From an uncultured Coprobacillus sp. (lineage in GTDB: Bacteria > Bacillota_I > Bacilli_A > ML615J-28 > CAG-698), in the NCBI GenBank assembly GCA_964389905.1, contig CAYMGD010000007.1, forward strand, positions 483 through 64,482: a stretch of DNA of 64,000 bases. The letters are read 5' to 3'. How positions within the stretch are numbered: the first letter of the stretch is position 1; each line of letters opens with the position of its first letter. Shown one piece after another: positions 1 to 64,000 of this stretch. The notes beneath the pieces are model-generated. The model saw nothing but the letters and a program-made list of their open reading frames with translations, searched no databases and was not told where the DNA came from. The translations under genes were made by a program, and so were the position numbers.

Positions 1-201
1 ATATTCTTCTTATCAAGAAATCTAGAGATGATAATACTTGTAATAATAAACAAAACTAAGAATAACATATATTCTACCTCTTTTTGTTTATTCTACACCC
101 CCCCCTTTTTTGTCAAGGAAAATAGTAATTTTAAAAATTTTTATTATTTTTTTAAACTTAATTTAAATATTATGGTTTATAATTATATTGAGGTGAATAT
201 A

Positions 202-894
202 ATGAGACTACTTCTTGTAGAGGATGAAATACCTTTATCAAATGCTTTAGCAACAATACTCAAACACAATAACTATTCTGTTGACTGTGTATATGATGGT
301 TTATCTGCTTTAGATTATATTGAAACAGATATATATGACGCTATCATCCTTGATATTATGCTACCTAAAATGGATGGTATCGAAGTTTTAAAAACGATTA
401 GAAATAACAAATATACCGTACCAGTTATTCTTTTAACTGCCAAATCAGATGTTGAGGATAAAGTAAAAGGGTTAGATAGTGGTGCAGATGATTATCTCAC
501 TAAACCTTTTAACTCTAAAGAATTATTAGCTAGAATAAGAGCCGTTACTCGAAGACAAGATATTACACAAAATAATATAATTGAATTTGGTGATTTGAAA
601 CTCAACAAATTATCTTTTGAACTATCTTTAAATGAAAAATCTTTAAGATTAAGCAATAAAGAGTTTCAAATGATGGAAATGTTTATTACTAATCACAATA
701 ATATGATTTCAATAGAGAAATTTATGGATAAGATATGGGGTTTTGATAGTGAATCAGAGATTAATGTCGTTTGGACATATATTTGTTACTTAAGGAAAAA
801 ACTCAAAACATTAAATTCAAAAGTTAGAATAACAGCTGTAAGAAATATTGGTTATACCTTAGAATACAAACAAGATGGAGATAAAGATGATTAA
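202..894 (+). CDS. OmpR/PhoB-family response regulator
   Basis: Part of ORF 28..894. Start taken at ATG 202, preceded by GAGGTG at 190-195. Receiver domain (MRLLLVEDE, DIMLPKMDG, LTAK) plus C-terminal winged-helix (RNIGYTL). Confidence 0.9.
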   Translation: MRLLLVEDEIPLSNALATILKHNNYSVDCVYDGLSALDYIETDIYDAIILDIMLPKMDGIEVLKTIRNNKYTVPVILLTAKSDVEDKVKGLDSGADDYLTKPFNSKELLARIRAVTRRQDITQNNIIEFGDLKLNKLSFELSLNEKSLRLSNKEFQMMEMFITNHNNMISIEKFMDKIWGFDSESEINVVWTYICYLRKKLKTLNSKVRITAVRNIGYTLEYKQDGDKDD

Positions 895-2104
895 AAAAAT
901 TCGTTATAAATTTATTCTTGTTTCAATGATTTCATTAACATTAGTTATTACCATTATCATAGCTATTATTAACATCATAGGATATATAAATATTACAAAA
1001 ACAGCAGATAAAAAGCTTGAACTAATATCAAATAACAACGGAATTTTTCCTACAAATAAACCATCTTTTGATAAGAAAAATGATAAAAATTTATCCCCTG
1101 AAGCTCCCTTTGAGACACGCTACTTTTCAGTTATTGTTCATAGTAATGGTGACGTATACGGAGTTAATGTCGATAAAGTATCTGTTATTGACGAACTCTC
1201 AGCAATTGATTATACAAAAAAAATTATGAAGGGTTCTAAAGAAAAAGGGTTTATAAATAACTATAGATTTTTAGTCAAAGAAAATAGCACTCAAACATTG
1301 TATGTATTTGTTGACTGTAATAATGATTTAGAAACATTCCATAGTTTTCTTTATGGAAGCATTATTATTAGTTTACTAGGAATAGCTGCTATCTTTCTTT
1401 TAGTTCTATTCTTTTCAAAAATTGTTGTTAAGCCAATTGGAGAAAGTTACGAAAAACAAAAACACTTCATCACTGATGCGAGCCACGAACTGAAAACACC
1501 TCTAACCGTAATTGATGCTAGTGCTGATGTTTTAGAAATGGAAATAGGGGAAAACGAATGGATTGATAGTATTAAAGCACAAGTATCTAAACTATCAAAA
1601 CTAACTGAAAATCTGCTTCTTTTGTCTAAAATGTCTGAAGAAAACAAAAAACTTGTCTTCACTGATTTTTCACTAAACGAAATTCTTTTAGAAAGTATTG
1701 AACCTTTTAAATCAGTTGCAATTAATCAAAATAAAATAATTACAACTGATATTCAAGCTAATATTAGTTTTTATGGTGACATAAATCTCATTTCTGAACT
1801 TTTTTCGATTCTTATGGATAATGCCTTAAAGTACTCAAATGCTAATGGGGAAATTAAAGTATCTTTGGAAGAAAAGAATAAAGCCACTAAAATAACTTTT
1901 TATAACACAGTTGATAAAATAGAAATAGGTAATCTTGATTATTTATTAGATAGATTCTATCGAAATGATAAATCACGAAATTCTAATACTGGTGGCCATG
2001 GCATTGGATTATCGATTGCTAAAAGTATTATCGAAAGTCACAAAGGGAAAATAAACATTAAAAGTACCGATGGGAAATCGATAACTATTACTATTACTTT
2101 TTAG
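887..2104 (+). CDS. Sensor histidine kinase (HisKA + HATPase_c)
   Basis: Two TM segments, H-box FITDASHELKTPLT, N-box DNALKYS, G-box GGHGIGLSIA. ATG 887 is preferred because GGAG lies 6 nt upstream; ATG 875 is the alternative. Overlaps the response-regulator stop. Confidence 0.9.
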   Translation: MIKKIRYKFILVSMISLTLVITIIIAIINIIGYINITKTADKKLELISNNNGIFPTNKPSFDKKNDKNLSPEAPFETRYFSVIVHSNGDVYGVNVDKVSVIDELSAIDYTKKIMKGSKEKGFINNYRFLVKENSTQTLYVFVDCNNDLETFHSFLYGSIIISLLGIAAIFLLVLFFSKIVVKPIGESYEKQKHFITDASHELKTPLTVIDASADVLEMEIGENEWIDSIKAQVSKLSKLTENLLLLSKMSEENKKLVFTDFSLNEILLESIEPFKSVAINQNKIITTDIQANISFYGDINLISELFSILMDNALKYSNANGEIKVSLEEKNKATKITFYNTVDKIEIGNLDYLLDRFYRNDKSRNSNTGGHGIGLSIAKSIIESHKGKINIKSTDGKSITITITF

Positions 2105-2112
2105 GAGGATTT

Positions 2113-2847
2113 ATGTTATCACAAAGTACATTTAAACGTTATGAAACAAAATATTTACTTACTAAAGAGCAATATAATCATATATTAGATTATATCAGTG
2201 ACTATGTTATAGCTGATGCTTACGGCAAAAGCACTATTGCAAATGTATATTTTGATACTCCTAATTATTTACTGATACGTCGTTCCCTTGAAAAACCTAT
2301 CTATAAAGAAAAGCTTCGCATTCGCACTTATGGCTTAAAAGACGAACATAAAGATGTTTTTATTGAAATAAAGAAGAAATTTAAATCTGTTGTTTATAAA
2401 AGAAGGACTAAAATCAATTATCAAAATAATATAAATTTATTCACTGCAAATAAAATTTCATCTTCTCACATCACGGCAAATGAGAGCAGTAATAAACAAA
2501 TACTTGGCGAAATATCGTATTTTATTGACTTTTACAAAGATTTAAGGCCAAGTATGTATTTACAATATGATCGCGAAGCCTTTTATGCTAAAGATGATGA
2601 AAATTTAAGAATAACTTTTGATTCAAATATTTTATATCGAAATTATGATTTTACTTTCACAAGTAAATCTTATGGAAAAAATATTATTTCTAAAGACAAT
2701 ATATTAATGGAAATTAAGTCAAGTCTTGCTTATCCTTTATGGCTTGTAAAAGTTTTAAGCCAAGAAAAAGTAAATAAAACTTCTTTTTCAAAATATGGAA
2801 TCGCTTATCAAAAAATATTACAGGAGGAATTAAATGGAAATATTTAA
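2113..2847 (+). CDS. VTC-domain (polyphosphate-polymerase-like, CYTH-type) protein
   Basis: N-terminus FKRYETKYLL and overall layout recalled from bacterial VTC-domain proteins. AGGAGG RBS 4 nt upstream. Starts 9 nt after the kinase stop. Confidence 0.65.
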   Translation: MLSQSTFKRYETKYLLTKEQYNHILDYISDYVIADAYGKSTIANVYFDTPNYLLIRRSLEKPIYKEKLRIRTYGLKDEHKDVFIEIKKKFKSVVYKRRTKINYQNNINLFTANKISSSHITANESSNKQILGEISYFIDFYKDLRPSMYLQYDREAFYAKDDENLRITFDSNILYRNYDFTFTSKSYGKNIISKDNILMEIKSSLAYPLWLVKVLSQEKVNKTSFSKYGIAYQKILQEELNGNI

Positions 2848-3520
2848 TAGTTTATTTGAAAGTTCAACGCAAAATACCTTATCAGTGGGAATATTTCTTT
2901 TATGTGTGTTATTCTCATTAATTGATGGAATTATAGTTTGTCTTGCATATCTAGTAAAAAATGAAACAACTAAAAGTTTTAAACTATCCCTAATGATACT
3001 TCCAACAATTGTTTGTGTCGTGATAATGATGGTTAATGGAAACATTGGTGTTGGCGTAGCAGTTGCAGGAGCATTTAGTCTCGTACGTTTTCGTTCTGCA
3101 CCAGGAAGCGCCAAAGAAATATGCGTTATATTTGCGGGAATGTGTGCAGGATTGATTGCTGGTGTGGGATACATTGCATATTCGTTATTATTCTCTATTC
3201 TAATAGGATTATTAATAATTGTTCTAAATATCCTTTTACAAATCTCAGACAAGAAAAATACTTCAATAGTCCTAAAAATTACAATTCCAGAAGACTTAGA
3301 ATATAATGAAGTATTTACTGATTTGTTTAAAGATTATACTAAAGGCTATTCATTGATATCTGTAAAGACAACAAATATGGGAAGTTTATATAAACTAAAA
3401 TATAAAGTTAAACTAAATAATGTTAATGAAGAAAAAGAATTTATTGATAAAATTAGAATGCGTAATGGCAATTTAGAAGTTGCTATACTAAAAACCGAAT
3501 TTTCGGAAAATGATTTATAA
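2834..3520 (+). CDS. DUF4956-family membrane protein
   Basis: Four or five hydrophobic segments and the motif FSLVRFRSA. Overlaps the VTC gene by 14 nt. GGAGGA RBS. Confidence 0.6.
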   Translation: MEIFNSLFESSTQNTLSVGIFLLCVLFSLIDGIIVCLAYLVKNETTKSFKLSLMILPTIVCVVIMMVNGNIGVGVAVAGAFSLVRFRSAPGSAKEICVIFAGMCAGLIAGVGYIAYSLLFSILIGLLIIVLNILLQISDKKNTSIVLKITIPEDLEYNEVFTDLFKDYTKGYSLISVKTTNMGSLYKLKYKVKLNNVNEEKEFIDKIRMRNGNLEVAILKTEFSENDL

Positions 3521-3550
3521 AAAAATAGGCTGATTCCAACCTATTTTTTT
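3521..3550. terminator. Bidirectional AT-rich hairpin between convergent genes
   Basis: AAAAATAGG-ctgattccaa-CCTATTTTT, with A-run and T-run flanks serving both strands. Confidence 0.5.
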
Positions 3551-3559
3551 ACATTATTT

Positions 3560-4951
3560 CTATTCATTAACAATTTTGTTAATTCTTTTTGTAAGTTTGG
3601 TAATATTATACCCTTCAATTTTCCTTATTGCATCTGTTAGAATCCTATCTTTTATAGCTGCAGCAGATTCTTTCACTTTATCCGCATTATCCATAATAGA
3701 TTCTGAAAGCTTACAAATTTTTTCTACTTCTTTATCGATTCTTCCAAAACACCTTGTAATAATATTCTCCTTAAAATTTTCAAATTCTTCTTTTATTTCT
3801 TCGGAAGATTTAAACTTTTCTCTTTCTTCGTTTTTCTCAAGTATTAGTTCTTGATATTTTTTTCCTAAACTCTCAATAAGACTCAGAAAAGTGATAAAAT
3901 ATTGAGGTCTTACAACATACATCTTTTCATAGCCAAATACTTTTCGTATTGGAGCATCATTTTCTTGGTTCCATTCAAGTTCACTTATAAGTAGAGCATA
4001 TTCACAATTTTTCTTTTCACGATCTTTATCTAGTTTCTTATAATGATCTTCATTTTTCTTCTTATTTTTAGATAGTGGATCTTCATTTTTCATTTCACAT
4101 ACAACTGATGATAATAAGTTTTCATCTTCATATTTATCTGATGAATAAACTTTAAAAATATAATCAGCTTTTGTTTTCTCTCCATCATCTCCTCGCACAG
4201 CAAGATTATCTTTTTCCCAAACACAATTAGTAAAGCCGCTAACAGCATGTGATTGATATTCATTGTTACACCAATTTTCTAATTCTTCACCTAATTGTTT
4301 TACGTTTTTTGAAGATTTTGCAAGCTTAAGATTATCTATTTCTTTCTCTTTTTTACTTAATTCATCTTTAAAAGCAACTTCTTTTTCTGATAATATTTTA
4401 GCTTTTTCAAGTTCAGCTTTTTCTTTGATATTTTCAAGTTCATTCTTTAACTTTGTTATTTCATTATCTTTGGCATTACATTTATCATTAAATTCATTTT
4501 TAGTACGAAGAATAACATTTTGAATTTGATTTTCGTTTTCTCTTTTAATATTTTCAATTTGATTCTTATAATTATTTATCTCTGTTTCAAGTTTATTTAT
4601 TTCTTTATTATGTTTTATTTCCTCTTCTTTTTTTGTTTTTTCTTCTATATTTTTAAGTTGTTCTTTTAATAAAATATTGTCTGAATTTAATTTTTCTTTT
4701 ATGTTATTAAACTCTTCTCTTTCTTGTGCTTTTGCTTCTTTAACCTTACTTTCAATTTCTTTTCTAAAACTTTTTTCTTGCTCATCTAAACGCTTTTGAA
4801 ATTTTCTTTCAACATCTTTATCAATAATTTCTTTTATATATATAGCATCTATTGTTGTAATATCTCTTAAATCTATATAATCACCTTTTTTAGCATCTTC
4901 CTCTAACACAATAGTATTTTGATCTTTTACAATAACTTTTATAGAACTCAT
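3560..4951 (-). CDS. DUF2130-family protein (long K/E-rich coiled coil plus C-terminal PD-(D/E)xK-like domain, RmuC-like architecture)
   Basis: C-terminal block (ADYIFKV...CEMKNE...KKKNEDHYKKLDKDREKKNCEYALLIS...MYVVRPQYFI) matches my recollection of DUF2130. GGAGG RBS and an extended -10 (TGaTATAAT, -10 at 4973-4978) lie upstream. Confidence 0.7.
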   Translation of the reverse strand: MSSIKVIVKDQNTIVLEEDAKKGDYIDLRDITTIDAIYIKEIIDKDVERKFQKRLDEQEKSFRKEIESKVKEAKAQEREEFNNIKEKLNSDNILLKEQLKNIEEKTKKEEEIKHNKEINKLETEINNYKNQIENIKRENENQIQNVILRTKNEFNDKCNAKDNEITKLKNELENIKEKAELEKAKILSEKEVAFKDELSKKEKEIDNLKLAKSSKNVKQLGEELENWCNNEYQSHAVSGFTNCVWEKDNLAVRGDDGEKTKADYIFKVYSSDKYEDENLLSSVVCEMKNEDPLSKNKKKNEDHYKKLDKDREKKNCEYALLISELEWNQENDAPIRKVFGYEKMYVVRPQYFITFLSLIESLGKKYQELILEKNEEREKFKSSEEIKEEFENFKENIITRCFGRIDKEVEKICKLSESIMDNADKVKESAAAIKDRILTDAIRKIEGYNITKLTKRINKIVNE

Positions 4952-5013
4952 AATTTATCCTCCATATAATTCATTATATCATTTTTTTTACTATTTTGCT
5001 ATAAAAAAAGATA

Positions 5014-5064
5014 TTTATCTAAAAAACACTTACCAAACGATAAAATCGTAAGATAAGTGTTATT
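5014..5064 (-). repeat. Direct-repeat copy 1, a rho-independent terminator hairpin on the minus strand
   Basis: 51 nt, identical to 7304..7353 except for one extra A in an A-run. Minus strand reads CACTTATCTTACGAT-TTT-ATCGTTTGGTAAGTG followed by TTTTT(T). Overlaps the stop of the 5063..5779 gene. Confidence 0.85.
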
Positions 5065-5779
5065 AATTCAAATTGTCTTGTTTTATCAAATCAAATATAA
5101 TAGAAATATTACTACACTGTTTTATTGAATTGCTATCACTAAATATATAGTTCCAACTCTCTTTATAATCATTTGGTATATCATTCATTGTTTTTCTTAA
5201 GATTTTCTCAAAGCCTAATGCATCAAGTTTATATTGCTTGTCAAACAAGTTCGATAATTTAATTTTTTGTTCGAGTGTAGCATTTTCTATTCCATACAAT
5301 GCGTGTTCCAAATTTCTTGAAAAATAGAACTTATAATATTTTATTCCACAAATTATATTTGTTTCAAATAGTTTCTTATATATTAATCGTTTTTTTTCAA
5401 ATCTTTTAGAAAAATATTCCTTATTATTAGTAAATAGTTTATTATCACAAAACTTATTAGCATAAAGTGAACTATCTTCAATTATTGATTTATCATCTAT
5501 AAATGCCCCATCTGTGTCAATAATGTGTACAATAGCTATATAATCTGTGCAAAACAAAAAATTTTTCTTTTTATGCTGGTCAATAATTTTTTCTATGCTT
5601 TTTATGCAATTATTCTCATTAATATTATCTTTATATGCTAAGTCTCCTGAGGTGACTTCAACAATTATATTTTTTATGTAATTATTAAAATAGTTTTTTA
5701 GCGATCTGTGAAGGGTAATATCGTCACTATCACCTTCACAAATTACAAATAAAATTTTAGGACTATTCTTCCTTTCCAT
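5063..5779 (-). CDS. Small TOPRIM-like (RloB / DUF4435-class) protein, second gene of the ATPase cassette
   Basis: 238 aa. Motifs in order: N-terminal ILFVICEGDSDD, central VHIIDTDGAF (DxD), then FSRNLEHALYG, as in TOPRIM/RloB-like proteins. Start overlaps the ATPase stop by 17 nt. Confidence 0.55.
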   Translation of the reverse strand: MERKNSPKILFVICEGDSDDITLHRSLKNYFNNYIKNIIVEVTSGDLAYKDNINENNCIKSIEKIIDQHKKKNFLFCTDYIAIVHIIDTDGAFIDDKSIIEDSSLYANKFCDNKLFTNNKEYFSKRFEKKRLIYKKLFETNIICGIKYYKFYFSRNLEHALYGIENATLEQKIKLSNLFDKQYKLDALGFEKILRKTMNDIPNDYKESWNYIFSDSNSIKQCSNISIIFDLIKQDNLN

Positions 5780-7172
5780 ATAAATATAAATCTCCTGCGT
5801 CTTTTAATGCCCTATATATTTCATATTCATCTATTGGATTTGATAAGTTTAATTCTCCTAAATATAAATCTCTTAAATATTTTTTTCTTAAATTATTCGT
5901 TTTCGCAACATATGGCATTTTTAGAAACCTATTTTCTTCATCATTTGTTGTAAAAATAATGTTTTCTTTAATTACTTCTAATGCGCGTAAGTTGTGTGAT
6001 GTAAATACCATTTGTCCAACACCTTTATCTTTAAAAACACTTAGAATATTCCCTAAGAGGAATTCAAAAATACCTGAATCCAATTCATCAATTATTAAAA
6101 TAGCATAAGGATTATTGAAAGCATCAACTAGTGAAGAAACAATTGATATTATTTTTTTTATTCCATCTGATTCTAAGTTTAATGGAATATTAAATTGGTC
6201 TTTTATCGAAACAAATTGATACCTGAAACAATACTCTCCATTTTGATCTGTTGTATCTCCCAAATTAAATAATGCTATTTTAGTTCCTGGAATCATTTTT
6301 TCTAGCACTAAATTTATCTCATTTATATATAAACTAATAGTTTTTTCGTATTTCTTTAGTAAAATTCCTTCACTAAATAATGATAATGCACCTTGTATTG
6401 AACTAACTTGACTGTTACTTTCGTTTTTATAGAAAAAGGGAATTGTATCTAAAGCAGCAATTTTACTTATTTCTCTATTATCATATAAATGATAATAATG
6501 TATGGAGTATATTCTCGCCATATCTATAAAATAACTAACATCTAAAAATTCTTTTGTATCAAAAAGTATTTTTTCAAATTCAGTGCTGAAAATAAAACTA
6601 CTATTGTTAGCTGTTCTTTGTCCCTTTAAATATATTAATTGGGGAAGTAAATTATTATTATCTTTAGTTAGTTTATTAAGGTTTGTTGATGGGCTTAAAA
6701 ATCTCATTAAATCACTGTCTTTTTTATTCACTTCAAAAATTGGTGCATTTTTTGTCCACACGTTGTCATTGTACTTTCGACGCCATAATCCTTCAGATGC
6801 TAATATTATTTTTCTATTTATATCGTCTTTTAAGAAATTTACATAATAATCATAAACATAGTTTTGTTCGTTACATTTGAAATAAACAGAAGCTTCAATT
6901 CTGCATATGTTGGATTTTTTTGAAATCTTCTCGTATAATTCATTATTAATTGTTTGCCCAGAAAAAATTGTTTTTAGAATTGAAAAGGCATTAATAATAG
7001 TTGATTTCGAACTACCATTAGGTCCATAGATACCTACAATATCAGATTTATCAAAGTTAAAAACACCATTTAATATTTTTTTATTTGATTCGAATTCTAT
7101 AGTTCCATCTTTTAAATTCATTAAGTTTTTAGCAGAAATCTTTAATATTCTAATATTACAATCCATAATCAT
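5763..7172 (-). CDS. ABC/SMC-type AAA ATPase (AAA_21/AAA_15-like), first gene of the cassette
   Basis: Walker A GPNGSSKST, signature-like ESDGIKK, Walker B AILIIDELDSG, H-loop FTSHN. Two SD-like sequences (AGGAGG, AAGGAG) lie upstream. The second ATG, at 7166, may be the true start. Confidence 0.85.
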   Translation of the reverse strand: MIMDCNIRILKISAKNLMNLKDGTIEFESNKKILNGVFNFDKSDIVGIYGPNGSSKSTIINAFSILKTIFSGQTINNELYEKISKKSNICRIEASVYFKCNEQNYVYDYYVNFLKDDINRKIILASEGLWRRKYNDNVWTKNAPIFEVNKKDSDLMRFLSPSTNLNKLTKDNNNLLPQLIYLKGQRTANNSSFIFSTEFEKILFDTKEFLDVSYFIDMARIYSIHYYHLYDNREISKIAALDTIPFFYKNESNSQVSSIQGALSLFSEGILLKKYEKTISLYINEINLVLEKMIPGTKIALFNLGDTTDQNGEYCFRYQFVSIKDQFNIPLNLESDGIKKIISIVSSLVDAFNNPYAILIIDELDSGIFEFLLGNILSVFKDKGVGQMVFTSHNLRALEVIKENIIFTTNDEENRFLKMPYVAKTNNLRKKYLRDLYLGELNLSNPIDEYEIYRALKDAGDLYLYGKEE

Positions 7173-7189
7173 AACTCCTTGACCTCCTA

Positions 7190-7218
7190 ATTATATCATA
7201 TTAAAAAATCATTGTCAA
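7190..7218 (-). promoter_or_regulatory. Perfect sigma-70/SigA consensus promoter of the cassette
   Basis: Minus strand reads TTGACA (7218-7213), a 17-nt spacer, then TATAAT (7195-7190), immediately followed by TAGGAGG. Confidence 0.65.
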
Positions 7219-7303
7219 TCTTTAACTTAATATTCGTATTTTTTATCGTTATTTCAGATTATATATTATATATTATTCGCATTATAGTTGAAAATATACA
7301 TTT

Positions 7304-7353
7304 TTTATCTAAAAACACTTACCAAACGATAAAATCGTAAGATAAGTGTTATT
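7304..7353 (-). repeat. Direct-repeat copy 2, terminator of the ABC-exporter operon
   Basis: 50 nt, the same sequence as 5014..5064. Lies 4 nt downstream of the stop of the 7358..9121 gene. Hairpin plus T-run on the minus strand. Confidence 0.85.
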
Positions 7354-7357
7354 TTAT

Positions 7358-9121
7358 TTAAATCACTTCGAATTGACTATTATATAATTCCGCATAAAAG
7401 CCATTTTGATTCATTAATTCATTATGGTTACCTTTTTCTATTACATCCCCATCACGCATTACTAAAATCAAATCTGCATTTTTGATTGTTGAGAGGCGAT
7501 GAGCAATAACAAAGCTTGTTCTTCCTTTCATTAATGTATCCATGGCATTTTGAATAATAACTTCGGTTCTTGTATCAACACTTGATGTTGCTTCATCAAG
7601 AATTAACATTGGCGAATTTTGAAGCATTGCTCGAGCAATAGTTAATAATTGTTTTTGCCCTGATGAGATTGATGTGCTTTCAGATAGTACTGTATCAAAT
7701 CCATGAGGAAGAGAATGAACAAATTTATCTAGGCCGCATAATTTACATACTCTTTCTAGTTCACTATCACTTATATCAGTCATATTATATACAAGATTTT
7801 CTCTAACTGTTCCTTCGAAAAGCCATGTATCTTGTAAAACCATAGCAAATATGTTATGAACATCTTCTCTCTTCATATCACTTATTGAAGTACCATCAAT
7901 GGTGATATTTCCGCTGTTTATTTCAAAGAACCTCATAAGAAGATTTACCATTGTTGTTTTACCTGCTCCTGTTGGACCAACAATTGCAACTTTTTGACCT
8001 GGTTTTATTTCAGCTGAAAAGTCTTTTATAATAACTTTATCTGGTGTATCAGGATAACTAAAACGAATATGCTCAAAGCATACACTTCCTTTGATTTCTT
8101 TTTCGCCACTTTCTTTATCGCTTTCATCACTTAACTCTTCTGCTTCAAGGAAATCAAAAATACGATGTGCTGAAGCTGAGGCTGTTTGTAAATTTGTTAA
8201 GCCTTGAGCAATTTGTGTTAATGGTGATGTAAACAAACGAACATAGAAGATAAATGCTACTATTACATCAAAACCTATTGTTCCTTGAATAGCAAAGATT
8301 GAACCAAACACACATACTGCTACATATGAAATATTTCCAATAACGCTCATTAAAGGTTGCATAATTCCAGATAAGAATTGTGATTTCCAGTTTGCATCAT
8401 AAACGTTCTTATTAAGTTTATCAAATGATTCTTTTGTCATTTGGTCAGCACGACTAATTTTTATAACTTCATGTCCTGAGTAGTTTTCTTCAATAAAACC
8501 ATTAAGTTCTCCTAAACTCCTTTGGCGAGCCGCAAAATGTCTTTGTGATTTACCCATTATAACTACAGTTAAAAGTAAGCCTACAATAGTTATTCCTAAT
8601 GATATTGAAGCTAATCGCCATTCTGTTACAAACATCATAATCAAACAACCGATAAATTGTGTTACAGCACTTATGATAGTTGGCAAACTATTAGTTAAGC
8701 CTTGTTGGAGAGTTGAAACATCATTTGTTATTCTACTTAAAATATCTCCTTGTGATGTTGTATTAAAGTATTTTTGAGGAACCAGATTAATCTTTCTTGA
8801 AAGTTCTGCTCTCATCTTATATGACATTTTAAGAGTTACCGTAGACATTATGTATTGTTCGATAAAACCAAATATCGCACTTAAACAATATAATATAAGA
8901 AGCATTATACCAATTTTTGATATAGCATCTATATCAATAGTTGTTAACAATCCATCAGAAATAATAGCTGCAATTTCACCCAGTTTATCAGGTCCTATAA
9001 TAGTAATTACTGAACTTAAGGCAGCAAGTATTAGAGCTATAATAACAAATACAATACTAGATTTTATATAATTAGAACTTCTTTTAATTGCTGAAGATAA
9101 ACTTTTCTTATTTTTTGCCAT
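7358..9121 (-). CDS. ABC exporter, fused permease/ATPase (type I, heterodimer partner)
   Basis: Six-TM N-terminal half, Walker A GPTGAGKTT, signature SSGQKQ, Walker B LILDEATS. Confidence 0.9.
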   Translation of the reverse strand: MAKNKKSLSSAIKRSSNYIKSSIVFVIIALILAALSSVITIIGPDKLGEIAAIISDGLLTTIDIDAISKIGIMLLILYCLSAIFGFIEQYIMSTVTLKMSYKMRAELSRKINLVPQKYFNTTSQGDILSRITNDVSTLQQGLTNSLPTIISAVTQFIGCLIMMFVTEWRLASISLGITIVGLLLTVVIMGKSQRHFAARQRSLGELNGFIEENYSGHEVIKISRADQMTKESFDKLNKNVYDANWKSQFLSGIMQPLMSVIGNISYVAVCVFGSIFAIQGTIGFDVIVAFIFYVRLFTSPLTQIAQGLTNLQTASASAHRIFDFLEAEELSDESDKESGEKEIKGSVCFEHIRFSYPDTPDKVIIKDFSAEIKPGQKVAIVGPTGAGKTTMVNLLMRFFEINSGNITIDGTSISDMKREDVHNIFAMVLQDTWLFEGTVRENLVYNMTDISDSELERVCKLCGLDKFVHSLPHGFDTVLSESTSISSGQKQLLTIARAMLQNSPMLILDEATSSVDTRTEVIIQNAMDTLMKGRTSFVIAHRLSTIKNADLILVMRDGDVIEKGNHNELMNQNGFYAELYNSQFEVI

Positions 9122-10887
9122 TATTCCCCTCCTTTTGATAACTCATTTTCACTTAATTGTGATTTAGCTATCTCTTGATATACAGTACAATTTTTAATTA
9201 ATTCTTGATGCTTTCCAATGCCTACTATTTCGCCTTTTTCGAGTACAATAATCTTATCAGCATTACGAATTGTACCAATTCTTTGAGCAACAATTATTTT
9301 TGTTGTATCATTATATTTTTCTAAAAGTTTTTCACGCAAAAGAGCATCAGTACGAAAATCTAAAGCTGAAAACGAATCATCAAAAATAAGAATTTCTGGG
9401 TTTCTAGCTAAAGCTCTAGCAATTGAAAGTCTTTGTTTTTGGCCACCTGACACATTACGACCAAGTTGAGCTATATGGTAATCTGATTTTTCTTTTTTCT
9501 TCTCAACAAATTCTTTTGATTGTGATACTTCTAATGCCTTTTCTAGATCTTCATCTGTAAAGTTTTCTTTAGCGTTTCCAAAGAATATGTTATCCTTGAT
9601 TGTTCCTGAAAAGAGCACTGCTTTTTGGGTAATATATCCTAGCTTATTATATAAAGCTGAGAATTTATAATCTTTAACATTAACTCCATCGACAAGAACA
9701 CTTCCTTCTGTTACATCATATAAACGAGGAATTAAGCTTATTAAAGTGGTTTTTCCGCTTCCTGTTGCCCCAATTATAGCTAATGTTTCTCCTTTATTAA
9801 TTTTAAAATTAATATTTGATAATTCACGTTCACTAGAACCAGCATATTTAAAACTAACATTTCTAAATTCAACGCTTCCTTCTTCTAATCCTTCTTCGAC
9901 GCTTCCTTCTTCGATTTCAGCTTTTTTGCTTAAAACTTCATTTATACGCTCCGCAGAAACTTGTGCTTGAGGAGCCATCATAAATATCATAACTAACATC
10001 ATAAAAGACATTACAATGTAAGTTGCATAAGTACTAAAAGCTAATATCTCACTAAACATTGCTACTCGTTCGGCAGCATTTATTACCGATATATTATTAA
10101 CTAATGCTGCTCCAACCCAATATATAGCTAGAGATAATCCACTCATTCCCAAACTCATAGTTGGACTTATTAAAGCAAACATTCTTTGATTTTTAATTTG
10201 TAAGTTAAACATTTCTTTGCTAGGCTTGTCAAATTTATCATTTTGATATTCTTCAGCATTAAAAGCATGAACAACATTTATTCCTGTTAAGTTTTCACGG
10301 GCTACACGATTAATTTTATCTGTCATCTTTTGGACTTTTCTAAACCTTGGAATACAAATACTCATAACAATGAATACTATAGAACAAATTGCAACAACAA
10401 AAATTGCTGTAACGATTGACAACTGCCAGCTTTTGCCTAGGATTTTAATAATTGCCCAAATAGCCATTATTGGTGCTTTAATAAACATCTGTAATCCCAT
10501 CGAAACTAACATTTGTACTTGCGTAATATCATTAGTTGTTCTTGTAATCAAGCTAGGAATAGAAAATTCCTGCATTTCTTCTTTACCTAAATCAATTACA
10601 TGATAGAATAATTTTTTTCTAACTGTGTAACTAAAACCAGAAGCTGTTTTTGCTGCCAAGAAACCACATATAACTGCTAACACACCACTTGTTAAGGCGC
10701 AAGCAATCATTTTCAAACCAACTTCAACAATCGCATCAGTTGTCCCTGATGTTTTTATTAGTTTGGTTAATTCAGTCATATAATCAGGCAATAATAAATC
10801 AAAATATACTTGACCAATTATCAGTACGCAGCATATAATTGTCATTATAATTTCTTTTTTTTGTAAATTCTTTAATAGTTTTACCAT
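9121..10887 (-). CDS. ABC exporter, fused permease/ATPase (heterodimer partner)
   Basis: TM domain, Walker A GATGSGKTT, signature SGGQKQR, Walker B LIFDDSFS. Its stop codon overlaps the start codon of the downstream partner by one nucleotide. Confidence 0.9.
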   Translation of the reverse strand: MVKLLKNLQKKEIIMTIICCVLIIGQVYFDLLLPDYMTELTKLIKTSGTTDAIVEVGLKMIACALTSGVLAVICGFLAAKTASGFSYTVRKKLFYHVIDLGKEEMQEFSIPSLITRTTNDITQVQMLVSMGLQMFIKAPIMAIWAIIKILGKSWQLSIVTAIFVVAICSIVFIVMSICIPRFRKVQKMTDKINRVARENLTGINVVHAFNAEEYQNDKFDKPSKEMFNLQIKNQRMFALISPTMSLGMSGLSLAIYWVGAALVNNISVINAAERVAMFSEILAFSTYATYIVMSFMMLVMIFMMAPQAQVSAERINEVLSKKAEIEEGSVEEGLEEGSVEFRNVSFKYAGSSERELSNINFKINKGETLAIIGATGSGKTTLISLIPRLYDVTEGSVLVDGVNVKDYKFSALYNKLGYITQKAVLFSGTIKDNIFFGNAKENFTDEDLEKALEVSQSKEFVEKKKEKSDYHIAQLGRNVSGGQKQRLSIARALARNPEILIFDDSFSALDFRTDALLREKLLEKYNDTTKIIVAQRIGTIRNADKIIVLEKGEIVGIGKHQELIKNCTVYQEIAKSQLSENELSKGGE

Positions 10888-10904
10888 TAATTAACCTCCT
10901 CGTA

Positions 10905-11357
10905 TTAATAATTATTATTCCAAACATCATCGATATTTTTCTTAAGCATTACAAATACCCGTTGTAGTGCTCCTACATCTTCAGTACTAATACCTTCTAA
11001 TAATCTTTCTGAGAAATCTGTTTGAATAACTTTTCCCTGCTCAACAATTGGTTCAGCAACATTAGTTAGTTCAAGCACTACTTTTCTTCTATCATTAGGA
11101 TCATCTAATCGTTTCAAATATCCATCTTTTACAAGTCTATCAATATGTACTGACACAATTCCAGCCTTTAAACCTCTAAATTTGCATATATCTTTAGCTG
11201 TTGCGTTAACAGGATTATTTGCAATAAACAAAAGAATATCAACTGCCAAAGGTGGTAAATCATAGTTTCGACATATTGGTTGTAATAAAAAGTGATATGA
11301 TTCGATTAGTTTACTAGCATTCTCAAATACTTCTGACATTTTGAAATTTTTATTCAT
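10905..11357 (-). CDS. MarR-family transcriptional regulator
   Basis: 150 aa with winged-HTH wording (DRLVKDGYLKRLDDPNDRRKVVLELT). Sits upstream of the two ABC exporter genes. Confidence 0.85.
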   Translation of the reverse strand: MNKNFKMSEVFENASKLIESYHFLLQPICRNYDLPPLAVDILLFIANNPVNATAKDICKFRGLKAGIVSVHIDRLVKDGYLKRLDDPNDRRKVVLELTNVAEPIVEQGKVIQTDFSERLLEGISTEDVGALQRVFVMLKKNIDDVWNNNY

Positions 11358-11378
11358 ATATTTCTTCCCCTTTTTATT

Positions 11379-11414
11379 AATATTAGATATTCTAATATTA
11401 GAATATCTAATATT
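11379..11414. promoter_or_regulatory. Perfect 36-bp palindrome, probable MarR operator
   Basis: AATATTAGATATTCTAAT|ATTAGAATATCTAATATT is exactly self-complementary. Lies between a -10 TATAAT (11423-11428, with -35 TTGCTT at 11446-11451 on the minus strand) and the marR start. Confidence 0.6.
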
Positions 11415-11720
11415 GCTACAATATTATATACTTATTAATATAATAAAGCAAGTATTATTTTTAAAACTATATACACACACAAACAAAAATGTCATAAATT
11501 TCTTGATATTTTTATTATTTATATTTTTGTTATATTCATACATTTTTATTATTTGTTAACAAAAGAGTTGGTTTTTAAATACGCATCTAAATATGAAGTT
11601 TTTCATTTACAAAACTGTAGTAAATCAAGAAAAATTTGTTAATTTTTATTAAAAAGAAAAGAAAAACGTGTTATTATTCATTGAAAAAAAGTGTTATACT
11701 ATTTTTATCAATTAAATAGG

Positions 11721-13025
11721 ATGGTGATATTCTTGAAACGAAATGCAATTTATGAACTTAATAAATGGAAAAATGATCCTGAACGCAAACCTATTGTACT
11801 TAGAGGTGCAAGGCAAGTCGGCAAAACTTGGTTAATGAAAGAATTTGGAAAAAACTATTATGAAGACTTTGTTTACTTTAACTTTGATGAAGATGATGAA
11901 CTTAAGTCAATATTTGAAATAAATAAAAATCCACATCGCATTATTGATTTACTTTCTATGATTAGTAATAAGAAAATTGAACCCGAAAGAACATTAATCA
12001 TTTTTGATGAAATTCAAGAATGTCCTGATGCTTTAAATACTCTTAAGTACTTTAAAGAAAAAGCTAATGAATATCATGTTATTGCTGCAGGAAGCCTTCT
12101 TGGCACACTTCGTGCAAAACCAAAATCATATCCTGTGGGAATGGTAAATCTTTTAGATATTAATCCTTTAACTTTTAGCGAATTTTTAGAAGCTACAGAT
12201 GTAAATCTATATACTTATTATGAAAGTATAAAAAAAGACCAACAAATTGAGGAAATTTTTCATAATCGTTTATTAGAAGCATACAATTATTATCTTATTA
12301 TTGGAGGTATGCCTGAATGTGTTTCATCATGGATCAAATACAAAGATCCTCTTAAAGTATCACAAATTCAAAAAGAACTTATTGAACTTTATGAGAATGA
12401 TTTTTCCAAACACAATGGAAAAATTAATAGTGGCCGCATTCTTATGGTATTTCGTAGTATTGTTTCTCAACTAGCTAAATCTAATGAGAAGTTTATGTAT
12501 GGAGCTGTACGTGAAGGCGGAAGAGCAAGAGATTTTGAAGAAGCAATTGAGTGGCTTGTTTCGGCAGGAATACTAAATCGTATTTATAATGTATCAAAGA
12601 TGGAGCATCCATTATCAGCCTTCGATAAACTTAATCAATTTAAACTTTTTGTATTCGATACAGGTCTTCTTAAACATATGGCTGGTATTGACAATAGTGC
12701 AATACTTTTAAAAAAAGACTTTCAGTTTAAAGGCCCCCTTACTGAAAATTATGTTCTCCAACAACTTCGCGGACAATTTGCTGTTGAACCAAGATATTAT
12801 TCAGACAAAGGAAATGAAATTGATTTTATAGTACAATATGGTATGGAAATAATTCCGATTGAAACAAAAGGTGGTGAAAATAAATCCGCTCCATCTTTTA
12901 AGAAATATATTACTGAACATAAACCAAAATATGCTTTTCGTTTTTCTAAGCGTGGTTATCGCAAAGATGGTAGTTTTACAAATCTTCCCCTTTATTTAGT
13001 TCAAAAAATGAAAGAATTATTATGA
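11721..13025 (+). CDS. AAA_14 + DUF4143 family ATPase
   Basis: Walker A GARQVGKTW, Walker B IIFDEIQ, C-terminal DUF4143-like region (NEIDFIV...IPIETKGG). The start is ambiguous: ATG 11721, or TTG 11733 after AGGATGGTGA. Confidence 0.8.
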   Translation: MVIFLKRNAIYELNKWKNDPERKPIVLRGARQVGKTWLMKEFGKNYYEDFVYFNFDEDDELKSIFEINKNPHRIIDLLSMISNKKIEPERTLIIFDEIQECPDALNTLKYFKEKANEYHVIAAGSLLGTLRAKPKSYPVGMVNLLDINPLTFSEFLEATDVNLYTYYESIKKDQQIEEIFHNRLLEAYNYYLIIGGMPECVSSWIKYKDPLKVSQIQKELIELYENDFSKHNGKINSGRILMVFRSIVSQLAKSNEKFMYGAVREGGRARDFEEAIEWLVSAGILNRIYNVSKMEHPLSAFDKLNQFKLFVFDTGLLKHMAGIDNSAILLKKDFQFKGPLTENYVLQQLRGQFAVEPRYYSDKGNEIDFIVQYGMEIIPIETKGGENKSAPSFKKYITEHKPKYAFRFSKRGYRKDGSFTNLPLYLVQKMKELL

Positions 13026-13036
13026 TTATAAACTTT

Positions 13037-13062
13037 AAAACGACTCAACAGAGCCGTTTTTT
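13037..13062. terminator. Bidirectional hairpin between convergent genes
   Basis: AAAACGACTC-aaca-GAGCCGTTTT, with one mismatch and A/T runs on both sides. Confidence 0.5.
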
Positions 13063-14254
13063 ATAAATACATTCTTTTTAAAAGTTCCTTAAATATTTTA
13101 AAAATACTTGCTTCAGTTACATCTTCATCAGTTATTAATTCTACTTTATTATAATATTTTCCATCGACATATATTTCCATTTCTCCATATACTCTATTTT
13201 TAATATTATCATAAACTTTAATTTCTTTTGTTACTTCACTGATTTTATTACCTTTTTTGGTAAAATAATTAATATCTTGAGAAACTACTACATTAAAATT
13301 ATTAGGTGAATATTTGATATCGCTTATTTCATCAACTATTTCTCCTTCCGAAACAATATTTGTCATTTCATAAGTAGAAGCACCATAATTTAACATTGTC
13401 ATAATTTCACTATTTCTTTTCCCAGCAGATTCAGCTCCCATTACCACTGCCACAAATCTGATACCATTCTTTTTAGAAGTTGCAGTGAGGCAGTATCCAC
13501 TTTCACTAGTCCAACCAGTTTTTAATCCATCAACTTCTTCATAAAAGCGTACCAGTTTATTTGTATTAACTAACCAAAACTCTTTATCAGTTCCTTTTCT
13601 TAAATAATCTTCATATATGTTTGTATATTGCAATATTAAAGGATAATTTGTAACTAAATATGAACTCATAATAGCCATATCATAAGCACAAGAATAGTGA
13701 TTTTTAGCTGGTAAACCATTAGGATTAACAAAATTAGAATTTAAACAATTTAATTCACGAGCTTTATCATTCATCATTTGTACAAACTTTTCAACGCTTC
13801 CGCCAATTGCCTCAGCAAACACCACTGCTGCATCGTTTGCACTAGTAATTGCTAGCCCCTTTAGAAGGTCTTCAACACTCATCTCTTCGCCTGTTTCTAA
13901 GTAAATAGTCGTTCCGCCCATCTTCGAAGCATTTTCACTTGCTTTAAGTTTATCTTCTAATTTTAGTTTACCACTTTCAATAGCTTCCATTATTAAAATC
14001 ATTGTCATTACCTTGGTCATACTAGCTGGTGCTCTTGCTTCAGTACTACTTTTTTCATAAATTATGCTATTTGTACTTGCTTCAATTAAAATTGCACTAG
14101 GAGAGGATAAATTAAACTCTACATCATCGATTAATTCACTTTTTTCAATTACTCTAACTCCAGTCTCAATTGTTCCTTCATATCTACTTGCTTTAGTATT
14201 TGTTATTGCTAGTAAGCATATCATCATTAAAACTATAATATATATTTTTTTCAC
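13061..14254 (-). CDS. D-alanyl-D-alanine carboxypeptidase (PBP5-type, S11)
   Basis: Signal peptide plus SxxK (SMTK), SxN (SAND) and KTG (KTGWT) motifs. Confidence 0.88.
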   Translation of the reverse strand: MKKIYIIVLMMICLLAITNTKASRYEGTIETGVRVIEKSELIDDVEFNLSSPSAILIEASTNSIIYEKSSTEARAPASMTKVMTMILIMEAIESGKLKLEDKLKASENASKMGGTTIYLETGEEMSVEDLLKGLAITSANDAAVVFAEAIGGSVEKFVQMMNDKARELNCLNSNFVNPNGLPAKNHYSCAYDMAIMSSYLVTNYPLILQYTNIYEDYLRKGTDKEFWLVNTNKLVRFYEEVDGLKTGWTSESGYCLTATSKKNGIRFVAVVMGAESAGKRNSEIMTMLNYGASTYEMTNIVSEGEIVDEISDIKYSPNNFNVVVSQDINYFTKKGNKISEVTKEIKVYDNIKNRVYGEMEIYVDGKYYNKVELITDEDVTEASIFKIFKELLKRMYL

Positions 14255-14353
14255 TTTTTATCACCACTTAATAATATTATCTTTATAAGTGATAAATTCT
14301 TTTTTTATGAAAAAAAGTTCAATTTATGCGATTTAAAGCACAAATCAAACTAA

Positions 14354-15535
14354 TTATTTAATTGAACTAATTCTATTCTTTAACTCTTTTTTTTGATTAT
14401 TTATATTTGTATTGATTTCTAATATTTTTTCTTTTGTTAGAGTATTTTCTAATATTTGTTTCAAATTATCTTGAGCACCACTGATGTAATTTTCTGCTTT
14501 TTCTTTAGCTTTTGTAAAATCGAAATCATAAGGAAAGTCTTTTTCAAGTTCTTCTAGTTTAGCATAAATAGTATCAATATTAATGATTATATTATTAACT
14601 TTTGCATAATTATTTTTTTCTTCATTTAGAAGATTGCTATATAATTGTTTTAAGGCATCCTCTTGAAGATTTAAAGCACTATATAATTCATTTGTATCTT
14701 TTTTAGATATTTGAGCACGTAAAACAAGAAATTCCACTTTACCTTTAAAATAGTTTTCTTTGGCATAAGCATAATTTGTATTAGCATCAAAAGACAAATT
14801 CTCTTCTGTCTTAAACTCACCAATAGCTTCTTCTAAATCATTTACTAGTTCTTGATATTTTCTTTTTAAATCAGCATACTCATCATCAATACTTTCAAAA
14901 AGAATATTTTTATATTTTGTTTTAAATTCATATTCCTTTAGTGATGCATAAAAATTTTCTAAGGCTAAAGAAGCAAACTGCGAGTTTTCTAAAACTGCTT
15001 CTTTAACGTTTAGCATAAGTTCTTTTGTATCCATTGTTTCAATGGTTTCCTTAGCAAGCCATGGTTTATTGCTTAATACTTTGGTAACTAAATAGTCTTT
15101 TTGAAGAGTATCTTTGATTACTGTTTTTGCATTAAGTTTTAAATTAGATATTGCATCTTGTATGCTTTCATTAATTTTCATTTCGATGATGTGTAAATCA
15201 TCTTTTGCCATAGATCCTGTAACACTTATTTCTATAGTTTGAGAAAACTCTTTTATTGAACCAGTCACAATATACCCTAAGTCTTTATATTGTTTAATAA
15301 TTTTAGGAAGAACATCTTCAAGCTTTTTCTCATTATATACTTCATCATAAAGAACCATTTTACCTTCATCATTTAATCCATTAATAGCTTTTATAGTATT
15401 GCTACTATCAATAACAATTTCTATTTTTGGTTCAAAATCTAATAGTACATAAGTAAACTCTTCTTCTTTTGCTTGGCATGAAATCATATTAACAAATAAA
15501 AAGCACAGACACAAGAAACTAACTAACTTTTTCAT
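14354..15535 (-). CDS. Lipoprotein, helical/coiled, unknown function
   Basis: Signal peptide with lipobox-like NMISC. Its start overlaps the GH13 gene end by 17 nt, so it is probably the last gene of the glycogen operon. Confidence 0.6.
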   Translation of the reverse strand: MKKLVSFLCLCFLFVNMISCQAKEEEFTYVLLDFEPKIEIVIDSSNTIKAINGLNDEGKMVLYDEVYNEKKLEDVLPKIIKQYKDLGYIVTGSIKEFSQTIEISVTGSMAKDDLHIIEMKINESIQDAISNLKLNAKTVIKDTLQKDYLVTKVLSNKPWLAKETIETMDTKELMLNVKEAVLENSQFASLALENFYASLKEYEFKTKYKNILFESIDDEYADLKRKYQELVNDLEEAIGEFKTEENLSFDANTNYAYAKENYFKGKVEFLVLRAQISKKDTNELYSALNLQEDALKQLYSNLLNEEKNNYAKVNNIIINIDTIYAKLEELEKDFPYDFDFTKAKEKAENYISGAQDNLKQILENTLTKEKILEINTNINNQKKELKNRISSIK

Positions 15536-17372
15536 AAGTTTTTCTCCTTTTAATTATTGTTCCTGTTTGAGGGTAAATAATAATATAGTTATTAATTTCA
15601 ATATCATCGATTAAATTGTATCCATAAGATATATTAAGTTGATATTCGTATTGACTATTGTTTACAATGGTGATTATTTCATAATCATCAGTTTTACGAG
15701 AAAAGGCAAATACGCCGTTATCATAAAACAATTCTTCATAAATCCCTTCAACGTATACTTTATCATTTCTGATTTTGCCAAGTTTTGCATACCAGTTAAT
15801 AATATCTTTATTTAAATTATCCCAAGGGATAGTTCTTCTACAGAAGGGATCTTTATAGCCCTCAAGTCCTGTTTCATCGCCATAATATATACAAGGCACC
15901 CCAGGAAGAGTATAAATAAGAATTGTTGCCATTTTGAGTTTACTTCGTGCGTTGTAATATTCTGCTTTATCTAAATGATAATTTGCTCTTTCCTCAAGCG
16001 ACAAGGTGTAATAATTTATATCAGAGAATTCCGTTAGTATTCGAGCAGTATCATGAGTAGATAGAATATTCATTAGAGAATCTAATACACACTTCGGATA
16101 ATTATTGATTAGATGGCGAATAGTATTTATTAAATGTAAACCATTCCCATTTTTCAAGTAGTCAATAATAGCATTCTTTAGTGGATAATTCATTACGGAG
16201 TCAAGTTCATTTCCCTGAAAGTAATGTTTACGAGTGTCATAGGCAACTTTATTTGAAGCATCTTCCCACACTTCACCGATAACAATATTTGTTTTGTCTT
16301 TTTCTTTAATGCTTTTCACAATATCGCATAGAAATGTTTCATTTAGTTCATCAACAACATCTAATCTAAAGCCTTTAATTCCCATATCTATCCATTTTTT
16401 TATAACCTTTTCAGTTATAAAGTTAGTAAAAGATGATTTTTGGTTAACTGCTGGTAATGTGTCAATACCCCACCAAGATTCGTACTTATTAGGATATTTA
16501 ATAAACTTATACCAATCATAATATTCTGATTTTTCTGACTGATAAGCTCCGATAGCATCAAAGGAAGAATATTTATTAAAGTATATGCTATCATCACCTG
16601 TATGATTGAAAACACCATCTAGTATCAAACTTATGTTATTTTCTTTTAACTTATGAATAAGATTTTTAAAATCATCTTCTGTTCCAAACATTGGATCAAT
16701 AGTTAAATAATCACTAGTGTTATATTTGTGATTAGATGGAGCTAGAAAAATAGGATTTAAATATATTACACTTACATTTAACTGTTTTAAGTAAGGTATT
16801 TTATCGATTATTCCTTGGAAATTACCACCAAAAAAATCATTATTGAGTATTTTACCATTTACTGGTAAATAGTTTGGTGTGTCTGACCAATTTGAATGTA
16901 ATATCTTGCCTTGATAATATTTTTCATCAAAATAATTACCTTTGTTAAATCTATCTACCATAATTTGGTACATTATTTTTCCTTTGTACCAACTTAAACA
17001 ATTAAAACTATTCTCATATACATTAATTTGATAACTATTAACATTTTCATTTGTTAAGTATATATCTAAATTATCTTTAGCGCCAAGAAAATGTTTACCG
17101 TAACAATCGTTAAATTCAAAATAATACCAGTATATATAAGGTTTACTAAAAGAAAGAGAAACAGAATAGATTTTATAATCATCATTCTGTTTTTCTTCAT
17201 TCATTTGTTTAATAACTTTATATTCGTTTTCATCAAAAATAACAATTTTTAAATCATAAATATTAAAATTTTTATTAATATATAGATTTATTTTTGCTTC
17301 TTGATTGACCTTTAACGCTCCCACAATGGATTTGTGAAGGGTTAAAGTAGGGTTATATAGAAAATCTTTCAT
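15519..17372 (-). CDS. GH13 alpha-amylase-family enzyme (neopullulanase / alpha-glycosidase-like)
   Basis: GH13 conserved regions: DGVFNH, GFRLDVVDE, GEVWED, LSTHDTAR. Confidence 0.85.
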   Translation of the reverse strand: MKDFLYNPTLTLHKSIVGALKVNQEAKINLYINKNFNIYDLKIVIFDENEYKVIKQMNEEKQNDDYKIYSVSLSFSKPYIYWYYFEFNDCYGKHFLGAKDNLDIYLTNENVNSYQINVYENSFNCLSWYKGKIMYQIMVDRFNKGNYFDEKYYQGKILHSNWSDTPNYLPVNGKILNNDFFGGNFQGIIDKIPYLKQLNVSVIYLNPIFLAPSNHKYNTSDYLTIDPMFGTEDDFKNLIHKLKENNISLILDGVFNHTGDDSIYFNKYSSFDAIGAYQSEKSEYYDWYKFIKYPNKYESWWGIDTLPAVNQKSSFTNFITEKVIKKWIDMGIKGFRLDVVDELNETFLCDIVKSIKEKDKTNIVIGEVWEDASNKVAYDTRKHYFQGNELDSVMNYPLKNAIIDYLKNGNGLHLINTIRHLINNYPKCVLDSLMNILSTHDTARILTEFSDINYYTLSLEERANYHLDKAEYYNARSKLKMATILIYTLPGVPCIYYGDETGLEGYKDPFCRRTIPWDNLNKDIINWYAKLGKIRNDKVYVEGIYEELFYDNGVFAFSRKTDDYEIITIVNNSQYEYQLNISYGYNLIDDIEINNYIIIYPQTGTIIKRRKTYEKVS

Positions 17373-19792
17373 TATTTAACTTGTTTTAAATCCCATATCT
17401 TTTCAGCATATTCTTTGATACTTCTATCTGATGAGAATATGCCAGCATGTGCAATATTTACTAAAGACATTTGATTCCACTTTCTTCTATCTTTGTATAA
17501 TTCATTCATACGATAATATACATTCATATAATCATCGAAATCAGCTAAACACATAAATGGATCAGCTACTGGATATTGATTTAACAAATAATTCTTAATC
17601 TTCCAGAAAGATTCACCGTTAAATCCTCTATCTAAACGATCTAAAACCTTACGTATTCTTTCGTTTTGTTCATAATACCCTTTAGCATAATAACCGTTAT
17701 ACCATTTATTCTTTACATCTTCATCTTTCATTCCAAAGATGAAAATATTATCATCGCCTACCGTATCATGAATTTCAACATTAGCACCATCTAGTGTTCC
17801 TAATGTGATTGCCCCATTAATCATAAATTTCATATTGCTTGTTCCACTAGCTTCTTTACCTGCTAAAGATATTTGCTCACTAACTTCACTTGCAGGGATA
17901 AGTACTTCTGCTGAAGTAACATTGTAGTCTTCAACAAAAACAACATTAATCTTTTCCCTTATTTCAGGGCGATTTCTTATTTCGGCAGCAATTGAATTGA
18001 TTAAATGAATAACATCTTTGGCAACATAATATGTTGAGGCTGCTTTTGCTCCAAAAATGAATGTTTGAGGAGTGACAACTTTATTATTATCCTCTTCTAA
18101 TTCAATTATTAAAGCAACAATTCTTAAAACATTCAATAGTTGACGTTTATACTCGTGTAATCTCTTTACTTGAACGTCAAATCTTGTTTTAGGATCAACA
18201 ACAACTCCAAATTTCTTATATAAGTATTTGGCAAAGACGCACTTATTATGATATTTTATTTCTTCTAATTTATTTAAAACTTTATCATCTTCGATATAAT
18301 CAAGTAATTTTAGAAGTTTACTTGCATCAGTTCTATATTCAGTTCCAATTAATTCATCTAAGAATGTGGCAAGTTGCGGATTTGATTGGCATAACCAACG
18401 TCTATAAGCGATACCATTAGTTACATTTACAAACTTGTCTGGATAAATCTTGTAATAACCATTAAATAAACTATTAACAAGAATATTAGTATGCAATGCA
18501 CTAACACCATTAACTTTATTACTTGCGATTACGCAAAGATTTGCCATTCTTACTTCGCCATTATTTATAATTAATAGATCCTTTAATTCTTCTTCTGAAA
18601 CTCCTAAACATCTTGCTTCATCAGCAAAACGTTTATTGATTTGTTTTAAAATCATATAAATACGTGGGATTTTTCTTTGGATAACTTCTTCACTCCATCT
18701 TTCTAAAGCTTCAGCCATTACGGTATGATTTGTATAACATACACAGTTACGTACAATTTTCCAAGCTTCATCAAATGTTAAGCCATATTGGTCCATTAAA
18801 ATACGCATTAATTCGGGAATTGCCAAAGCAGGATGAGTATCATTGATATGGATTACAGAATATTTATCTAGTTTGCGAATATCTCCATAGTAACGCATAT
18901 GGTCAAAAATAATATTTTGGATTGAAGCACTTACTAAAAAGTATTGTTGTTTAAGTCTTAGTACTTTACCTTCATAATGGTCATCAGATGGATACAAAAC
19001 TTTAGTTATTATTTCGGCATCATTATAATCTTTAGTAGCCTTCAAGTAATCGCCTTGCGAGAAGGAATTTAAATCAAAGTTTTTGATATTACGACTTCTC
19101 CAAAGTCTTAATACGCTAATACCATCACTTGTTGCCCCACTTATCATCATATCATAAGGTACAGCTTCAATTTCATTATAATCTTTATAGTCATAAACAG
19201 TTTTGCCATCTAAAAACTTTTCTTCAACGTAACCATCAAACTTTACACTAAATGTTTTATCACGTCTCTTAGCAAGCCATACTTCGCCGCCTGGTAGCCA
19301 AATATCTGGAAGTTCTGTTTGGTAATTATCTACGATTTTTTGTTTGAATAACCCATACTCATAGCGTAATGAGAATCCCATTGCTGGAAGATTCATACTT
19401 GATAATGAGTCGAGATAACATGCTCCAAGACGTCCTAAACCACCATTACCTAAAGCTGCATCAGGTTCTTTTTCACATAAATCATCTAATGTTAAATCAT
19501 AGTTTTTTAGTGCTTCATTTACTTCTTCTGTTTGTCCTAAGTTATATATATTATTTTTTAAGGATTTACCTAGCAAAAATTCCATAGATAAGTAATATAC
19601 TCTCTTTAGCTTTTGATTTCTAACTTTCTCATTATATACTTTTCTTTTAGCTCTAAGAATGTCATTAACTGCTGTTGCTAAAGCTTTGTATATTTGTTCA
19701 ACAGTTGCTTCACTTGCAGTGACACCAAATAGTTGTGCAACCTTGAACTCTATTCTTTCTGTCCAAGTTTTATCCAAAGACTTTATGTCCAT
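17372..19792 (-). CDS. glgP: Glycogen/maltodextrin phosphorylase
   Basis: About 806 aa with typical GT35 sequence (EPDAALGNGGLGRLGAC, GTSNMKF). Start set at ATG 19792 rather than the GTG at 19804. Confidence 0.93.
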   Translation of the reverse strand: MDIKSLDKTWTERIEFKVAQLFGVTASEATVEQIYKALATAVNDILRAKRKVYNEKVRNQKLKRVYYLSMEFLLGKSLKNNIYNLGQTEEVNEALKNYDLTLDDLCEKEPDAALGNGGLGRLGACYLDSLSSMNLPAMGFSLRYEYGLFKQKIVDNYQTELPDIWLPGGEVWLAKRRDKTFSVKFDGYVEEKFLDGKTVYDYKDYNEIEAVPYDMMISGATSDGISVLRLWRSRNIKNFDLNSFSQGDYLKATKDYNDAEIITKVLYPSDDHYEGKVLRLKQQYFLVSASIQNIIFDHMRYYGDIRKLDKYSVIHINDTHPALAIPELMRILMDQYGLTFDEAWKIVRNCVCYTNHTVMAEALERWSEEVIQRKIPRIYMILKQINKRFADEARCLGVSEEELKDLLIINNGEVRMANLCVIASNKVNGVSALHTNILVNSLFNGYYKIYPDKFVNVTNGIAYRRWLCQSNPQLATFLDELIGTEYRTDASKLLKLLDYIEDDKVLNKLEEIKYHNKCVFAKYLYKKFGVVVDPKTRFDVQVKRLHEYKRQLLNVLRIVALIIELEEDNNKVVTPQTFIFGAKAASTYYVAKDVIHLINSIAAEIRNRPEIREKINVVFVEDYNVTSAEVLIPASEVSEQISLAGKEASGTSNMKFMINGAITLGTLDGANVEIHDTVGDDNIFIFGMKDEDVKNKWYNGYYAKGYYEQNERIRKVLDRLDRGFNGESFWKIKNYLLNQYPVADPFMCLADFDDYMNVYYRMNELYKDRRKWNQMSLVNIAHAGIFSSDRSIKEYAEKIWDLKQVK

Positions 19793-19822
19793 AAAAACCA
19801 CCACTTTCTTTTTAGAATATAT

Positions 19823-21265
19823 TTATTTTGTCTTTTTTAAAAGGTTATTATACATCTCAATATATTGTTTTGATGATGCTTCCCAACTGAAATCTTTTTC
19901 CATTGCTCTTTTGATTATTTCTGTAAATTCTTCTTTGTTATTATAGTATAATTCGATAGCTTCTTTACCTTTTTCATATAATTCTTTTGATGAATATTCT
20001 TTAAATACAAAGCCATTACCATTTTCTTTATAATCTGTTATTGTATCATATAAGCCACCAGTAGCTCTAGTAATTGGCAATGAACCATATCTTGAAGCTA
20101 TCATTTGGCTTAAACCACATGGCTCTGATTTTGATGGCATAATAAATAAATCACTTGCAGAATATAATTTACGAGAAAGTATGTTATCAAAAGTAATTAT
20201 AGTTTTAACTTGTTTTGGTCTTTCAATGCTTAATTTCAAGAAAGCATTTTGATATTCAGGTGTTCCTGTTCCTAAAACAACAAATTGGATTCCTAAATCT
20301 AAGAAACCTTTTAGAGCTTCTAATAAAATATCAATGCCCTTATGAGTTGCAAGTCTACTAATAACAACCATTAAACATTTGTTTTCATCAACTTCTAGTC
20401 CTAAATCTTTTTGTAATTGAACTTTATTTTTCTTTTTATTTTCGATTGTTGAAAAGTCATAGTTTTCATAAATATTTATATCTTTACTTGGATCATAACT
20501 TTCAACATTTATGCCATTTAATATTCCTAAGATTTTTTCTTTGTTTGTTCTAATGATATGCTCTAGTCCATGGGCATAAGTTGCCGTAGCTATTTCACGA
20601 GAGTAACGAGGGCTAACTGTTGTAACTTGGTCAGCACAAACTATTGCTGCTTTCATTAGATTTATTAAGCCATTATATTCTAATATTTCTTTGTATTTGT
20701 TTCCGATACCTATTACATCTTCTAAGAATGATGGATCATATATTCCTTGATATTCAATATTATGAATTGTGAATACTGATTTAATATCCATATATATTCC
20801 TTCTTTTTTATAAAGAATGTCTAGATATACATTTGTTAAGGCTGTCTGCCAATCATTAGTATGAATTATATCAGGATAGTAATCTATTATTTCCATAACC
20901 TTGAAAATACTTTTTGAAAAATATGCAAATCTTTCGCCATCATCATAATGTCCATATAATTCTTCACGATTAAAATAATACTTATTATCAACGAAGTAAT
21001 ATTCAATACCATCATATTTCATTGTGAAGACACCTACATACGAGTCACGCCAAGCTAAACTTATTTTACCTTCACCAACAAATTTTAATTTTTTTCCAAA
21101 GTTATCAATTATTTTTTTATATAAAGGCATTACAACTTTTACTTTATAAGATTTTGTTTCATTTGCTATTGCCTTTGGTAAACTTCCAGCCACTTCTGCC
21201 AAACCACCTGTTGCGGCAAAGCCAGAACACTCAGAAGTTACAAATAAGATTTTCTTTTGTTTCAT
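19823..21265 (-). CDS. glgA: Glycogen synthase (ADP-glucose type)
   Basis: N-terminus ILFVTSECSGFAATGGLAEV, GT5-type, 480 aa. Confidence 0.93.
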   Translation of the reverse strand: MKQKKILFVTSECSGFAATGGLAEVAGSLPKAIANETKSYKVKVVMPLYKKIIDNFGKKLKFVGEGKISLAWRDSYVGVFTMKYDGIEYYFVDNKYYFNREELYGHYDDGERFAYFSKSIFKVMEIIDYYPDIIHTNDWQTALTNVYLDILYKKEGIYMDIKSVFTIHNIEYQGIYDPSFLEDVIGIGNKYKEILEYNGLINLMKAAIVCADQVTTVSPRYSREIATATYAHGLEHIIRTNKEKILGILNGINVESYDPSKDINIYENYDFSTIENKKKNKVQLQKDLGLEVDENKCLMVVISRLATHKGIDILLEALKGFLDLGIQFVVLGTGTPEYQNAFLKLSIERPKQVKTIITFDNILSRKLYSASDLFIMPSKSEPCGLSQMIASRYGSLPITRATGGLYDTITDYKENGNGFVFKEYSSKELYEKGKEAIELYYNNKEEFTEIIKRAMEKDFSWEASSKQYIEMYNNLLKKTK

Positions 21266-22377
21266 TATAAAATACCATCCTTTTTTACATAAACTAAATC
21301 ATTGCTTGATCCTTTAATTTCTTTTTTGTTCATTACTTTAACATTTTTATCAGTGATAACATATTCTAATGTTGTTCCTTCTGATACAATTGTATCTTGC
21401 ATCAAAATACAATTTTTTATAACGCAGCCTTTGCCTACTTTAGAACCTCTAAAGATGATAGAATTGACAACTTCACCAGCTATTTCACAGCCATCAGCAA
21501 TCAAAGAGTTAACAACATGATTATCACTATCATATTTAGTTGGAGCAGAGTCTCTTACTTTTGTATATATTGGTCTACCTGGTTCAAAGAATAATTCGCC
21601 TCGCACACCTTTATTTAGTAAATCCATATTTACTTTAAAATATGAATTTAAATCATTTATGCTTCCAAAATAACCCTTGTACTCATAACCATATATGCGA
21701 TAGTTATTTAAATTACGATGTAATATATCGCGATTAAAACTACGGGCATTAGTATTAATAGCTTCACGAATAAGATTTAATAGTAAGCTTTTTTTCATAA
21801 TCCACGTATCAATACTAGCTTTTGCAGCGCCTTGATGTTTACCATCCATATCCATCTTTATGATTCTACCATCACTATCTAGAGTAAATATTTTAGCTGT
21901 TGTAAAATCGCTATCTGAGACATTATGTTCATGATAAACACATGTTATGTCAGCATCTTTACTTAGATGATACTTTACTACATCTTTATAGTCTATATTA
22001 CATACATGATAACAATCTGTCAATAAAACGTAATCAGCTTTTGAGGAATCGATAAAAGGAATAATTCCTTTTATAGCCTCTAATCTTGTTGTGTAAACTT
22101 TATCACTAACTCCATATGGAGGAAGGATAACTAAACCACCTCTTTTACGAGCTAAATCCCATTCTTTTCCAGAACCTAAGTGATCCATTAATGATTGATA
22201 GTTATTTTTAGTGAGTACACCAATATAATTTATACCAGCATTTGTCATATTTGAAAGAGGAAAATCGATTAAACGATAACGGCCTCCAATTGGTGTAGAA
22301 GCAATTGTACGATGTTCAGTTACTTCGAAAGTTTCACGATTATGTATATTTGAAAAAATAAGTCCTAATATTTGCAT
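21265..22377 (-). CDS. glgD: Glucose-1-phosphate adenylyltransferase, GlgD subunit
   Basis: GlgC paralog lacking the GGxGxRL motif (RYRLIDFPLSNMTNAG). Sits in the Firmicute position between glgC and glgA. Confidence 0.85.
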   Translation of the reverse strand: MQILGLIFSNIHNRETFEVTEHRTIASTPIGGRYRLIDFPLSNMTNAGINYIGVLTKNNYQSLMDHLGSGKEWDLARKRGGLVILPPYGVSDKVYTTRLEAIKGIIPFIDSSKADYVLLTDCYHVCNIDYKDVVKYHLSKDADITCVYHEHNVSDSDFTTAKIFTLDSDGRIIKMDMDGKHQGAAKASIDTWIMKKSLLLNLIREAINTNARSFNRDILHRNLNNYRIYGYEYKGYFGSINDLNSYFKVNMDLLNKGVRGELFFEPGRPIYTKVRDSAPTKYDSDNHVVNSLIADGCEIAGEVVNSIIFRGSKVGKGCVIKNCILMQDTIVSEGTTLEYVITDKNVKVMNKKEIKGSSNDLVYVKKDGIL

Positions 22378-22379
22378 AA

Positions 22380-23573
22380 TTATTCCTCAACATCTTTCTC
22401 AATCATTGAACCAGCTTTAATAACCGCATTATCTTTTACTGTTATACCGCTAGCAATAACTGTAATATCTTTTTTGCTTTTCGCAGTTTCGCCAATCTTA
22501 ACATTTTCACCAATAGTTACGTTTTCCGCAATTATACTATATTTTATCACAGCATTATCTTCTATTGTTACATTATCATATATGATACTATTTTCAATAA
22601 TTGCATTTGATTTAATTCTAACATTTTGACCAATTAAAGAATTTGTTAGTTTTCCTTCTATATAAGATCCTGATGCTAACAAACAATTATCTAAACTTGA
22701 GCCATCAGCTAGAAAATGTGGTGGATAAGGTTCATTACGAGAATAAAACTTCCACGATTTATCAAAAATATCAAAGTTAGGATTTCTTCCCAATAAGTCC
22801 ATATTAGCTTCCCATAAGCTTTCGATTGTTCCAACATCTTTCCAATATCCTCTGAAAGGATAAGCATACATCTTTAATCCATCATTTAACATATTAGGAA
22901 TAATGTTTTTTCCGAAATCGTTACTTGATTTTTCATCTTTCTCATCTTTTTCTAAATATTTATATAAAGTTTTAGCATTAAAAATATAAATTCCCATACT
23001 AGCACTAGTGCTTTTAGGTTTAGCAGGTTTTTCTTCAAATTCATATATGCTTAAATCATCATTAGTATTCATAATTCCAAAGCGACTTGCTTCTTTCAAA
23101 TCAACATCGATAACAGCAATAGTTGCTTCTCCACCTTTTTGTTTATGATAATCAAGCATTTGATTATAATCCATACGATAAATATGGTCTCCCGAAAGAA
23201 TAAGAACATACTCTGGATCGTACATTTTAATAAAATTGATATTTTGATAAATGGCATTAGCCGTACCTTTGTACCAATTTGTTGTCTTCTTTCCTTGATA
23301 TGGTGGTAAAATATGAACCCCACCAAATGTTCTATCTAAGTCCCATGGTTGACCATTCCCAATGTATTCATTGAGAACGAGAGGTTGGTATTGAGTAAGC
23401 ACTCCAACAGTATCAATACCTGAATTAACACAATTTGAAAGAGGAAAATCAATTATTTTGTACTTTGCACCAAAACTTACGGCAGGTTTGGCAACAGTAT
23501 TAGTAAGTGCATATAAACGACTTCCCTGTCCACCAGCTAAAAGCATTGCAACACATTCTTTTTTGTTTAGCAT
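22380..23573 (-). CDS. glgC: Glucose-1-phosphate adenylyltransferase
   Basis: [20 protein letters not shown]-terminal left-handed beta-helix repeats. Confidence 0.93.
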
Positions 23574-23622
23574 TTTTTTATACCTTTCTTTTATTATTAT
23601 AACCTTACATTTTAGATATTTC

Positions 23623-25458
23623 TTAGTACTTTTTTTCTATCAACAAAGCTGAAAATTTAGGAATATCTAATTTTAATACTCCTTTTAAGGCTTCTAATTC
23701 TTTACCTTTAAAAGTTTCTTGTCCTCCATATTTATACTCATCTGAACTAAGCAATATTTTGTATTTGCCTTTAAGTGATTGATGATGTATTTCATAATTA
23801 TATAAATCAGCACCTGAAAAATTCAATATGACAATGAGATCTTTTTTATCTTTGTATTTTCTTCTATATACATAGGTATTATGATCTCTATCATCAGCAT
23901 ATATCCAATCAAATCCATCCCAACTATTATCAATTGCATATAAATTTTCTCTATTTAAGTATAAATGATTTAATTTCTTTACATATTGTTGTAACTCGCT
24001 ATGTCTTGGATATTTAAGCAAGAACCAGTCAAGTTCTTTCTTCTCATCCCATTCGATAAATTGTCCAAATTCTCCGCCCATAAATAAAAGTTTTTTTCCT
24101 GGATGAGTCATCATATATGTTAAATAGACTCTAAGATTAGCAAACTTCTCATCGTAACTGCCTGGCATTTTATCGACTAATGACTTTTTACCATGAACCA
24201 CTTCATCATGAGAAAGAGGTAATATGTAATTTTCACTAAATGCATATGACATAGCAAATGTCATTTTATTGTGGTCATATCTTTTAAATAAAGGATCAAC
24301 TTTCATATAAGATAAAGTATCATTCATCCATCCCATACTCCATTTAAAGTTAAAACCTAACCCACCTTCATATACTGGATGAGTAACTTTGGGAAAAGCA
24401 GTTGACTCTTCAGCAATCATTAAGATGTTTCCATGTCTTTGGAACATTTCATAGTTTAAAGTTTTAATAAATTCAATAGCTTCAAGATTATGATTACCAC
24501 CATATATATTTGGTATCCATTCTTTATGATCATAGTCTAAATAAAGCATTGCGGCAACGGCATCAACACGCAAGCCATCAATGTGATATTTTTCAAAAAA
24601 CAAATTAGCACTTGAAAGCAAAAACGACTTTACTTCTGGTTTACTATAATTAAATACTCTAGTACCCCATGTTGGATATTCAATGCGAGTTGGGCGAGGA
24701 TCTTCGTATAAGCACTCTCCATCAAACTCATAAAGAGCAAATCCATCTTTAGGAAAATGAGCAGGAACCCAATCCATAATAACCCCAATGCCATTTTGAT
24801 GAGCCAAATCAACAAAATACATAAAATCATCTGGCAAGCCATATCGTGAGGTAGGACTGAAGTATCCCGTAACTTGATATCCCCAACTTCCAACAAAAGG
24901 ATATTCGGTAATTGGCATTAACTCTACATAGTTATAACCCATTTTCTTTAAATAAGGAATAAGCTTTTCACCAATTGTTCGATAGTTATAATTATATCCT
25001 TTTTTATGTTTTTTCCATGCTCCTAAGTTAACTTCATATATGTTCATCGGACTAGAATAAACATTTTTTTGATTACGTAATGTCATCCATTCTTCATCAA
25101 GCCATTTATAATTGTCAATTGAATATACTTTTGATGAAGTCCCTCCATCAGTTTCAGAATGTTTACTGTATGGATCTTGTTTTAAAATCCTTTTATTGCC
25201 ATTAAAAATAGCATATTTATAATTATCAAAAATCTTTATGTCAGGAATAACCGCTTCCCATATGCCTAAGTCATCAATTTTTGTCATTGGATTTTTAGTG
25301 TCATCCCAAGAATTAAAATCGCCAACTACACTTACTTTAAAGGCATGTGGAGCATAGACTCTAAAAGTAGTTTGTTTTTCTTCATAAAATGAGCCTAAAT
25401 ATTCATATGCCTCAACAGAATAAATACTATGAAACTGTTTTATAAAATCATTAAGCAT
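23623..25458 (-). CDS. glgB: 1,4-alpha-glucan branching enzyme
   Basis: GH13_9-type sequence ([28 protein letters not shown]), 611 aa. Confidence 0.93.
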
Positions 25459-25477
25459 TGTCAGTACCTCTAATATA

Positions 25478-25506
25478 ATTATACCAAAAATTACTATTTT
25501 TTACAA
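25478..25506 (-). promoter_or_regulatory. Putative glg operon promoter
   Basis: Minus strand reads TTGTAA (25506-25501), a 17-nt spacer ending in TGG, then TATAAT (25483-25478). Confidence 0.5.
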
Positions 25507-25522
25507 GTATATTAAAATAATA

Positions 25523-25557
25523 AAAAACACAGATAGTACAATTTGTACATCCGCGTT
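25523..25557 (-). terminator. Rho-independent terminator after the kinase gene
   Basis: Minus strand reads ACGCGGATGTACA-aat-TGTACTATCTGTGT (GU pairs, one bulge) followed by TTTTTT. Confidence 0.55.
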
Positions 25558-25612
25558 TATTATATCATAGTTGATAGTCGAAAAATGTCGATTTATATCG
25601 AATGATTATTTC

Positions 25613-27262
25613 CTAGTTTTCGTCAAAGTTATAAAAACAACTTAAACCAATAAATTCTCTAAGTAGCGAGTTACAAGGAACATATTTATCATCTATATCA
25701 AGAATGTATTTTAAGAATTTAAGAATTCTATTAGCTTGAATAAAATATTCATCATCTCTTCCAATTACCGATAAAGCTTTCACTGCATACTTTTTCATAA
25801 CTCCTAATTCGTATGTTAGTTCGGTATTAAATACATAATCTGCTTCTTCTTGACAAGGATAAATCCATTTAAATTCCCCTCTTCTAACACTTGGCCACAT
25901 TGCAAAAGTATCTGATGGATTAGTTTTGCGATATTTTGCGTCACGAACTATACGTCTTAAAAGGCGTATTTCTGAAGCAGGAATAGGATTATGATCATCA
26001 ATATTTATTTGAGAGAACGGACTAATAAATATTTTGTACTTTTGTGGCTTAGGGATTAATTCGGTAACTTTTTCATTTAGAGCATGAATGCCTTCTATTA
26101 TTATAATAGTATCTTTATTAATTTTAACCTTGCTTCCTTCTTCTCTTTTACCTTTTTTAAAATTAAAAACAGGTTCTATTATTTCTTCTCCTTCGATTAA
26201 GGAAAGAAGGTTTTCATTAAATAATTCTAAATCTAAAGCATTTAAATGTTCTAAATCATATTCGCCTTTTTCATCTTTTGGGCACTCATCACGATTGCGA
26301 TAATAATCATCCATTGATATCTTTATTGTTTTTAATCCTCTACTCATAAGCTCAATTCGTAAACGATGAGAGAAAGTAGTTTTACCGCTTGATGATGGTC
26401 CTGCAATGCAAACTAAACGAAGTGATTCTCGTCTTTTATATATTTCTTCACCTAATTCTGAAAGCATATTATTATGTTTAGTTTCACACATATTAACTAA
26501 ATCAACAACTTTATTTTCGGCAATATATTTATTAAGCATTGGTATGTTTTCACATTTGCAGATTCTAGCCCACTTCTGAGCATCTTGAATCATTTGTTGG
26601 AAAACAGGAGCTTCCTCAAACGGAGGAATAAGCCCTTTACATTCTGCTCTTGGAAAACGAACAATGAAACCAGGATAATACACCTGCAAAATGAAATCCT
26701 TTAGAAGGCCCGTTGAAGGTACCATATAGCCAAACATATAATTAACATAATCATCACAAGAGTAAATGTTAACTGTTTCTTCAGGACGATATTTTAGAAC
26801 TTCTACTTTATCTAAATATCCTTTTTCCGTGTAGATTTTTATTGCTTCTTCTTTAGTAATAGTTTTTCTAATTATAGGAAAATCCTTTTCTACAATTCTT
26901 CGCATTTCTTTTTCCAATTTATTGATAAATGATTGTGATACTTTGTAATTAGTATTTGAAATAGTACATGAAATAGAACGAGAAATACATTGATTAAAGT
27001 GTACTTTTATATTTGAATCAATCTTTTCGAGAGCCATTATAACAAGATAACGTAAACTTGTTTCATAGATTCTCACAGCATCAAACTTACTTAAATCAAT
27101 AAATTCAACTTCACAGTTATAGTTAACATAATAATTTAATTCTCGCAAACGATTATTAACTTTAGCAGCTATGGCATTAGGCATAAAGTCTTTTGCTAAA
27201 TCTTTTAATACAATTTTATCATTAAAAGAATAGTTATTATTATTAATCTTTATTATGAACAT
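25613..27262 (-). CDS. Uridine-kinase/phosphoribulokinase-family nucleoside kinase with long N-terminal (TGS/ThrRS-like) extension
   Basis: P-loop GPSSSGKTT in the C-terminal half. The 549-aa architecture is recalled from Firmicute long Udk-like proteins. Confidence 0.7.
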   Translation of the reverse strand: MFIIKINNNNYSFNDKIVLKDLAKDFMPNAIAAKVNNRLRELNYYVNYNCEVEFIDLSKFDAVRIYETSLRYLVIMALEKIDSNIKVHFNQCISRSISCTISNTNYKVSQSFINKLEKEMRRIVEKDFPIIRKTITKEEAIKIYTEKGYLDKVEVLKYRPEETVNIYSCDDYVNYMFGYMVPSTGLLKDFILQVYYPGFIVRFPRAECKGLIPPFEEAPVFQQMIQDAQKWARICKCENIPMLNKYIAENKVVDLVNMCETKHNNMLSELGEEIYKRRESLRLVCIAGPSSSGKTTFSHRLRIELMSRGLKTIKISMDDYYRNRDECPKDEKGEYDLEHLNALDLELFNENLLSLIEGEEIIEPVFNFKKGKREEGSKVKINKDTIIIIEGIHALNEKVTELIPKPQKYKIFISPFSQINIDDHNPIPASEIRLLRRIVRDAKYRKTNPSDTFAMWPSVRRGEFKWIYPCQEEADYVFNTELTYELGVMKKYAVKALSVIGRDDEYFIQANRILKFLKYILDIDDKYVPCNSLLREFIGLSCFYNFDEN

Positions 27263-27278
27263 AATTTCTCCTTTCTTT

Positions 27279-27304
27279 GAAAAAAAGTCAAGAGATCTTG
27301 ACTT
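27279..27304 (-). terminator. Terminator hairpin after rplT
   Basis: Minus strand reads AAGTCAAG-atct-CTTGACTT followed by seven T. Overlaps the rplT stop. Confidence 0.6.
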
Positions 27305-27776
27305 ATTTATCTGCGTTTCTTAATTCTCTTGCTTTAGCAACTTCAGCCTTACGAGCTTCTTCAATTCTAACTTTTTCAGCGTGTTCAGCATGTTGTTTAG
27401 CTTTAATAGCATCATAATGTGCATTAATGCTTTCTTTAACAGAATTACAAATTGAAGCAAATTTTTCAGGTTCGTTGATAGCAAGTTCTGAAAGCATTTT
27501 ACGATTAATTTGGATATTAGCAATTTTTAATCCATACATTAATTTGTTATAAGATAATCCATTGATTCTAGCTGCTGCATTAATACGAGCAATCCATAAT
27601 CTACGGAAATCTCTTTTTCTACGTTTACGATCTCTGTAAGCGTATGATAATGATTTCATAACTTGTTGATTAGCAGTTTTATATAAAGTATGTTTTGATC
27701 CAAAGTAACCTTTGGCTAATTTTAAAATTCTATTACGTCTTCTTCTAGTAACGTAACCACCTTTAACACGTGGCAT
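27303..27776 (-). CDS. rplT: 50S ribosomal protein L20 with a roughly 40-aa K/E/A-rich C-terminal extension
   Basis: [26 protein letters not shown]... is canonical L20. AAGGAGG RBS. Confidence 0.95.
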
Positions 27777-27799
27777 AATTGGTTCCTCCTTTTATTATT

Positions 27800-28000
27800 T
27801 TATTTGATATTAGCTATTTGTTGTCTAATACGATGTAAGTCAGCTACTTTTACAGTAGACTCTTTACGTAAATGTCTAATTCTCTTTTGTGTTTTACCAG
27901 GTGCTAAATGGCTAGTTCCTGGACGACTTCTCATAATTAATCCAGTACCTGAAACTCTGAAACGTTTTTTAGTACCGCTATGTGATCTCATTTTTGGCAT
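27800..28000 (-). CDS. rpmI: 50S ribosomal protein L35
   Basis: MPKMRSHSGTKKRF.... Start at ATG 28000 after AAGGAG. The upstream 13 codons of the ORF track were rejected. Confidence 0.93.
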   Translation of the reverse strand: MPKMRSHSGTKKRFRVSGTGLIMRSRPGTSHLAPGKTQKRIRHLRKESTVKVADLHRIRQQIANIK

Positions 28001-28019
28001 AATTTTCGCACTCCTTATA

Positions 28020-28556
28020 TTATTTAGTTTTTTTAGCAACTAGGATAATTCCTGTTTTCTTATCGCCTTGTGACGTAACCGATTCAACAACAGAAACATC
28101 AGCTAAAGCTTCTTTAAATCTATCTAAAACTCTTGTTGATGAATCCATTTGTAATAATCTTTTCTTTCCACGTGGGTAGAATAATGTGATTTTAACTTTG
28201 CAATCATCAGCTAAAAATTCTCGACAGTTTTTAACTTTTACTTCGAAATCATTTTCACCAATAACTGGAGAAACACGAATTTCTTTCACAACAATCATTT
28301 TTTGATTTTTTTTGTTCTCCTTTGCACGTCTTTGCATATCATAACAATATTTACGATAATCCATAAAACGACATACAGGAACTTTTGCATTAGGTGCAAC
28401 ACATACAAGATCTAACTCTTCTGCATTAGCAGCACTAATTGCTTCTTCTAGCTTCAATTCACCTCTGTTTTCCCCATTGGCATCAATAACCAATACAGTA
28501 CTTGCAGGGATATCATAATTAGCTAATGGTTTGTTCTTGTCTAATTCTTTACTAAT
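28020..28556 (-). CDS. infC: Translation initiation factor IF-3, ATT start codon
   Basis: IF-3 N- and C-domains (DLVCVAPNAKVPVCRFMDYRKY, KEIRVSP). AGGAGG lies 8 nt upstream of ATT at 28556-28554. A non-AUG start is the established norm for infC. Confidence 0.9.
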   Translation of the reverse strand: MSKELDKNKPLANYDIPASTVLVIDANGENRGELKLEEAISAANAEELDLVCVAPNAKVPVCRFMDYRKYCYDMQRRAKENKKNQKMIVVKEIRVSPVIGENDFEVKVKNCREFLADDCKVKITLFYPRGKKRLLQMDSSTRVLDRFKEALADVSVVESVTSQGDKKTGIILVAKKTK

Positions 28557-28722
28557 AGCTTTTACCTCCTCATTTGGTACATCATAGTAAAAGAAAAGTA
28601 GGCGCAATATGCACCCACTAAAACTAATCACAAATCAAAATGATGTTATAAGTGACATTTACCTATTGATATTTTCAATCAGGTGAGAAGTGGGTACTTC
28701 TTCTTTCCACTATGATATTTAC
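28557..28722 (-). promoter_or_regulatory. infC-rpmI-rplT leader with terminator/antiterminator (L20-leader-like attenuator)
   Basis: Terminator AGUGGGUGC-auauu-GCGCCUACU plus UUUCUUUU at 28619-28586. An upstream ACCCACU (28695-28689) is complementary to the terminator 5-prime arm. Confidence 0.55.
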
Positions 28723-29255
28723 TTGTATATTATACAACAATTTAATGTGTTTGTCAATTGTTTTTTTATCAATTGACACTGTTTTTTATCAACAGTAAGC
28801 ATTTTATTAGAATATAATTTATTTAACTTATTGTATGTTTTCCCAAGTTCTATATTATGGCGATATACTTTCATCTCATATATTTCTTCAACACTATATG
28901 GAAGATTATAAAGGCTTTCACGAGTTATTATAACATAATAATTACTAGTATTACGTATTGTTCTCGCAAACTCTTCACTCTTTATAAATTTATTTCCTTC
29001 ATCAATAAATATGATACTATCTTCAATCCTTTCAATACGAGCTTGCCAATCATTCGTTGTTAATACATGACATTTTTTATCACATTTAATCTTAACACCA
29101 CTTAGTTTACCAAGTTCTTCATAATCAGAAATCAAATTAATAAGAGTTGTTTTACCTGTAGCACTATTTCCTCGAATAATAGTTATATTCCTAGTAATAT
29201 CAAATTTAAATGAAATTTTTTGATTACTTATTTCTATGTGATATTTTCCAACCAT
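28719..29255 (-). CDS. Mini P-loop ATPase (178 aa), partner of the DUF4869-like gene
   Basis: Walker A GNSATGKTT, Walker B IIFIDEG, then YYVIITRES. GAGGTG RBS. Starts 11 nt after the upstream stop. Confidence 0.7.
   Translation of the reverse strand: MVGKYHIEISNQKISFKFDITRNITIIRGNSATGKTTLINLISDYEELGKLSGVKIKCDKKCHVLTTNDWQARIERIEDSIIFIDEGNKFIKSEEFARTIRNTSNYYVIITRESLYNLPYSVEEIYEMKVYRHNIELGKTYNKLNKLYSNKMLTVDKKQCQLIKKQLTNTLNCCIIYK
28729..28757 (-). promoter_or_regulatory. Perfect consensus promoter for the infC operon
   Basis: Minus strand reads TTGACA (28757-28752), a 17-nt spacer, then TATAAT (28734-28729). Lies inside the last codons of the upstream ATPase ORF. Confidence 0.65.
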
Positions 29256-29266
29256 ATAAACACCTC

Positions 29267-29701
29267 TTAAACATATTTTCCAGCAGTCAAAACCAAATCT
29301 CGCATATTATTAATCATTTTCTTTTCATTAAGTACATATACATTAAATTCTTTACCAAAATCCATTATATGGTTTAAATTAATAGTTATGTCTTTTTCCT
29401 CAGCAAGTTTAAGCAATCATTTTGCGCAGTTATCACCACATGTAGATGCATTAAAAACATTTTTTGAATCATTTCTAATTAAAATTAATGTTTTAACGCC
29501 TCCCGATAAACTTGTAGGTGGAATAATTCCCAAATAGGGACTATCAATTGCTCTTTCGCCTATAACTTTTGAATTATCAACATCTTCAATCATTTTTTGT
29601 GTTAAAGGATCAAGAAGCCATTTTTCTTTATATATATTTTTAAAATATATTTCAGTGTTGTAAATAGCTTTAGGCATATCACCAAAAAAAATGTTTAGCA
29701 T
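29267..29701 (-). pseudogene. DUF4869-like gene (145 codons) with a single in-frame TGA at codon 95; a recent pseudogene or a TGA read-through
   Basis: The ORF track ends at CGDNCAK*, with TGA at 29419-29417. The same frame continues for 49 more sense codons (LLKLAEEKDITINLNHIMDFG...) to TAA at 29269-29267. The N-terminal MLNIFFGDMP...LSGGVKTLILI resembles DUF4869 as I recall it. Confidence 0.6.
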
Positions 29702-29736
29702 TTTTTCACCCCAAAAATTTCATTATTTTTTAACTA

Positions 29737-29765
29737 ATTTTACTATAAAAAATAAAAAATATCAA
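29737..29765 (-). promoter_or_regulatory. Putative promoter of the DUF4869/ATPase pair
   Basis: Minus strand reads TTGATA (29765-29760), a 17-nt spacer, then TAAAAT (29742-29737). Confidence 0.35.
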
Positions 29766-29841
29766 TATCAAAGTAATTAATACAATGATAATTTATTTAC
29801 ATCAATGCAATTATACATACTAGAAAAAGGCATTTAAGCCT

Positions 29842-31431
29842 TTATAATTGTTCGAATATTTTCGTTCCTTTTTTCTTTAAATATACTAATAATATTATAT
29901 TAATAGCCATAGTTAATAAAATAAATAATGATACGTACATATAAGCATTAATATATTGTTGAAGAAAAGCATATATTACTGAAAATACAATAACATATAT
30001 CCAGCCTGCAAAGAGTGTAATAACTACACCTATACTTTGTTTTACTGGTACAACTTCACTATTCCAGTTTAGTATTGGCATTTTTAAGTTTATTACAAGG
30101 CCAAATAATGCCGATAGCATAACACAAATAATACCTGTTATGATCATTAATAAACCTTGAATAAAAGATATTTCAATCGAAAACAAAGTGCATATGCATA
30201 CAAATAACACTCCAGGAAGGGTAATTATTAGGTGTAACACTATTTTTGATTTTAAAATATCCCAAGTTTTAATTGGTAAAGTTTGTAATACCCAAATGTT
30301 TCTTCCTTCTAACGAGATTGAAGGAGATGTTATATCATTCATCATCGCTAGAAAGACTGTGGAAAGTGTTAAGATTAAGAATTGTGCATTTTCTAAATTG
30401 ATTTGCTTTAGTGTTTCATTCAAGAAACTACCTTTAAATATTATATATATTCCCATTATTAGCATAAATAATGTTCCTATTCCACAATTCAATATGTAAA
30501 TTGGAGATGAAAAAAAGTGTTTTAGTTCCTTTTTTACTAAAGAAACTCGCTTATTATTCTTTTGATATTTCAAATTCTTTTTTACTTGTTTTGCTTTGGT
30601 ATCATTTGTTGTTACTATTTTAATGAAACTATGTGATAACAACACATATTCAATTAAGAATAGTCCTAATACAATAATGGTAAAGACTACAGATGAGAGT
30701 ATGTCTCCTGTTCCCATCATCCCCATTGCATAGAAAGGATAAACATATGACTTTATTATTTTTGCAGTGGCAGCACTATCACTTACTAATTTTGTTATTA
30801 AATTACTTATTTCAAAATAGCAATAATAATAAACAAATATGAAAAGAAGTGAAGCTATTACAATAACAAGACTTTTGTTTTTTAGTTTAGCACTTATTTT
30901 CGCAACTACATATCCTAATAAACAAGATAAAACTAAAACAAATATTGTAATTAAAATATATAACAATAACGATGTAATAACACTTATTATAGTCACATTA
31001 CCATATATATAATATACTATTAATGCTGGTATCATTACCACACTTGAGTATAACCAGCCCATAAAATATACACCTATTAATCTTGTGATTAAAATATATT
31101 TTGTAGGTATTGGCATTGATAGTAATATATCATTATCTTTAGCTTGATACAGACTTGAATATGTATTGAAGATGCTTCCAAAGGCTCCAAAAACGATTGC
31201 TAGTCCACTCATCATTGTAAAGTATAACCACATAAGATCAGCTTCTTTGAATGCTTTACACATCATCAGTGCTGGTTCTACAAAGATACAAGCCACAAAT
31301 ATCATTAGTATAGCAAATAATAATATATATAATATTTGTTTTCCTTTCGTGAAACTTTCACCTGTTTTCTTACTGACAAAAAAGCTTTTATTAATTTCTA
31401 ATAATTGCTTTTTGATAAGGGCTTTAAGCAT
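29842..31431 (-). CDS. Large polytopic ABC-2-like transporter permease
   Basis: 529 aa with more than ten hydrophobic segments. Its start overlaps the stop of the ABC ATPase gene. Confidence 0.7.
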   Translation of the reverse strand: MLKALIKKQLLEINKSFFVSKKTGESFTKGKQILYILLFAILMIFVACIFVEPALMMCKAFKEADLMWLYFTMMSGLAIVFGAFGSIFNTYSSLYQAKDNDILLSMPIPTKYILITRLIGVYFMGWLYSSVVMIPALIVYYIYGNVTIISVITSLLLYILITIFVLVLSCLLGYVVAKISAKLKNKSLVIVIASLLFIFVYYYCYFEISNLITKLVSDSAATAKIIKSYVYPFYAMGMMGTGDILSSVVFTIIVLGLFLIEYVLLSHSFIKIVTTNDTKAKQVKKNLKYQKNNKRVSLVKKELKHFFSSPIYILNCGIGTLFMLIMGIYIIFKGSFLNETLKQINLENAQFLILTLSTVFLAMMNDITSPSISLEGRNIWVLQTLPIKTWDILKSKIVLHLIITLPGVLFVCICTLFSIEISFIQGLLMIITGIICVMLSALFGLVINLKMPILNWNSEVVPVKQSIGVVITLFAGWIYVIVFSVIYAFLQQYINAYMYVSLFILLTMAINIILLVYLKKKGTKIFEQL

Positions 31432-32137
31432 TGTTTTCCTCCAGTTCTAAGAAAACATTTTCTAGTGATGAATCGCCTTTTACTTCTTCCATAGTACCAG
31501 ATATAACAAGTTTACCATCTTTGATAATAGCAACTTTATCACAAAGTTTTTCAGCGACTTCTAAAACATGCGTTGAAAAGAAGATAGCACCGCCTTTATC
31601 GCAGACTTCTCTCATCATTTGTTTTAAAGTATGACTAGCAATAGGATCTAATCCAACAAATGGTTCATCCATTATTATTAGTTGTGGTTCATGAATCCAC
31701 GCACTAATAATAGCTAACTTTTGTTTCATACCATGAGAATATGAAGAGATTGAATTTCCTATACTTTCTTTTAAAGAAAACTTTTCCACATAATCCTCTA
31801 TTCTTTCTTTTCTATCTTTTTCTGAAACATTGAAAATATCAGCTATAAAGTTTAAATATTGTATTCCTGTCATGTAGTTATATAAATCAGGATTATCTGG
31901 AATGTAAGCTATTTTACTTTTACAAAGTAGAGGATTTTCTTTTATTGAAATTCCATCAATGTATATTTCACCACTTTCAAACTTTAATATTCCTATTGCT
32001 GCTTTGATTGTTGTTGTTTTTCCAGCCCCATTATGGCCAATAAATCCATATATTTCACCTTTATTAATATGTAATGATAAATCATCAACTGCTTTTTTTG
32101 TCCCATAAATTTTTGTTAGATTGTTAATTTGAAGCAT
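31424..32137 (-). CDS. ABC transporter ATP-binding protein
   Basis: Walker A GHNGAGKTT, signature YSHGMKQK, Walker B IIMDEPFVGLD. Start set at ATG 32137 (MLQINNLTKIYG) after GAGGAAG. Confidence 0.9.
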   Translation of the reverse strand: MLQINNLTKIYGTKKAVDDLSLHINKGEIYGFIGHNGAGKTTTIKAAIGILKFESGEIYIDGISIKENPLLCKSKIAYIPDNPDLYNYMTGIQYLNFIADIFNVSEKDRKERIEDYVEKFSLKESIGNSISSYSHGMKQKLAIISAWIHEPQLIIMDEPFVGLDPIASHTLKQMMREVCDKGGAIFFSTHVLEVAEKLCDKVAIIKDGKLVISGTMEEVKGDSSLENVFLELEENNA

Positions 32138-32666
32138 TGTCTTCCTCGTTTGTTTGAGATTTTGTTTTAAGTTCTGTACCATATTCAAGAATTAGTGATA
32201 CTAATAAATATACGATACCAATGATAATGCCAGAATTATTAGTGTTATAATCACCTTTATTCCCACATATGCCCCAGACAATAGCAACACAAATTGGGAG
32301 AGCAAAATAAGTTATAATACGAGAAATAGCAAGTGATCTAATTTCTTTTACTACTTTGCTATCAAAAGGAGTATTTAGAGATAATTCCATAGTATAGAAA
32401 TCGTATTCCTTTTTGCTCACTATAAGTGATGCAACACATTCAAAAAGAGATAATAATACATAAGAAACAATTATCTTCTTATCCACATTTTCAATATTAC
32501 TTATTTTTATAATTATATCATTTATTTTTTCTAAATCATTTATTGCAATTATAAGAATCAAAGACACAGCTGATATTGCTATGCCTACAATTGACAATAT
32601 AAAAACAATTTTACTAATGATTTGTAACACCTTGGCTAGTGTTTGAACTCTATTTAAACTTTTCAT
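32124..32666 (-). CDS. Membrane protein, unknown function
   Basis: 180 aa with four hydrophobic segments, embedded in the operon. Confidence 0.55.
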   Translation of the reverse strand: MKSLNRVQTLAKVLQIISKIVFILSIVGIAISAVSLILIIAINDLEKINDIIIKISNIENVDKKIIVSYVLLSLFECVASLIVSKKEYDFYTMELSLNTPFDSKVVKEIRSLAISRIITYFALPICVAIVWGICGNKGDYNTNNSGIIIGIVYLLVSLILEYGTELKTKSQTNEEDNASN

Positions 32667-32667
32667 T

Positions 32668-33651
32668 TTATTTCACCTCGTATAATTTTAAAGATCCACT
32701 CTTGGTATCTACAGTAATATCTCTTTCTTGGTTTCCTATTTGATAATAAGTTCCATCAAATAACACCTTCATTCCACTTGTTTTGAAACTTCTAGAGGAT
32801 GTTTTAAAAAGTATTTTTCCAGAAGATGAGGATAGTATTCCAAGTTTTATTCCTCCGCTAGTTGTTTTTAGATTATATTCTTTACTTTCATCAAGAAAAA
32901 CCTTAACTCCACCACTTGTTGATTGTATATTTAGTTTTTCTGCAGTATTATTACCTACAGAAATACTTCCTGATGTACTTTTTAATTCGCATATTTGTGT
33001 ATAAAGTTCATCTATTTCAATTTCACCACTTGTTGAAGAGCATATAATATTATCAGCTTTCAAAGATTTTGCTTCAATTTCGCCACTTGTTGAGGAAAAC
33101 TTGATAAAACTTGCTTCTATTTTAGCTGTTTCAATTTCTCCACTTGTTGAGGAAAGAGAAAGATTATCGCATTCAAGATTATCTAGTTCGATACTTCCAG
33201 ATGTCGTATTAATATCAACATTTTTAGCTTTTCTAATATTATTATAAACTTCAGCACTTGTTGAAGAAATATAAATATTTATCCCTTCTGGGACATAAAC
33301 CTTAATATTCTTTTTTTCACTTCTTACTTTCGAAGTAAATCCTGAATCCCAAAAGTGAATTATCAGTTCACCATTTTTTACAATTGTTCGTACTTTTTGT
33401 TTTTCTTCTAGTTCATTACTTTCTTCGATAGAAATGCTATTGTCAGCTGATTTTATAATTTTAACATTTCCTGTTTTCCAGTTCATATTTAATGTATCAA
33501 TGTTATCATTATACTTTATCGAACCAACATTAAATTTATCAGCATCATCATATTTATCATAAGATATATAGCTATTTTCAAAGCTATCACACTGACAACC
33601 TAAATTGATAGAAAGTATCACTAATAATAATATAATTGTTATTCTATTCAT
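32668..33651 (-). CDS. DUF4097-family beta-strand-repeat lipoprotein
   Basis: Signal/lipobox NLGC. Recurring (S/T)TSG(E/S/G)I(E/K) repeats about every 19-20 aa. Confidence 0.75.
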   Translation of the reverse strand: MNRITIILLLVILSINLGCQCDSFENSYISYDKYDDADKFNVGSIKYNDNIDTLNMNWKTGNVKIIKSADNSISIEESNELEEKQKVRTIVKNGELIIHFWDSGFTSKVRSEKKNIKVYVPEGINIYISSTSAEVYNNIRKAKNVDINTTSGSIELDNLECDNLSLSSTSGEIETAKIEASFIKFSSTSGEIEAKSLKADNIICSSTSGEIEIDELYTQICELKSTSGSISVGNNTAEKLNIQSTSGGVKVFLDESKEYNLKTTSGGIKLGILSSSSGKILFKTSSRSFKTSGMKVLFDGTYYQIGNQERDITVDTKSGSLKLYEVK

Positions 33652-34551
33652 TTATCTTCCCTTCTTTGTTTTTAAAATATTAATTAAAACATATGCACCT
33701 ATGAGCAAACATATTGTAAGGATCATAATTAAATACATTACCCAAAGGGGAACATTTGTACCAAAGAAATATAAATTACAATCTATGCCATCTTTAATTT
33801 TTTCAATAACTTCTTGAGGAAAACCTACATCAGCCATTTCACGATATACACCCCTTAAACAGTGATTTTTAATTAATGATGTTCCATATGTTCCAGGTAA
33901 AAATCCTAAAAACTTCTGCAAGCCGCTACCAAAACTCGCTATAGGCATATACGCTCCACAAAGGAATCCATAGCCTGCCGAAACAATTGTTCCCACCGCT
34001 GAAGCTTGTCCATTTGTTTCTAAAAATACATTAACAATTGATGATAAAGCTGTTCCAAACATTGTAAGTAGCACACAATCTAGTAGCACTAACAAAACAT
34101 CAGTTATACTGAAATACCAACCTGCAAAAGCAATATATACAAAGCAAGCAAAAGCTGCCGTAAAACTAATAATTAATGTTGTAAGAAAAGTTGCCACATA
34201 ATAGGATAAAGCGATTGTTGATTTTTTTACAGGAGTAATTTCAAAATCAATTCTTGCTCTATTTATTTTGTCCTGAACCATTAGCAAATTAGAACAAAAA
34301 GCTACCGTTATAGTACAAACTGCTAGAATTGATGACATTAATTGAGCAGCAACTGTTCCTTTTATTAGTTCATTAGAAATTGTAATTCCTTCACTAAGGT
34401 TACTACGAAAAGAATCTTCATATACATTTCCTAGAAAAGTAACATATAAAACTAACAATATAACAGGTGTTATTAGAGATGTAAGGAACATTCCTTTATC
34501 CTTGAAAAACATCTTCATATTACGAATAATCATAGTTTGTAATGTTTTCAT
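33652..34551 (-). CDS. ABC-2 type transporter permease
   Basis: 299 aa, six TM segments, directly after the ATPase gene. Confidence 0.8.
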   Translation of the reverse strand: MKTLQTMIIRNMKMFFKDKGMFLTSLITPVILLVLYVTFLGNVYEDSFRSNLSEGITISNELIKGTVAAQLMSSILAVCTITVAFCSNLLMVQDKINRARIDFEITPVKKSTIALSYYVATFLTTLIISFTAAFACFVYIAFAGWYFSITDVLLVLLDCVLLTMFGTALSSIVNVFLETNGQASAVGTIVSAGYGFLCGAYMPIASFGSGLQKFLGFLPGTYGTSLIKNHCLRGVYREMADVGFPQEVIEKIKDGIDCNLYFFGTNVPLWVMYLIMILTICLLIGAYVLINILKTKKGR

Positions 34552-35456
34552 TAGTTACCTCCTAACTTCTTACCTGTAACAGCTAAGAATATATCATCCA
34601 TTTTACCTTTTGTTATTTCAAAATCAGTAAATAAATCTTTATTATTAATTATTAAATCTCTTGCCTCTAAAGTATCTTTTACATAAAGTCTATAGGCATC
34701 CTTTAGGGTTTCATAAGGTAAATTAAGCTTCTTAACATCTTCTTCATTAACATTATATAGTGTTACATAATCTCCAGAATGTTTATTCTTTAGTTCTAAA
34801 GGTGTCCCTTGAGCAGCAATTTTACCATTATCAAGTATAATAACATAATCAGCATCTGCTGCTTCCTCCATATAATGTGTTGTAAGGAAAACTGTTAATC
34901 CTTCTTTAATACGAAGGTCATCAATAACTTTCCATAATGTTTTTCTTGTTTGTGGGTCTAATCCTGTTGTTGGTTCATCTAAAATCAATATTTTAGGTTT
35001 ATTAATCAAAGCCCTAGCAATGTCAACTTTTCGTTTTTGCCCTCCTGATAATTTACCTAAGGTACGATTTAATAAATTATTAAAATCCAATAGTTCAGCT
35101 AATTCTGATATTCTTTGTTTTGCTTTGTCACCATTTATGCCATACAAACTTGCTCTAGCATAAAGATTATCATAAACAGATAAAACATTATCTAAAACTG
35201 AACTTTGGAAAACAACGCCCATTTGACTTGTTATTTGATTAATATCACTTTCAATATTACAATTATTTATAATTATAGTTCCAGAGTCCTTTTTTTGTAC
35301 TCCGCACATAATCGAAATAGTTGTTGATTTTCCTGCTCCGTTCACGCCAAGGAAAGCAAATAGTTCTCCCTCTTTTACTTTAAAAGATAAATCATTAACA
35401 GCATGCACTTCGCCAAATGATTTGTTTAAATTTGATATTTCTATTATATTATTCAT
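34551..35456 (-). CDS. ABC transporter ATP-binding protein (DrrA-like)
   Basis: Walker A GVNGAGKST, signature LSGGQKRK, Walker B LILDEPTTGLD. Confidence 0.92.
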   Translation of the reverse strand: MNNIIEISNLNKSFGEVHAVNDLSFKVKEGELFAFLGVNGAGKSTTISIMCGVQKKDSGTIIINNCNIESDINQITSQMGVVFQSSVLDNVLSVYDNLYARASLYGINGDKAKQRISELAELLDFNNLLNRTLGKLSGGQKRKVDIARALINKPKILILDEPTTGLDPQTRKTLWKVIDDLRIKEGLTVFLTTHYMEEAADADYVIILDNGKIAAQGTPLELKNKHSGDYVTLYNVNEEDVKKLNLPYETLKDAYRLYVKDTLEARDLIINNKDLFTDFEITKGKMDDIFLAVTGKKLGGN

Positions 35457-36070
35457 ACATTCCCCTTTATAATTATTGGTGTTGGTGTTTCCATATTGTA
35501 AGTACCTTTTTTCATTGACATAAGAAGCGACACAAATATTTTACCTAGCATATCAACTAATTCATCAAGTGAAAAATTACATCTTTTAGTAGCACATAAG
35601 CATGCTAACCCATATGTATAAATCCAAACATGTTCAAATAGTGAATATGCATTATCTTTGTCAAGATTATAATCATGCATAATAACTTCAATACATTTGT
35701 CTTTCATACTTCCTAATGTTTCAATCACTTGTTCGAGAGTTTGAAATTTATCTGTATCTTGAATAAACAAGAATTTAAACAAGTTTGATTCCTCTTTTGC
35801 AAAAGTTATCATATTTATTCCAACTTGCTTAAAAGCTGGTGTGTAATTAAAAGCATCAGATATACACTTATTGTACTCAACATAAACTCTTTCTTTGACA
35901 CTTGTAATCACATCATCCATACTGTCAAAAACAGTAAATATGGGACACGAAGAACATCCCAATTCTTTTCCAAGAGATCTTGCAGTAAGTTGACTTATAC
36001 CATTTTTTCGAACAATTTCATAAGCAACATCAATTATTTCTTCTTTCGTGAATTTTGGTTTCATTGGCAT
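35453..36070 (-). CDS. TetR/AcrR-family transcriptional regulator
   Basis: N-terminal HTH (ISQLTARSLGKELGCSSCPIFTVF). First gene of the operon. Overlaps the next gene by 4 nt. Confidence 0.85.
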   Translation of the reverse strand: MPMKPKFTKEEIIDVAYEIVRKNGISQLTARSLGKELGCSSCPIFTVFDSMDDVITSVKERVYVEYNKCISDAFNYTPAFKQVGINMITFAKEESNLFKFLFIQDTDKFQTLEQVIETLGSMKDKCIEVIMHDYNLDKDNAYSLFEHVWIYTYGLACLCATKRCNFSLDELVDMLGKIFVSLLMSMKKGTYNMETPTPIIIKGNV

Positions 36071-36103
36071 AAATTATTTTCTCCATTTCAATAACATATG
36101 TTT

Positions 36104-36152
36104 TAGAACGGTTGTTCTAGAATATTATATACCTAATATTTATACGTGTCAA
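36104..36152 (-). promoter_or_regulatory. Consensus promoter plus inverted-repeat operator of the TetR operon
   Basis: Minus strand reads TTGACA (36152-36147), a 17-nt spacer, then TATAAT (36129-36124). The palindrome TAGAAC-n4-GTTCTA (36104-36119) follows immediately downstream. Confidence 0.6.
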
Positions 36153-36257
36153 TATATATTTTATGATTTTGTTATATCATTTATTATATACTTTCATCTA
36201 TAAAGTAATTATAGTAAAAAAAATAACCAAATATATAAATACTTGGTTAAAATATAA

Positions 36258-36488
36258 TTATTTTTGCTTTGATTCAATTAATTCAACAATATCAGATATC
36301 TTTAAAAACTTTTGAGCATCTTCATCAGCAATTGAAATATCGAATTCTTCTTCAGCTGCCATAACTAGTTGAATAGCATCTAATGAATCTGCACCTAAAT
36401 CATCAACTAAATTTGTATCTAATGTTATTTTACTTTCATCAACATTTAATTCTTTTGCTATTAATTTTTTTAATTTTTCGAATACCAT
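36258..36488 (-). CDS. acpP: Acyl carrier protein
   Basis: DLGADSLD phosphopantetheine site. Start at ATG 36488 after GGAGGAA. 76 aa. Confidence 0.9.
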   Translation of the reverse strand: MVFEKLKKLIAKELNVDESKITLDTNLVDDLGADSLDAIQLVMAAEEEFDISIADEDAQKFLKISDIVELIESKQK

Positions 36489-36526
36489 AATTAATTCCTC
36501 CGTGTAATATTTTACCATAATATATG

Positions 36527-37435
36527 CTATTTGTCAAACTTCGGAACAACAAATTGCAATGATTTAGGACAAATTTCAAGTTTTATATAATTATCTTTTG
36601 CAGTTTCACCATCAATTGAATAATATAAAGGCTTTTCAATTTCAATCTCTACAACTTTTCCTTGTTTATAAACAATATATGGTATCACTTTAGGATTATC
36701 TAGATGATTACCAGCTTTGTATTCTTTAACTAAACTTGCAAAGGTTATTCTTGATACTTTTTTCACCATACAAACATCTATCAATCCATCATCGACTTTG
36801 GCTTTTGGAGCACAATAGTATCCTCCTCCGTAGCATTTGGCATTGCAAACAGCACATAATGTTGCTTTACCATCATAAATTAATTCATTATCAACTTTAA
36901 TTTTGTATTTATAAGCAATTTTTTTAAGAATTGAAGCCGCAACTCCTAAATTGTATGCTCCTTTTCCGCTTATAAAAGGAATCTTTTTAAATTTCCTTTG
37001 AAGTACTACCACGTTAGCATCTAGTCCCACATTAAATATATTAACAACATATTTGTCATTGAATTTTATGCAATCAGTCGTTACAACATTTCCATTTATC
37101 AAATGTTTAAAATCAAGGAAATCTTCTTTTTTTCCAAAGTATTTAATAAAATCATTACCTGATCCTATAGGATAACAAGCAAGTTCAGCATTAGGAAAAC
37201 CAATTAACCCGTTAGCTATTTCATTAAGTGTCCCATCGCCACCACAAGAGTAAAATCGCACTTTACTTTGTTCTTTTTGCAAATACTCTTTTACAAAGTT
37301 TGTGGCATCAAGTGGACCTTTAGTTATATATATTTCATAATCTAATTCTTTAAAACTCTCTTCAACAAGTTTTTTTAGTTTGGTAAAATCACTTTTTATT
37401 CCTGCCTTAGGATTAATTATTATCACATGCTTCAT
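36527..37435 (-). CDS. Diacylglycerol-kinase-family lipid kinase (YegS/DagK-like)
   Basis: SCGGDGTLNE motif, 302 aa. Confidence 0.85.
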   Translation of the reverse strand: MKHVIIINPKAGIKSDFTKLKKLVEESFKELDYEIYITKGPLDATNFVKEYLQKEQSKVRFYSCGGDGTLNEIANGLIGFPNAELACYPIGSGNDFIKYFGKKEDFLDFKHLINGNVVTTDCIKFNDKYVVNIFNVGLDANVVVLQRKFKKIPFISGKGAYNLGVAASILKKIAYKYKIKVDNELIYDGKATLCAVCNAKCYGGGYYCAPKAKVDDGLIDVCMVKKVSRITFASLVKEYKAGNHLDNPKVIPYIVYKQGKVVEIEIEKPLYYSIDGETAKDNYIKLEICPKSLQFVVPKFDK

Positions 37436-37445
37436 AATGAGCTCC

Positions 37446-38171
37446 TTATAATGCTTTTAAAGTTGTTAGATATTTTTTTATGTTAATGTAAAAATCAAGA
37501 TTAATTCGTGATGCAACAGATATTGGCAAGTTAACGATAAAATCATTTATGAACCATATCATCATTTTACTAGCTTCTTCTATTCTATTTTTATTAAGCA
37601 ATAAATGATAATTCTTAAATTCTGCTGTTTTAGTATCACCTATTATATTAAATATATCTTCTAGAGAACCATTTACTTTCAAATCCAAGAGTAATGAAAA
37701 TAAGAATTTTATGATTGCATTATCGGCTTTCATTAGCGAGTTAAAGGCTAATATCTTATCACCAGCTTGAAGATATAGCAAATATTCGTCAAGTGATACT
37801 AACATTTCACTAACGCAATCGATAGCATAATCATAATTCTTTTCCGTATTATACGGAATATTATTAGGATTGTAAATATTCTTTTGATTGTTAGTAACTG
37901 TTTTTTCGTAAATTGATGATGTTATATCAATTTTCACTAAAAGCAAATCTTCACACATTAAAGTAATCATATTATCTTTATGATAATAAAAATCAAAAAT
38001 ATTATTGTTTAAAAACTCTTCTAATTTTGAAATTAAATTTTCTTCTGATGTATTTAAAGTAATACGCAAAGAATAATAATTTATTTTATTATAAGGTATT
38101 TTATCTAAGCACATTATGCTTACTAAATTATTTCTGGTTAGAAAGCTTAGAAGTCGATTGACACGTTCCAA
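37446..38171 (-). CDS. Hypothetical protein
   Basis: Long intact ORF in operon context. No motif recognised. Confidence 0.5.
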   Translation of the reverse strand: MERVNRLLSFLTRNNLVSIMCLDKIPYNKINYYSLRITLNTSEENLISKLEEFLNNNIFDFYYHKDNMITLMCEDLLLVKIDITSSIYEKTVTNNQKNIYNPNNIPYNTEKNYDYAIDCVSEMLVSLDEYLLYLQAGDKILAFNSLMKADNAIIKFLFSLLLDLKVNGSLEDIFNIIGDTKTAEFKNYHLLLNKNRIEEASKMMIWFINDFIVNLPISVASRINLDFYINIKKYLTTLKAL

Positions 38172-38197
38172 AACAGGCCTCCATTAACTAAATATTT

Positions 38198-38971
38198 TTA
38201 AGCAGGATCAACTTTTTTATAATTAGGATCATACTCCTTATGTATAGTTGGTTCTTCTTTTCCCCAGTAATCATATGTATCTTTTCTTTTTAGATGGGCA
38301 TATAATATTTTTAAATTATCATCAGTTATTTCTTCTACTTTATTATCGTTTTCATCAAACCATCCTAAGAACTCATACCCTGCAACACGAACTTTAGGAA
38401 GTTCTTGGCCTTGAAAATCTTCTTCGAATGGTGATAGTATTACTCCAGGAATATTATCTAAAGCATATTTAACTCTAAATGACTGCCAGTGATAAACTGT
38501 TTCGGCTGTAAAATAGAATAATTTACACGTATCAACAAGTAATGCCCAGCTAGAGTTAAAGCTTTCATCTGCATGATTATATGGAACAAACTTTGTACAT
38601 CCTTCATCGTTTCTCCACCACGCGAAGAAAGTGATAAGAAAGTTAAAGAAATCCAAATACTTATTATTCTTATAACAATAACCAACAAAAGTATCTATAG
38701 GCTGTTCTTCTATTTTTCCACCCTCTTGGGGAGTTAGATAATACTTATGAAAGGCAAAACCCATTCCATAGCAGTTTTCTTTTCCACCTGCGAACCAATC
38801 AGCATATTTTAGAAAATCTTCTTTACTTGTTATTTTAGCACTTTCTAAATCTTCTTGGCCATTATTCTGTTTAATAAAATTATAAAAGTCAGTAAAGTAA
38901 TTATTAAATAAATGGTTTTTACTTAACCATAAGTCTTCACCAATTTTATGGTCTTTAAATAATAATTTCAT
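38198..38971 (-). CDS. Hypothetical protein with C-terminal Listeria/Bacteroides-repeat-like segment
   Basis: GYEFLGWFDENDNKV resembles the InlB B-repeat / List_Bact_rpt motif. No signal peptide. Confidence 0.5.
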   Translation of the reverse strand: MKLLFKDHKIGEDLWLSKNHLFNNYFTDFYNFIKQNNGQEDLESAKITSKEDFLKYADWFAGGKENCYGMGFAFHKYYLTPQEGGKIEEQPIDTFVGYCYKNNKYLDFFNFLITFFAWWRNDEGCTKFVPYNHADESFNSSWALLVDTCKLFYFTAETVYHWQSFRVKYALDNIPGVILSPFEEDFQGQELPKVRVAGYEFLGWFDENDNKVEEITDDNLKILYAHLKRKDTYDYWGKEEPTIHKEYDPNYKKVDPA

Positions 38972-38986
38972 AATATTCCTTTCATA

Positions 38987-41000
<2,014 letters not shown>

Positions 41001-42023
41001 CTATCTTATAAATTCAGCATCACCAAATGAGAAGAAACGATAATTGTTTTTTATTGCTTCTTCATAACTCTTTAATATTATTTCACGAGAGCTTAAGGCA
41101 CTAACTAACATAATCAGCGTTGATTTCGGCAAGTGAAAGTTAGTAATCAAACCATCAACAGCTTTAAATTTATATCCTGGATATATAAATATATTAGTGT
41201 CTTCAGAAACTTCTTTAAAAGTATTGTACTTTGTATAAATAGATTCCAAAGTTCTTGTTGAGGTTGTTCCAACACTTATTATTCTTTTGCCTTCTTGTTT
41301 TGCTTTATTAAGTTTACGAGCGACCTCAGCGCTCATATAATATTTTTCAGTGTGCATATGGTGTTTTTCAACATCTTCAGCAACTACAGGTCTAAATGTT
41401 CCCAAACCAATATGCAGTGTGATATAAAGAATTGTGACGCCTTTTTCCTTTAATTTTTCTAATATTTCTTGCGTGAAATGCAAGCCAGCAGTAGGTGCAG
41501 CAGCACTACCTAAATTTTTTGCATAAATTGTTTGATAACGGTCTTTATTAGCAAGCTTCTTATGAATGTATGGTGGTAAAGGAACTTCACCTAATTTATC
41601 TAATAATTCCAAAAAGATTCCTTCGTATAGAAACTTCACATGAAATATTCCATCTTCTAACTTTTCAGTTATAACACCAGTAAATAAATCACTAAAGTTT
41701 ACTTTGGTACCAACTTTTAATCTTCTTCCAGGACGTGCTAAAACTTCATATGTGTCATCACCTAAATCTTTTAATAAAAGCATTTCAATATTGGCATTAG
41801 TATCAACCTTTTTACCATATATTCTTGAAGGTAAAACTTTAGTATCATTCAAAACTAAACAATCATTTTCATCTAGCATATCAACTATTTCATAAAAATG
41901 ATGATGACTCATTTCACCTGTTTTTTTATCAACAACTAATAACTTAGACTCACTACGATTTAGCAAAGGAGTTTGAGCTATTAATTCTTCGGGTAAATTG
42001 TAATTAAAATCTTCTACTTTCAT
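41001..42023 (-). CDS. queA: S-adenosylmethionine:tRNA ribosyltransferase-isomerase
   Basis: FNYNLPEELIAQ, PLPPYI, AAPTAGLHFT. Confidence 0.95.
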   Translation of the reverse strand: MKVEDFNYNLPEELIAQTPLLNRSESKLLVVDKKTGEMSHHHFYEIVDMLDENDCLVLNDTKVLPSRIYGKKVDTNANIEMLLLKDLGDDTYEVLARPGRRLKVGTKVNFSDLFTGVITEKLEDGIFHVKFLYEGIFLELLDKLGEVPLPPYIHKKLANKDRYQTIYAKNLGSAAAPTAGLHFTQEILEKLKEKGVTILYITLHIGLGTFRPVVAEDVEKHHMHTEKYYMSAEVARKLNKAKQEGKRIISVGTTSTRTLESIYTKYNTFKEVSEDTNIFIYPGYKFKAVDGLITNFHLPKSTLIMLVSALSSREIILKSYEEAIKNNYRFFSFGDAEFIR

Positions 42024-42059
42024 TTTTCTATATTTTACTCTTCTATATTTAATATTTTA

Positions 42060-43046
42060 TTATTTTTCTATATTCAAGTGTTTATAGGCTTTTTCAGTTG
42101 CTACTCGTCCTCTATTAGAACGGATAACATAACCTTCTTGAAGTAAGTATGGTTCGCAAACATCTTCAAGGGTCAAAACTTCTTCACCAATCGATGCTGC
42201 TAAAGCATTTAACCCTACTGGGCCACCTTTGTAGCGCTTAATTATTGTTTCTAAATATTTATAATCTAGTTCATTCAAACCATTTTCATCAACATTTAAT
42301 TTTCCTAAAGCCATTTTAGTAATATTTAATGAGATAATTCTACTTTCTTCATCATAAAATTGAGCAAAATCACGAACACGACGGAATAACCTATTGGCAA
42401 CTCTCGGTGTTCCTCTTGATCTTCTTGCTACTTCATATGAACTTTCGTCATCAATTTCATAACTGAAAATGCGTGATGTTCTTTTGATAATATTTTGTAA
42501 TTCTTCATTTGTATAATAATTTAACTGATGAATTATTCCAAATCGATCACGCAAGGGACTTGATATATCGCCACATCTCGTTGTTGCACCAACAAGAGTA
42601 AAAGGTGGTAAATCAATTTGAATAGAATTTGCCGTTGAATCTTTACCAGTAACAATATTAATTTTATAATCTTCCATTGCTGAATAAAGGACTTCTTCAA
42701 TTACTCGTGGCAAACGATGAATCTCATCAATAAATAATACATCTCCTGGTTCCAAATTACAAAGTATTGCTGCCAAATCCCCAACTCTATCGATACTTGG
42801 AGCAGTTACAGTATGAAAATGAGCTCCCATTTCATTAGCTATAATACTTGCAAGAGTTGTTTTTCCAAGTCCTGGAGGACCATACAAAAGAACGTGATCA
42901 AGCGTTTCTTCTCGTCTTAATGCTGTTTTTATATAAACATTAAGCATTTCTTTGATACTTTCTTGGCCAATGTAATCTCTTAAATATTGTGGTCTTAAAC
43001 TTTGGTCAAAATCCTGTAATAATTTTTCTTCTTTGTTGTTTTCCAT
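42060..43046 (-). CDS. ruvB: Holliday junction branch migration helicase RuvB
   Basis: [29 protein letters not shown]. Confidence 0.95.
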
Positions 43047-43107
43047 TTTTATATACCTTATTTACTTTCCTTATCCTTTATGATATAATTTTACAAGAGG
43101 TGATAAA

Positions 43108-43674
43108 ATGTACAATTATATAAAAGGAACAATCACAGACATCAATGCCAAAGGAATTACAATTGAAACTAATGGCATCGGCTATCAAATATATACTCCA
43201 AATCCCTTTTCTTTTGAACTAGATTCTGAAACAACAATATATGTTTACTTACACGTTCGAGAGGATATATTCGAACTATATGGGTTTAAATCAGTCAAAG
43301 AAAGAGATTTCTTCTTCAAACTCATTTCAGTAAAGGGATTAGGTCCTAAAGGAGCTTTATCGATCCTCGCAAGCGGCGATAGTTCTGAAATTATTCAGGC
43401 CATCGAGGAAGGAAATACCAAATTTCTTCAGCGTTTCCCTGGCGTAGGTCCTAAAGCAAGTCAACAAATAATTCTTGATTTGCATGGCAAACTAAACTTC
43501 GAAACAAATAATACCAAAACAAAACTTGATCCTAAGATTGAGCAAGCCCTTGAAGCTCTCAAAAACCTTGGATATAAGCCTCAAGAACTAAAGAAAATAA
43601 TTCCTCTTCTAGAAAAGAATATAAACCTTTCTATTGGTGAATTAATTAAACTTGGACTAAAAGGTATGAACTAA
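43108..43674 (+). CDS. ruvA: Holliday junction DNA-binding protein RuvA
   Basis: MYNYIKGTI...GIGYQIY, HhH motifs (VKGLGPKGAL, FPGVGPKAS). AGAGGTGA RBS and TATAAT lie upstream. Confidence 0.93.
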   Translation: MYNYIKGTITDINAKGITIETNGIGYQIYTPNPFSFELDSETTIYVYLHVREDIFELYGFKSVKERDFFFKLISVKGLGPKGALSILASGDSSEIIQAIEEGNTKFLQRFPGVGPKASQQIILDLHGKLNFETNNTKTKLDPKIEQALEALKNLGYKPQELKKIIPLLEKNINLSIGELIKLGLKGMN

Positions 43675-43675
43675 T

Positions 43676-45412
43676 TTATAAATTATTAGTAAATATACGA
43701 TAACTCTTTAAAGCACTATTTCGTTTGAAATCAGTGCTTCTTTTATTAGCCTTTTTCCTTTCATCTAAAGTTTTAAGATACTTCGGCTCAAAGGTTTTAG
43801 AAATTTGTTTTAATTCTTTGCTTTCCTTGTTATATTTTTTTATTTGATTATTTTTAATTTGAGATATTTCCTTGTTATTAATATCTATATGGATATCCAA
43901 ATCTTTTTTCTTTGTCTTTAAAATTTCTTTTTCTGCTTCCACTTTCTTTTCTAAAGCAACTTCTAATTTATCATAATACTCAGCTGATATATTAGCTGCT
44001 ATATCACTATACCCATACTTCTTAAGATCAGTATAGTGATAATTAGTGTAAACATTAACTCCTTCAATAGGCATTTTAGAAATAAGTTTGTGACATTTTT
44101 CATTATAGATATCTACGATAGTAAGTGATACCTCCATCATCATTTCAAAATATGTAAGATAGAATTTATCAACTTGTATTTGTAAATTGTTATAGAAACG
44201 ATCTAAAGATGTTGTAACATTGTTGATAAAATCTTTATATTCTTCTTCAGTTTGTAAATCTTTATAAGGATTTAGTGCTAAAACTAAGTCTTGTTTTTTC
44301 TTTTCTAAAGATACAGGTATTTTATTATTGAGTTCAATAAACTTGTCTTTAGAAGTTTTAATCTCCGAAATAATTTCCTTTACAAAAAGACTAAGTTCTT
44401 CATATTCATCATTTTCTTGAACCATAGTTAGAAAATAACTAAAGTTCAGTAAAAGCATTTCAAAGGGAAAAAGCTTATAATCAGCAAATTCACCTTTTCT
44501 CAAGTATTCATTTTGTTTTTTTATATCTTCAATTAGTTTTGTAAAGCTCTCATTATAATCTTGCATATTCTTTCTTTGTTGCTCAATATCATATATTTTG
44601 CCTTTTTCGTTCATAGTGATGTCAAGCATATTTAGTTTATGTACAAGATCATAATGAGCTATTTTCTTACTACTTGCTATTGTATTATAATCAAATATCG
44701 CTTTTTCGCTTTCTTCGATATATTTAAGATATTCTTTATCAATTTCCTCACAAGTATTTTGTTTTAAGATTAATTCTTTATCTAAATAATCTTTTCTTTT
44801 TTGAGAGATAATCGTTTTAATTTTGTTTATTTCAGTTTTATCATCGCAATCTAACAAAAGTCTTTCTTGCTCGCTTAAAGATGATAGCATAACATTATAT
44901 AATTCATCTTTTTGGGTGTGATAATTATTTTTAAGATTTTTTATTTTTTCTCTAATAGCTTTTTCTTTATTCTTTTTATTGCTTTCAAATTCTTTTTTTA
45001 GAGCTGATAATTCTTTTTCTAAAGCAACTTTATTTTCGTTTAAAAGCATTTTTTCTCGTCTTATGTTAGAGAGAATAATTCGTAAGTCTTTTTGTCTATT
45101 TTGCGATTGATACTTTGTGCTATCTATTTTTTGATACTCATCAAAGAAAATTTCAATTTGTTTTCTTAATGCTTCTTGAGCCTCTTGACTTTTTTTGATA
45201 ATGTCAGAATCTATTTGGTTATGTTCTTGTTCATTGCGGATTATTTTAGCTTTATATGACTTAAGTGAATAGTTTCCACTTGATATTTCTAAAAGATAAT
45301 CTTTTACAATTTCATTACCTTTTAAAACATTTTTATTTATCGAATTTTCTAAATATGAAATATATTCATCGTAAACTAAACGATAGGAGTTTAGAAATGC
45401 TTGATAATCCAT
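43676..45412 (-). CDS. Large coiled-coil protein, unknown function
   Basis: 578 aa, K/E/N-rich heptad-like sequence. Starts 9 nt after the ffh stop. Its stop is one nucleotide from the ruvA stop. Confidence 0.55.
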   Translation of the reverse strand: MDYQAFLNSYRLVYDEYISYLENSINKNVLKGNEIVKDYLLEISSGNYSLKSYKAKIIRNEQEHNQIDSDIIKKSQEAQEALRKQIEIFFDEYQKIDSTKYQSQNRQKDLRIILSNIRREKMLLNENKVALEKELSALKKEFESNKKNKEKAIREKIKNLKNNYHTQKDELYNVMLSSLSEQERLLLDCDDKTEINKIKTIISQKRKDYLDKELILKQNTCEEIDKEYLKYIEESEKAIFDYNTIASSKKIAHYDLVHKLNMLDITMNEKGKIYDIEQQRKNMQDYNESFTKLIEDIKKQNEYLRKGEFADYKLFPFEMLLLNFSYFLTMVQENDEYEELSLFVKEIISEIKTSKDKFIELNNKIPVSLEKKKQDLVLALNPYKDLQTEEEYKDFINNVTTSLDRFYNNLQIQVDKFYLTYFEMMMEVSLTIVDIYNEKCHKLISKMPIEGVNVYTNYHYTDLKKYGYSDIAANISAEYYDKLEVALEKKVEAEKEILKTKKKDLDIHIDINNKEISQIKNNQIKKYNKESKELKQISKTFEPKYLKTLDERKKANKRSTDFKRNSALKSYRIFTNNL

Positions 45413-45421
45413 AAATCATTT

Positions 45422-46834
45422 TTAGAATCGGAAATTGCCTTTTCCTTTTCCTTTTCCTTTCTTTTGTTTTTGAGGTTGACGCATCATATTGGCAGGTATT
45501 TTACCTTTAGCAAGATCTGCTTCAGATAAACCAGAGATATTCTTCATTTGCTTTTTCATTTCATTAAACTGTTTTACTAAAGCATTTACTTCAGTATATG
45601 GACGTCCACTACCTTTTGCAATTCTTTCTCTTCTTGACATTGATTTATCAAGTAAGTCTGGATTTTTTCTTTCTTGGACAGTCATTGAAGTAATTATAAC
45701 GGCAATGTTGTTAAATTTCTTCTCATCAATGTCAAGATTTTTAACTTGTTGACCTAAACCTGGAATGAGTGATAAAATACCTTTTAACGAGCCCATTCGC
45801 TTAATCCACTTAAGTTGTTTCATATAATCATTATAATCATAAACACCTTTTTGGATTCGCTCTACAAGTTTTTCGGCTTCTTCTTCATCTATTGAATCAG
45901 TTGCCTTTTCAACTAAAGAAACTAGATCACCCATACCAAGAATTCTCTTTGCCATTCTTTCAGGATGGAAGATTTCAAGTTGGTCTATTTTTTCACCAAC
46001 ACCCATAAACTTAATTGGAACATTTGTGAGGTAACGAATTGATAAAGCCGCACCACCACGTGTATCGCCATCAAGTTTTGTAAGGATACATCCAGTAAGA
46101 TTTAATCTTTCATTAAAAGAAGTAATTACATTAATGGAATCTTGTCCCATCATAGAATCTATTGTAAGTAAAGTTTCATCAGGTTTTGCAATTTTAGAAA
46201 CTTCTTCTAGTTCAGTCATTAGTTCTTCGTTTATGTGTAAACGACCAGCTGTATCGATTATAACTAAATCATATCCTTTTGATTTAGCGTATTCTAAACC
46301 CTTTTTTACAATCTCGGTTACTTTGTAATTTGTTCCCATTTCGAAAACTTCTACACCAATTTGCTTTCCGACTTGGACTAACTGATTAATTGCTGCAGGA
46401 CGATAAATATCTCCAGCTATAAGCATTGGTTTTTTGCCGTCTTTTTTTCTCAAGTATGCTGCTAATTTCCCGCAATGAGTTGTTTTACCTGCACCTTGTA
46501 AACCAACTAGCATAATAACAGTCATTCCATTCATTTTAAAGGAAATGCCTTCTGCCTCTTCTCCCATCAACATCTTTAATTCATCAAGAACTAACTTTAT
46601 AACCATATCTCCAGGAGTTAAAGATTTAAGAATTTTTTCACCTAACGCTTTTTCTTTAATATCTGAAGTAAACTTTTTTACAACTTTATAATTTACATCA
46701 GCTTCTAATAATGAAAGCCTAACCTCTTTCATCATTTCATCTATATCTTTTTCTGTTAGCACTGCACGACCTGTCATACGTCTAACAGTCATTTGTAATC
46801 TTTCTGATAAACTTTCAAATGGCATATCTTTCAC
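45422..46834 (-). CDS. ffh: Signal recognition particle protein
   Basis: GLQGAGKTT, DTAGR, TKLDGD, M-domain and a basic tail. Confidence 0.95.
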   Translation of the reverse strand: MKDMPFESLSERLQMTVRRMTGRAVLTEKDIDEMMKEVRLSLLEADVNYKVVKKFTSDIKEKALGEKILKSLTPGDMVIKLVLDELKMLMGEEAEGISFKMNGMTVIMLVGLQGAGKTTHCGKLAAYLRKKDGKKPMLIAGDIYRPAAINQLVQVGKQIGVEVFEMGTNYKVTEIVKKGLEYAKSKGYDLVIIDTAGRLHINEELMTELEEVSKIAKPDETLLTIDSMMGQDSINVITSFNERLNLTGCILTKLDGDTRGGAALSIRYLTNVPIKFMGVGEKIDQLEIFHPERMAKRILGMGDLVSLVEKATDSIDEEEAEKLVERIQKGVYDYNDYMKQLKWIKRMGSLKGILSLIPGLGQQVKNLDIDEKKFNNIAVIITSMTVQERKNPDLLDKSMSRRERIAKGSGRPYTEVNALVKQFNEMKKQMKNISGLSEADLAKGKIPANMMRQPQKQKKGKGKGKGNFRF

Positions 46835-47173
46835 CTATTCTATTTCTTTCAATTTATTTATTAATTCATTAAACAAACCTTGTTTATTTTCATATTCAGT
46901 GTATAACTTTTCACGTTCAGAATTTTTCTTATATAAGCCTAAAATATTTTCATATTCATCGAAGGACTTATGAATTTTTTCAATTGCATCAAAAACGGCA
47001 CTTCTAGAGATATTATAGTTCTCACCAATTTCTGATAATGTTAAATCATTAAAGTAAAATTCTTTAAAATATTCTTTTTGTTTATTAGTTAATAATTCAC
47101 CATAATAATCAAAAAGAATAATATAATATTCACGTTTTTGGATTAAGTTATTATCTTTATTCTTCATCATCAA
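46835..47173 (-). CDS. ylxM: YlxM/p13-like putative DNA-binding protein (UPF0122)
   Basis: LFDYYGELLTNKQKEYFKEFYFNDLTLSEIGENYNISRSAV. Canonical position between ftsY and ffh. Confidence 0.85.
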   Translation of the reverse strand: MMMKNKDNNLIQKREYYIILFDYYGELLTNKQKEYFKEFYFNDLTLSEIGENYNISRSAVFDAIEKIHKSFDEYENILGLYKKNSEREKLYTEYENKQGLFNELINKLKEIE

Positions 47174-48137
47174 TCATCTCAGCAAATAGACCATATACAT
47201 ACTTTTCAATATCAAAGTATTCTAAATCATCCATTCCTTCGCCTAAACCAACAAACTTAATAGGCACATTATAAGAATCTCTAATGGCTAAAACAATACC
47301 ACCTTTAGCTGTACCATCAAGTTTTGTTAGTACAACTCCAGTTACTTCAGTTGCTTCAATGAAGGCTTTTGCTTGTGATAAGCCATTTTGTCCTGTTGTA
47401 GCATCGATAACAAGTAATGTGTCTTGAGGAGCATTTTCAACTTCTCGGGAAATAACTTTTTTGATTTTTTCTAATTCCTTCATCAAGTTAACTTTTGTTT
47501 GAAGACGACCAGCTGTATCACAAAGTAAAACATCATAGTTTTCTTTTTTGGCCTTAGCAATGCCATCATAAATAACACTTGAAGGATCGCTACCATAATC
47601 TTTAGTAACTACTTCAAAGCCAATTCTTTTTCCCCAAACTTCTAACTGTTCACTTGCTCCTGCTCTAAATGTATCTCCAGCAGCAACTAAAACTTTCTTT
47701 CCTTCGTTTATAAGTTTATGAGCAATCTTTGCAATAGTTGTAGTTTTTCCTGTACCATTGACACCCACAAATAAAAAGACGCTTAATCCTTCTCTATTAA
47801 AATTCAAATTTGTTTTTACAACTTCTCCTTTTAAATAAATATCAAACATTTTATCTATTATAATTGGTTGCAAATCTTTAGCACTTGTTAAGCCTTTTAC
47901 TTTTTCATCGCTTTTAAGTTCTTCGATAAACTTAACAACTGTGTCAACACCAATATCAGCCATAACAAATATTTCTTCTAATTCATCAAACAATTCTTCA
48001 TCAATTTGATTATGAGAACGAAATAGACTCGCTAAGCGGCTAAATGCTCCTGACTTTCTTGTTTTTTCCATACCAATTCTATATTTTAAAGCTTCTTCTT
48101 TTTTCTTTTTACTTTTAAATATATTAAAAATACCCAT
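47157..48137 (-). CDS. ftsY: Signal recognition particle receptor
   Basis: GVNGTGKTT, DTAGRL, TKLDGTAKGG. Confidence 0.95.
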   Translation of the reverse strand: MGIFNIFKSKKKKEEALKYRIGMEKTRKSGAFSRLASLFRSHNQIDEELFDELEEIFVMADIGVDTVVKFIEELKSDEKVKGLTSAKDLQPIIIDKMFDIYLKGEVVKTNLNFNREGLSVFLFVGVNGTGKTTTIAKIAHKLINEGKKVLVAAGDTFRAGASEQLEVWGKRIGFEVVTKDYGSDPSSVIYDGIAKAKKENYDVLLCDTAGRLQTKVNLMKELEKIKKVISREVENAPQDTLLVIDATTGQNGLSQAKAFIEATEVTGVVLTKLDGTAKGGIVLAIRDSYNVPIKFVGLGEGMDDLEYFDIEKYVYGLFAEMIDDEE

Positions 48138-48258
48138 ATGTTTACTCCTTAATCATTTTTAGTTTCTTTAAGAATAATTATAACACATTTGAGCAATAAT
48201 TTGAATACTACTTTTAATTTTTTATAGACTAAATTTAAACAATTGTAAATATGAATAA

Positions 48259-48283
48259 AAGAGAAGCATTCTAATCTTCTCTT
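48259..48283 (-). terminator. Hairpin after the sigma/anti-sigma operon
   Basis: AAGAGAAG-n9-CTTCTCTT overlapping the stop codon, followed by a T-rich tract on the minus strand. Confidence 0.45.
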
Positions 48284-48845
48284 AACTTTTGATTTTTTCA
48301 TAAGGAATACGCATTGCATAATCCATACGTTCTATAACTATATTAATATTTATGTCTTTGTATTTTTCCATAAGTATTTCTTTTGATTTTTCATAATCAT
48401 TTTTCAAAAGAGTTTTATAAACGGTACGTAATAATTCTTCTTTTACTATACTATTATCATTACATATTTTCTCTTCAACTTTTTTATCAAAGGGATAAAT
48501 AGTTTCATAAATATAATATGTACAGTAAAAGTTATTAACTTCTTCTTTTTCATAGTTTAAAACTCTATCATAAGGAGTTTTTTCTATTTCTTGATCTTTT
48601 ATGCATGGAAAATAAAAATGGTGAAGCCGTAAATTATCAAAACCTAAAAACAAAATAATTATGCTAAGAAGACAAATAGTAACAATATATCCTACTCTAC
48701 TCTTTTTATAAAATCCTTTAGGACAGACAAGGCTTTGACTAACAGTTTCAGTATTATATACTTTATCTTTTACTTCTTTAAAATCATATACTTCTATTTC
48801 ATTAAGAATATCATTTTTGATTTTATTGATTTCTTTTCTTTTCAT
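48282..48845 (-). CDS. Single-pass membrane protein, putative anti-sigma factor
   Basis: One TM segment (YIVTICLLSIIILFLGF). Lies immediately downstream of the ECF sigma gene. Confidence 0.45.
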   Translation of the reverse strand: MKRKEINKIKNDILNEIEVYDFKEVKDKVYNTETVSQSLVCPKGFYKKSRVGYIVTICLLSIIILFLGFDNLRLHHFYFPCIKDQEIEKTPYDRVLNYEKEEVNNFYCTYYIYETIYPFDKKVEEKICNDNSIVKEELLRTVYKTLLKNDYEKSKEILMEKYKDININIVIERMDYAMRIPYEKIKS

Positions 48846-48852
48846 ATGGTCA

Positions 48853-49350
48853 TCACATTCTTTCTTTGATTTTTTTTAAAGCTTTTTTATAGTAGTAATA
48901 AATACTTTTTTCTGAAACATTGATAATTTGTGAAATGTCTTTATAACTCATACCTAATACTAGTTTATATATTATTATTTCTTTTTCTCTTTGGTCTAAA
49001 TGACTAACATAGTAACTAAACTTTGAATCTTCACAAGGAACATTAAAAACTTCATCTTGATAATCTTTAACAATAATTCGTGATTGTTTTTTGAGATAAT
49101 TAATAGCATTATTTCGCGTAAGTTTACTTACCCAAGCATAGAAATTTGTTCCTATGGTGTACATATCTAGTTTGTCAAGAATAAGCATATATGAATCTTG
49201 AATTAAGTCTTTTATTATTTCATTATCACTTACCAAACTACGAATCGTTAAGAAAACATAATTATAACTTTCTTTATAAATTACTTCAAAAGCTTCTTTT
49301 TCTCCTGCTAAGTATTTTTTTATATAATAATCAATTTTTTTAGAATTCAT
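48853..49350 (-). CDS. ECF-type sigma-70 family RNA polymerase sigma factor
   Basis: Region 2 (DLIQDSYMLILDKL...FYAWVSKLTRNNAINYLKK) and region 4 HTH (MSYKDISQIINVSEKSIYYY). Confidence 0.85.
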   Translation of the reverse strand: MNSKKIDYYIKKYLAGEKEAFEVIYKESYNYVFLTIRSLVSDNEIIKDLIQDSYMLILDKLDMYTIGTNFYAWVSKLTRNNAINYLKKQSRIIVKDYQDEVFNVPCEDSKFSYYVSHLDQREKEIIIYKLVLGMSYKDISQIINVSEKSIYYYYKKALKKIKERM

Positions 49351-49351
49351 T

Positions 49352-50011
49352 TTACGACCTTCTTATAATTCGTGGTTTTATGACATTTGTGCCATTTTGG
49401 CCACATTTAACACATTTTACCATAAAGACATTTGAATAATCTTTATTACTATCATATACAAACTGTAATACTTTAACTTTCAAATGATATTTTTCCAAAA
49501 GAATAAGTACTTCACTAATTCTTGATGAAGTAAATAACATAAAAAAAGTCCCATTTAATTTTAAATTTCTCGAAGTTGTTGAGAGTAAGCCTTCTAAGGT
49601 GAAATTTCCTTCATGCTTAGCAAGTGATAAATACTCATTATGGGCTTTATTGTCTTCTTTAGTCTTAAAGTAAGGAGGATTACAAATCACTACATCAACC
49701 TCTTCTCCTGTATATGTCATTGCATCACTAACTTTTAGTTCATAATTATCTATGCCATTAAGCAACATATTCTTCTCGCAAAGTTCTATTGCCTTCTTAT
49801 TTATATCGATTCCAATTAGTTTTTTTGGTTTAAACATATTTGCATATAATAGTAGTGCCCCTGTATTTGTTCCTATATCCAAAACAACATCATTCTTATA
49901 AACTTCTAAAAATTCACCTAATACTTGCGTATCAGTATTAATTTTTATCATTTCATCGGATTGATATATTTTTAGTTCTGGATGATTGGGTAAGTAGTCT
50001 AAAGTAATCAT
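49352..50011 (-). CDS. SAM-dependent N6-adenine methyltransferase (tRNA m6A37 YfiC/TrmN6-like)
   Basis: DIGTNTGAL SAM motif and NPPYF catalytic motif. Confidence 0.75.
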   Translation of the reverse strand: MITLDYLPNHPELKIYQSDEMIKINTDTQVLGEFLEVYKNDVVLDIGTNTGALLLYANMFKPKKLIGIDINKKAIELCEKNMLLNGIDNYELKVSDAMTYTGEEVDVVICNPPYFKTKEDNKAHNEYLSLAKHEGNFTLEGLLSTTSRNLKLNGTFFMLFTSSRISEVLILLEKYHLKVKVLQFVYDSNKDYSNVFMVKCVKCGQNGTNVIKPRIIRRS

Positions 50012-50781
50012 TATAATTCATCTTCGTTTAAGACTAATACATTTACTATTTTAGTTTTAAAAGTATTGGCGTCTAAACAAATTATCCCTTCTTCATAATA
50101 TATTTGATTTAGTTCTTCAGAAAAATACTCTTTATCACTCAATTGGCCAAGGGATTTACCAAGATAAAATTTCCTAATATTTCCATTGATTGTATGCTTA
50201 TGTCCCACCACAATTGTCTTGCTTTTTTCTTTAACACCTTTAATATTTAAAGCAATTCCGTCGAGCCATCGGGCATTGTACCACTCATCAGAACTTGCAT
50301 TTCGCCAGTTTTTATTGTATTCATGGCCATCATTGCCAAAGTATGTTGGTATGTAGCCATGGGTAAAAATATAGTTTTCAGTTTCATAATAATCGAGAAG
50401 TTCTTCAAAAAGTTTAGCGATAAAAGTATTTTCATACTCTTTATAGTTATTAAACTTTAATATCTTTTTAAATTCTTCCCACGTATAAAAAGTTCCATTT
50501 TTGTGATCTATATCCTTAGGATATCCACGATAAACCAAATCTTCAAATAATTCTTCGTGATTTCCTTTTATTAATATTCTTCGCTCTTTTGGTAAGTTAT
50601 TAACATATTCTAAAATTTGATAAGATTGATTTCCTCTATCAATTAAATCCCCACAAGAAATTAATATATGATCTTGATTATTAATATCAAAACCAGACTT
50701 TTTTAAAGAATCTATAAAAATATCATAAAAGCCATGAACATCGGAAACAACAAAATATTTTTTCACATTCTTCCTCCTCAT
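50011..50781 (-). CDS. Metallophosphoesterase (Ser/Thr phosphatase-like)
   Basis: SDVHG, CGDLIDRG, GNHE, VGHKH motifs. Confidence 0.85.
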   Translation of the reverse strand: MRRKNVKKYFVVSDVHGFYDIFIDSLKKSGFDINNQDHILISCGDLIDRGNQSYQILEYVNNLPKERRILIKGNHEELFEDLVYRGYPKDIDHKNGTFYTWEEFKKILKFNNYKEYENTFIAKLFEELLDYYETENYIFTHGYIPTYFGNDGHEYNKNWRNASSDEWYNARWLDGIALNIKGVKEKSKTIVVGHKHTINGNIRKFYLGKSLGQLSDKEYFSEELNQIYYEEGIICLDANTFKTKIVNVLVLNEDEL

Positions 50782-50893
50782 ATGTTACTATTTTATTATA
50801 GCATATTTTTATTTATTCATCAATATATAGTTTGCGTGATTATAATTTAATTTAAAAAAAGACATTAAACTTATAGTTTAACGCCTTGTATTT

Positions 50894-52354
50894 TTATTCT
50901 TGATTTATTTCTTTGGGTTCTTTTTTACCTTTTATATAAACAAATGCTCCAATTGCCATTATTATAGCAAATACTATTAGGTAAGCAAGAACAGGACAAC
51001 TAAATTTACCTTCTTCTAAGCCTGCTTTAAATGGTGTAACACCATGCGTATATATTGTTGCGATAATCATAAATATGCAGCATAATATTGAAAGCGATGG
51101 TAAGATTACCCCTTTTAATACTCCTAAGTTTTTCTTTTCTTTAACAATCATCATTACAAAGATTGGAATATATAAGCCATATGTAGTGATTGTTGGTAGT
51201 TCCGAACTATCGAATGAGAAGAATCCTAAAGATGCTTCTGATGAAAGATTAGCAAGGAAGAAATATGCATACCATAAGCCACAGAATAACAATCCTAAAA
51301 CACTTGAATTTGTAGGCATATTTGTATTAGGATCAACATTTTTAAGTACTTTGGAATGTGTTCCTAAATCTCTACTTGCAATAGCATATAAACCTCTTGA
51401 ACATCCAAGCATTAATCCATTAAGTGTTCCAAGACATGATATTACAACAAAAACGTTTAGAATTGTACCAAAAATATCTCCAAATATTTGTAAGAAAGCA
51501 TAAGCAGCGCCACCTTTTTGAAGAACACTTATAGTTGCACCACCTGCCACACCAATGTAATAGAAAACATATACACATACAATAATAACTGAACCAATTA
51601 ACAAAGCTATTGGTAAATTTTTCTTAGAATTTTTTAATTCAGCATTAATAGATGTTGCAACAATCCATCCTTCATAAGCAAATGCTGTAGCTACAACAGC
51701 AGCGAACAAAACACTGAAACCCGATGAACCGACGTTTTTAAAGTTTGTAACTAAAATTTGCATTTGCGTTACACCATCTTTTACTACTTCACCATTAACT
51801 ACTTTATAACTAACTGCCACTTTAAATAAACCATATACAGTTCCAATTACGGCCATTAATAATAAAGGAATTAGTTTTATAATGGTTGTGGAAACTTGGA
51901 TTTTTCCAGCAAGTTTTGGAGCAATAGAATTTAAAGTAAACGATGCAATTAGAAATACTGCTCCTAATGTCATTACTTCTGAAGAAGTCATATTCCAACC
52001 TAACAACTCACCTAAATATCTAGCACTTAACCATGCTAAAACACTTGTCAATGTTGGATAATAAATAAGAGATAAAAACCAGCCGACGTGATAAGCATAC
52101 CCTTTACCGACGGTAACTTCTGCGTAATCTACTATTCCATTTACTTTCTCATACTTTGTTGCCATAACTGCAAAAGTGCACGCACAGACTAACATAATAA
52201 TACCACCAATAATCCAGGCAATAATTCCTAAAGTCATATTCCCGCCAGTGATATTGAGAATGTTTTGAGCTTTAAAGAATACACCAGAGCCAATAACAAT
52301 TCCAACTACCATGCAAATTGCTGTGAAAAGACCATACTTTTTTTCAAGCTTCAT
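50894..52354 (-). CDS. APC-family amino acid permease
   Basis: 486 aa, about 12 TM segments, N-terminal GSGVFFK motif. Confidence 0.85.
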   Translation of the reverse strand: MKLEKKYGLFTAICMVVGIVIGSGVFFKAQNILNITGGNMTLGIIAWIIGGIIMLVCACTFAVMATKYEKVNGIVDYAEVTVGKGYAYHVGWFLSLIYYPTLTSVLAWLSARYLGELLGWNMTSSEVMTLGAVFLIASFTLNSIAPKLAGKIQVSTTIIKLIPLLLMAVIGTVYGLFKVAVSYKVVNGEVVKDGVTQMQILVTNFKNVGSSGFSVLFAAVVATAFAYEGWIVATSINAELKNSKKNLPIALLIGSVIIVCVYVFYYIGVAGGATISVLQKGGAAYAFLQIFGDIFGTILNVFVVISCLGTLNGLMLGCSRGLYAIASRDLGTHSKVLKNVDPNTNMPTNSSVLGLLFCGLWYAYFFLANLSSEASLGFFSFDSSELPTITTYGLYIPIFVMMIVKEKKNLGVLKGVILPSLSILCCIFMIIATIYTHGVTPFKAGLEEGKFSCPVLAYLIVFAIIMAIGAFVYIKGKKEPKEINQE

Positions 52355-52374
52355 TTTTTACCTCCATTCAATAT

Positions 52375-53592
52375 TTATAATTTTCTTAATATATTGTAAA
52401 GATGATAATAAATCATCATTACTGCTTTTTCTCTAATAACATTTCTTTGTGTTCCAAACAAACAAGTTTTTGAAAAAACTTTATCGTTAACACAAATTGC
52501 AAAGCAAATAGTTCCTACTGGTTTATCCTTTGTTCCGCCTGTTGGACCAGCATAACCAGTTACACCACATCCTACTTCCACTTTAGCAAATTCTTTTATT
52601 CCTTTAGCCATTTCAATAGCTACTTCTTCTGAAACAACATCATACTTCGCAATTGTTTCTTCTTTGACATGCAACAATTCGATTTTAGATTCATTGCTAT
52701 ATGTTACTAAACTTTCATCAATAACCGAACTTGCTCCTGCTGTGTTAATTAACTTTCCAGCCAATAACCCTCCAGTACAACTTTCACTAAAACTGATATG
52801 ATAATTTAATCTCTTTAGTTCTTGATATACCTTATCTTCAATAGTTTCATTGTTTTCACTAACAATATATTCATTTAGAATATCTTTAAACTCAACATAT
52901 GCCTTAGTAAATTCATCTTTATAATCTTCAAAGGAAGTTATTTGATATCTTACTCTTCCGATAGAAGCATAAGGATTAATCTCCACATGAGGATATTTTT
53001 TATAATAATCTTTTAAAATATCTTCAACTTGTGATTCACCCGTTCCCATAACAATATATTCTTTGACTAATTTTTGATTCTTTACTTTTGTTTTAAGTAA
53101 AGGAATAAGATAATTATTAACCATTGGTTTAAGTTCAAATGGTGGACCGACAAGAACAGTATACATCTTGCCCTCAAACTCATTATATGCTCCCATAGCT
53201 GTTCCTTTATCATTAGGAAGCAAATGAGCGTCCTTAGGATATAATGTTTGTTTCATATTGCAATCAGTAAACTTACCATTAAAATATTTATATAGAAGGT
53301 CAAGAGGCTCTTGTCTTTGAACCATTTCAAGGCCTAAATTTTCATATAAAACTTCTTTTGTAAAATCATCATGAGTAGGACCTAAACCACCAGTAGTGAT
53401 AAGATAATCAATATTTGATTTTCTAAAGATATTAATCTCATTATTTAAATCTTCTTTATCGTCTCCAATTGTAATAACTTTTACAACTTCAATACCAATT
53501 TTCTCAAGTTCAATGGCTAAAAAAGAGGCATTTGTGTTAATGACTTTCCCACAAAGCACTTCATCGCCAACATTTAATAGTTCTGCTCTCAT
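52375..53592 (-). CDS. cinA: Competence/damage-inducible protein CinA (MoCF + PncC-type deamidase)
   Basis: AELLNVGDEVLCGKVINTNA, TTGGLGPTHDD, C-terminal SESCTGG. Confidence 0.9.
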   Translation of the reverse strand: MRAELLNVGDEVLCGKVINTNASFLAIELEKIGIEVVKVITIGDDKEDLNNEINIFRKSNIDYLITTGGLGPTHDDFTKEVLYENLGLEMVQRQEPLDLLYKYFNGKFTDCNMKQTLYPKDAHLLPNDKGTAMGAYNEFEGKMYTVLVGPPFELKPMVNNYLIPLLKTKVKNQKLVKEYIVMGTGESQVEDILKDYYKKYPHVEINPYASIGRVRYQITSFEDYKDEFTKAYVEFKDILNEYIVSENNETIEDKVYQELKRLNYHISFSESCTGGLLAGKLINTAGASSVIDESLVTYSNESKIELLHVKEETIAKYDVVSEEVAIEMAKGIKEFAKVEVGCGVTGYAGPTGGTKDKPVGTICFAICVNDKVFSKTCLFGTQRNVIREKAVMMIYYHLYNILRKL

Positions 53593-54686
53593 ACGTTAAA
53601 CCTAAAGAGTACAATGTCACCATCTTGGAAAACATACTCTTTTCCTTCACTACGCATTTTTCCTGCTTCTTTGGCTTTAAGCATTGATCCATATTCTTCA
53701 AAATCAGCATAAGCAATTACTTCAGCACGAATAAAGCCTTTTTCGAAGTCTGAATGAATGATACCTGCACATTCAGGGGCTTTCATTCCTTTCTTAAATG
53801 TCCATGCCCGACACTCTTTTTCACCAGCTGTAAAATATGTTGCTAATCCTAATAAATCATAGGCTTCTGTCACAAGTTTATCTAAACCAACTTCCGTGAT
53901 GCCAAAATCACTCAAAAACATTTCTTTTTCTTCATCACTTAATTCAGATAGTTCTTCTTCTATTTTAGAACAAATCTTAATACATTTTGTATTTGTTTTT
54001 TGCGAGTATTCTTTAACTCTTAAAACATATTCATTGTCTTCATTAATATCATCTTCTGAAACATTCATAATATAAATCATCGGTTTTTCAGACAAGAAAT
54101 TATAATTTTTAATTGTAGCCTTTTCTTCTTTAGTAAGTTTAAGATCGCGAATTGATATACCCTCTTTCAAAGCTTCTTCGGCTTTTTTTAGAACGTTAAA
54201 CTCTAGAACAGCATCTTTATCAACCTTAAGTTGGGCTTTCTTTTCAATCTTGCCAATGCGTTTTTCAATAACATCTAAATCAGCATATATTAATTCTAAA
54301 TTTATTGTTTCAATATCAAAAATAGGATCAATTTTACCATTAACATGTACAATGTCAGGATTATCAAAACATCTCACCACATGACATATCGCATCCACAT
54401 CACGTATATGTGATAAAAATTGATTTCCTAAACCTTCGCCTAAGCTTGCACCCTTAACTAGACCTGCAATATCAGTAAAAGAAAAAGATGTATATACAGT
54501 ACTTTTTGGATGAATAACCTCCACAAGTTTTTTTAGTCTTGGATCTTTTATTTCGACGAAACCAACATTTGGTTCGATTGTGGCAAAAGGATAGTTTGCG
54601 CTAAGAGCTTTTGACTTTGTTATTGCATTAAATAAAGTTGACTTTCCCACGTTAGGTAAACCAACTATTCCAGCTGTTAATCCCAT
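53589..54686 (-). CDS. ychF: Redox-regulated ATPase YchF
   Basis: GIVGLPNVGKSTLFNA, DIAGLVKGAS, C-terminal TGS-like domain. Confidence 0.95.
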   Translation of the reverse strand: MGLTAGIVGLPNVGKSTLFNAITKSKALSANYPFATIEPNVGFVEIKDPRLKKLVEVIHPKSTVYTSFSFTDIAGLVKGASLGEGLGNQFLSHIRDVDAICHVVRCFDNPDIVHVNGKIDPIFDIETINLELIYADLDVIEKRIGKIEKKAQLKVDKDAVLEFNVLKKAEEALKEGISIRDLKLTKEEKATIKNYNFLSEKPMIYIMNVSEDDINEDNEYVLRVKEYSQKTNTKCIKICSKIEEELSELSDEEKEMFLSDFGITEVGLDKLVTEAYDLLGLATYFTAGEKECRAWTFKKGMKAPECAGIIHSDFEKGFIRAEVIAYADFEEYGSMLKAKEAGKMRSEGKEYVFQDGDIVLFRFNV

Positions 54687-54792
54687 AATTCACCTCATAT
54701 AAATATTAAAAATTCTATTTTCAACTATTTTACCACTTTTAGGCTTTTTTTTCAATATTTGATAGAGATATCAATGAATAAATTTTTAAATA

Positions 54793-55710
54793 ATGGAAAA
54801 AATAGTTATAATGATGGAGGTAGAAAAAGTGAATAACATTAATAACGAAAATATCAATGATAATTTTATTAAAGCTAAAAAAAATATTGGGATATGCAAT
54901 TTATCTAATGCTTTTAAATATACAATTTATGGTCCTAATGCTGTTGATTTATTAAATAAATTCTCTGTTAGGAAAGTTAATGATATCAAAGAAAAATCAT
55001 TTATGACAATTCTTATGAAAAAGAAAAAATACATTTGCGAGTGTCAAATTATTAGACTTTCGCCACTAAAATATCTTATTTTAACATTTGAAGACAATAA
55101 TCTTTTTAAACTTTTAAAAAAGTATTCTCGAAAGTTCCCACTTGTTACAGTTGATAACTCCGACAAACTTTATTCGTTCTTTTCATTTCATGGTGACACA
55201 ATCTATGAATACTTTAAAAAGAATACATCTGCTAGTTTATATCCAGTTAATCGCCAAGGATATATCTACTATACACTTCTTACAACTTCAGTAAATAAAT
55301 TTGCTGTTTTAGATCACTTTAAGTCATTAGGCTTTATTGAAATAAATCCTTATGTTAGAAATATCTTTATGTATAATAATAATGTTATAACAGATTTAAA
55401 TAAAATTATAAAGAAATATCGTTTAAATATTTATTCTTATTTATATAAAGCAGATAATTTGTCTTTTAAAAAACCTAAAAAAATTTATTGTGTTAAACAA
55501 TTTGAAACAACTCATAATTTAGTTTTAAGCAATATGCCTATTTATAACCATAAGAGACGAAAAATAGGATATATTCATAACTTTTATCGTTTACCAAATA
55601 AAAAGAATCCTTTTATATTAGGAATTGTGAAAAGAAATAAAATAGATAAAATTGCCATCTTAAAATACAATAAAAATGAAATATTAATCAAAGATTACTT
55701 GTCACACTAG
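54793..55710 (+). CDS. Hypothetical protein (weak GcvT/YgfZ-like folate-binding resemblance)
   Basis: Intact 305-aa ORF. Only a loose similarity near YGPNAVDLLNKF. Start uncertain. Confidence 0.4.
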   Translation: MEKIVIMMEVEKVNNINNENINDNFIKAKKNIGICNLSNAFKYTIYGPNAVDLLNKFSVRKVNDIKEKSFMTILMKKKKYICECQIIRLSPLKYLILTFEDNNLFKLLKKYSRKFPLVTVDNSDKLYSFFSFHGDTIYEYFKKNTSASLYPVNRQGYIYYTLLTTSVNKFAVLDHFKSLGFIEINPYVRNIFMYNNNVITDLNKIIKKYRLNIYSYLYKADNLSFKKPKKIYCVKQFETTHNLVLSNMPIYNHKRRKIGYIHNFYRLPNKKNPFILGIVKRNKIDKIAILKYNKNEILIKDYLSH

Positions 55711-55713
55711 TTT

Positions 55714-57645
55714 ATGAAAAAGAAAAGATTTTTTAATATTCTCTTAAAAATTACTAAATATACCTTTATTATATTTATCTTGTTATTCACAGTTTTATTT
55801 ATCTCTTTGTTTATTTATTCACGTAACATAGATTATTATATGCCAGAAGTTGTTGAAGTAGAAATATATGATAGTAGTAATAATCTATTATATAAAAAAA
55901 ACAATACTTCAAATCAAAATTATGTTTTCATTGAAAACATTAATACTAATGTAATTAATGCCTTTTTAGCAATCGAAGATAAAGATTTTTATTCTCATCA
56001 AGGAATAAATTTTAAAAGGATTTTAGGAGCTTTGATAACTGATTTAAAGAATGGTAGTTTTGATCAAGGTGCTTCAACAATTACTCAACAATACGTGAAA
56101 AATACTTTTTTAACATCCGAAAAAACTTTCAAACGTAAAATTAAAGAAGCCCTTATCTCTATTAATATAGAATCAAAATACACCAAAAATGAAATATTAG
56201 AAGGATATCTAAATACAATTTACTTTGACCATGGTATATATGGAATATATGATGCATCACTTTTCTATTTCAATAAAGAACCTATTGATTTATCAATTAA
56301 CGAAGCTGCTATTCTTGCTAGCATTCCTAAATCTCCTAGCAATTACTCACCAATAAAAAACCCTGAAAACAACAACCAAAGAAGAAAACTTGTTTTAGGA
56401 GAACTTCTTAGTGATGGCAAAATCACTCAAGAAGAATATGATAATTGTATTAATGAAAATATTACTATTTATGGAAAGTTAGACCGCACAAAAATTAGTA
56501 ATGCTCCTTATTATATTGATACTGTTTTATCACAACTCAACTCCTTAGATGAATATAAAGAACTCGATAAAAGCAAAGGTATAAAAATATATACCAATAT
56601 TGATAAGAAAATAAATAATCTCATTGAAGAAGCCATTACAAAATATAAAGATAATAATGAAATAGAAATTGCTATTGTAGCAATGGATACAGAAGGGAAA
56701 GTCTTAGCTAGCGTTGGTGGAAGCGACTACCTCAAGTCATCTTACAACCGCACATCAGCACTGCGTCAACCAGGCTCAACAATTAAAACATTTCTTTATT
56801 ATTCAGCCTTAAAAAATGGTTTTAATGTTTCCTCAACCTTTTATAGTGCTCCAACTACTTTTTACTATAAAGGTGAAGAATACTCTCCCCAAAATTACAA
56901 CAATATTTATCCTTATACCGATGTTACAATGGCTTATGCCATTGCCACAAGCGATAACATTTACGCTATGAAAACTCACCTTTTCTTAGGTGTTGATAAC
57001 CTATACCAAACGTTAAAAGATTTTGGTTTTAGTTCTAAAATATCCGCAAATCCTTCTTTAGCCTTAGGCACAAGTGAAGTAACTCTGAATGAGTTAACTC
57101 TAGGTTATGCAAAAATAGCGAGTTTAGGACAAAATGTTACTAGTCATTACATTAATAAAATAACTGATTTAAACGATAACACTTTATATATAAATAAAAC
57201 TGATACAAAACAAACATATGATCGAACTACTTGTTACTTGCTTTCAGAAGCTTTAACAAATGTATTTGATAATAATCTTAGAATAAACATAAGTCCAACT
57301 TGTGTTTCAATTAATCAAATGCTTACAAGCAAATTTTCAGCAAAATCAGGTTCTACTGATTATGATAATTTAATTGTCGGTTACAATAAAGATATTGTTT
57401 TAGGTATTTGGACTGGTTATGATGATAATCGTAAACTAACCTCTTCGGAAGGAAAATATATCAAATACATATGGGCCTATGTAATGGAAAACTACACAAA
57501 AGGAAATAGTAATACTTGGTATACTACTCCCAGTGATGTCTTAGCAATTAAATTAAATCCCATAACTGGTTCTATTGGTATGTATAATGAATATCAGAAG
57601 TTTATGTATTATGATATAAATAATTTACCAGAATATTTTTATTAG
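55714..57645 (+). CDS. PBP1A-family bifunctional transglycosylase/transpeptidase
   Basis: GT51 motifs (EDKDFYSHQGI, GASTITQQ). Transpeptidase motifs STIK, SDN, KSGS. N-terminal TM anchor. Confidence 0.9.
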   Translation: MKKKRFFNILLKITKYTFIIFILLFTVLFISLFIYSRNIDYYMPEVVEVEIYDSSNNLLYKKNNTSNQNYVFIENINTNVINAFLAIEDKDFYSHQGINFKRILGALITDLKNGSFDQGASTITQQYVKNTFLTSEKTFKRKIKEALISINIESKYTKNEILEGYLNTIYFDHGIYGIYDASLFYFNKEPIDLSINEAAILASIPKSPSNYSPIKNPENNNQRRKLVLGELLSDGKITQEEYDNCINENITIYGKLDRTKISNAPYYIDTVLSQLNSLDEYKELDKSKGIKIYTNIDKKINNLIEEAITKYKDNNEIEIAIVAMDTEGKVLASVGGSDYLKSSYNRTSALRQPGSTIKTFLYYSALKNGFNVSSTFYSAPTTFYYKGEEYSPQNYNNIYPYTDVTMAYAIATSDNIYAMKTHLFLGVDNLYQTLKDFGFSSKISANPSLALGTSEVTLNELTLGYAKIASLGQNVTSHYINKITDLNDNTLYINKTDTKQTYDRTTCYLLSEALTNVFDNNLRINISPTCVSINQMLTSKFSAKSGSTDYDNLIVGYNKDIVLGIWTGYDDNRKLTSSEGKYIKYIWAYVMENYTKGNSNTWYTTPSDVLAIKLNPITGSIGMYNEYQKFMYYDINNLPEYFY

Positions 57646-57682
57646 TTATACTAAAGTTTCTCATAAAAGAATATGAATAAAG

Positions 57683-57722
57683 TGACTATGCCAAACAAAT
57701 AACTGACAAGTCACTTTTTATT
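57683..57722 (+). terminator. Possible terminator after the PBP gene
   Basis: AAAGTGACT-n21-AGTCACTTT followed by TTATTTT. The large loop makes this tentative. Confidence 0.35.
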
Positions 57723-58444
57723 TTATACCTCTTTTTTTACTTTAGTAATTAACTCTTCAATTGAAGGTAATTCATTTTGCAAGTTTTCAGGTAAATAATC
57801 TTTAATTCTATAACTACTTGCTCCCACTAGTTTATTCATATCTCTTAGAGTGTATTCAGCAACAACATTATTTTTATGGCTACATAATAGTAAATTTGTA
57901 ATGTTACTTATTAAAGATTCTTCTAAATCCTTTTCTTGAGCATCTTCTTTTAGTTCTATAAAATCAAAAACATACAGATCTTTCATCGTCTGCATAGCAA
58001 GTTCATTTTGAGGAATAGGGAGTTTTGTTCTATTTTTCTAGAATACAAATTAGTATCAATTTGATGAGCTAATACATTTACTGACCACCCATTTTCAATA
58101 GTTTTATTAATATACCATAATCTTTGTTCTATAGATTCTATACGTAAAATTTCCAAATTATGACTCCACGGAATTTGGGCAGACGGCGTCTAGCCAATTT
58201 CAACATCAGAATATTCTCAATTTGAAACAGAAAAGCCTTTAGCGGTTGGAAATTCGTTTGTAATCTCTGATGATAGCCTACTTAAAAATTTACTTCCCCA
58301 AGTACTATTTTCACTAATATCTTTACCAATGTTCCAATATAGAATTGACATTTCTTTATTAGCATTTAAAATTGCTTTATGTTGTGCACTTCTAATTTGC
58401 TCTTTAATAGTTTCTGCTACTAATATATAACTTTCTTCTATCAT
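57723..58444 (-). pseudogene. Decayed DUF1016/YhcG-type PD-(D/E)xK nuclease gene
   Basis: The N-terminal fragment (58444-58217) ends GFSVSN*. The same frame then reads EYSDVEIG*TPSAQIPWSHNLEIL...NGWSVNVLAHQIDTNLYSR, with two in-frame stops, followed by a frameshift into ORF 57995-57723. The nuclease core is missing between NLLL and CSHKNNVVAEYTLRD. Confidence 0.8.
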
Positions 58445-58700
58445 TACTAATCCTCCTATATTACTTCAAGATAGCTTGTATTTTTATATTCTTACGCTCA
58501 CTTTAAAGTAATATAAATATGTTTTTTATTTTCTTATAAAGTTCAATCAATTAGCATAGATGCTTAATCTACTTGCGTATTTTTAACACGCTATTTTACT
58601 ATTATTTATATACTCATAGGTTAATTTTACATTATATTTAAGTTGTGATCAAGAAGAAATCTAACATTATTATGCAAAATAAAAGAGCATAACCATAAGG

Positions 58701-59552
58701 TTACACTGCTTTTTCTTCTACTTCATCTAAAACTTTATTTGTTACTTTAAGAATATTTTCTATGTCATATATAGGAATTAAAATTTGATAATCACTTCCT
58801 AAAGTATTGAATTCTAAAGTATACCAAGTTTTATAGATAAATATTCCCATATTGTTAGTTTTTATCTTGTATTTTTTGTATTCACCTTTATTAAAAGGCT
58901 CCTTTTTGTTCCAACCAACGCAAGTCATTTTACCTTCTTGTTTTTTTATTTTTATTTCCTCAAGTGGGACTTCTAAAACCGTTTCATAATCTGTAAAACA
59001 CAAACTATTATTTTGTACATATATATCACTAGCAATTGCCACATAATCCATATATTTATTAACTGGTTTCTTGAGTCCATTAACTAATTTATAAACGCAC
59101 GTTAGCACATCAACTGAAGTAGTTTCATCAGGGACTTTTAAATCTTTCTGACACATTTGTCCTAAATTATTTATTTCATCTATGAAAGATTTTACTTCTT
59201 CACTTTCACTTACTTTATTAGCTTTTTTCTTATCTAATAATACTAAGACAAATATACCTACAAAGTCTAAAACGATAATTAAAGCTAAATACCAGTCTTT
59301 TTTTAAAAATTCTTTAAATGATAATTCTTTAAGTAAACTTAAAGCAATCATCAAAAGAATTAATGCAATAAGCCACAAAGCAACTTTAAGAGCTCCGCTT
59401 AATTTACTTGGAGCACTTTTTTCTTCATAATCTTCTAATGTCTTGCTTTTTTCTTTTCGTTGTTGCAAAAGTTCTGGTGATAATCTGCGTGTTATTAGTT
59501 CATCGCCATCTAGTTTATTATTTTTTTCGTTTATTGCAAAAACATTTTTCAT
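58701..59552 (-). CDS. Membrane protein, unknown function
   Basis: 283 aa with two central TM segments and soluble N- and C-terminal regions. Confidence 0.5.
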   Translation of the reverse strand: MKNVFAINEKNNKLDGDELITRRLSPELLQQRKEKSKTLEDYEEKSAPSKLSGALKVALWLIALILLMIALSLLKELSFKEFLKKDWYLALIIVLDFVGIFVLVLLDKKKANKVSESEEVKSFIDEINNLGQMCQKDLKVPDETTSVDVLTCVYKLVNGLKKPVNKYMDYVAIASDIYVQNNSLCFTDYETVLEVPLEEIKIKKQEGKMTCVGWNKKEPFNKGEYKKYKIKTNNMGIFIYKTWYTLEFNTLGSDYQILIPIYDIENILKVTNKVLDEVEEKAV

Positions 59553-59561
59553 ATTTAACCT

Positions 59562-61217
59562 CTAAAAGATAAGACTTAGTTCTACTTCTTGACCATTTCT
59601 TAGGACTTTTACTGGAATAGGAGTTCCAGAACCAACTACTATTTGTCCTAGTTCAACACGAATATCTGATGACTTACGTAAAGCTTTACCATTGAATTCA
59701 AGTAAGATATCATCTTTTTGTAAAATACCTTCACATACTGAACCTCTTGTTATTGCTGTTATATATAATCCTGTTTTAGCATTTTCAGGGATAATATATT
59801 TATAATCAGCATTCTCATAATCTGCTTTTAATAGATCTGCTACGGCAATAATGCTTATTCCAATAACTGGTCTTTCTGGTGTTTTTTCTTTTTCTAAGTA
59901 TGGAAGTAAGCTTATTATTGTATTTGATGGAATTGAGAATCCCATATTATCAATATCTGTTGAAGCAAATTTCATTGTGTTAATTCCAATAACTCTTCCA
60001 TACATATTTAGAAGTGGTCCACCACTATTTCCAGGGTTAATTGAAGCATCATGTTGGATATATGTTGCATCCCAATCGTTTGTGCCATCCCCATCTGTAT
60101 CATCTGATACATATCTTTCTGGATGTGAAACTATTCCTTGTGTTGCTGAAGAGGAGTAATCGAATGATTTAGGGTTACCAATCGCCACAACAACATCACC
60201 TTGTTCAACTAAATCACTATCAGCAAACTTTAGAGGTGTTAAATACTCTTCATATTCAAACTTTACAACTGCTAAATCCACTTTATCATCATAGTGGACA
60301 ACAGTTGCTGGAACTTCATCATCTATCATATGAATGTATACTTTTATTGCATCACTATCTTTTACAACGTGTCTATTTGTTATTAAATAATATTGATAAG
60401 TTACAATATTTTCATTTTCTATATCATCAGTTAATGAGCCATCAGCTAAGATTCCTGTAGCACGATATACAAATCCACTACCAAAACTTGTAAAAACAAG
60501 TACTTTATTAGTGTTATAAACATAATTAGATACACCTAAAATAGAATTTTTAGTTTCAGAAATTACTTTCTTTACTTGTGTCTCATAACTATCATCACGG
60601 ACATCTTTTGTCACATTAACAGTTATTGAAGAGTTAATACTATTATCTTTCTTTGAATAAACTGTTATTATAACAGTACCAGCTGACTTAAATGTAACAA
60701 TACCAAAGTTATCAACTGTTGCTACTCCCTCATTATTGCTTATATATCCAACTTCTTGAGAGGCATTCGCAGGAGTAGTTTCAAAGTTGTAATAAGCTTT
60801 TGTGCCTGTAACTGCTTCTTTATCGCCCCATAAAGTTATTTGTTCTGGAGCTTCATCAGTATATTCAATTGGTTTTTCTATCACTTTTATTGAGAAGCGA
60901 CCATACAAAGAATTGTTATCTTTTGATGTTGCAACAACCGAAGCTAATCCTTTTGATATTCCAGTAACTTTACCTTCATCATCAACTATTAGAATTTCAT
61001 CATTTGTTGTTGTCCAAATAAATTCATTATTGTAATCTCCTAAAGGATTAATGTTTGCGGTAATAGTTGTTTGTTCGCCAATATAAATTGTAGAATCACC
61101 TTCCATTAAAACTTTAGTTGTTGTTATCCCCTCAAATATTCCAGTACTAAAATTACATGCTGGAATAAAAAGTAATGAAACAAATATTAAAACTATTAAA
61201 ACTATCTTTTTCTTCAT
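59562..61217 (-). CDS. HtrA/DegP-like serine protease lipoprotein with N-terminal Ig-like (Big_2-type) domains and PDZ
   Basis: Lipobox IPAC. Two Big_2-like segments. Catalytic TNRHV...DLAV...GNSGGPL. C-terminal PDZ-like region. Confidence 0.85.
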   Translation of the reverse strand: MKKKIVLIVLIFVSLLFIPACNFSTGIFEGITTTKVLMEGDSTIYIGEQTTITANINPLGDYNNEFIWTTTNDEILIVDDEGKVTGISKGLASVVATSKDNNSLYGRFSIKVIEKPIEYTDEAPEQITLWGDKEAVTGTKAYYNFETTPANASQEVGYISNNEGVATVDNFGIVTFKSAGTVIITVYSKKDNSINSSITVNVTKDVRDDSYETQVKKVISETKNSILGVSNYVYNTNKVLVFTSFGSGFVYRATGILADGSLTDDIENENIVTYQYYLITNRHVVKDSDAIKVYIHMIDDEVPATVVHYDDKVDLAVVKFEYEEYLTPLKFADSDLVEQGDVVVAIGNPKSFDYSSSATQGIVSHPERYVSDDTDGDGTNDWDATYIQHDASINPGNSGGPLLNMYGRVIGINTMKFASTDIDNMGFSIPSNTIISLLPYLEKEKTPERPVIGISIIAVADLLKADYENADYKYIIPENAKTGLYITAITRGSVCEGILQKDDILLEFNGKALRKSSDIRVELGQIVVGSGTPIPVKVLRNGQEVELSLIF

Positions 61218-61233
61218 TTTTGTTCTCCTTTTT

Positions 61234-62388
61234 TTAGATTGTTACAATTATTTCTTCATTATCACGAATTACTTTCAATTTTATTTTATCTGAATATCTG
61301 ACTATCGCTTTAAATGTATTAACATCATTTATTTTTATATCATTTATTTCTAATATTAAGTCATTATCAGTTATTTTTCCTTGCCATATACCTCGTAATG
61401 AATAAACATAGATACCATAATCATATGCGTTATCAAGGCTAACATCAGGAATATTCTTATAAACATCACGGTTGCGGATTTCATTCATAGAATACAATCT
61501 TCCTGAAACTTCTTCTTTTTGTGTAAGAATTCCTTGTTCCAAATTTGTTAAGTAAAGTTTGATTACATTAGAAGGAATTGCAAAACCCATTCCTTCAACA
61601 GTTACTTTATCATCATAAAGTTTTAATGTGTTAATTCCAATTAGTTCGCCATTGATATTAACCAAAGCACCACCGCTATTTCCTGAATTAATTGAAGCAT
61701 CATGTTGAATGAACTCACATGCTATTTCAGTATCAGTAATTCCATCTAAATTAGTATCTCTTTTTACACTCATATACCTTTTAGGATATGATACAATACC
61801 TAAAGAAGCTGAGTTATAATATTCATATCCACCTGAAGAACCTACTGCAACCACTATATCACCTTTTTGCACGTTATCACTATTAGCTAGTGTAATTGGA
61901 GTAATATATAAAGTTGTTTCAAATGAGATAACAGCTAAATCTTCTTTTGCGTTATATCCTAGTAGCATCGCATCAGTCATAGTTTTTTCATCACCGAAAT
62001 AGGCTTTGATTTTGTAATTATCATCGGTTTCACTAACAACATGTTGATTAGTAATCGCATAATAAACATATTTTAAAACATTATTTGAATTTTTTGTCTC
62101 AGTGATATCTTCTAAAACATCTCCATTTTTCATAACAGCATATGCCTTGTAAACCACACCACTTCCCGTAGATGAAGATTCCCAGGCAAATAAATGCCTT
62201 ATATATGTGCTAATACCAATAGTAGATTCAGATGCCTTTTTCACAGCAGGAACAAAGGCTTTAGAAATATCATTAATATCAATATTAACATCATATGATG
62301 TATTATATATCTCATTTTTGGTTGTCTCACTACATCCGTAGGATAATAGCAAAATAAACAAACCAATAATTAATAATCTTCTTTTCAA
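61234..62388 (-). CDS. HtrA/DegP-like serine protease lipoprotein
   Basis: Lipobox SYGC, TNQHV...DLAV...GNSGGAL, PDZ-like C-terminus. Confidence 0.85.
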   Translation of the reverse strand: MKRRLLIIGLFILLLSYGCSETTKNEIYNTSYDVNIDINDISKAFVPAVKKASESTIGISTYIRHLFAWESSSTGSGVVYKAYAVMKNGDVLEDITETKNSNNVLKYVYYAITNQHVVSETDDNYKIKAYFGDEKTMTDAMLLGYNAKEDLAVISFETTLYITPITLANSDNVQKGDIVVAVGSSGGYEYYNSASLGIVSYPKRYMSVKRDTNLDGITDTEIACEFIQHDASINSGNSGGALVNINGELIGINTLKLYDDKVTVEGMGFAIPSNVIKLYLTNLEQGILTQKEEVSGRLYSMNEIRNRDVYKNIPDVSLDNAYDYGIYVYSLRGIWQGKITDNDLILEINDIKINDVNTFKAIVRYSDKIKLKVIRDNEEIIVTI

Positions 62389-62392
62389 ATTG

Positions 62393-63154
62393 TTACTCCT
62401 TTAGACCAAACAATGCACAAGCATTATCATACATTATATTTTCTATTATTTCCCTTTTTTCACATTTTATTTGTGAAATTTCATCTATGATATATGGAAT
62501 ATATGATGGCTTATTAATTTGACCTCTAAATGGTACAGGAGTTAAATAAGGTGCATCAGTTTCAGTCAAAAGCCATTTAGTATCAATTCCAGCAACCACT
62601 CTTTTTAGTTCCTTACTATTTTTAAAAGTTAATACTCCTCCTATGCCTAAATAATAACCTTTCTTCACAAACTCTTTTGCCATCTCTAGGCTAGATGAAA
62701 AACAGTGAAGAACACCTCTGCTTGGATATTCTTTCATAATATTGTAAGTATCAGCAATTGCTTCTCGAGAATGGACAATTATCGGTAAATTTAATTCATT
62801 AGCAATTTGTATTTGTTTGATAAACATCTCTTTTTGTAAATCAATATATGTTTTATCCCAATAATAGTCAAGTCCTATCTCACCAATAGCAACAACTTTT
62901 TCATTTTTAGCTAAATCATATATCCAAGTTAATGATTTATCCTTTTCATTAATTGTTTCACATGGATATAATCCTATAGCAGCATATATGAAAGAATACT
63001 TTGAAGCAAGTTCAATAGCCTTAAGTGACGACTGATAGTCACAGCCAACACATATCATTTTCGAAACATTACTTTCAAGAGCTTCCTTAATTACATCTTC
63101 TAATATTCCATCATATTTTTCGTTATATAAATGCATATGTGTATCTATAATCAT
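62393..63154 (-). CDS. tatD: TatD-family metal-dependent DNase/hydrolase
   Basis: IIDTHMHL, GEIGLDY, VHSREA, ETDAPYL. Confidence 0.92.
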   Translation of the reverse strand: MIIDTHMHLYNEKYDGILEDVIKEALESNVSKMICVGCDYQSSLKAIELASKYSFIYAAIGLYPCETINEKDKSLTWIYDLAKNEKVVAIGEIGLDYYWDKTYIDLQKEMFIKQIQIANELNLPIIVHSREAIADTYNIMKEYPSRGVLHCFSSSLEMAKEFVKKGYYLGIGGVLTFKNSKELKRVVAGIDTKWLLTETDAPYLTPVPFRGQINKPSYIPYIIDEISQIKCEKREIIENIMYDNACALFGLKE

Positions 63155-63174
63155 AATATCATCCTCGTATAATG

Positions 63175-63203
63175 ATTATACCATATAAATGCAATTTTGA
63201 TAA
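63175..63203 (-). promoter_or_regulatory. Putative tatD promoter
   Basis: Minus strand reads TTATCA (63203-63198), a 17-nt spacer ending in TGG, then TATAAT (63180-63175). Confidence 0.4.
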
Positions 63204-63501
63204 TATATTTTTTACTAAAAATCTAACATATTGATTCTTTTTGACATTATAGACATCTAAATATAAAAATTTAATGGTTATACAATCTTCTTTTCAAAGT
63301 TATTTTTTACCACATCATACAACGTTTTTTATGCGATTGCCATATCTAAAAGAAAATTTAATATATCCAACCACTGAACTTAAAAAGTGATATAAATTTG
63401 CTTATTTTATAGGCAGGATTGGAAAAGTGCAGCAAGTAGCGTTTTTGACAGTTGCTACAATTGAGATATCTAGGTTTCGCTTTTGTCCGCTAAATGTAAG
63501 A

Positions 63502-63534
63502 AAGGATGGAACTGAAATTATCAGTTTCATCCTT
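63502..63534 (-). terminator. Strong 14-bp hairpin downstream of the 63574..63981 gene
   Basis: AAGGATGGAACTGA-aatta-TCAGTTTCATCCTT with one G-U pair. The minus-strand tail, TCTTACATTT, is only moderately T-rich. Confidence 0.45.
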
Positions 63535-63573
63535 AATGTTAAAAACGTTGTTTGTTTGCTTTTGATTTTATAA

Positions 63574-63981
63574 TTAAGAAAATAATTTATTAAATATAAG
63601 AATAAGCAAAAACGCACCATTAGTTAATAATAATAAATTCAAGAATCTTCTATTATGATAATAACTCACTTTAACGTGTCTACATTTTTTTCTTATTAAA
63701 TGAACCATAATGATTGACGGATTTTTAACTGATAATAGTTGTTTATAATTTTTATCAAATAACACCAATTCTGATGGTTTGGTGTTAAACCTATCCATAT
63801 CACCATAGTCATATCTAATATAACTTATTTCGTTATAATTTATTTTCTTATTATTGATTTTAGTTTTAATAACTAAACATTCATCATTTACATAGTATTT
63901 TGTTTTAATAAATATTTGTGAAATAAAAGAAATTATAATTAGAATAACATTTGTCATTAATATAAGAAATGGAACAATCAA
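63574..63981 (-). CDS. Small membrane protein, unknown function
   Basis: 135 aa with hydrophobic N- and C-terminal segments flanking a soluble core. Confidence 0.5.
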   Translation of the reverse strand: MIVPFLILMTNVILIIISFISQIFIKTKYYVNDECLVIKTKINNKKINYNEISYIRYDYGDMDRFNTKPSELVLFDKNYKQLLSVKNPSIIMVHLIRKKCRHVKVSYYHNRRFLNLLLLTNGAFLLILIFNKLFS

Positions 63982-64000
63982 TAATGTAGAAAATAGTTCA

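Follow-up and report, generated by a model that had tools for sequence, protein, structure and literature searches.

Pairing an ABC ATPase of the AAA15/21 type with a TOPRIM protein (OLD-TOPRIM, DUF4435, RloB or DUF4276) is an established defence architecture in bacteria (PMC11464382; bioRxiv 10.1101/2024.01.29.577857; PMC13064643). In AbiL of Lactococcus (AbiLi plus AbiLii/RloB), and likewise in RloA/RloB, a two-gene operon encodes an AAA_21 Rad50-like ATPase followed by a TOPRIM-type protein of ~200–240 aa (PMC13064643; PMC11464382). PARIS, a class 4 OLD-like system, combines the ABC ATPase AriA with a separate TOPRIM effector, AriB (DUF4435). The same two-gene logic recurs in HEC-01, MADS3-4 and PDC-M38/PDC-M07, which PADLOC lists as candidate pairs of an ABC ATPase with a TOPRIM/DUF4276 protein; HEC-01 gave no protection in its sole published test (bioRxiv 10.1101/2024.01.29.577857). 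In OLD class 1 (P2 Old) and class 2 (Gabija GajA) proteins, one polypeptide carries both the ABC ATPase and the TOPRIM nuclease chemistry; Gabija further requires the GajB helicase.

Here, we describe a two-gene cassette from an uncultured Coprobacillus sp., analysed within a 64,000-nt stretch of DNA (the window), that most likely encodes an anti-phage system of the AbiL/PARIS type, judging by analogy with these systems. Its two separate ORFs would place it with the kind that joins an ABC ATPase to a split TOPRIM, which takes in AbiL, PARIS, HEC-01 and MADS3-4 ('OLD-like' systems).

Layout and genomic setting of the cassette

The cassette is a real, self-contained unit of two overlapping minus-strand genes (Table 1). 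Both ORFs lie exactly where the original prediction had placed them, and their sizes and the 17-nt overlap between the ATPase gene and the small gene (5763-5779) were reproduced from the sequence. The perfect TTGACA-17-TATAAT promoter claimed for the pair was confirmed as well, and it carries an extended -10 TG in addition. The 64-kb window contains three perfect promoter sites, where chance alone would give 0.07; of the two outside the cassette, one lies upstream of the L20-leader operon. Of the two Shine-Dalgarno-like sequences, AAGGAG lies 8 nt upstream of an ATG at Met3, the position at which the ATPase homologue consensus xMxxxIRIL begins; because of this consensus and spacing, we favour the second ATG as the true start of the ATPase. 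At the other end lies a strong terminator, the first two bases of which form part of the small-gene stop codon.

Table 1. Features of the cassette and its upstream boundary, in window positions
Feature	Position	Strand	Details
TOPRIM-like protein gene	5063..5779	-	238 aa; family without a database model
ATPase gene, Rad50/SMC-type ABC (AAA_21)	5763..7172	-	469 aa, probably 467 aa from ATG at 7166
Two Shine-Dalgarno-like sequences	7175..7188	-	AGGAGG 7188-7183; AAGGAG 7180-7175; read from sequence
Sigma-70-type promoter TTGACA-17-TATAAT, extended -10 TG	7190..7218	-	12/12 match
Cassette intrinsic terminator	5013..5064	-	hairpin 5025-5061, then U-tract; -16.8 kcal/mol, z = -5.5
First terminator/repeat copy	7304..7353	-	directly after upstream ABC exporter stop codon; -16.5 kcal/mol, z = -5.1

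A 51-nt direct repeat has the cassette terminator as its second copy. Its two copies, the only ones within the window, share 43 identical nt, and the first appears to mark the upstream boundary of inserted DNA. This arrangement suggests that the cassette was inserted recently, just past the terminator that closes an ABC-exporter operon, and that a duplicate of this terminator lies at the far end of the cassette. The surrounding window genes encode two ABC exporters, MarR and a DUF2130 protein, the nearest being the exporters and the DUF2130 gene. In a search for the empty site, a scan of metagenome contigs for the duplicated terminator returned 0 matches, and look-ups of the exact flanking exporter and DUF2130 proteins found none on record, which leaves the direct repeat to carry the insertion reading. 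Flanking direct repeats were not a general feature of 79 other loci, and on that ground the idea of a mobile element dedicated to targeting terminators was rejected.

Homologues of the cassette are patchy and accessory rather than a universally conserved core locus. A scan of 185,579 species genomes for the small-protein family returned 514 matches (~0.3%), spread over Bacillota, Spirochaetes, Ruminobacter, Olsenella and others, and the sources of the family are mostly gut and rumen anaerobes/Bacillota. On phages the family is rare: it was matched in one of 50,697 phage records and on six IMG/VR contigs. The pairing is obligate: at all 80 genome loci, which were found via the small protein alone, the ATPase gene directly precedes the small gene in the same orientation, in most cases overlapping it, and the pair was likewise present on a phage-plasmid and on those IMG/VR contigs whose length allowed the arrangement to be seen. 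The two proteins have also co-evolved, their distance matrices correlating at r = 0.94 over 82 loci (Mantel p = 0.001); this full pairwise test replaced a correlation of similarity to the window, which is uninformative for distant loci.

The neighbouring genes are not conserved between loci, and the 128 nearest neighbours contained no recurring helicase family, reverse transcriptase family or conserved third gene. Matches among these 128 included mad3, AriA, AbiLi, PtuA, GajA, SoFic, PDC-S04 and NsnB, a defence enrichment that is moderate and was taken without a control set. Housekeeping genes are neighbours at many loci (for example, pnp-rpsO in 5/32). On a Bacillus plasmid, a homologous pair adjoins a PARIS-like AAA_15 plus DUF4435 pair, together with a Schlafen/AlbA_2 protein and XerS.

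The two proteins and their relation to known families

Judged on its sequence, the larger protein is a catalytically intact AAA_21 ATPase of the Rad50/SMC-type ABC class. It matches Pfam AAA_21 (PF13304) with 47.7 bits (gathering cut-off 27; E = 3e-12), and its translation contains GPNGSSKST, ESDGIKK, AILIIDELDSG and FTSHN, giving it the Walker A, signature, Walker B/D-loop and H-loop of ABC/Rad50-SMC proteins. Invariant in 75 homologues are K56 (Walker A), S335/G337 (signature), D362/E363 (Walker B), D365 and H393 (H-loop). The AlphaFold model (pLDDT 81) has a predicted ABC-ATPase head fold, with 154 Foldseek matches in the PDB at E <= 1e-3, led by Rad50 (5e-13), retron/Septu PtuA and SMC heads; searched as a sequence against PDB sequences, the protein gave P-loop-level matches only. 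The ABC/AAA_21 ATPase with a long insert that the original prediction described is thus borne out by both the Pfam and the Rad50/PtuA-type structural matches. The motifs that it quoted for the two proteins are all present in their translations and, as positions invariant in the families, are not there by chance. Among 20 PADLOC models matched by the ATPase, AbiLi ranked first (2.6e-29) and AriA second (4e-16), followed by mad3, PDC-M38A and HEC-01A. AbiLi belongs to an established Abi system; HEC-01 is a candidate system.

The small protein carries ILFVICEGDSDD, VHIIDTDGAF and FSRNLEHALYG. Among its residues, E15, G16, D19, D46, H85, D88, D90, N156, H159, K172 and W209 do not vary across 84 homologues. 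Its AlphaFold model is confident (pLDDT 91), with the elements beta-1 (9-15), alpha-1, beta-2 (37-43), alpha-2, beta-3 (80-88), alpha-3 (120-139) and beta-4 (146-153), and in this predicted structure E15-G16-x-x-D19 is located at the C-terminal end of beta-1 and D88-x-D90 at that of beta-3. The TOPRIM fold, as reportedly defined by Aravind, Leipe and Koonin in 1998, has a Glu ending strand 1, a DxD ending strand 3 and a b-a-b-a-b-a-b core; the sequences and the predicted model agree with this definition in motif placement and strand order. The C-terminal helical half has invariant residues of its own (N156, H159, K172, W209, S218 and N224) and is unlike anything in the libraries searched.

Profile searches place the small protein near several TOPRIM families and inside none of them. 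Its family comprises 1,587 clusters at 50% identity, none of which carries a domain and whose named entries are all "hypothetical protein". Nothing in Pfam, PADLOC, NCBIfam or PHROGs matched the small protein above threshold, and the window protein itself matched 0 PADLOC families, in keeping with the earlier impression that it fits no one family cleanly. Among 70 family members, sub-threshold matches were found to the Pfam models DUF4276 (14), Toprim (12) and OLD-like_TOPRIM (6) and to the PADLOC models HEC-01B (4; best 5.5e-5), mad4 (6) and PDC-M38B (6). None of the Toprim-type Pfam models (Toprim, OLD-like_TOPRIM, DUF4276, RloB and DUF4435) reached its gathering score. The weak DUF4276, Toprim, OLD-TOPRIM and RloB matches share one register, and the Pfam matches examined begin at the N-terminus of the model.

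In hhalign, the family aligned to a DUF4435 profile built from five plasmid sequences with a probability of 54% (P = 1.3e-4). The score of 37.9 compares with 15.0 +/- 2.5 (maximum 21.6) for 60 column shuffles, or ~9 sd above them, and EGxxD and DxD are both in register in an alignment that spans beta-1 to beta-3 only (66 columns). A metagenome search for further DUF4435 sequences for the profile found none. The top match of the model in the viral-structure library BFVD was an RloB-like phage protein, a marginal result (probability 0.97, E = 4e-3). Foldseek against the PDB gave no significant match and no solved TOPRIM structure; the entries that came closest had generic flavodoxin-like folds (TM ~0.3), with the PARIS complex in 26th place (probability 0.08). 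The family profile found chance matches only among PDB sequences (for example, integrin I-domains), and the family HMM matched no DUF4435 or other partner protein when run against the full set of 1,252 ORFs from the retrieved loci. The TOPRIM-like fold suggested by the original prediction is therefore upheld at the level of remote homology, by motif placement in the predicted model, the shared-register matches, the BFVD match and the DUF4435 alignment, and does not extend to a resemblance to a solved TOPRIM structure. TOPRIM-type profile matches do exist, and all are sub-threshold.

Compared with AbiL, the cassette has the same gene order and a small protein of similar size, with AbiLi as the best PADLOC match of its ATPase and an RloB-like protein as the best BFVD match of its partner, but the window small protein matches neither AbiLii nor RloB (PF13707). 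In the family, AbiLii was matched by 1/70 members (0.026) and RloB by 1/10 (0.095; far below the cut-off of 31.5 bits). Thus, PADLOC would not call AbiL here. A tblastn search of plasmids with the ATPase found no lactococcal AbiL. The likeness to PARIS lies in the separate ABC ATPase and TOPRIM-like protein, the AriA match and the alignment of the beta-1 to beta-3 core to DUF4435. However, the small protein has 238 aa, whereas DUF4435 proteins have ~300 aa, and its region C-terminal to the DxD does not align to DUF4435. HMM searches found no DUF4435 (PF14491) in the window small protein or in 70 members, and the family HMM scored E = 2.6 against a genuine DUF4435 protein. The ATPase insert also differs, being compact alpha/beta in the predicted model, whereas PARIS forms its hexamer through a coiled-coil bundle (PMC11464382).

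Towards the candidate pairs, the ATPase weakly matches mad3, PDC-M38A, PDC-M07A and HEC-01A, and family members weakly match mad4, PDC-M38B, HEC-01B and DUF4276; the window small protein matches none of these systems, and the family-level matches are all weak. Some members weakly match OLD-like_TOPRIM and the ATPase weakly matches GajA; the domains that are fused in OLD and GajA are separate ORFs here. A Gabija reading was rejected, as no helicase is adjacent, and so was a retron type I-B/class 3 OLD reading, as no reverse transcriptase flanks the cassette and an Rfam search of it was blank. A type IV toxin-antitoxin/AbiEii reading, suggested only by the description line of Pfam AAA_21, was dropped because there is no AbiEi partner.

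Proposed function and alternatives

On analogy with the characterised systems, we consider it probable that the two genes are expressed constitutively, with coupled translation, as an anti-phage module of the abortive-infection type, composed of an ABC ATPase and a split TOPRIM. The defence role put forward in the original prediction finds support in architecture and context, and it is from these that we infer an anti-phage function. In such a model, the Rad50-like ATPase, as the proposed sensor and regulator subunit, would bind the small protein, keep it inactive and act as the sensor of infection, and a phage-derived trigger, once sensed, would lead to release or activation of the small protein. 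The latter, as the proposed nuclease effector, may be a metal-dependent TOPRIM-type phosphodiesterase that uses E15/D19 and D88/D90 and would cut nucleic acid, with host tRNA or other RNA (as for AriB) or DNA (as for OLD and GajA) as candidate substrates. Cleavage would halt phage replication at a cost to host growth.

A toxin-antitoxin or addiction module of mobile DNA could have much the same form, with the small enzyme as toxin and the ATPase as antitoxin, stabilising the carrier element or mediating conflict between mobile elements with no dedicated anti-phage role. The compact overlapping operon with its strict co-evolution, the copies on megaplasmids and a phage-plasmid, and the inserted look of the cassette in the window would all fit such a module, and PARIS formally behaves as a type II TA system (PMC13064643). 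We nevertheless regard this reading as unlikely, given that most copies are chromosomal without obvious mobile-element genes nearby and that the architecture is one of phage-triggered defence in every characterised case (PMC11464382); moreover, TA behaviour and abortive-infection defence are compatible with each other. A somewhat similar judgement, if a little firmer, applies to the idea that the small protein uses a Rossmann/TOPRIM-like scaffold for something other than nuclease activity, as a phosphatase, a nucleotidyl-transfer enzyme or a ligand-binding module with another output, defence or not. Foldseek matched no solved TOPRIM nuclease, the DUF4435 alignment stops at beta-3, and the C-terminal half with its own invariant residues is unlike library entries, yet the invariant EGxxD and DxD form the TOPRIM metal-binding signature, placed as the fold requires, and all the weak family matches are to TOPRIM families of the nuclease type whose partners are ABC ATPases. 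We find this reading improbable.

The least probable of these readings, and a very improbable one, gives the pair a housekeeping role in DNA repair or recombination, like RecF/RecR or SbcCD, which likewise combine an SMC-like ATPase with a TOPRIM protein or nuclease. It would account for the Rad50/Mre11 complexes that are the best solved-structure matches of the ATPase and for one RefSeq annotation with a GO term for double-strand-break repair, but sits poorly with a pair confined to ~0.3% of species genomes, phylogenetically patchy, in neighbourhoods that are not conserved, flanked in the window by an insertion-like terminator duplication and also carried by plasmids and a phage-plasmid. More tentatively, and in our view doubtful though less so than any of these, the 238-aa protein might found a distinct, unrecognised TOPRIM-derived effector family with a unique C-terminal helical domain, making the pair a separate split OLD-like class. 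If so, current defence finders would be missing this class of immune systems, which might respond to a trigger of its own and act on a substrate of its own (a particular tRNA or RNA, for example), unlike PARIS, AbiL and Gabija.

On the anti-phage reading that we favour, the cassette varies the familiar ATPase plus TOPRIM design and is no new kind of system; its architecture and likely mode of action both have precedents, so that the concept is not new. Immune modules that join an ABC ATPase to a TOPRIM protein (OLD, Gabija, PARIS and AbiL) rank with the most widespread in bacteria, and how they sense infection and act through their effectors is only beginning to be understood. As a compact new ATPase/TOPRIM pair, the cassette lends itself to comparing insert-based phage sensing and the targets of TOPRIM cutting. 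Because the large family of the small protein has no model in Pfam, PADLOC, NCBIfam or PHROGs, defence annotation of the gut microbiome systematically misses it, and adding the family would improve defence-system catalogues for gut anaerobes.

An ATPase gene and a small gene forming one unit

The two ORFs of the cassette are present exactly where the original prediction had placed them, and overlap by 17 nt (see table). All of the motifs quoted in that prediction are found in the ORFs and are not chance occurrences, their key residues being invariant in the homologue alignments. Homologues (consensus xMxxxIRIL) and an AAGGAG Shine-Dalgarno sequence at suitable spacing both favour the ATG at 7166 (Met3) as the true ATPase start. 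Perfect TTGACA-17-TATAAT sites are likely to be strong, genuinely used promoters, since the 64-kb window holds three of them against 0.07 expected, one fronting the L20-leader operon.

Features of the cassette and its surroundings in the window
Feature	Coordinates	Strand	Remark
ATPase gene, 469 aa	5763..7172	minus	ORF
Small gene, 238 aa	5063..5779	minus	ORF
Promoter TTGACA-17-TATAAT with extended -10 TG	7218-7190	minus	12/12 consensus match
Other perfect promoter	28729-28757	minus	directly upstream of L20 leader (Rfam RF00558 at 28584-28711)
Other perfect promoter	36124-36152	minus	third and last perfect site in the window
Direct repeat copy 1, terminator	7304-7353		directly after stop codon of upstream ABC exporter
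Direct repeat copy 2, terminator	5013-5064		overlaps small-gene stop codon
Coiled-coil + DUF2130 protein, 463 aa	3560-4951	minus	downstream neighbour, directly adjoining cassette
AAA_14 + DUF4143 ATPase gene	11691-13025	plus	~4.5 kb upstream of cassette

The larger product is a Rad50/SMC-type ABC ATPase with intact catalytic motifs, as its Pfam, PADLOC and PDB structure matches all indicate. It matches Pfam AAA_21 at 47.7 bits (gathering score 27), and among PADLOC models it matches AbiLi best (2.6e-29) and AriA second (4e-16), followed by mad3, PDC-M38A, PDC-M07A and HEC-01A. Its AlphaFold model (pLDDT 81, pTM 0.81) gave 154 significant matches to PDB structures, with Rad50 heads first (5e-13), then PtuA ATPases of retron/Septu complexes and SMC heads; a search of PDB sequences returned no close solved relative. 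An alignment of 75 homologues shows no variation at Walker A K56, signature S335/G337, Walker B D362/E363, D-loop D365 or H-loop H393, and the long insert that had been noticed is indeed there, with ~280 residues separating Walker A from the signature motif.

The ATPase and the small gene are an obligate, co-evolving unit. At all 80 genome loci, which were retrieved via the small protein alone, an ATPase homologue lies directly upstream on the same strand, as a rule with overlapping or abutting ORFs, and the same pairing is seen on a Bacillus megaplasmid, a Clostridioides phage-plasmid and sufficiently long IMG/VR contigs. Over 82 loci, the pairwise distances of one protein closely track those of the other (matrix correlation r = 0.94, Mantel p = 0.001). 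There is no conserved third gene, with no Pfam family found in more than 5 of the 128 nearest neighbours. A probably decayed copy lies on the [Eubacterium] eligens megaplasmid NC_012780.1 (locus L092, 7986-9386): an ATPase homologue for which no small partner could be detected, with genes for an IS256 transposase, a dynamin-family protein and a WYL-domain protein next to it.

A divergent TOPRIM-like partner family

The small protein belongs to a family that is large yet undescribed. The window's member has no PADLOC match, only sub-threshold Pfam matches (Toprim 0.026, DUF4276 0.11) and nothing in NCBIfam or PHROGs. A word-indexed search returned only 25 clusters; an exhaustive profile search raised this to 1,587 representatives (clustering at 50% identity), with E <= 1e-30 for 556. 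Pfam domains are absent from all of the 120 best relatives listed in a second search, few of which bear a name, and then only 'hypothetical protein'.

EGxxD followed by DxD is the signature of TOPRIM domains, as in DnaG and GyrB, and was reportedly described by Aravind et al. in 1998. The confident AlphaFold model of the small protein (pLDDT 91, pTM 0.87) runs b1(9-15)-a1-b2(37-43)-a2-b3(80-88)-[hairpins]-a3(120-139)-b4(146-153) and closes with a helical C-terminal half; in it, the invariant motifs E15-G16-x-x-D19 and D88-x-D90 sit where strands b1 and b3, respectively, end. D46, H85, N156, H159, K172 and W209 are likewise invariant among the 84 homologues aligned.

Profile comparisons point in the same direction. 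When 70 family members were scanned singly, Pfam DUF4276 was matched by 14, Toprim by 12 and OLD-like_TOPRIM by 6, and PADLOC mad4 by 6, PDC-M38B by 6, HEC-01B by 4 (best 5.5e-5) and AbiLii by 1. For 5 of 10 arbitrarily chosen members, the best or sole weak match was to RloB, OLD-like_TOPRIM, Toprim or DUF4276, with alignments that all start at model position 1-7 and protein residue ~10. Against a DUF4435 (AriB-type) profile of 5 genuine sequences from plasmid PARIS-like pairs, hhalign aligned the family profile over 66 columns from b1 to b3, EGxxD on EGxxD and DxD on DxD (probability 54%, P = 1.3e-4). The score was 37.9, whereas 60 column-shuffled controls gave 15.0 +/- 2.5 (maximum 21.6), the reversed profile 18.4 and the unrelated ATPase profile 16.6. 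In the BFVD viral-structure library, an 'RloB-like protein' ranked first (probability 0.97, E = 4.3e-3, TM ~0.4). Against a TOPRIM identity, Foldseek found no solved TOPRIM structure, its top PDB matches being lumazine synthase and PurE (TM ~0.3) and the PARIS complex reaching a probability of 0.08; the family profile gave only noise against PDB sequences, and the family HMM had no direct match to other partner families. From sequence and model together, we conclude that a divergent TOPRIM core probably occupies the N-terminal ~150 residues, the helical C-terminal half being family-specific.

Distribution, apparent insertion and neighbourhood

A scan by two peptide patterns found at least 514 family matches across 185,579 species (one genome each), for the most part in gut or rumen Bacillota, with scattered matches in Spirochaetes, Ruminobacter/Aeromonadales, Olsenella, Selenomonadaceae and one Bacteroides contig. 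This patchy spread is typical of accessory genes. On phages the family is seldom met: it is present in 1 of 50,697 phage records and on 6 IMG/VR contigs, besides 10 plasmid records.

A 51-nt direct repeat in the window, in which a 1-nt indel separates a stretch of 43 identical nt from 8 further nt, folds as a strong terminator hairpin with a U-tract behind it (-16.5 and -16.8 kcal/mol, z ~ -5). Because it occurs in only two copies, which enclose exactly the promoter and the two genes, insertion of the cassette behind the exporter terminator, with duplication of that terminator, is the simplest reading. The bracketed cassette contains no transposase or integrase, no empty site was found among metagenome contigs scanned for the duplicated terminator, and other loci do not generally have flanking repeats.

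The cassette lies between two candidate members of the PD-(D/E)XK superfamily, in which DUF2130 and DUF4143 are both classed (PMC3424549), and nuclease-type accessory genes may form a small island here. AAA_14/DUF4143 ATPase genes also turn up no more than a few kb from the pair in unrelated genomes, at L070:5716-7017, L004:4065-5261 and L008 (three copies). The L070 copy is 78% identical to that of the window, whereas the ATPase/TOPRIM pair there is only ~30% identical, which suggests independent horizontal movement of the DUF4143 gene, possibly into the same hotspots.

Neighbourhoods vary from locus to locus, and some include genes of defence type, as on the Bacillus mycoides plasmid and at L008 described below. 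Among 128 nearest neighbours at 32 loci, matches to defence models at E <= 1e-8 were to mad3 (6), AriA (4), mad8 (4), ATPase-Toprim_I-B (3), AbiLi (3), and PtuA, GajA, SoFic, PDC-S04 and NsnB (2 each), by simple count a tentative sign of moderate defence-gene enrichment. Many neighbours are housekeeping genes: in five loci of a Clostridium/Lacrimispora clade (L017, L066, L067, L080, L082), the pair adjoins pnp (PNPase)-rpsO at one conserved chromosomal site, which points to vertical inheritance within the clade or to an integration hotspot specific to this lineage. On the Bacillus mycoides plasmid NZ_CP136374.1 (L091), a compact, defence-island-like stretch (6723-14908) carries, in order, a Schlafen/AlbA_2 ATP-binding protein, the pair, a directly adjoining PARIS-like AAA_15+DUF4435 pair, a 160-aa hypothetical protein and XerS. 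Other AAA_21-like ATPases with small partners lie beside family loci at L008:5998-7678 (minus; 174 aa), L070:3691-5630 (minus; 224 aa) and L015:3551-5931 (plus; 198 aa), and may be further unannotated ABC-ATPase effector pairs; the 174-aa partner, the sole one scanned, has no Pfam match.

Proposed working and relation to known systems

The effector of PARIS is the TOPRIM protein AriB, which AriA keeps sequestered; once a phage protein has triggered its release, AriB cleaves tRNA (PMC11464382, PMC12409363). AbiL and HEC-01 are also described as ABC ATPase and TOPRIM pairs (PMC13064643; bioRxiv 10.1101/2024.01.29.577857), HEC-01 having given no protection in its sole reported test (bioRxiv 10.1101/2024.01.29.577857). 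By analogy, the ATPase would serve as sensor and keeper, and the 238-aa protein would be a metal-dependent nuclease effector leading to abortive infection. A strong constitutive promoter and overlapping genes would be consistent with a sentinel complex made in fixed ratio.

Although the cassette may work like AbiL or PARIS, it is a member of neither, because its small protein fails the AbiLii/RloB model tests and the DUF4435 model test. OLD and GajA are fused proteins, whereas the ATPase and small protein here are separate, and neither a helicase nor a reverse transcriptase lies near the cassette. Partners of AAA15/21 ATPases in the literature are TOPRIM-Old, DUF4435, RloB and DUF4276 (PMC11464382). 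The architecture is familiar to specialists, but the partner family is large and gut-centred, has been missed by Pfam, PADLOC, NCBIfam and PHROGs, and is straightforward to test; it would be a further, unmodelled partner type of these ATPases.

Follow-up and report, generated by a model that had tools for sequence, protein, structure and literature searches.

Mobility genes are, to our knowledge, missing from most small anti-phage systems, whose movement between chromosomes is poorly understood. The closest described parallels for the locus considered here are restriction-modification (R-M) systems, for which insertions with target duplications of 46–423 bp have been reported; these lack mobility genes, have empty sites, and often involve a duplication that spans a stop or start codon (PMC2853133). 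In two cases from H. influenzae, 46-bp repeats overlap the 3′ end of a gene by 2 and 15 bp (PMC2853133). The long-target-duplication criteria of Furuta, Abe and Kobayashi 2010, NAR (PMC2853133) specify a unit of <20 kb and repeats of >30 bp that are not multicopy elements of the genome; terminators and hairpins are not mentioned in that paper. [quoted passage not shown]

In the window, the whole 64-kb stretch of DNA that was analyzed, a 2,239-nt segment of unique DNA (5065–7303) is bracketed by a direct repeat, of which copy 1 has 51 nt (5014–5064) and copy 2 has 50 nt (7304–7353); these and the genes and promoters described below are all on the minus strand. The segment is flanked upstream by an ABC exporter gene (7358–9121), which encodes a fused permease and ATPase and is the second gene of a pair, and downstream by a DUF2130 gene (3560–4951) that is preceded by a 62-nt promoter/RBS region (4952–5013) with an extended −10 element, TGATATAAT, at 4973–4981. 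The preliminary description of this DNA held the two repeat copies to be identical except for one A, and this is borne out by the sequence and by a repeat search, the sole difference being a run of six A residues in copy 1 (5021–5026) as opposed to five in copy 2 (7311–7315). No other near-exact long direct repeat exists within the 64 kb; the 33-nt core of the pair (5027–5059, identical with 7316–7348) is found at these two places only in the window, even when 3 mismatches are allowed, with a chance expectation of none in 100 shuffles. The edges of the repeat are sharp, since the abutting bases differ between the copies at each end, and alignments of the flanks outside the repeat are at the level of chance (the upstream score is 10, the null mean being 10.1; the downstream score is 14, which 7.6% of random pairs reach), ruling out a duplication that reaches into the coding ends of the ABC exporter or the cassette. 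The earlier suggestion that the 50-nt sequence be sought elsewhere was followed up: two copies are present in the window and one in a relative, the metagenomic contig L012 described below, and searches with the 33-mer and a 25-mer gave no further copies in JGI metagenome contigs or in IMG/VR. The sequence is not dispersed in these collections, and the idea of a dispersed repeat was rejected on these counts.

Contig L012 (Logan SRR25400515) carries the main evidence that the segment is an insertion. It is 86–89% identical with the window at the nucleotide level, and its proteins have 91% (ABC exporter) and 80% (N terminus of DUF2130) amino acid identity. The order in L012 is ABC exporter, a single terminator copy, and the DUF2130 promoter and gene, and the cassette is absent. 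Positions 1–4002 of L012 correspond to window 11303–7304, and positions 3942–4381 to window 5073–4636; in L012 the left flank of copy 2 is continuous with the right flank of copy 1, and the single L012 copy aligns to both copies in the window. The 33-mer is present exactly once, the repeat copy is identical with the window at 49 of 50 positions, and the window minus the cassette is colinear with L012, the segment comprising stop codon and repeat being identical at 57 of 58 positions. A relative with a single repeat copy between the ABC exporter stop codon and the DUF2130 promoter, for which a search had been proposed, is thus at hand; it displays the order that had been put forward as ancestral (ABC exporter, terminator, DUF2130 promoter), and it supports the proposal that a cassette of a promoter and two genes was inserted at the terminator and duplicated it. 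The site is also empty in L005, a more distant relative (ABC exporter 91% identical in amino acid sequence over the C-terminal 204 residues; DUF2130 75%), which has a different and longer terminator at the equivalent place, an unrelated hairpin followed by U6, and no trace of the cassette. The DUF2130 promoter/RBS region is kept in both L012 and L005 and was undamaged by the insertion.

Relatives that are more distant than these and share the ABC operon or DUF2130 have other neighbors and no cassette. Exact-protein look-ups with the DUF2130 protein and the ABC exporter of the window returned nothing, and a scan of genome contigs with DUF2130 gave distant relatives only (≤53% identity), the best of which, Coprobacillus sp. 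CAG:698, is unusable as an empty site because the ABC operon is missing there. Empty sites are known only from relatives at 80–89% nucleotide identity, none of them from the same species. The near-identity of the repeat copies had been taken as a sign that the event was recent. Taken alone, the identity of the repeat is a poor clock, as the L012 copy likewise matches at 49 of 50 positions; recency is better backed by the surroundings of the site, where L012 and the window are 98% identical over a tract of 267 nt as compared with a background of 86–87%.

The view that each repeat copy folds on the minus strand into a hairpin followed by a T-run and is a rho-independent terminator agrees with the fold computation. 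Both copies are predicted to form CACUUAUCUUACGAU-UUU-AUCGUUUGGUAAGUG, the hairpin being at 5027–5059 with U6 in copy 1 and at 7316–7348 with U5 in copy 2; the centroid energies of −16.5 and −17.0 kcal/mol correspond to z-scores of −5.4 and −4.2, and 0 of 200 shuffled sequences fold as well. The positions given earlier relative to the genes are confirmed: copy 2 begins 4 nt past the ABC exporter stop codon (7358–7360), and copy 1 shares 2 nt with the stop codon (5063–5065) of the second cassette gene, providing the cassette with 2 nt of its TAA stop and with a second in-frame TAA. A stable hairpin with a U-run directly after it, just past a stop codon, is therefore found at both sites, as is characteristic of rho-independent terminators, copy 2 being the predicted terminator of the MarR-ABC-ABC operon and copy 1 the predicted end of the cassette transcript. 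It should be noted that a simple terminator scanner listed neither copy, an omission that we attribute to a 2×2 internal loop in the stem. No Rfam element was found, and there is no tRNA gene in the window.

The inserted DNA, which is absent from L012 and L005, comprises a promoter region and two overlapping genes. By sequence, the promoter (7190–7218) is a perfect sigma-70 promoter, with TTGACA, a spacing of 17 nt, and TGnTATAAT, matching 12 of 12 consensus positions and including the extended −10. The first gene (5763–7172) encodes a 469-residue ABC-type ATPase (AAA_21/AAA_23), for which the best defense-model match is AbiLi (PADLOC, 2.6e-29), followed by AriA (4.2e-16), with a Pfam match to AAA_21 (3e-12); matches to PDB sequences are of the generic ABC P-loop type only. 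The second gene (5063–5779) overlaps the first by 17 nt and encodes a 238-residue protein that belongs to a large unnamed family, with about 1,600 representatives, and has a TOPRIM-like signature (E15, D19, G45-D46, H85, D88-T-D90, N156, H159), in which E15, D88, and D90 are invariant in the family (E...DxD). The earlier designation of this protein as TOPRIM-like holds at the level of these motifs and of sub-threshold matches in Pfam (Toprim, 0.026; DUF4276, 0.11; for one other family member, Toprim at 1e-3 and OLD-like_TOPRIM at 1.7e-3, both below the cut-off) but not at the level of a family assignment, as there is no match in PADLOC and none above threshold in Pfam, PADLOC, or NCBIfam. In Foldseek comparisons, the top match in a viral library is a RloB-like protein with a probability of 0.99 but a weak TM score of 0.41–0.45, and that in the PDB is 8ux9_A, a 306-residue chain of a PARIS complex entry, which is likewise weak (E 5.8e-3, TM 0.19); nothing in the PDB was found at E ≤ 1e-3. 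The only PDB sequence-profile matches of the protein, to an integrin I-domain, were judged to be spurious. At other loci the ATPase is always partnered by a member of the 238-residue family, and the pair recurs in unrelated contexts, both chromosomal and on plasmids. The cassette is regarded as a putative anti-phage module of the AbiL/RloAB/PARIS class; both its role in defense and the assignment of the 238-residue protein as a nuclease are predictions.

Composition and codon usage, which had been suggested as a means of setting the cassette apart from its flanks, do not mark it as foreign: the GC content is 0.244 as compared with 0.286 for the window (z-scores of −1.2 to −1.6), and GC3 is normal. 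The insert has no terminal inverted repeats (10 of 30 positions are identical in an alignment anchored at the termini, and the best local score, 12, equals the 95th percentile of the null). As stated in the preliminary description, it is not accompanied by an integrase or transposase; none is encoded within it, in ∼5 kb of DNA on the side of DUF2130, or in ∼16 kb on the side of the ABC exporter.

[quoted passage not shown] The ancestral locus would have consisted of the ABC exporter, 4 nt, the 50-nt intrinsic terminator, the 62-nt DUF2130 promoter/RBS region, and DUF2130, and a foreign segment of 2,239 nt would have entered the lineage of the window in such a way that the whole terminator now stands on both sides of it. 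Because the duplicated target would be a complete terminator, the newcomer would be provided with a stop codon as well as a terminator and would leave both neighbors undisturbed. The anatomy of the locus suggests that neither neighboring gene was broken, that the ABC operon continues to be terminated by copy 2, and that copy 1 ends the transcript of the strongly promoted cassette, gives the cassette its stop codon, and protects the DUF2130 promoter from read-through. There is no recombinase gene, terminal inverted repeat, or tRNA-type att site at the locus, and the element therefore appears not to have been moved by machinery of its own.

The route of duplication that we prefer, tentatively, is illegitimate break repair, whereby incoming DNA in linear form would have been joined into a chromosomal break with ends that overlapped across the terminator palindrome, being either staggered or hairpin-processed, and fill-in would have left one copy of the terminator on each side. 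Nearly as likely is a RecA-mediated single crossover (Campbell-type) in which the 50-nt sequence of the chromosome recombined with the one copy carried by a 2.29-kb circle or concatemer, the junction of which would read ...CAATTTGAATT-[50-mer]-AAATGTATATTTTC...; the Campbell-type route accounts for spread and excision but leaves the first event unexplained. The sequence itself does not discriminate between break repair and circle integration. Homologous cassettes at six other loci have no flanking direct repeats (best local scores of 10–13, as compared with 47 here), so that a repeat intrinsic to the cassette family was rejected; the duplication is singular among the loci tested and therefore does not reveal a general mechanism. 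A broader conjecture, that terminator hairpins are preferred entry points for recombinase-independent insertion that duplicates the whole terminator and that the nuclease of the cassette might provoke the break, is very unlikely; if it were true, small nuclease-bearing defense operons would install themselves as ready-insulated transcription units and might leave as circles via the repeats. The nuclease in question would be the TOPRIM/OLD-like protein here and a restriction enzyme in the published cases.

An island bracketed by sharp-edged, identical direct repeats is also the classic signature of site-specific integration, and it is conceivable that the terminator served as attB and that attP was carried by a small circular cassette acted on in trans by a recombinase of the tyrosine or serine type whose gene lies elsewhere in the genome. 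The cassette would then be a recombinase-less element mobilized in cis, like CIMEs, pseudo-SCC elements, and Xer-dependent modules, and the circular junction would read ..GAATT-[repeat]-AAATGTAT.. The imperfect palindrome in the repeat could hold two recombinase-binding arms, and the empty site has exactly one copy, as would be expected. However, recombinase sites usually have spacers of 6–8 bp, unlike the repeat, in which 15-nt arms are separated by a 3-nt loop. [quoted passage not shown] The reverse polarity, in which the cassette with two terminators is ancestral and was lost from L012 and L005 by recombination between the 50-nt repeats, is decidedly unlikely, although deletion between direct repeats yields exactly the structure of L012, and loss by this means in relatives would give the identical picture there. 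On the evidence of the 98% tract alone, recent loss is as easy as recent gain, because the tract shows that the alleles parted recently. However, L005 has its own terminator, different and longer, and no trace of the cassette, distant relatives with the ABC operon or DUF2130 have other neighbors and no cassette, and the cassette family is scattered over unrelated contexts, as expected of horizontally moving genes. Moreover, an earlier insertion would still be needed to create the duplication.

Bacteria commonly have intergenic repeats that contain hairpins, the window appears to derive from a 67-kb metagenome-derived contig, and the Logan contig L006 breaks within the repeat. The structure might thus reflect chance insertion between pre-existing dispersed repeats (a REP- or MITE-like terminator) or an assembly chimera at a shared sequence of 44–50 nt, but both are extremely improbable. 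With respect to dispersed repeats, the 64 kb contain just two copies, no copy was found in the public collections scanned, and L012 has one copy rather than two. With respect to a chimera, the window holds both junctions, and the junction of cassette and repeat is independently present in a second sample, since in L006 (SRR10277269) the cassette end runs into the repeat with 99.8% identity; a break inside a 44-nt exact repeat would be expected of short-k-mer de Bruijn assembly if the repeat is real.

Direct repeats that bracket the inserted genes and an empty site with one copy are features that the locus shares with integrase-borne islands, their recombinase-less derivatives such as CIMEs, and integron cassettes with attC hairpins. 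Integrase-borne islands differ in having an integrase and a tRNA target. As in integron cassettes, the 3′ end of the cassette has a site that can form a hairpin, but integron arrays differ from the single cassette seen here; by inspection, the RYYYAAC/GTTRRRY core is missing from the repeat on either strand, and there is no IntI or other integrase nearby, so that an integron gene cassette was rejected. We take the host of the window to fall in the same broad low-GC group as the host of an IS1630-like element. In that case (1999), as summarized in PMC2853133, an inverted-repeat (hairpin) target is likewise duplicated, rather than a few bases, but the 50-nt duplication in the window is about twice as long, and its insert has neither a transposase nor terminal inverted repeats. 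A DNA transposon or a non-autonomous IS derivative, including an IS1630-like one, was rejected because a transposase gene and terminal inverted repeats are lacking. The cassette resembles AbiL, RloAB, and PARIS in being an overlapping two-gene operon in which the first gene encodes an ABC/AAA_21 ATPase, one that matches the AbiLi and AriA models, and in having a second protein, here of ∼240 residues, with E...DxD acidic motifs. It differs from them in that sequence comparison did not match the 238-residue protein to any of the AbiLii, AriB, RloB, and DUF4435 models, and a tblastn search found no Lactococcus AbiL.

The locus allows a clean comparison of the states before and after, the site being empty in one sequence and occupied in the other on a background that is locally 98% identical. 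Long target duplication, documented so far for R-M systems, would be extended by it to a module of an ATPase and a TOPRIM-like protein in uncultured gut-type Bacilli, and it suggests that a terminator in its entirety can be the target that is duplicated. It is by itself a single example, which could seed a survey of terminator coincidence among long target duplications. [quoted passage not shown] 2000, Gene 259:99. As in the R-M insertions, a small defense unit of <20 kb without mobility genes lies between direct repeats of >30 bp, here of 50 and 51 nt with one indel and unique within 64 kb; the single copy in the empty site of a relative aligns to both repeats, and the repeats lie at the end of a gene with no gene broken. 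These are the features of unit size, absence of mobility genes, repeat length, and empty site used by Furuta et al. 2010, although the original definition names R and M genes. The present case differs from the R-M cases in its cargo, an ABC-ATPase and TOPRIM-like pair; in its host, an uncultured low-GC Bacilli lineage; and in its target, which is identifiable as a predicted complete intrinsic terminator, the duplicate of which would give the cassette both its stop codon and its terminator.

All genes at the locus are read from the minus strand, on which MarR (10905-11357) and two ABC exporter genes (9121-10887 and 7358-9121) are followed by copy 2 of a direct repeat (7304-7353, 50 nt), 131 nt that contain a perfect sigma-70 promoter (TTGACA-17-TGnTATAAT, 7218..7190), the gene of a 469-aa ATPase (5763-7172), an overlapping 238-aa gene (5063-5779), copy 1 of the repeat (5014-5064, 51 nt), a 62-nt promoter region with an extended -10 box and RBS, and DUF2130 (3560-4951). 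Sequence reading and a repeat search place the two copies in direct orientation and give as their sole difference one A in an A-run (A6 at 5021-5026 and A5 at 7311-7315). The borders of the repeat are sharp: the bases directly outside differ between the copies, and alignments of the 120-nt flanks are at chance level. Even with up to 3 mismatches allowed, the 64-kb window gives exactly two occurrences of the 33-nt core (0 expected by chance); it holds no other near-exact long direct repeat, the remaining repeat families being diverged coding paralogues. On the minus strand, each copy folds as a hairpin with 15-bp arms and a 2x2 internal loop followed by U6 or U5, with centroid energies of −16.5 and −17.0 kcal/mol (z = −5.4 and −4.2) that none of the shuffles matches. 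Copy 2 starts 4 nt beyond the stop codon of the ABC exporter gene. Copy 1 shares 2 nt with the TAA of the 238-aa gene and adds a second in-frame TAA. The sequence, the repeat search and the folding thus confirm the preliminary description of a terminator repeat bracketing the cassette, which was right in every detail of repeat, fold and placement.

No integrase or transposase gene lies between the two-component system and VTC/DUF4956 genes on one side and the glycogen genes about 16 kb off on the other; the window has no tRNA gene, and no Rfam family matched in 3000-12000. Elsewhere, within the ORF at 32668-33651, a 29-nt motif is present in three tandem copies (33013-33155, 57-nt spacing, 79-100% identity), which probably encode a repeated peptide module.

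The species is sparsely represented in public data, and the closest relatives of its DUF2130 and ABC exporter are on single Logan metagenome contigs. One of these, L012 (SRR25400515, 4.4 kb), carries the same MarR-ABC-ABC operon (ABC exporter 91% identical in amino acids; nucleotide identity 86%) and has a single copy of the terminator, without the cassette, in the order ...GAAGTGATT TAA ATAA [AATAACACTTATCTTACGATTTTATCGTTTGGTAAGTGTTTTTCAGATAAA] TATCTTTTTTTATAGC...TGCTATAAT...ATG(DUF2130). By blastn, L012 1-4002 corresponds to window 11303-7304 and L012 3942-4381 to window 5073-4636; the 61-nt overlap of these matches is the one copy in L012, which matches both copies in the window, and the exact 33-mer is counted once. 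With 5065-7353 removed, the window is colinear with L012. This empty site supports the earlier proposal that an ancestral arrangement of ABC exporter, terminator and DUF2130 promoter received the cassette, with duplication of the terminator. In L006 (SRR10277269), a Logan contig, the 3′ end of the cassette runs into the repeat with 99.8% identity, and the contig ends inside the repeat, as expected for short-k-mer assembly over a real repeat.

A further Logan contig, L005 (SRR10277276), also has adjoining ABC exporter and DUF2130 genes (91% amino acid identity over the C-terminal 204 residues of the exporter and 75% for DUF2130), and their 204-nt spacer contains a different, longer hairpin with U6 and the conserved DUF2130 promoter, which independently supports termination as the native role of the site. 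The L005 hairpin has about 27 pairs and is unrelated in sequence to that of the window, and the same spacer includes a tandem duplication (ATATCAAATTTAATTTAA, twice), both noted for L005 629-670. Judged from these sequences, terminators at this site turn over fast between lineages. In Coprobacillus sp. CAG:698, a more distant relative (L001 7154-11410, compared with window 7358-13025; ORFs unannotated), two genes precede DUF2130: directly upstream one of 481 aa and, before it, one of 397 aa that corresponds, on position and length, to the D-Ala-D-Ala carboxypeptidase gene. No ORFs resembling the MarR-ABC-ABC operon in size or position were seen there, and the AAA_14/DUF4143 ATPase gene (window 11691-13025, opposite orientation) has no obvious counterpart, so that the entire interval upstream of DUF2130 looks variable, beyond the cassette alone.

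The insertion had been called recent because the two copies are nearly identical. Recency is upheld, but on other grounds, as copy identity is a weak clock on its own: the copy in L012 is likewise 49/50 identical. Across the empty site, 267 nt (window 7402-7354 joined to 5064-4847) differ from L012 3897-4170 at 5 positions (98.1% identity), where about 35 would be predicted from the 86-87% identity of the surrounding genes. Unchanged within this stretch are 105 nt of DUF2130 coding sequence and 49 nt at the ABC exporter end (last codons, stop and 4-nt spacer). It follows that the empty and occupied alleles had a common ancestor recently, probably because of homologous exchange between lineages; the 267 nt look like the short tract of a recent homologous recombination with the insertion point at its centre. 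By this comparison, the cassette was gained (or lost) recently, measured against the time since the window and L012 genomes split.

The polymorphism is an insertion/deletion of 2,239 nt plus one 50-nt copy. The insert has neither a mobility gene nor terminal inverted repeats, and flanking repeats are absent at 6 other loci with homologous cassettes. The duplicated target completes the stop codon of the cassette, which suggests that the right-hand junction arose by illegitimate joining at or inside the gene end and is not a dedicated element end. In homologues of the 238-aa protein, the tails after ...IKQD are 2-8 residues longer and different in sequence. Of the routes that might have duplicated the target, we rank highest, at roughly 40%, the repair of a break whose chromosomal ends would have overlapped across the terminator palindrome. 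A Campbell-type single crossover between the chromosome and a 2.29-kb circle or concatemer with one copy is ranked close behind and would additionally predict reversible excision, while a site-specific recombinase acting in trans is unlikely. That the duplication falls on the terminator does not in itself speak for any mechanism: the spacer of 118 nt is taken up by the terminator, 4 nt before it and the promoter/RBS after it, and any harmless duplication of at least 30 nt within it must cover the terminator.

The 469-aa ATPase is of the AAA_21/ABC type, and its top matches among defence models are AbiLi (2.6e-29) and AriA (4.2e-16). Pfam, NCBIfam and PADLOC give no assignment for the 238-aa protein. 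Genes of its family always stand 3′ of such an ATPase gene, usually overlapping it, and do so in unrelated surroundings: among housekeeping genes of chromosomes, in a restriction-enzyme/KAP-NTPase neighbourhood and on a megaplasmid of Ruminococcus albus. An exhaustive profile search found 1,588 representatives of the family at E ≤ 1e-3 and 551 at ≤ 1e-30 (P0266-P0413 among them); the family is thus large yet unnamed, with no model in these three collections despite its consistent AAA_21 ATPase pairing. Invariant residues (E15 with D19, G45-D46, H85, D88-T-D90, N156 and H159) give a TOPRIM-like E...DxD signature, and some members have Toprim and OLD-like_TOPRIM matches below threshold. The AlphaFold model is confident (pLDDT 90); its top match in a viral library is an RloB-like phage protein (probability 0.99, TM 0.41-0.45), RloB being a Pfam family that we take to include AbiLii, and its top PDB match is weak (8ux9_A, a 306-residue chain of a PARIS-complex entry, E 5.8e-3, TM 0.19). 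[quoted passage not shown] One family member, P0318 (279 aa), joins a TOPRIM-like body to a C-terminal ribosomal protein L7/L12 C-terminal domain (Pfam E 8.4e-20) and could be a gene-call artefact or a real chimera. An ATPase homologue with 32% identity is encoded at 28722-30077 of Clostridioides phage pCD1602_4 (CP069348.1, a 132-kb record filed as phage), and homologues of both genes are found on Ruminococcus albus plasmid pRUMAL01 (L022 3605-5696), about 1 kb downstream of a tyrosine recombinase gene; extrachromosomal elements of these types could be vehicles for the cassette family.

Insertion with long target duplication is known from restriction-modification (R-M) gene complexes (Nobusato et al. 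2000; Furuta et al. 2010, PMC2853133), and the insertion in the window matches this phenomenon. In the R-M cases, the repeats are 46-423 bp and unique in the genome, related strains hold empty sites, no mobility genes are involved, and the repeats often span a stop or start codon, so that the target gene survives; terminators and hairpins are unmentioned by Furuta et al. 2010 (PMC2853133). The insertion differs from these cases in defence cargo and phylum, and also in that its target can be identified as a whole terminator. The locus is not a new principle but a tidy natural example, and a possible seed for a survey.

Follow-up and report, generated by a model that had tools for sequence, protein, structure and literature searches.

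A probable inactivated copy of a horizontally spread DUF4869 cassette with a proposed OLD/PARIS-like mechanism upstream of infC

In a 64,000-nucleotide window from the genome of an uncultured Coprobacillus sp., two genes lie between the gene for an ABC-2 permease and the promoter of infC. They likely represent a now inactive copy of a two-gene cassette that has spread horizontally, the intact form of which would be an ATP-gated nuclease similar to OLD and PARIS. The first gene (gene A) encodes a member of the DUF4869 family and the second (gene B) an ABC-type P-loop protein. The two families are paired across genomes, and in the window gene B is truncated; the site of the cassette stands empty in a relative.

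Both open reading frames lie on the minus strand where they were first described. Gene A (29267..29701) comprises 144 sense positions and a stop codon, and is separated from gene B by the 11-nt spacer GAGGTGTTTAT (29266..29256), which contains GAGGTG and supplies the ribosome-binding site for gene B. A promoter of its own had been assigned to the pair. The motif TTGATA-17-TAAAAT is indeed present on the minus strand upstream of gene A (29765..29737), with 10 of 12 consensus matches, but the AT-rich region yields no excess of promoter-like matches (18, where shuffled sequence gives 12.7 ± 4.0), and therefore it counts as a consensus match only. The terminator proposed for the ABC-2 operon corresponds to a short palindromic hairpin over the stop codon of the permease gene (29826..29843), but with a 6-bp stem holding three GC pairs and a T-run rule satisfied on the plus strand only, it is a possible weak terminator. 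On the other side of the pair, the infC promoter TTGACA-17-TATAAT (28757..28729, minus strand) is perfect, matching the consensus at 12 of 12 positions.

The assignment of gene A to DUF4869 is secure, with a match to Pfam PF16163 at an E value of 2.6e-56 and 189.4 bits (gathering cut-off, 28.9 bits). When the internal TGA is read as tryptophan the match spans profile positions 1 to 126 of 128, and a six-frame search of the genome retrieved the family at 184 bits with one TGA inside. Intact members of the family are approximately 145 amino acids long, and the window protein is 77 to 81% identical to intact proteins of 144 residues. The TGA is codon 95 of the gene (29417..29419, minus strand). 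Tryptophan is invariant or nearly so at this position in two alignments of the family (A1 and A3), where at least 90% of the homologues carry it and two carry phenylalanine. A gut-metagenome contig approximately 91% identical to the window has TGG in place of the TGA. The genome uses translation table 11, ORFs of which cover 92.9% of the window, and TGA ends 4 of its 56 long ORFs, including ATGA overlaps; codon 95 is therefore a stop. Genetic code 4 and selenocysteine insertion were considered for this codon and ruled out, as TGA is a terminator here and the homologues have tryptophan or phenylalanine, not cysteine or selenocysteine. Gene A thus appears to have been disabled in the window by a TGG-to-TGA nonsense mutation. 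A search of public runs for reads of the source organism returned a single run, which held contigs of a related strain only.

Gene B is truncated. It had been taken for a 178-aa mini P-loop ATPase, but such proteins do not form a separate gene type: homology extends over residues 1 to 150 only (28806..29255, minus strand), which are homologous to a conserved protein of 318 to 326 amino acids, and they are all that remains of a protein of approximately 319. These residues are 63 to 67% identical to two intact homologues (P0121 and P0122), and residues 1 to 129 are 53% identical to the homologue in genome G002. The deletion junction occupies 28770..28805 on the minus strand, with homology to the intact relative ending at 28802. 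In run X1, contig record 3 aligns with the window from 28802 to 29656 and then diverges; its diverging sequence translates as ...NGSIFDGNTII, the linker that precedes TEDS in the partner family, and continues into the missing domain. This C-terminal domain, of approximately 170 residues, is absent from the whole 98.7%-complete assembly, in which residues 1 to 150 alone were found.

The last 28 codons of the 178-aa ORF run through the junction and the native infC promoter, so that 28719..28769 (minus strand), the native infC upstream region, is read as the final codons and stop of the truncated frame. Homology to the infC upstream region of other members of the genus starts at approximately 28765 to 28769, and this region is conserved from the -35 box onward in five of them (G001 to G005; G006 is not in the alignment). 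The infC promoter is native and was not imported by the cassette. One same-genus genome (G003) lacks the cassette at this site, and approximately 190 bp separate its permease gene from the infC promoter. A deletion, the second lesion of the window copy, took all of gene B that lay beyond codon ~151 and, with it, the putative effector domain. Because the relative contig has both TGG and the missing domain, and because the same-genus site is empty, the window copy is best regarded as a dead remnant; judged by its sequence it is not expected to function, and the locus should be annotated as a pseudogenised remnant. The earlier note had itself stated that its proposal would fail if the ATPase were only a piece of some longer, disrupted gene, and in this window it is such a piece. 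Nor is the module a pair built on a small ATPase: intact partners have a further domain, which is probably catalytic.

The pair could instead be a working variant, in which the TGA is a sequencing error or is read through and the partner of approximately 150 residues forms with DUF4869 an effector-less ATPase that might have a regulatory role or be left over from an immunity system. Partners cut near residues 146 to 152 do occur beside an intact DUF4869 gene at six loci (L060, L062, L067, L074, L077, and L097), and codon changes relative to the 91%-identical contig are mostly synonymous (15 against 10, in a partial list). However, these short partners belong in part to one lineage, the tails at L074 and L077 being identical, and truncation points across the family are scattered (57, 140 to 152, 173 to 176, 192 to 222, and 245 residues, in addition to frameshift splits), as decay predicts. 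A synonymous excess is also expected from recent inactivation, the tail of the window ORF is the infC promoter region and not a conserved C terminus, intact partners are the rule, and this genome uses TGA to end genes. A functional variant of this kind is very improbable, and decay of a longer pair remains the preferred reading.

The pairing of the two families is conserved. The partner adjoins DUF4869 in 71 of 76 informative loci, in either gene order, and is intact (318 to 326 aa) in 49 of these 71 and partial in 22. Co-occurrence across genomes, which the earlier note had asked about, is therefore the norm, and its self-contained module stands as a conserved two-gene pair, although the copy seen here is truncated and the true partner is larger than it appeared. 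Junctions usually overlap or measure no more than 15 nt, with values from -4 to +15 nt predominating in the 49 intact pairs, and the 11-nt spacing of the window recurs at loci L004 to L008. Pairwise identities of DUF4869 and partner are correlated (mirror-tree r = 0.85; Mantel test, 0/999). Fusions are rare exceptions, represented by P0257, a natural fusion of the two families, and P0304, a chimaeric ORF made up of portions of the two. No conserved third gene was found, with 170 and 155 different Pfam families among 135 and 130 neighbours. Clustering at 90% identity gave at least 6735 clusters of DUF4869 and 6603 of the partner, and DUF4869 is reduced to 1,922 representatives at 50% identity. 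The hosts of DUF4869 are human-gut and rumen anaerobes.

The resemblance of gene A to part of an ABC ATPase, first noticed as a signature-like LSGG followed by a possible degenerate Walker B and H-loop, is supported by profile comparison. The segments PPTSLSGGVKTLILI, VFNASTCGDNCAK, and ITINLNH are all found in gene A, and L65-S66-G67-G68 is invariant among the homologues. Alignment of the DUF4869 profile with a profile of 56 ABC nucleotide-binding domains (hhalign, E = 3.6e-4) places LSGG on the LSGGQ signature, VFNAS on the hhhDE strand of Walker B, and ITINLNH on the H-loop strand, with H111 on the histidine. The order of secondary-structure elements in the AF2 model (pLDDT, 95.3) agrees with that of ABC domains. 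Nearly all of the top 50 Foldseek matches of this model are of the ABC class (PtuA, SMC heads, cohesin SMC3, ABC nucleotide-binding domains, and AriA). The best E value among them is 6e-3 and none reaches 1e-3; the SMC head 1e69 gives the best TM score (0.46; probability, 0.95). Single-sequence hhalign against one ABC ATPase gave no match, comparison with the N-terminal domain of the partner was negative, and the DUF4869 profile found nothing significant among PDB sequences. On these sequence and model comparisons, DUF4869 looks like an ABC/SMC-type domain that has no Walker A motif but retains the signature (LSGG, invariant), a "D-loop" (CGDNC), and a histidine resembling that of the H-loop. 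No GxxGxGK[ST] occurs in its 144 residues, and the place of Walker B is taken by an invariant F-N-A-S without acidic residues. As far as its sequence tells, DUF4869 is an ABC-like relic and not itself an ATPase.

The N-terminal domain of the partner appears complementary in its motifs. The Walker A (GNSATGKTT) and Walker B (IIFIDEG) motifs pointed out earlier are present, and G29, S31, G34, K35, T37, D85, and E86 are invariant in the partner alignment (A2). The lack of a signature motif in gene B extends to the family: none of 40 aligned partners contains an LSGG-like motif, and neither these partners nor the AF2 secondary structure show a helical lobe separating the two Walker motifs. The domain aligns with the ABC nucleotide-binding profile (hhalign, E = 8.8e-10; probability, 96.5). 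The AF2 model of the intact partner (pLDDT, 88.4) matches the MutS ATPase, the OLD nuclease 6p74 (E = 1.4e-4; probability, 0.98), GajA (8sm3; E = 4.1e-4), and ABCE1 in Foldseek, and also non-ABC P-loop folds (KaiC, RecA, and SF3 helicases) with similar E values. Viral structures gave generic P-loop matches only. The partner family is not in Pfam; its weak Pfam matches are to ABC_tran, AAA_23, and AAA_29, and its weak PADLOC matches are confined to the N termini of the ABC-type defence ATPases PbeC, PtuA, LmuB, and AriA. Searches of both window proteins against Pfam, NCBIfam, PHROGs, and PADLOC returned only DUF4869 and weak N-terminal P-loop/ABC matches, and searches of intact partners against Pfam, NCBIfam, and PADLOC returned only the latter.

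The C-terminal domain of intact partners is a four-stranded beta/alpha domain with invariant acidic residues at the ends of strands. The invariant residues are E, D, G, G, D, and ExFE, arranged as T-E-D after beta-1, A-D-G after beta-3, and E-x-F-E after beta-4. The main family thus has D-G in place of the canonical TOPRIM DxD, and a divergent subfamily of 366 to 394 residues carries L-D-Y-D (DxD) after beta-3; a homology search on this subfamily revealed the DxD motif, and its C-terminal domain, too, is without a Pfam annotation. Searches of Pfam, NCBIfam, PADLOC, and PDB sequences gave the domain no significant match; there was also no sequence-profile match to the Toprim, DUF4435, or RloB models, and no profile similarity (hhalign) to a TOPRIM-like protein of the same window. 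From the modelled fold and the position of its acidic residues, it is a probable metal-dependent nuclease with an acidic pocket, the fold of which may be TOPRIM-like or another of the Rossmannoid kind.

For the intact pair we infer a composite ATP site, a nuclease activity, and a biological role, as follows. Gene A would be the relic of an ABC/SMC nucleotide-binding domain that has lost its Walker A loop and the acidic residues of Walker B. It may heterodimerise head to tail with the product of gene B, as ABC domains do, with one ATP sandwiched between the P-loop of B and the signature motif of A. With neither a Walker A motif nor the acidic residues of Walker B in DUF4869, there can be at most one such composite site. 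The supply of the signature motif in trans, already suspected in the earlier note, is supported but unproven. ATP binding or hydrolysis would then gate the TOPRIM-like metal-dependent nuclease domain of B in a manner resembling the OLD, Gabija GajA, PARIS, and AbiL systems, and the cassette would probably serve to fend off phages or plasmids or have a function akin to addiction.

The distribution of the cassette is that of an accessory element. It occurs in 3 of 61 close relatives, a screen of 401 genomes from the phylum detected it above the Pfam cut-off in 2, and the closest homologues belong to another class. Each species carries it at a different locus, two copies within one genus are 53% identical and sit at different sites, and roughly a quarter of the copies are decayed. 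A DNA repair or chromosome-maintenance ATPase of the MutS/RecF/SbcC kind, with a receiver- or HAD-like regulatory C-terminal domain and no role in conflict, would not be expected to show this patchy, horizontally transferred pattern or to be pseudogenised so often. Such a housekeeping function has in its favour that the best Foldseek matches of the partner include the ATPase domains of MutS and MutS2, that many neighbours are housekeeping genes, and that the best PDB sequence match of the C-terminal domain is a response-regulator receiver domain, at a non-significant E value of 0.18. However, the MutS matches cover the P-loop domain only (about 175 to 198 aligned columns), and of the readings weighed here this one is given the least credence.

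The neighbours of the cassette include integrases, a serine recombinase, a relaxase, and IS66, as well as AAA_21/AAA_15, Schlafen-AlbA_2, PglZ, and Fic proteins, and tandem arrays of the cassette occur. Together with its compact, autonomous layout of two translationally coupled genes, its sporadic occurrence, and the frequent loss of the putative effector half while DUF4869 stays intact, this would also suit a toxin-antitoxin or addiction module that serves the maintenance of mobile elements and not phage defence, with the C-terminal domain of the partner as toxin and DUF4869 as a dedicated antitoxin keeping the ATPase-nuclease inactive. Against this, the cassette is rare in mobile replicons, being present on 3 of 72,556 plasmids and in 5 of 50,697 phages, and most neighbours are chromosomal housekeeping genes. 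The invariant ABC interface motifs of DUF4869 (LSGG, CGDNC, and His) further suggest a co-catalytic role and not that of a simple plug. A toxin-antitoxin function is therefore considered unlikely, although it overlaps with an abortive-infection function and does not exclude it.

An ATP-gated nuclease is thus kept as the working model for the intact cassette. Tentatively, and as a possibility on which we would not insist, the pair may represent an undescribed architectural class among OLD-like immune nucleases, smaller than any known ABC-ATPase/TOPRIM system, in which a pseudo-nucleotide-binding domain would give the signature, D-loop, and H-loop in trans to a Walker A/B domain of 150 residues, and a single composite site would gate the fused nuclease. 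If so, the effector half, missing from the window copy too, would have been lost time and again because of the cost of an abortive-infection toxin. DUF4869 comprises thousands of proteins without an assigned function, and searches of the available literature library for DUF4869 and PF16163 found no paper. Should the model hold, the cassette would add a class to the OLD, PARIS, and Gabija immune nucleases and offer a minimal, genetically tractable system, with the ABC "ATP sandwich" cut down to one site formed by two specialised half-proteins, that would be useful for understanding how nucleotide binding by ABC ATPases is linked to an effector.

Among known systems, the intact partner most resembles the OLD proteins (Class 1: P2 Old and Thermus scotoductus OLD, PDB 6p74) and GajA of Gabija (Class 2, 8sm3), in which an ABC ATPase is followed by an acidic-pocket TOPRIM-type domain, as proposed for the partner, and which are, like the cassette, accessory and sporadic. 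OLD function requires both the ATPase and the Toprim residues (PMC10568477). OLD and GajA are single chains of 500 to 600 residues with a complete ABC domain (Walker A, signature, and Walker B) and a dimerisation insert, whereas the P-loop domain of the cassette has approximately 150 residues and the ATPase motifs are divided between two genes, with the signature on a separate, P-loop-less protein. The OLD and Toprim models of Pfam, NCBIfam, and PADLOC find no match in the partner. The cassette is therefore not counted as a member of the OLD family but as OLD-like in its proposed working.

The OLD architecture is split over two genes in PARIS (AriA with AriB, a DUF4435/TOPRIM protein; "Class 4 OLD") and in AbiL (AbiLi with AbiLii/RloB) (PMC10568477, PMC11464382). 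AriA is a weak fold match of DUF4869 (8v46 and 8v47) and a weak PADLOC match of the partner N terminus, with E values of 0.003 to 0.03 over the P-loop region only; no match to AriB or DUF4435 was found in the cassette. PARIS is divided between the ATPase and the nuclease, AriA being a complete ABC ATPase of 53 to 55 kDa and AriB a separate protein of 35 kDa, whereas the cassette is divided through the ATPase itself, with a signature half on one side and Walker A/B plus the putative effector on the other.

The best structural neighbours of DUF4869 are PtuA of Septu (8eea/8ee4) and the SMC head 1e69. In PtuA and in SMC/Rad50 heads, ATP is held between the Walker A motif of one head and the signature of the other, but each subunit carries all the motifs and two ATP sites are formed. 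DUF4869, which leaves room for one composite site at most, has neither a coiled coil nor an insertion domain. The asymmetric ABC dimers of TAP1/2 and CFTR NBD1/2 have one degenerate site, which leaves catalysis to a single composite site, and both domains still bind nucleotide. The cassette differs from them in its non-transporter context, and because DUF4869 has no P-loop at all, the division of labour between its two halves would be complete.

The two open reading frames reported in the earlier note, at 29701..29267 (gene 1) and 29255..28719 (gene 2), are present on the minus strand with their 11-nt spacer (GAGGTGTTTAT, minus strand). The promoter-like hexamers assigned to them also exist, but such matches are not enriched in the AT-rich DNA here. 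Gene 1, if the internal TGA is translated, matches the DUF4869 domain over its full length (Pfam PF16163; E value of 2.6e-56, 189 bits). The in-frame TGA occupies codon 95 (29419..29417, minus strand). The host genome uses the standard bacterial code, with table-11 ORFs covering 92.9% of the window and 4 of 56 long ORFs ending in TGA, two of them as ATGA overlaps. The codon-95 position is a tryptophan in at least 90% of homologues (alignments of 23 and 33 sequences), and it reads TGG in a public gut-metagenome contig that is ~91% identical to the window over 28802-29656, which indicates that the stop in gene 1 is a TGG-to-TGA nonsense change. The alternative explanation of this TGA is an assembly error instead of a nonsense mutation.

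Gene 2, taken in the earlier note for a 178-amino-acid P-loop ATPase gene, is a truncated copy of the gene that usually adjoins DUF4869. In the closest metagenomic relatives, the DUF4869 gene and the same 11-nt spacer are followed by a gene for a 319-amino-acid protein, and in G002, which belongs to the same genus, a gene for a 318-amino-acid protein comes after the DUF4869 gene. The gene 2 ORF aligns with full-length partners over residues 1 to 150 alone (63 to 67% identity), and with the G002 partner at 53% identity over residues 1 to 129. When the whole assembly (98.7% complete) was searched in six frames, residues 1 to 150 were the sole match, and no partner sequence beyond residue 150 appeared. 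The ~91% identical contig diverges from the window at 28802 and runs on, in translation, as ...NGSIFDGNTII, the linker ahead of the conserved TEDS motif in full-length partners. Below ~28769, the window shares homology with the DNA upstream of infC in five aligned genomes of the same genus (G001 to G005), this homology starting at or just before the −35 box of a perfect infC promoter. These two limits place the last ~28 codons of the ORF in junction and native promoter DNA that is read in frame. At this locus, the ATPase of the earlier note is thus what is left of a longer gene that was disrupted, an outcome that the note had itself set as refuting its reading, and the window copy of the two-gene cassette is very probably an inactivated remnant.

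In G003, also of the same genus, the infC promoter lies ~190 bp beyond a homologous ABC-2 permease gene, and the cassette is absent; this arrangement is the empty site. Of the codon changes relative to the ~91% identical contig that were listed, 15 are synonymous and 10 are non-synonymous, an excess that weakly suggests, the list being partial, selection on the window copy until fairly recently. The remnant (28802-29701) has 26% G+C against 28.6% for the host, and its closest protein homologues lie in genomes of ~42% G+C; the gut-metagenome relative with ~91% nucleotide identity shows that an intact copy is carried by an AT-rich lineage. The G002 pair, from a second species of the genus (G002:C1:5243-8620), comprises an intact DUF4869 gene and the 318-amino-acid partner, adjoins an AAA_14/DUF4143 ATPase gene at a different locus, and is 53% identical to the window copy, so that the genus appears to have gained the cassette on two or more occasions. 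The site ahead of the infC promoter is a hot spot of recombination or insertion, with conservation setting in right at the −35 box. The gene found there varies among the same-genus genomes examined (window 28757-28900 versus loci L010 to L014), being an ABC-2 permease gene, an acyl-carrier-protein-like gene, or a transglutaminase-like gene of 420 amino acids.

Clustering at 90% identity yields families of about equal size, with 6735 DUF4869 and 6603 partner clusters. The partner family has no Pfam domain and carries the RefSeq label "hypothetical protein," and no paper naming DUF4869 or PF16163 was found in the literature searched. Eighty loci from different species, mainly Clostridia but also Negativicutes, Collinsella, Treponema, Prevotella, and Erysipelotrichales, were compared, and 76 were informative. 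The adjacency that the earlier note set as a check is conserved: an intact partner is directly adjacent at 49 of the 76 loci (downstream at 45, upstream at 3, and on both sides at 1), a split or truncated one occurs at 22, and the partner is missing at 5. Junctions mostly range from −4 to +15 nt. The two proteins show correlated pairwise identities (r = 0.85 for 48 intact pairs; 0 of 999 permutations as high), P0257 is a natural fusion, and P0304 is a chimeric ORF with parts of both genes. No conserved third gene was found in the neighborhoods. The cassette is sporadic: 3 of the 61 close relatives have it, as do, above the Pfam cutoff, 2 of the 401 genomes from the phylum of the host, and collections of phages and plasmids rarely contain it. 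Most neighbors are ordinary genes; some are recombinases, a relaxase, or IS66, and others are of defense type (AAA_21/AAA_15, Schlafen-AlbA_2, PglZ, and Fic).

Tandem or alternating arrays of the two genes occur at L077 (5962-9163), L097 (3787-6438), and L050 (6001-7789), with members in part cut near residue 150 or split, which suggests duplication and recombination between copies. In an Oscillospiraceae metagenome-assembled genome (SVTV01000006.1; L005/L019, 10641-12435), the cassette has, at a distance of ~3 kb, a gene of >1,000 amino acids with a Pfam RdRP match (PF05183, RNA-dependent RNA polymerase of eukaryotic type); with a relaxase and a serine recombinase nearby, this looks like a mobile element. 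Three DUF4869 proteins (P0248, P0267, and P0270; 268 to 279 amino acids) carry an unrelated N-terminal extension of 120 to 135 amino acids, and the 446-amino-acid partner P0168 has an internally duplicated P-loop domain.

The AF2 model of DUF4869 (pLDDT of 95.3) retrieves with Foldseek nearly exclusively ABC-class heads from the PDB, namely PtuA, SMC 1e69 (probability of 0.95, TM score of 0.46), cohesin SMC3, transporter NBDs, and AriA, none with an E value of <1e-3. A profile of 100 DUF4869 sequences aligns over 80 columns (E value of 3.6e-4) with a profile of 56 paralogous ABC NBDs encoded by the host genome. Every motif is in register in this alignment, LSGG matching the signature motif, VFNAS the Walker B position, CGDN the D-loop, and ITINLNH the H-loop strand, His on His. 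DUF4869 has neither a P-loop nor the Walker B acids and is thus no ATPase by itself.

The intact partner (AF2 pLDDT of 88.4) has an N-terminal domain of ~150 amino acids that matches the same NBD profile (E value of 8.8e-10); its Walker A and Walker B residues are invariant, and the partner alignment shows no signature motif. Its C-terminal domain has four parallel strands alternating with helices, with invariant T-E-D, G, D, and E-x-F-E at the strand ends; at the third strand, a divergent subfamily (366 to 394 amino acids) has L-D-Y-D, a canonical DxD. Divergent partners of 360 to 394 amino acids (L003 837-2021 and P0393 to P0419) have a Cys-rich C-terminal end (CF..x..CC..x6..CKL), possibly a zinc ribbon, that the main family lacks. 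The top PDB matches of the full-length model include OLD nuclease 6p74 and GajA 8sm3 (E value of ~1e-4), along with MutS ATPase domains. Since searches of Pfam, NCBIfam, PADLOC, and the PDB gave the C-terminal domain no significant sequence match, its predicted "TOPRIM-like" character rests on topology, motif placement, and the OLD/GajA fold matches; a receiver-like or another acidic-pocket Rossmannoid fold is the alternative.

Walker A and B on the partner complement the signature, D-loop, and H-loop on DUF4869, and the two proteins are co-inherited and occasionally fused. On these grounds the split, composite ABC-like pair proposed earlier survives as an idea for the family, but not for the window, where the ATPase is a fragment; the observation of the earlier note thus holds in part, and its interpretation has partial support. 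DUF4869 and its partner would pair head to tail as an ABC-type heterodimer, and the signature motif donated in trans by DUF4869 would complete the one composite ATP site. If OLD, Gabija, PARIS, and AbiL (PMC10568477, PMC11464382) are a guide, ATP binding or hydrolysis may control the partner's putative fused metal-dependent nuclease. The cassette could then serve in defense against phages or plasmids or have an addiction-like function. The chances that a composite-site heterodimer gates a nuclease across the family appear evenly balanced. Although the window copy is very probably dead, its family makes a good candidate, and one that can be tested, for a split ABC-nuclease system of minimal size.

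In the proposed model the cassette would function like members of the OLD family, yet it falls outside that family by the membership tests: no single chain has a complete ATPase, and OLD, Toprim, and AriB models gave no match to the cassette proteins. PARIS likewise distributes an OLD architecture over two genes, but there the split lies between ATPase and nuclease, whereas in the cassette it passes through the ATPase itself.
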